Source: an uncultured bacterium
GTDB lineage: Bacteria > CSSED10-310 > CAZUFC01
DNA length: 14,955 bases
Reading direction: 5' to 3'
Assembly (NCBI GenBank): GCA_964619725.1
Contig: CAZUFC010000172.1
Coordinates: 1 to 14,955 of the forward strand
Of the stretch, positions 1 through 14,955 are shown piece by piece; position 1 is the stretch's first letter, and the number at the start of each line of letters is the position of its first letter. Under the pieces are notes generated by a model. It did no database searches. It was not told the origin of the DNA and saw only the letters and a program-made list of their open reading frames with translations. The position numbers were made by a program, and so were the translations under genes.

Positions 1-242
1 TGCGGGGATATGGACGCTCGTAACAGGTTTTGTATGAGAAATGCGGGCTAAATCCGATAGAAGAGCGTTGATTTTATCAAAATCGTGGTGAGAGGGTTCC
101 GATTCCTGCAGATTCAGGCTATCCGGACTGGAGAAAATCGGAGGTACAGCAGCGCCATATCGCGCACGGTTGTAAGGAGGATCGCCTGAATATGCAGGGA
201 GAGGAGCGTTCGTAACAGGTTTCGGATCAGAAATTCGGGTTA
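1..242. repeat. Two direct-repeat copies (1-50 and 193-242) of an IS-terminus-like sequence; probable MITE/IS remnants
   Basis: 1-50 vs 193-242 align without gaps at 39/50 (30/36 over 15-50 vs 207-242: CGCTCGTAACAGGTTTTGTATGAGAAATGCGGGCTA / CGTTCGTAACAGGTTTCGGATCAGAAATTCGGGTTA). Reverse complements begin CCCG(C/A)ATTTCT, resembling IS1380/IS982-type termini. No transposase ORF in the window. Confidence 0.55.
103..200. repeat. Long imperfect inverted repeat (hairpin) inside the repeated unit
   Basis: CCTGCAGATTCAGGCTATCC (105-124) is the reverse complement of 179-198 at 18/20; inner stems TACAGC/GTTGTA and GCGC/GCGC. Confidence 0.7.
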
Positions 243-533
243 TTATCGTCAGAATTGAATAAATCCTTCAAACAATTTTTCAACGCCAGTCCTCAAATTC
301 GTTCTGCACGTAGAATCTATTGCTAACGCATCATGTTTATTTTCCTTTATTTTACGTATGATTCCAAAACCTTCTCAAATTTTTCATTCGTTGTTTTGAT
401 TCCATTTTAAATTTCATTTTTCTTGTTATTCTGTTTGACTTTTACAGAGAAATAATGCATTTAAATAGCATTAAATCCTTTCTTGAAAAGAGCCCCGAAA
501 AAGGAATTGAAGGAGAGAAAGGAACATGCGTAC

Positions 534-606
534 TGCGCTGAAGTTTATGCCCCAAGATATTTGGCTGGATTCACTCGAAAATTCAGCGTGTGTTTGTTTT
601 TTTTTT
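534..606 (+). terminator. Terminator/attenuator-like hairpin in the leader of the surface operon
   Basis: GCGCTGAAGTTT (535-546) pairs with AAAATTCAGCGT (578-589) with one mismatch and one G-U, inner CCAA/TTGG stem, followed by TGTTTG and T10 (597-606); about 95 nt upstream of the ATG at 700. Confidence 0.4.
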
Positions 607-699
607 GGCTGTGTAGAGGTCAGCATTCTTTTTGAAAATTAGTTTCGCGCTTTAATGCGACCTGATTCAGGAATTTAGAGGAAAAGGAGGTGAAAAAGT

Positions 700-1227
700 A
701 TGGATAGCGTGTATTTTGTTTTGAGGGCTTTGGTATTCATATCGGTATTGATTTTAATAGCTTCGCCCATGACGAAAATTGAATCGGCGGGCCAAAGCAG
801 CGAAAATTTCTATGTACCGAAGGATGTAATAAGCATGGGCGGCGCCGAGAAGAGTTCGAGCTCTTTTATGGTTGCGGATACTGTAGGACAATCGTCTGCG
901 ATTGGGGTATCTGATTCTCCGAGTTTTTTAGTATATGGAGGATTCTGGGGACCGGCAGGCATGGTGATTCCGACGGTATTTCCGACTAAAACGCCAACTC
1001 AAACACCGACGGATATACCGCCGACGGAGACGCCGACTAAAACCCCCACTGAAATACCGCCGACAGAGACGCCGACGAGTACGCCGACTGGGTTGACCCC
1101 CAGTCCGACCAGGACTCCTGTTTTGGCGGAGGTTCCTGCGGTCGGATCGACCGGATTGGCGTTGTTGCTCTTAACGTTGAGCGGTTTTGTTTATTTCACG
1201 ACAAGATTCAAAAAATCGAACAAATAA
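700..1227 (+). CDS. Secreted/surface protein: signal peptide, small 'GG..S.S.F...DTVGQ...G.S.S..F.V.GGFW' domain, Pro/Thr linker, C-terminal IPTL-CTERM-like sorting anchor
   Basis: Strong SD AAGGAGGTG at 684-692; hydrophobic N-terminus; GGFW at 937-948; PT repeats; ends VPAVGSTGLALLLLTLSGFVYF-TTRFKKSNK (motif, TM helix, basic tail). Confidence 0.85.
   Translation: MDSVYFVLRALVFISVLILIASPMTKIESAGQSSENFYVPKDVISMGGAEKSSSSFMVADTVGQSSAIGVSDSPSFLVYGGFWGPAGMVIPTVFPTKTPTQTPTDIPPTETPTKTPTEIPPTETPTSTPTGLTPSPTRTPVLAEVPAVGSTGLALLLLTLSGFVYFTTRFKKSNK
970..1119 (+). repeat. Pro/Thr-rich linker repeats
   Basis: PTVFPTKTPTQTPTDIPPTETPTKTPTEIPPTETPTSTPTGLTPSPTRTP; (D/E)IPPTETPT duplicated, with near-identical DNA (ATACCGCCGAC[G/A]GAGACGCCGAC). 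Confidence 0.85.
1132..1224 (+). other. IPTL-CTERM-like tripartite C-terminal protein-sorting signal
   Basis: VPAVGSTG + LALLLLTLSGFVYF + RFKK matches the layout of IPTL-CTERM (IPTLSEWG-hydrophobic-basic), an exosortase-type target; the motif residues are divergent. Confidence 0.6.
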
Positions 1228-1239
1228 AGGAGAAAAAAA

Positions 1240-3261
1240 ATGAAACCAACCATCTTGTTTTTATCAGTCGTCATAACCGCCGTCATGGCGGCAGGGGTCT
1301 CTGGTTCCGTACCTCATCAGATAAATTACCAGGGGCATTTGTACAACACTGCGGGAGAACCGCATGACGGTTCTTTCGATTTTCAATTCGCGATTTATTC
1401 CCAGATGTTCGGGGGAACGGCTCTATGGAACGAAACTCATATCGATGTTACAGTTAACGGCGGACTGTTTAACGTGATATTGGGTTCTCAGGGCAGTCCG
1501 ATAGATTTGCCGTTTGATCAGACGTATTACCTGGGGATGACGGTAGACGGCGAACTTTTGTCTCCGCGCCAGCCTCTGACCAGCGTCGGACAGGCATATA
1601 ATGCGCAAGACGTTTTTAATGAGGACATCAGTCCTGCCAGTATACACATAACAGGCTATGGACAGGTAATTAATTCATCCGGGGAATGGGTCGGTCCCGC
1701 CTCCGGTTTGCAGGGTCCGAGCGGCCCCAGCGGTCCTCAAGGCGCCGCAGGGGCGACAGGAGCTACAGGTCCTCAAGGTCCTACGGGTTCCAGAGGTCCC
1801 AGCGGTCCCAGCGGACCTCAGGGCGCAGCAGGGGCGACAGGAGCTACAGGTCCTCAAGGTCCCCAAGGTCCGACAGGCTCCAGGGGTCCCAGCGGTCCCA
1901 GCGGACCTCAGGGCACAGCAGGGGCGACAGGAGCTACAGGAGCTACAGGTCCTCAAGGTCCTCAAGGTCCTACGGGTTCCAGAGGTCCCAGCGGACCTCA
2001 GGGCGCAGCAGGGGCGACAGGAGCTACAGGTCCTCAAGGTGCGACAGGTTCCAGAGGTCCCAGCGGACCCACGGGATCGACGGGTTCCAGAGGTCCAAGC
2101 GGTCCTGCAGGTCCCGTAGCCGGTTCCAATATGCAATTGATTTATAATAACAACGGGAGTCCCGGCGGAGCCCAGCTTTATTATGACGACAGCAACCACT
2201 ATCTGGGCGTAGGCGATTCGACTCCTTCGCGAGCCCTGGATGTTTATGACTCCTACTGGAGAACAGCCCGATTGAGTTCCGGTTCCGGAGCCATGATGGA
2301 GTACCTTTCTACTTCTTATGAAGACTGGGCGATTGGGAATTGGAGCGGCAGCGTTCGCTTCATATTTTCAGATGACGATTTCGCCACTTCTAGCGACATG
2401 TATTTTTTTGATGAATCCAAGTTTTATCCCTGGAATGATGATTCAATCCTGTTAGGCTTATCGACCAGTCGATGGAGCAATCTATACAGCGTTGACGGTG
2501 ATTTTGAAGGAGATGTGGGAATAGGCACATCTTCCCCGGACGAACGTCTGGAGATAAGCGGCAGCGGCGCCCAGGGTTTGAAAATCACCTCCACCAACAG
2601 CGCAACAACTTCCGTTACTCTGGAAAGGACCGGCACCGGGTATTACGACTGGAGAATGGCCAACAGCGGAGGCGACCTGGAATTCATGATCAGCGATAAC
2701 GACGGAGGTTCCTGGGAATATATGATGACGATGGAACTGGGCGGCGATGTGGGAATAGGTACGACTAACCCGACGGAAAAGCTCACGGTTAAAGGAAACA
2801 TTCTTCTGTTAAGCGAAAGCGACGGCAGCGCTGTGCTGGAACTGGGCGAAGGGCTGGACTATGCTGAAGGATTTAATGTTTCCGATGCCGATGAGATACA
2901 GCCAGGAACGGTTCTGATTATTGATCCGGAAGCTCCCGGCGAACTGAAAGTCAGTGATAGCGCCTACGACAGCAGGGTTGCGGGTATCATTGCCGGAGCA
3001 AATAATATGGGCTCCGGAGTACGTCTGGGCGTCGGTCAATTCGATTATGACGTAGCTCTGGCAGGCCGGGTCTACTGCTGGGCCGATGCCTCCGATGCCG
3101 ATATCAGACCGGGCGACCTTCTCACTACTTCCCCTGTTCCCGGTCACGCCATGAAAGCCTTGAACCGCGAACGGGCTGCAGGAGCCGTTCTCGGTAAAGC
3201 CATGGAAAGTCTGGAAAAAGGTCAAAGAGGGCAGATACTCGTTCTCGTAACCCTGCAATAA
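1240..3261 (+). CDS. Secreted collagen-like, tail-fibre-like protein with a probable C-terminal intramolecular chaperone/autocleavage domain
   Basis: SD AGGAG at 1228-1232; signal peptide; N-terminal 'VP..INYQG.L....G.P..G.F...F.IY....GG..LW.E....V.V..GLF.V.LG' domain; 46 Gly-X-Y triplets; three (L/V)G(V/I)G(D/T)xxP repeats; P..D....LG....RW..LY motif; C-terminal DYAE...VALAGRV...[13 protein letters not shown]...GKA domain. Confidence 0.85.
1705..2118 (+). repeat. Collagen Gly-X-Y tract (46 uninterrupted triplets) built from nested 9-bp and 72-99-bp tandem units
   Basis: Runs from GLQ to GPV; supra-units ending in GSR at 1714-1794, 1795-1884, 1885-1983, 1984-2055 and a short one at 2056-2091. 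Confidence 0.95.
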
Positions 3262-3277
3262 ACGGGAGGCGATAACG

Positions 3278-4816
3278 ATGAAAAAATACATTTTTATTAT
3301 ATTCCTCGCCTGTTCTGCAGCAGCCGCTTGGATGCTGCCGGTTTCAGGCAGTGAAATTGAAGTGATCGTCAATCAGCGGGGCGAATTAGCCTCCAAGGTA
3401 ACGCCGGCTGACGATCCCCTGCTTTTCAGCGTGGATCAGACTCAAGGCAGAATCTTTACCAGGCTGGAAAATACCAGGATTAACATCGTCTCCTTCTTTC
3501 ATCGAAGAAAAATCGGTGAAGCTGTCGTGGAAAAGGACTTCATACGCTATCAGTTCGATACGGAAACAGGCGAACTGATCGAATCGACCAAAAAATGGCG
3601 CGATGACCTGCCGGACGACCTGATGCCGATCATTTCGCAGGAACAAGCTGAAAAACTGGTTGAAGGCAATGTGACATCCGTGCAACTCGTGATCATTTCC
3701 CCGGAATCGGATATTTTCAAGATCGATCCTGTGCCTTATGATCCCTGCTGGATTTTCTGGAGCGATGTTGAAGGCGCCAAAGTCATTACCATCATCGACT
3801 CCATGTACGGCGAAAAACTCGGTTACGGCGTCCCGCCTCCTTACGAAGGGCTGTCAATCCACGGGCCGGACCATCCCCCGAACTGCGATAATAATAACCC
3901 CTGGTGGCTCAATCACGCACAAAACGCAGAAACCTGGTTCGAAACTATGGGATACGATACGCTAAGAATTCCAAGCGCAACCGGTCCGCAACTGGCAGGG
4001 CATATCCAATCCGATTCGACCGTCATGTTCTATGAACTGGACCACGGCGGTTCGACTAACTTCAGAACTCGTTGCGAATATCTCATCTACGCCGCTCCCA
4101 ATCCCGGCGAATACAATATCGAAGAATGGATCGAAAACTACGCTACCATGGGTTTCGCCTTCATCGGAAGTTGCGCAGGCATGTGCAGCACAGGAGACAA
4201 TACCTTCTCCCATGAATTCCGTAAAGGTATGGACACTGACACCGTTGTGGTCGGTTATTGCGGGATGTCTCAGGCCGTCTGCGAAGACGACTGCTGGGGA
4301 GACGCCATCCCCTGGCAAACAGAACTGTTCGATTGGATGAACGACGGATACAGAGTAGGATACGCCTTCGAAAGAGCAAACCTGGCCTATCCCGATTGTA
4401 CGGACGACGGGCATAACTGCATGAGAATCAGCGGCGATGAGAATCTCATAGTCGCCGGCAGCTCATACCCTAACATGAAAAGAAGCTTCTGCGGCTCTAT
4501 CTATGATCTGTTCGGAATTTCCCCTATGCTGCCCGTCCTAAACAGAACTTTCACAAGAGCCCACCACATCCGTTGCAACAGCAGCGTTCCATCAACCTAT
4601 CAACTTACCATCTACGCCAGCACCAGTTACCCCTACAACGAAGTCGCTTTCCTCAACAACGCTGAATTGACCGCTTACGGAGTTCTGGAAGTCGAAACAG
4701 GAAACGGAACCGAAATATCTCTCGTCTCCGTTCAGGACAGAAACAAAGGCATACACCTTAAACCAAACGGATGCCTTCATGCCTACAACGGAGGAGGAAT
4801 TAAAATATACGAATAA
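3278..4816 (+). CDS. Secreted Cys-rich protein, putative clan CD (caspase/gingipain-fold) cysteine peptidase with FTP/PepSY-like propeptide
   Basis: SD GGGAGG at 3264-3269; signal peptide; propeptide-like segments (IISQEQAEKLV...PCWIF...IIDSMYGEKL); hydrophobic strand + HG (MFYELDHGG, H256) and hydrophobic strand + SC (FAFIGSC, C299). The CDS is secure; the product is inferred. Confidence 0.65.
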   Translation: MKKYIFIIFLACSAAAAWMLPVSGSEIEVIVNQRGELASKVTPADDPLLFSVDQTQGRIFTRLENTRINIVSFFHRRKIGEAVVEKDFIRYQFDTETGELIESTKKWRDDLPDDLMPIISQEQAEKLVEGNVTSVQLVIISPESDIFKIDPVPYDPCWIFWSDVEGAKVITIIDSMYGEKLGYGVPPPYEGLSIHGPDHPPNCDNNNPWWLNHAQNAETWFETMGYDTLRIPSATGPQLAGHIQSDSTVMFYELDHGGSTNFRTRCEYLIYAAPNPGEYNIEEWIENYATMGFAFIGSCAGMCSTGDNTFSHEFRKGMDTDTVVVGYCGMSQAVCEDDCWGDAIPWQTELFDWMNDGYRVGYAFERANLAYPDCTDDGHNCMRISGDENLIVAGSSYPNMKRSFCGSIYDLFGISPMLPVLNRTFTRAHHIRCNSSVPSTYQLTIYASTSYPYNEVAFLNNAELTAYGVLEVETGNGTEISLVSVQDRNKGIHLKPNGCLHAYNGGGIKIYE

Positions 4817-4824
4817 AACTTCGT

Positions 4825-4862
4825 AAAAAAAACGGCGCCGGATTTTTGAATTCCGGCGCCGT
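4825..4862 (-). terminator. Rho-independent terminator with its U-tract on the minus strand (may also act on the + operon)
   Basis: Perfect 11-bp stem ACGGCGCCGGA (4832-4842)/TCCGGCGCCGT (4852-4862), 9-nt loop, A8 at 4825-4832; no T-run on the + side. Confidence 0.8.
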
Positions 4863-4910
4863 GTGGACCAGCAAAGTGAGGATGGAGGGAGGCTGGAAGC
4901 ATGGTTCACG
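4825..4910 (-). ncRNA. Candidate small RNA: hairpin with C/U-rich anti-SD loop followed by a terminator
   Basis: Minus strand reads GUGAACCAUGCUUCCAGC-CUCCCUCCAUCCUCACUUU-GCUGGUCCAC, then the terminator. 5' end and promoter not identified. Confidence 0.45.
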
Positions 4911-5347
4911 GGAAAATTTTTTTTATTTGTCGGGCTGATCCTCAGTCCTTGATTTTTATTCTTTTTTTGCATTAATTCTTATTATTTCCTTATTTTGCTC
5001 ATTTGCTTTTTTTCTTTTTTTTCTTATTATGGTCGTGTGGGGTCTTAATGCTGCTGCTTTGTCGGCCCGTTATGATCGAATAATAATAATAATATTTGTT
5101 GTTTTGATAATCGGTAATGAAAATAAGTCTTCCGTAGGGGGTCAATCCGGTTCATGGGGTCAGAAGACTTGATGAGAAAAGGCAAAAATAAGGGATCATT
5201 TTGTCCTGCAGAATCACTTATTATAAATAATCCCCGGGACGACAGTTTTTCAGGATTTTACAATTATGATTTTCATTTATTATGAATACATCAGAAATTT
5301 TTTTTGGCCGAGAAATGCGAATTTGTATATAACTTGGAGAACTAAAA

Positions 5348-7780
5348 ATGAATAACGATCGATATCATCCGTTTAAAGAATCAGTAGAGAATATTTTGCA
5401 CCCGAAGGAATATAAACTGCTGTTCCAGGAATTTGACAAATTAAAATTGCTGTTGGAAAAGTTCCCAATCGGCATAGTAATCATTAATTTTTCCCAGAAG
5501 GTTCACTGGATTAATGAAGCCGCATGCGAAATGATCGGTATAAGCGACAGGGAGGAAACGATAGGAGTCAGTTGCCTGGATCATTTTTGTCCTCCGGATA
5601 TTCATGAGTGTCCATTGTGGGGCGGTAAAAATGGAATAACGAATCAGGAATGCCAAATAACGAGGAAAAACGGTAGTAAAATTTCAGCGATCAAGTCTGC
5701 TCAAACGCTTAAATTGGATGGAGAACCGTTAATACTTGAGGCCATTCAGGATGTGTCGTCTTTGCGTGATATAAGGAAACAACTGATTGAAGCGAACAAG
5801 ATTATCAACAAGAGCGGACTGGTGATATTCAAATGGCAGAATCGACAGGGATGGCCAGTGGAATATGTGACGGAAAATGTTGAAAGGCTTTTTGGTTATA
5901 GGGCGGAAGAATTTATGTCGGGACGAATTTCTTATAAAGAATGCATTCATCCGGATGATAAAGAGCAAGTTGAAGAGGAAGTGATAACGCACAGTAAAAG
6001 AGGGGATAGAGAGGAATTCGAGCATAAACCTTACCGGATAATGACGAAGGCTGGAGAAGAAAAAATCATAAAGGACCTGACGTTCATAGAAAGGACTTCG
6101 AAAGGCGAGGTAACTTCATATAAGGGTATCGTGGAAGATATAACAGGCCGTATTAGGGTACGAGAGTTGCTTGAAGAAAGTGAAGAGCGTTATCGACGTT
6201 TTTTTGAGAATCAGAGAGATGCGTTGATGACGATAGCGCCTCCTGAATGGAAATTCACGTCAGCCAATACGTCAACGCTGGAATTATTCGGATATGAATT
6301 TTTAAAAGATTTTTTAACGCTTGGCCCCTCGGATGTATCCCCCGAAAAGCAACCTGACGGCAGCTTGTCCTCTGAAAAAGCCCGGAAAATGATCGCCATA
6401 TCGATGAAGAAAGGATCGCACTTTTTTGAATGGATGCATGCGCGAAGAAACGGCGAGCTTTTCCCCTGCACGGTTTTGCTGACGTATATAGAAGACCATA
6501 GCGGTCCTCTGGTTCTGGCGACGGTTCGAGACATCAGCGAACGTAAAAGGGCTGAAGAACAAATCAAACTTTCAAACATCGAAATGCAGGCGATAATCAA
6601 TTCTGCGGCAGAAGGGATAAGAATCATAGACAAAGATCGGACTATCAGCCTTGCAAACCGTACATTTTTGTCCATGGTCGAAAAGCCGGAAGAAGAGGTT
6701 ATAGGTAAAAAATGTTATGAAATATTGAACACTCCTCTTTGCAAAACGTCATTCTGTCCGCTGCAGGGAGCGCTTCGGGCAGAGAAACAAGGGGATTATG
6801 AGATTGAACTGGATGTTTCCGGCAAGGGGAAAAAGATATTTTATTTACACACAGCTTTACTCAGCAACGATTACGGAAAGCCATTAGAAGTTATTGAAAC
6901 AATAAGGGATGTAACAAGGCACAAGCATCTGGAGCGTCAAATCAGGCACTCACAAAAAATGGAATCAATCGGCAGTCTGGCTGCAGGTATAGCTCATGAG
7001 ATAAATACTCCGTCTCAGTTCGTCGGAGATAATTTACAATTCATCAAAGATGGGTGGAATGATTTCATGAAATTACTGGAGATTTATAGAAAACTGCGAC
7101 CGCTGGCCGAGAAGGACCCGGACGGAAAAAAACTGATTGCCGACCTGACGAAAGAAGAATCAAAAATCGACATAGAATTTTTGAAGGAAGAAATGCCTGA
7201 TGCCATCAATCAGTCGCTTGAAGGTACAAATCGAATTTCACAGATAGTAAGAGCTATGAAAGAATTCTCTCATCCGTCGTCCAAGGAAAAGGTAGAAATC
7301 GACATCAACAAGGCGATTGAAACGGCCATCACCGTAGCGCGAAACGAATGGAAGTATGTAGCGGAAATGAAAACAGATTATTATCCTGACCTGCCGATGG
7401 CGCTGTGTCTTCCGAATGAAATCAATCAGGTCATCCTCAATTTGATAACGAACGCTGCGCATGCTGTGGGCGAATCAATCAAAGGCGATGGCGATGAAAA
7501 AGGAATCATAAAGGTGATTACTCGTCATGATAAGGTCGAGGATCATGTTGAGATAAAGATCAGCGATACGGGGAGCGGCATTCCTGCCTCGATAAGAGAA
7601 AAGATATTCGATCCTTTTTTCACGACAAAAGAAGCGGGTAAGGGAACGGGACAGGGACTTGCGATAAGCTACGATATTATAGTCAATAAGCACGGCGGGA
7701 GAATAGACTTCGATTCAGAGGAAGGCCGGGGAACTGTTTTCAGAATTCGATTGCCTGTTTCATCCGGCGGTACGGAGTAA
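5348..7780 (+). CDS. Cytoplasmic sensor histidine kinase with four PAS domains (HisKA-HATPase, NtrB-like subfamily)
   Basis: Four PAS/PAC units; H-box [11 protein letters not shown] (H550); N-box [10 protein letters not shown]1 DTGSGI; F-box [10 protein letters not shown]2 GTGQGL; no TM helix; SD GGAG at 5336-5339. Confidence 0.95.
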
Positions 7781-7842
7781 TCGCAGAACGGCTGATGAAA
7801 AAACCAGGGAAGCGCCTATCTGCAAATTGACCGAATGCCGCT

Positions 7843-8991
7843 TCATTCTGCGACTTCAGGATTCATAACGTCGAAAGGCTCCCTTAACTGACCGAAATCA
7901 GCGTAGCTTTTGAGTCGCATTAAAACCGGCGGAGTAACCTTCTGCCCCTTGGGGAACAACAACAGGCCGTTTTTAGTGCGGATGTCTTCATTAAAAATCA
8001 TTCCGCATTTCAAACCCTCATATCGAATTCTCTTCACGTCTTCCTCAATCTTTTCAAAAGATTGCAAAGCATACAGGATATTGGGGTTATAAATATGCTT
8101 TCTTTTCGACATAAATTTGATCGCATAATCGAAATTAGAACCGGAATTTATTATCTGATCGCAATCCAAGGCTATTTTAAGCATCTGAGCGCCGATGGCG
8201 CGGCCCATTTCTTCTTCATCCGGGCGCTCAGAAAGGGAAAACTCGGAAAAAGGTTTATTTTGATTTTCCACCATACCGGCGATGACTTCCATTCTTGGAA
8301 TCCTTTTCAGAAGGTCCGCGCCTATCCTGGCGTGATTCCTGAACATCTCCTCTTCCGTTTTCAACATCACCTTCTGTGAAAACAGTTTTTTAAAAGTAAT
8401 CGGCGGTATCGTGACGCAACCTATCTGAGACAAAAAAGCAGCGGCCTCATATTGCCAGGGATTGCGCAAGGCAAGTTTACGAGACATATGCTTAATGTAA
8501 TCCAGAATACGCAATGTTCGGCTGAAGGCAAGAGGATTGGTCATCGAAATTATCTCACTAATGACCTTGATCACCCCGACAACTGTTTTTTCCAGTAATT
8601 CCCTTTCTTTTCTAATCAGACGATATTGCTCTACACCTGATGCAATCACCTTTTTCAGTTTTTCAGACGAACATGGTTTCGTCAGAAACTTAAATATGGC
8701 TCCCTCGTTCACTGCATCCACGGCTAAATCAAGGTCATACAAACCCGTTATCATTATTCGCGTCGTTTCAGGCAGAAGGTCTTTCACCTTTTGCAACAAC
8801 TCTATGCCGTTCATTCCCGGCATTTTCATATCCGATAATATTACAGCAAAAGGGCCGTCTTCACGGATCAACTTCAACGCGGCATCGCCCTCATCCGCAA
8901 CTCTTATGACATAATCGCCTCTTAAATTTCGTTTGAATGCCGACAATACGTTCTTATCGTCATCGACGCAAAGTATTCTCTCCTTCTTCAA
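7843..8991 (-). CDS. Response regulator: REC + degenerate HD-GYP-like domain (SQIGC) + small C-terminal domain
   Basis: ILCVDDD, SDMKMPGMNG, MITG, FLTKP; AAFLSQIGC in place of LHDIGK; TTG start with SD GAGGGGTG 7 nt upstream. Confidence 0.9.
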   Translation of the reverse strand: MKKERILCVDDDKNVLSAFKRNLRGDYVIRVADEGDAALKLIREDGPFAVILSDMKMPGMNGIELLQKVKDLLPETTRIMITGLYDLDLAVDAVNEGAIFKFLTKPCSSEKLKKVIASGVEQYRLIRKERELLEKTVVGVIKVISEIISMTNPLAFSRTLRILDYIKHMSRKLALRNPWQYEAAAFLSQIGCVTIPPITFKKLFSQKVMLKTEEEMFRNHARIGADLLKRIPRMEVIAGMVENQNKPFSEFSLSERPDEEEMGRAIGAQMLKIALDCDQIINSGSNFDYAIKFMSKRKHIYNPNILYALQSFEKIEEDVKRIRYEGLKCGMIFNEDIRTKNGLLLFPKGQKVTPPVLMRLKSYADFGQLREPFDVMNPEVAE

Positions 8992-9039
8992 TTTTCATCA
9001 CCCCTCAAAATTTGAAATACAACCTCAACTTCAACAACA

Positions 9040-10188
9040 TCAGTCGATTCCGCTATGTTTCACTACTTTGGCTTTTATTCCGATTCCCTTGTAACGTTCT
9101 GCATTGCTTATCTTCATCTTCAACACATCCGTAATTTCTTCCCCTTTACTGACCAGCCTGTTGTTCTCGTCGTCATACAAATCCTCCGCCATTTTCATAC
9201 CTGATTTGATATCCTTAACTTCCAACTCTTCAACATGGAACATTCTCTGACTTTCTTTTAATTCCGATTCCAGAGCCTTCAGTATCTCAGTATTATATGC
9301 CGATGCATCGTTAAATAAACGCTCTAATGCCGCTTTCTCGCTCATAACCTCATTTTTAAACATCACGAAATCTGAAATGCACCTCAATGCTTGTGAAAGA
9401 AAATGCGCATTCCCGGCTTTTTCTGTTGCGGCCTTCTTTTCGTTTCCAGCATCAAATTGCACTAAAGCGAAAGCCTTACAAATGTTTTCAAATTTCGGCA
9501 GATTATCGAGCCATTTTGCGGCTATCCGGGGATGAGAAAAATAAATAATCTGTTCCGCTTTGGTCAGTTCCTCTCCGCTGTTTTTCTTTCTTACAATTTC
9601 ATCAGGGACGGCGACGCATCCGATTTGCGACAGCATGCCTGACATCTCGAATTCCCATATATTCCTGCAGTTAAATCTTCTGCCTATTCTTTTCATCATA
9701 TCCCGGATTTCCGACGATAACCGAAAGGCTTCAGGATTGGTCATCGCCAGAATATCGGTCAGTATTTTCACTGCGCCTTTTACTGTTCCTTCCAGCAACA
9801 TTTTTTCCGATAAGAGCAGTTTATGTTGTTCCACGGCATCCCGAATTATGGGTATGAACTGTTCCTTCTGAACGGGTTTATTAACGAAACGGAAAATATT
9901 ACCTTTATTAATGGAATCGATCGCTGTCTGCAAATCGGCTTTTCCTGTCAGCATTATTCTTACCGTATTCGGACTGACGTCCCGGGCAAGCGCCAGGAAG
10001 GTACTGCCCTTCATTCCGTACATCTGATAATCTGAAATAATCACTGAAAAAGATTTATCGCGTCTTATAATATCCAGTCCCTCTTCTCCGCTTTCGGCAG
10101 TTGCCGTAACATACTCTGAATGAAGAAGTCGTTTTAAGCTTCCCAGCAGCAGTTTATCATCATCGACGATCAATATTTTATCTTTCAT
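9040..10188 (-). CDS. Response regulator: REC + degenerate HD-GYP-like domain (SQIGC) + small C-terminal domain
   Basis: ILIVDDD, SDYQMYGMKG, MLTG, FVNKP; GMLSQIGC. Start placed at 10188 (MKDKIL; SD GGAGAGG; 11-nt overlap with the upstream stop) rather than 10239. Confidence 0.9.
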   Translation of the reverse strand: MKDKILIVDDDKLLLGSLKRLLHSEYVTATAESGEEGLDIIRRDKSFSVIISDYQMYGMKGSTFLALARDVSPNTVRIMLTGKADLQTAIDSINKGNIFRFVNKPVQKEQFIPIIRDAVEQHKLLLSEKMLLEGTVKGAVKILTDILAMTNPEAFRLSSEIRDMMKRIGRRFNCRNIWEFEMSGMLSQIGCVAVPDEIVRKKNSGEELTKAEQIIYFSHPRIAAKWLDNLPKFENICKAFALVQFDAGNEKKAATEKAGNAHFLSQALRCISDFVMFKNEVMSEKAALERLFNDASAYNTEILKALESELKESQRMFHVEELEVKDIKSGMKMAEDLYDDENNRLVSKGEEITDVLKMKISNAERYKGIGIKAKVVKHSGID

Positions 10189-11383
10189 CCGACCTCTCCG
10201 TTCGTTCGCCATCCCTGCCGGCGTCATTCGCTTTTTCAATCACCATAAAGGGCTCCTTTATGCCGATTCTTTCTTTGAAATTCTCCAACCGTATTTTTAT
10301 TGATTCTGTGACTTCCATGCCCTGTGCGGCAAGTATCGTCCCGTCGCTGGAAATGATATTCTCGTTGAGTATCATCCCGCAGAACAGTTCTTTTAAAGAA
10401 ACTTTCCTGAAATCATCACTTTCGTATTGTGATTCGTAACCTGAAAACGTTTTCACTATTTCAGGATCATACACATCATCCTGTTCCAGCATGCTTCTTA
10501 TCGCTTGTTTCTGGGTCATGCCTTCAATCACCATTTTATCTAGGTCAAGCGTGAATTTAAGAATTTGAGCTCCGGTAAAGATGTCGGCTGTATCTTCTCT
10601 TCCCGTTTTATGATTCGACTTTTCCTCCAGGAGCCTCCGGAAAGGAATATTCTGTCGTTTAATTATCTCGGAAACAGTTTTCATCCGCGGTATCTTGTCC
10701 AACAACTCAGCGCCTTTCTCCGGATATTTCCGGACCATCTCCTTCTCAGTATTCGTCAACGATTTGCCGTGCAGCATTTTATCCAGGATTTCCGCGGTTA
10801 ACGTCACGCAACCTATCTGAGAAAGCATTGCAGACATCTCTATCTGCCAGCCATTTTTCAATCTCATTTTATCGCAGATATAACTGACGTATTTGTGCGT
10901 TCTGGCCGCCCGGCTGAATGCGGGCGGATTCACCAGGGCTAATACTTCTGAAAGCATTTTGATGCTCCCTGTTAGGGTCTTTCCCAGCAATTCCTTTTCG
11001 GCGGTATTCAGTTTGTATTGATCTATTCCGGACTTAATCGTCGTCCTTAAAATTTCCATAGAACAGGGCTTTCTTAAAAAACGAAATATGTTTCCTTCAT
11101 TAACCGCATTGACGGCTGTTTCAACATCTGCGTAACCCGTCAACATTATTCTCACTGTATCTCTTGATCTTTCCCTCACTTTGGATAACAAATCAATGCC
11201 GTTCATTCCCGGCATCCGCATATCCGAGACGACTACGGCAAACGGCGTTCCTTTTTCATCTATTATTTTTAAGGCTTCTTCCCCCCCATTGGCCGTGAAG
11301 ACGGAAAAATAATTACGCATGCTCCGTTTAAAACTTGAAAGGATATTTACATCATCGTCGACCATTAAAACTTCCTTATTCAT
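10178..11383 (-). CDS. Response regulator: REC + degenerate HD-GYP-like domain (SQIGC) + small C-terminal domain
   Basis: VLMVDDD, SDMRMPGMNG, MLTG, FLRKP; AMLSQIGC; 8-nt overlap with the upstream gene. Confidence 0.9.
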   Translation of the reverse strand: MNKEVLMVDDDVNILSSFKRSMRNYFSVFTANGGEEALKIIDEKGTPFAVVVSDMRMPGMNGIDLLSKVRERSRDTVRIMLTGYADVETAVNAVNEGNIFRFLRKPCSMEILRTTIKSGIDQYKLNTAEKELLGKTLTGSIKMLSEVLALVNPPAFSRAARTHKYVSYICDKMRLKNGWQIEMSAMLSQIGCVTLTAEILDKMLHGKSLTNTEKEMVRKYPEKGAELLDKIPRMKTVSEIIKRQNIPFRRLLEEKSNHKTGREDTADIFTGAQILKFTLDLDKMVIEGMTQKQAIRSMLEQDDVYDPEIVKTFSGYESQYESDDFRKVSLKELFCGMILNENIISSDGTILAAQGMEVTESIKIRLENFKERIGIKEPFMVIEKANDAGRDGERTERSDER

Positions 11384-12599
11384 TGACCGCCTTCTCCATA
11401 TTTGAATTCAAACGTTCATACCATTCATTAATCCGGTCGGCTATTCCTAACTGTTCAAGAAAACTTAAATTCATTACTTCTCCGGCATCTTCCTCATCCA
11501 ATCCCTCATTCTTCCCGGCAAAAAAATTCGCCACATATACTCCAACCATCGCATCCGGTTCCTCAACCAATATCTTCTCAGGCGTATGGTGAAAGGCTAC
11601 CGCTTCAATCACAGGATTAGGCAAACCCCACAACCCCAGCAAATAAGCCCCGATCTCCGCATGAGTCAAATTGAATACTCTCTGCTCAGCCTTATGACAG
11701 GGCATTTTTTCTTCTTCCGTCAATTCTTTTACTTTTTTGTAATCCTCCGGCAGGTTAACTGCTAATATAATTTTGCCGATATCGTGCATCATACCCGCCA
11801 GGAAAGCGAAATCCGATATCTTCCTGTCAGCCTTGCAGAAACCCAATATTTCCTTTGAATAATTCCCTACCAGCCTGCTGTGATTCCATAATTTCTCTAT
11901 CGATAAACATTGTTTGATTTTTTCCTGATCGAATTGTGAAAAAATATGTATGGAAAGCACCAACGATTTGACTATCTCCAGCCCTAAAAGCACCACGGCC
12001 TGCGACGGACTGGAAACATGCTGAGGAATTCCGAAAAATGCCGAATTAACCAACTGAAGTATCTTGGCGCTCATTCCTATGTCTTCTTCAATAATTTCTT
12101 TGATCTTATTCATCGACGGTTCAGACGACAACAATTCTTCCTGTATCTTTTTATAGAGCGTCGGCAAACTCGGCAATGTCTCCAACTGAGTTACCATGCT
12201 CTTTATTCTCTCATCAGCTAGAAGATCAAGAAGCGTACAAGCCCGATTGATAGTCGCTTTCAACAACTCCGGATCACACGGTTTGGAGAGATACTGATGC
12301 GTCGGCATGACGGATTCCATTATCATATCTCTGTCGGAATGGCCTGAAAGGATTATCCGGACCGTTTGAGGATATTCTTCTTTGATTTTTTTCAACAACG
12401 CGGCTCCGTCCATACCCGGCATCCGCATATCGCTGACCACCACGTGATACTTTTTTTCTTTCATTACTTCCAAAGCCGCCTCACCGCTTTCAATAAAATC
12501 CATATCCCATTCACGCCGCATGCTTCTCAGCATCCTCCGAAGTCCCTGTAAAACCTTCGGCTCATCATCTACAAAAAGAATTCTTCTGAGCTCCTCCAT
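11376..12599 (-). CDS. Response regulator with HDOD output domain (REC-HDOD)
   Basis: ILFVDDE, SDMRMPGMDG, ILSG, YLSKP; HDOD motifs LPSLP, ILQLVNSAFFG, AVVLLG, LWNHS, AGMMHDIGK, HAEIGAYLL..WGLP, AFHH. Start 12599 has SD-like AAGGAAGGA; the alternative start 12656 overlaps the kinase stop (ATGA). Confidence 0.92.
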   Translation of the reverse strand: MEELRRILFVDDEPKVLQGLRRMLRSMRREWDMDFIESGEAALEVMKEKKYHVVVSDMRMPGMDGAALLKKIKEEYPQTVRIILSGHSDRDMIMESVMPTHQYLSKPCDPELLKATINRACTLLDLLADERIKSMVTQLETLPSLPTLYKKIQEELLSSEPSMNKIKEIIEEDIGMSAKILQLVNSAFFGIPQHVSSPSQAVVLLGLEIVKSLVLSIHIFSQFDQEKIKQCLSIEKLWNHSRLVGNYSKEILGFCKADRKISDFAFLAGMMHDIGKIILAVNLPEDYKKVKELTEEEKMPCHKAEQRVFNLTHAEIGAYLLGLWGLPNPVIEAVAFHHTPEKILVEEPDAMVGVYVANFFAGKNEGLDEEDAGEVMNLSFLEQLGIADRINEWYERLNSNMEKAVNE

Positions 12600-12652
12600 T
12601 TTTTCCTTCCTTTTCTTCGCTGTCCGTTTTTCAGAAATCTGGAATTGACTTT

Positions 12653-14599
12653 TCATACCGGTAAACGGACAATGAAAGTCGTCCCCTCCCCACTCTCCGT
12701 TTCAAAATCGATCGTACCGCCGTGTCTGTTCACTACCGAATTATGAACGATCGATAATCCCTGACCGGTTCCAACCCCGACCTCCTTCGTCGTAAAAAAG
12801 GGATCGAATATTCTTTCCCTGATATCATTATTAATGCCGCTTCCCGAATCTATCACCCTTATCTCAACGTAATCGCCGTCACGGCCGGTCGTTATTCTGA
12901 TCTTTCCCTTTTCATCCGATTCCTCTTTGACCTTGCCGGATACGGCATGGGCGGCATTGACGATCAAATTCAGCATAATTTGATTGAAATCGCCCGGAAT
13001 ACAAAAAATCATAGGTATTCCCGGATCAAACTCCGTCTCCATATCCGCCGTGTATTTCCACTCATTGCGAGTAACCGTAATCGCATTTTCTATCGCCTTA
13101 TTAATATCCATCAGCGTTTTCTCCGAATTTCCGGGATGAGAAAAATTCTTCATCGCCGCGACGATCCTGGTGACTCTTGAAATACCCTCCTGTGACTGCT
13201 CTATCGCGTCAGGCATCTCACTCAACAGATAATCCTTCTCTATTTCTTCAGACAATGCCTCAATCCTGTCCAGCAGCTCAACCGCAATTTCCTCTTTTCT
13301 GCAACGCTCAACCAGCTTTTCATATTCATCGATTAACTCGCTCAAACTGTTGAAACCTTCAGACAAAAAGCGCACGTTGTCCCCCACATATTGAGTGGGC
13401 GTATTTATTTCATGAGCGATACCGGCCGCCAACTGTCCTATTGATTCCATTCTCTGCATCTGGGTCATTTGAGTTTGAGACTGCTTTCTTTCCGTTATAT
13501 CAGCGCCCAGCAATACAAATCCGATAATAGAACCCAGATTGCAAACCGGATTGATGGTGAGTCCCAGCAACCTTCTGCTTCCGTCTTTTTGAGATAAACA
13601 TACGTCATCCAGCTTCAACTGCTTCCCCTCTTTTCTGCTCTCCTCAATTCCCTCCATTATTTTGTCCCATTCCCAACCAATTTCTATCTCTTCCAAAGGC
13701 CTACCGAGAATCTCCTCTGAGTTGATCTCAAAAATGCATTCTGCCTGGGCATTAAACATAGAAACCCTGGTATCGCTGTAAAGACTTATAAAAATTGACG
13801 AAATGGAAGAAAACAACTTAGAATAATACTCATACAGTCTCTTGATCATTTCGTCAAAACGTCGCTTGTATCCAGAGCCGCTTATGGCGCCCATTATTTG
13901 AAGACCCCGCCCCAGCTCTATGGCCTTTAAAATCAGTATGACGAGTTTCTGGCTCCCGTCTTTCCGCTTCATCGGAAAACTCTCTGTTACCTTTGCTTCG
14001 CTATCCGGCATCTGCTCACATTCTTTCAACAGCTCATTAAAAAAATAGTACGTATCCTTCTTGAATATGAGGTCTTTCAATTCCATTCCTTTCATTTCTT
14101 CCGCTTCATATCCCAGCATCCTGCAGAAATTGGAATTGAAATCCAGTATCCTGCGCTTCGAAGCATCGGCAAAAAATATCCCATGCGAAGCATTCTCAAA
14201 GACAGCGGTGTACTTCTCTTGAAATTCGCGCTGACTTTTCGCCTTCTCCTGAAGGTCCGTTAAGTCGATACCCAAAAAACAAATATTATCGGAATTGTCC
14301 AGCGCCTTGTAACAATATTCATCCGGCAGAGTATGCCACGAAATATCCCGGACTCCTCCCCCCTTCTTTTTCAAACGTATGATTGCACCATTAAATTTTT
14401 CACCCTTCTCGCGCAATATCTCAACCAGCCTCCGAACGTAAGGCTTTCCACTCTCATATTCTCTTATCTTGCTTGAATCCTTCAGTATCTCTTCAGTCTT
14501 GTAACCCGTTACCGCTTCACATTCCGAATTCCAATACACAACTCTGTTTTGTTCATTTACAATAATGCACAACATAAACAAATTCCCGTATTCGTCCAT
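12653..14599 (-). CDS. Cytoplasmic sensor histidine kinase with three PAS domains, paralog of 5348-7780
   Basis: Three PAS-like units; H-box [11 protein letters not shown] (H396); [30 protein letters not shown]; no TM helix. Start lacks a clear SD. Confidence 0.93.
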   Translation of the reverse strand: MDEYGNLFMLCIIVNEQNRVVYWNSECEAVTGYKTEEILKDSSKIREYESGKPYVRRLVEILREKGEKFNGAIIRLKKKGGGVRDISWHTLPDEYCYKALDNSDNICFLGIDLTDLQEKAKSQREFQEKYTAVFENASHGIFFADASKRRILDFNSNFCRMLGYEAEEMKGMELKDLIFKKDTYYFFNELLKECEQMPDSEAKVTESFPMKRKDGSQKLVILILKAIELGRGLQIMGAISGSGYKRRFDEMIKRLYEYYSKLFSSISSIFISLYSDTRVSMFNAQAECIFEINSEEILGRPLEEIEIGWEWDKIMEGIEESRKEGKQLKLDDVCLSQKDGSRRLLGLTINPVCNLGSIIGFVLLGADITERKQSQTQMTQMQRMESIGQLAAGIAHEINTPTQYVGDNVRFLSEGFNSLSELIDEYEKLVERCRKEEIAVELLDRIEALSEEIEKDYLLSEMPDAIEQSQEGISRVTRIVAAMKNFSHPGNSEKTLMDINKAIENAITVTRNEWKYTADMETEFDPGIPMIFCIPGDFNQIMLNLIVNAAHAVSGKVKEESDEKGKIRITTGRDGDYVEIRVIDSGSGINNDIRERIFDPFFTTKEVGVGTGQGLSIVHNSVVNRHGGTIDFETESGEGTTFIVRLPV

Positions 14600-14765
14600 A
14601 ATTCAGTTTCGAGAATTTCTATTTCTATTCTCGTACGATCCCGATCAGATTTTAAATATCTGATGCCCGGTTCTAAAATTTTAACATGCTTTTTTGACAA
14701 AATTTATCAGATTTTCTGCTCACACGGAAGGACGGAAGCAAACTGATATTTGCCCCTCCTCATGT

Positions 14766-14793
14766 ATTATAACGATAAGTCCTTATTTGTCAA
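14766..14793 (-). promoter_or_regulatory. Sigma70-type promoter for the kinase/four-regulator operon
   Basis: Minus strand TTGACA (14793-14788), 16-nt spacer, TATAAT (14771-14766); both hexamers match consensus exactly; predicted TSS about 14760. Confidence 0.8.
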
Positions 14794-14799
14794 GAAGAT

Positions 14800-14813
14800 A
14801 TGTTTTAAAACAT
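14800..14813. promoter_or_regulatory. Candidate operator palindrome just upstream of the -35 element
   Basis: Perfect 14-bp palindrome ATGTTTTAAAACAT, 6 nt upstream of TTGACA; AT-rich context weakens significance. Confidence 0.35.
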
Positions 14814-14955
14814 TCGGCAATCGGTTTTACAGGGCGTTGAGTCTTTTCTTTAGAATGAGAATTACAAATAATTTCAGCAGGTATCAAAAAACGTCTGCTT
14901 TAGTTTTTGTCCATAAACGGCGAATTTTTCCCAATACTGAGTCATTCTTCGGATT

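Follow-up and report, generated by a model that had tools for sequence, protein, structure and literature searches.

Genes A, B and C, which lie side by side in the genome of a bacterium of the lineage Bacteria; CSSED10-310; CAZUFC01, probably encode a surface appendage made up of an anchor, a fibre and an exchangeable enzyme cargo. The reading of adaptor and fibre as a surface system distinct from phage is strongly supported by the order of the genes, by their joint occurrence in several phyla and by the exchange of anchor tails; the support for the whole is of a genomic, indirect kind. The window, that is the whole stretch of DNA analysed, comprises 14,955 nt (contig CAZUFC010000172.1, assembly GCA_964619725.1), and the features of the three genes are as follows.

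700..1227, + strand: gene A, 175-aa candidate adaptor
790..951, + strand: GQ...GGFW module (aa 31-84, from alignments), a predicted docking plug with three strand-like segments of the form S-x-x-[YF]-x-hydrophobic
970..1131, + strand: Pro/Thr-rich stalk of gene A, from sequence
1132..1227, + strand: IPTL-CTERM-like sorting tail of gene A (VPxxG, hydrophobic helix, basic end)
1240..3261, + strand: gene B, 673-aa secreted fibre
1306..1599, + strand: fibre N-terminal YQG domain (N-domain), a predicted six-strand beta-sandwich; distant relative of Bdello_MAT_N
1705..2118, + strand: collagen Gly-X-Y stretch (PF01391, 74 bits)
2845..3261, + strand: tip domain at the C-terminus of the fibre, in which D540-x-A542-E543 is invariant; weak likeness to Peptidase_G2 / D4 tailspike chaperones
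3278..4816, + strand: gene C, 512 aa, secreted; predicted cysteine protease of clan CD
4043-4045 (His256) and 4172-4174 (Cys299), + strand: predicted catalytic dyad of gene C, invariant in 86/86 aligned homologues
4475..4816, + strand: C-terminal all-beta domain of gene C (~110 aa), candidate fibre-attachment domain

A preliminary description of this DNA had proposed a three-gene surface-fibre locus, and that observation is confirmed. The genes are separated by 12 and 16 nt, each is preceded by GGAG or GGAGG, and all three begin with a hydrophobic stretch that, read by eye, resembles a signal peptide. The GC content of the cassette is 50-61% against 34-46% in its flanks. No Rfam match was found in positions 1-5400 of the window, and no 16S gene in the assembly. 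A prophage origin, or a prophage tail operon, is rejected in view of the signal peptides, the lack of phage context and the lack of matches in phage databases: inspection by eye found no phage-like genes among the ORFs of the window, a motif scan of IMG/VR gave 0 in-frame matches, and tblastn of one N-domain against 50,697 phage records returned none.

Module, stalk and sorting tail of gene A

Gene A is organised as a signal, the module, the Pro/Thr stalk and a VPxxG-hydrophobic-basic tail. This tail had been described as a membrane anchor; it is better read as an exosortase-type sorting signal. It matches a profile built from 108 other tails of the same genome (E 2.3e-7), and 178 ORFs of that genome match the genome tail profile at E<1e-3. 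The proposed search for an exosortase found an exosortase-family gene (TIGR04178, 65.7 bits against a cut-off of 23; PF09721 above its cut-off). As in the IPTL-CTERM/exosortase H system (TIGR04174, TIGR04177), a tripartite tail of Pro-containing motif, hydrophobic helix and basic end, carried here by ~180 proteins, occurs in the same genome as an exosortase-family gene. Unlike that system, the tail of gene A matches neither TIGR04174 nor PF18203, and the enzyme falls below the XrtH cut-off (76.6 against 86 bits), which points to a lineage variant. The tail also has no direct match in NCBIfam, and TIGR04174/PF18203 is matched by 1 of 95 module-family members. The genome as a whole is rich in sorted surface proteins.

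The module, of ~55 residues, belongs to a large family without a name (2,603 clusters). Pfam holds no model for it or for the fibre N-domain family, atlas matches were to unnamed clusters only (0.84 for the module, 0.93 for the N-domain), and a word-indexed homologue search with the module recovered only paralogues from its own genome. A first profile, made from 6 sequences, missed 2 of the 7 module carriers of the phylum. An internal three-fold repeat in the module is statistically weak (hhalign probability 8-28%). Across 95 module proteins the module keeps its position next to the signal peptide, but the tail at the other end differs: 25 match a dockerin and 4 a T9SS tail, with further matches to CFI-box-, IPTL-, PEP-, GPS-CTERM and LPXTG-like tails. 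Two apparent fusions were set aside. In P0070 an adaptor gene continues by read-through into a fibre gene and still contains the tail and a second signal peptide, and L088, a chimera of part N-domain, part module and a dockerin, has no full-length relatives, judged from coverage, and looks like a one-off deletion.

The fibre and its pairing with the module

The fibre was noted to have no sorting tail of its own, and this extends to its family, as none of the 84 N-domain ORFs of the genome, which have diverse C-termini, matches the genome tail profile. Its description as phage-like holds for the shaft and tip motifs and finds no backing in the listed PHROGs 'tail fibre' matches, which lie almost entirely on the collagen. 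Collagen and MAT fibres are trimeric, and gene B is predicted from its collagen to form a trimer. The N-domain model shows a confident fold on its own (pLDDT above 85 over residues 1-90), and so gives no sign that a donated strand is needed. It has no match in the PDB by Foldseek at E<=0.001, and VIA-align returned generic beta-sandwich matches only (best Z 7.0, rmsd 2.5, 82 aligned).

The tip domain shares its C-terminal position and D-x-A-E motif with the Peptidase_G2 / D4 intramolecular chaperones of phage tailspikes (PF11962; PDB 28nb), but differs from them in that the window fibre has no significant profile match; Peptidase_G2 finds none elsewhere in the genome either. Matches of this type in the tip-domain family are weak (E 0.012 in 2 of 11 members; E 0.15). 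Autocleavage occurs at a motif of the D-x-A-E type in phi29 gp12, and the tip domain may be an autocleaving chaperone, as its sequence weakly suggests.

In this genome 84 ORFs carry the N-domain and 6 the module. Four of the five small module genes immediately precede a fibre gene (binomial p about 8e-8 for a total of 7,500 genes, an assumed figure); the fifth, C40, has no fibre beside it, and 80 of the 84 N-domain ORFs lack an adjacent module gene. A motif scan of GTDB gave 80 flanked loci, 72 of which carry the module, and in 46 of these an N-domain lies within about 2.4 kb of it, always on the same strand. At the other 26 no N-domain is in range; about ten of them, inspected by eye, show a fibre-like gene that runs off the locus or lies two genes upstream. 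The adjacency of GGFW modules and YQG N-domains, which had been put forward earlier, holds in this genome and at the GTDB loci.

The profile-based check across genomes, which the preliminary description had called for, found co-occurrence in three phyla. Among 14 genomes of its own phylum, 7 have both module and N-domain and 7 have neither. In Chloroflexota both are present in 15 of 121 genomes and both absent from 105, so that 120 of 121 have both or neither, the remaining one being fibre-only. Of 151 Bacteroidota genomes 16 carry both, 36 the fibre only and 99 neither, and all 16 module-positive genomes have the N-domain. No module-positive genome without an N-domain was seen among the 286 genomes of the three phyla. 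Genomes in these surveys are related to one another, and search centres had been picked for carrying the module. In the 20 inspected genomes among the 36 fibre-only Bacteroidota, every fibre has a signal-peptide protein, picked by eye, beside it, mostly small and with a T9SS-type tail. For the 16 such proteins that the module HMM did not hit directly, the mature N-termini agree with the module profile (hhalign 94%, E 9e-8). The module stays with the fibre even where tails, tips and gene order differ. Pairing of adaptor and fibre on the cell surface, apart from any phage, as originally suggested, is strongly supported by gene order, cross-phylum co-occurrence and tail swapping; that the module docks the fibre N-domain, including by beta-strand complementation, is the part we infer.

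Gene C and the hydrolase genes behind tip-domain fibres

The product of gene C is predicted to consist of a PepSY-like propeptide, a caspase/CHAT-fold domain and a C-terminal beta-rich domain. Its model (pLDDT 92.1) has a caspase-hemoglobinase fold whose best Foldseek matches are SAVED-CHAT 8tl0 (E 1.2e-5) and caspases, and the propeptide matches that of vibriolysin (5boi, E 2.5e-5). Gene C resembles the clan CD caspase/CHAT cysteine proteases in its His-Gly...Ser-Cys dyad and fold matches, and is predicted from the model to be one of them. It differs from them in being secreted, in its PepSY-like propeptide and in having no sequence-family match (none in Pfam, NCBIfam or PDB sequences). Homologues that share its own C-terminal domain adjoin a fibre and/or module gene at every locus seen (window, C71, L108, L210/L211), and at ten loci where the catalytic domain is joined to a different C-terminus, no fibre or module gene lies within 1.5 kb. 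A paralogue in the same genome (C37) has its own sorting tail and lies two genes from a fibre gene. Gene C was found at only 2, near-identical, loci in a metagenome scan and in 1 of 401 genomes of the phylum of G290. The presence of the C-terminal domain in 115 of 120 gene C homologues is a circular, length-filtered count and was excluded as evidence.

Fibres with the DxAE tip domain are followed by a secreted hydrolase gene in 7 of 9 cases in this genome. In a sample of a Planctomycetota class a hydrolase gene comes next at 18 of 29 loci, and one ~70-aa domain recurs in 16 of the 27 proteins encoded downstream. A gene of the A type is often next after the hydrolase. The slot is occupied by CHAP, C10, C39, trypsin-like, M12, M43, S8, serine-hydrolase and phosphoesterase genes, and also by beta-lactamase-fold and endonuclease/phosphatase genes. 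These counts rest on Pfam matches and reading by eye, since an automated signal-peptide filter for downstream genes proved too crude (2/8 vs 1/49). The C-terminal domain of gene C has no detectable kinship with the ~70-aa domain of other cargo (hhalign 4%), and CHAP and C39 cargoes end in other tails; a single docking site would therefore need several unrelated ligands.

The preliminary description had suggested that the third gene matures or releases the fibre, and one alternative keeps the adaptor-fibre pair as proposed and has gene C mature, trim or shed the fibre or the adaptor. The predicted caspase/CHAT fold with its intact dyad would suit such a role, as would the order of gene C with fibre and adaptor, which is conserved in unrelated taxa (L108, L210/L211). 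We nevertheless regard this as quite unlikely, and gene C is probably not a dedicated maturase: the occurrence in this slot of genes for many unrelated classes of protease, and of CHAP, beta-lactamase-fold, phosphoesterase and endonuclease/phosphatase genes, fits cargo better, most fibre-adaptor pairs have no hydrolase gene at all, and the tip domain may, on weak evidence, cleave itself.

The module might instead be a transient export or assembly escort, which provides the fibre with a tag for secretion or sorting and starts the folding of the trimer rather than serving as a lasting anchor; fibres and enzymes would then pass into the medium or matrix. In many cases the module is joined to a T9SS tail or dockerin and not to a membrane helix, and the ratio of six modules to about 84 fibres here, or 2 to 79 in G003, is as for a catalytic or reusable factor. 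Copy numbers in Chloroflexota, however, rise together (22 vs 30, 6 vs 8, 4 vs 5, many 1 vs 1), and gene A has a Pro/Thr stalk and sorting tail, which are typical of retained surface proteins; an escort is unlikely on this balance. That these are surface-protein cassettes transferred together without physical contact, the module being an independent small adhesin, would accord with the raised GC of the cassette and a genome full of sorted surface proteins. It is very improbable given that every module-positive genome among the 286 surveyed in three phyla has the N-domain and that the module stays with the fibre through all the changes around it.

Proposed assembly and comparison with known surface systems

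In the favoured reading, an appendage of anchor, fibre and cargo, the products of A, B and C are likely exported by Sec, as their signal-like N-termini indicate. The exosortase-family enzyme then likely cleaves gene A's product and attaches it to the envelope, in keeping with the tail family of this product and the enzyme gene found. The fibre would trimerise via collagen and shaft, and the three strand-like segments of A may bind three N-domains, one module per trimer; the genes of the two are linked. The DxAE tip, self-cleaved or not, would create a site for the C-terminal beta domain of C, the genes again being linked, and the protease would be held tens of nanometres off the cell for attack on substrate, matrix or other cells. 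The ~80 fibres without an adjacent adaptor would draw on the six module proteins in trans. A single chain caps a trimeric spike in the phage gp37-gp38 adhesin and in T6SS VgrG-PAAR, which serve as a working analogy for one chain on the base (A) or tip (C) of a homotrimer; no homology is claimed.

The MAT fibres of Bdellovibrio bacteriovorus are, in the sections of Caulton et al. 2024 (PMC10769870) drawn on here, likewise a big paralogous family of secreted phage-like mosaics with a constant N-domain and variable tips, and according to that paper their N-domain presumably attaches to a component of the surface that has yet to be found. NF053851, the MAT N-domain model, is matched by 54 of 71 aligned N-domains at E<=0.01 (best E 3e-11); the window fibre scores 27.1 bits, and the 60 matches in its genome reach at most 39.7 bits, with 0 above the cut-off of 60. 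Both halves of the profile are matched, in different paralogues, and by sequence the fibre N-domain is a distant relative of the MAT N-domain. The present system differs in its scores below the family cut-off (27-40 vs 60 bits), in having shafts of collagen, in the adaptor gene beside the fibre gene and in the hydrolase genes that follow one type of tip.

In CPR bacteria a tail fibre-like gene is consistently co-located with the pam operon, according to the available part of a preprint by Troman et al. (PMC13278184). The N-terminus of the Pam pilus tip pilin PamT (NF058579) is matched by 90 of 95 module proteins (best E 1.4e-10); in the window protein, the one for which the aligned range was seen, residues 12-84, including part of the signal peptide, align to positions 6-79 of 241. 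Gene A is not a PamT member, since this partial match is far under the cut-off (24.5 vs 240 bits) and gene A has no counterpart to the remainder of the profile, in which the Ig-like pilin domain lies; nor are there pilin or chaperone genes beside it.

A wider reading can be offered tentatively. The module could be a universal single-chain plug that joins MAT-type trimeric fibres to the surface chemistry of each lineage, be it exosortase or T9SS tails, dockerins or the CPR Pam tip pilin, with one tip class loading interchangeable hydrolases. Such a phage-free anchor-fibre-enzyme appendage across many phyla might account both for the anchoring of Bdellovibrio-type fibres and for the tip by which CPR pili bind their host. 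No published description of the adaptor or cargo cassette was found in the literature searched, which covered few subscription papers. How phage-like fibres without a tag stay attached to bacteria is named as an open question for the Bdellovibrio MAT adhesins (PMC10769870, Discussion), as is host recognition by Pam pili for CPR bacteria in the available part of PMC13278184. A 55-residue candidate partner, which extends from Chloroflexota to Bacteroidota and matches PamT, makes both questions testable with two short recombinant domains, and enzyme-carrying fibres, if real, would let a bacterium act at a distance, on substrates or on prey.

Anatomy of the cassette

The three tightly spaced genes of the preliminary description are borne out: ORFs A, B and C are separated by gaps of 12 and 16 nt and their ribosome-binding sites are all present in the sequence.

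700-1227, + strand: gene A, small candidate adaptor (GQ...GGFW module, Pro/Thr stalk, sorting tail)
1240-3261, + strand: gene B, secreted collagen fibre with an N-terminal YQG domain (N-domain) and a C-terminal D-x-A-E domain (tip)
3278-4816, + strand: gene C, predicted secreted cysteine protease
4832-4862, directly 3' of gene C: 11-bp inverted repeat without mismatches, with an A-run just ahead of it, seen in the sequence; it looks like an intrinsic terminator, with the T-run on the minus strand
5348-14599: a cluster, identified by motif, of two PAS histidine kinases and four response regulators (three of HD type, one HDOD), lower in GC than the cassette and unrelated to it

The cassette has a GC content of 50-61%; its flanks have 34-46% and the genome as a whole 47%. 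Family scans recognised collagen in B and gave sub-threshold matches of B's N-terminus to Bdello_MAT_N (NF053851) and of A's N-terminus to PamT (NF058579), the tip pilin of the CPR Pam pilus; scans of Pfam and NCBIfam gave no family match for gene C. Nearly all PHROGs tail-fibre matches listed for B fall on the collagen.

Candidate adaptor and fibre

In its own genome (G000), 84 ORFs carry B's N-domain, two of them halves of one split gene, and A's module occurs in six ORFs, five of which encode small stand-alone proteins. The proposed adjacency of module and fibre holds here, as four of the five small module genes immediately precede a fibre gene, the exception being the one on contig C40. 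On contig C19 (L008 3481-3660) a module is internal, not N-terminal, to a 1,228-aa sorted surface protein. Fibre expansions are very large in G000 and in G003, a genome of the same phylum (84 and 79 N-domains versus only 6 and 2 module genes), and several fibre ORFs are interrupted within the collagen by assembly gaps or contig ends.

A's tail matches, at 2.3e-7, a sorting-tail profile built from 108 own-genome seeds with A excluded. At a threshold of E<1e-3 the profile matches 178 ORFs of the genome; the 84 fibre ORFs are not among them, in agreement with the earlier view that the fibre has no sorting tail. The tag that the cell uses for its other surface proteins is thus missing from the fibres, and A consists of hardly more than module and tag. 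A search of the genome for an exosortase, which may process A, found an exosortase-family gene above the family signature cut-off and slightly below XrtH. At this locus (L001 837-2025) the next gene encodes a second membrane protein without NCBIfam match, possibly an exosortase partner.

The N-domain is predicted to form a six-strand sandwich (residues 1-96) with generic structural matches only; the next 25 residues have no resolved structure in the monomer model. Of 71 N-domains, 54 match Bdello_MAT_N, the N-domain of Bdellovibrio MAT fibres, with scores below cut-off; Caulton et al. state that the latter domain presumably attaches to a surface component that awaits identification (PMC10769870). 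Because the module has three similar S-x-x-[YF]-x-hydrophobic segments, although their mutual similarity is only weak, its sequence suggests that one chain may bind three protomers. PamT is matched by 90 of 95 module proteins, and the Pam preprint reports that a gene resembling those of tail fibres accompanies the pam operon across CPR lineages (PMC13278184); together these suggest that PamT may dock such fibres at the pilus tip.

Linkage and co-occurrence across bacteria

A module profile made from 11 sequences matched 2,603 cluster representatives at E<=0.001, and in most of the 150 matches listed the module directly follows the signal peptide. The part C-terminal to it is swapped: among 95 proteins scanned, 25 have a dockerin and four a T9SS tail, with single CTERM-type matches. 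Two or three tandem modules occur in each of four proteins (P0004, P0012, P0039, P0007), an arrangement by which a single anchor could carry several fibres.

Scanning GTDB with a DNA motif of the module gave at least 119 loci, 80 of them with flanks. Among these 80 the HMM confirmed the module in 72, and in 46 of the 72 listed an N-domain lies within ~2.4 kb, either upstream or downstream and always on the same strand, so that the adjacency predicted for other genomes is also found. In about ten of the remaining 26, judged by eye, a fibre-like gene either extends past the end of the locus or lies at a distance of two genes. The loci listed include ones from Verrucomicrobiota, Planctomycetota, Chloroflexota, Bacteroidota, Zixibacteria, WOR-3, Calditrichota, Eisenbacteria, Acidobacteriota and Lysobacterales. 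The same motif had five matches in IMG/VR, all with out-of-frame spacing, and tblastn with one N-domain, at single-sequence sensitivity, found no match in phage and plasmid collections. At L088 (2225-2950, - strand) a chimeric gene joins part of an N-domain to a module lacking its first third and to a dockerin. An intact fibre gene lies beside it, and the chimera has no full-length relatives.

Module and N-domain were both present in seven and both absent in seven of 14 genomes of the window's own phylum. Among 121 Chloroflexota genomes 15 had both, one the N-domain only and 105 neither, and copy numbers scaled together; among 151 Bacteroidota genomes the counts were 16, 36 and 99. Fisher p-values overstate this co-occurrence, since the genomes are related and the search centres were picked because they have the module. 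One fibre locus was inspected from each of 20 of the 36 N-domain-only Bacteroidota genomes, and all 20 have a same-strand signal-peptide protein (chosen by eye) beside the fibre, mostly small with a T9SS-type tail. Four are weakly matched by the module HMM and 16 are not; at L183 the module looks truncated. Because a profile of the 16 matches the module (hhalign probability 94%, E 9e-8; N-domain control 0.7%), the Bacteroidota shortfall is largely divergence. Bacteroidota also have ~920-aa proteins with a divergent module at the start (L104, L115, L124, L190), three of the four seen adjoining a fibre gene. Docking of A on B, with the module seated on the fibre, is probable.

Gene C and the fibre tip

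Gene C has 293 homologues of similar length, and His256 and Cys299, the predicted catalytic dyad, are invariant in 86 of 86. The model of C (pLDDT 92.1) has structural matches to SAVED-CHAT and caspases and, in the N-terminal part, to PepSY-type domains. The form with a C-terminal beta domain was seen at five loci, the window and the following:

C71 (L006 6942-8920, G000): closest cassette paralogue; an N-domain-only fibre remnant runs straight into a C paralogue; 2.7 kb further along there is a module gene
L108: order fibre, C, A
L210 and L211: near-identical loci, order C, A

As there are no Ns in the region, the fibre reduction at C71 is probably a real internal deletion; the C paralogue there has no evident signal peptide of its own. 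At ten loci where C's catalytic domain has other C-termini, no fibre or module lies within 1.5 kb. Two such paralogues are in the genome itself, one of them two genes from a fibre.

B's tip has an invariant D-x-A-E and weakly resembles Peptidase_G2 and the D4 chaperone 28nb, and B may cleave itself there; a genome search gave no Peptidase_G2-type match to the domain. Nine own-genome fibres have this tip. For seven of them the gene that follows encodes a secreted hydrolase-like protein: C10, trypsin-like, two CHAP, C39, gene C, and one without Pfam match in which an HExxH motif was spotted by eye. The other two fibres are the weakest, partial tip matches. Other complete fibres have a close co-directional downstream ORF of any kind in only 12 of 49 cases. 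CHAP and C39 cargo proteins at L204 (198-788, - strand), L205 (720-1262, - strand) and L206 (2531-3721, + strand) end in short cysteine-rich tails, a candidate third type of attachment.

In the Planctomycetota class of genome G289, 37 tip matches occur in 17 of 151 genomes; of 30 loci retrieved, 29 entered the analysis, that of L108 being omitted. A downstream ORF is present in 27 of the 29; 26 were scanned, the remaining one being another fibre, and 18 of the 26 match hydrolase families (M12, M43, astacin, S8, beta-lactamase fold, metallophosphoesterase, exo/endonuclease-phosphatase). A ~70-aa domain with no detectable relationship to C's C-terminal domain recurs in 16 of the 27 downstream proteins, mostly at an end of the protein; many of the sequences are truncated where the locus stops. 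Seven of the 29 loci have a module gene no more than 1.5 kb away. C may bind B, and its carriage as cargo on the fibre tip is slightly favoured. An anchor A, a fibre B and an exchangeable enzyme cargo C would make up the best single account of the cassette, and a reasonably likely one.
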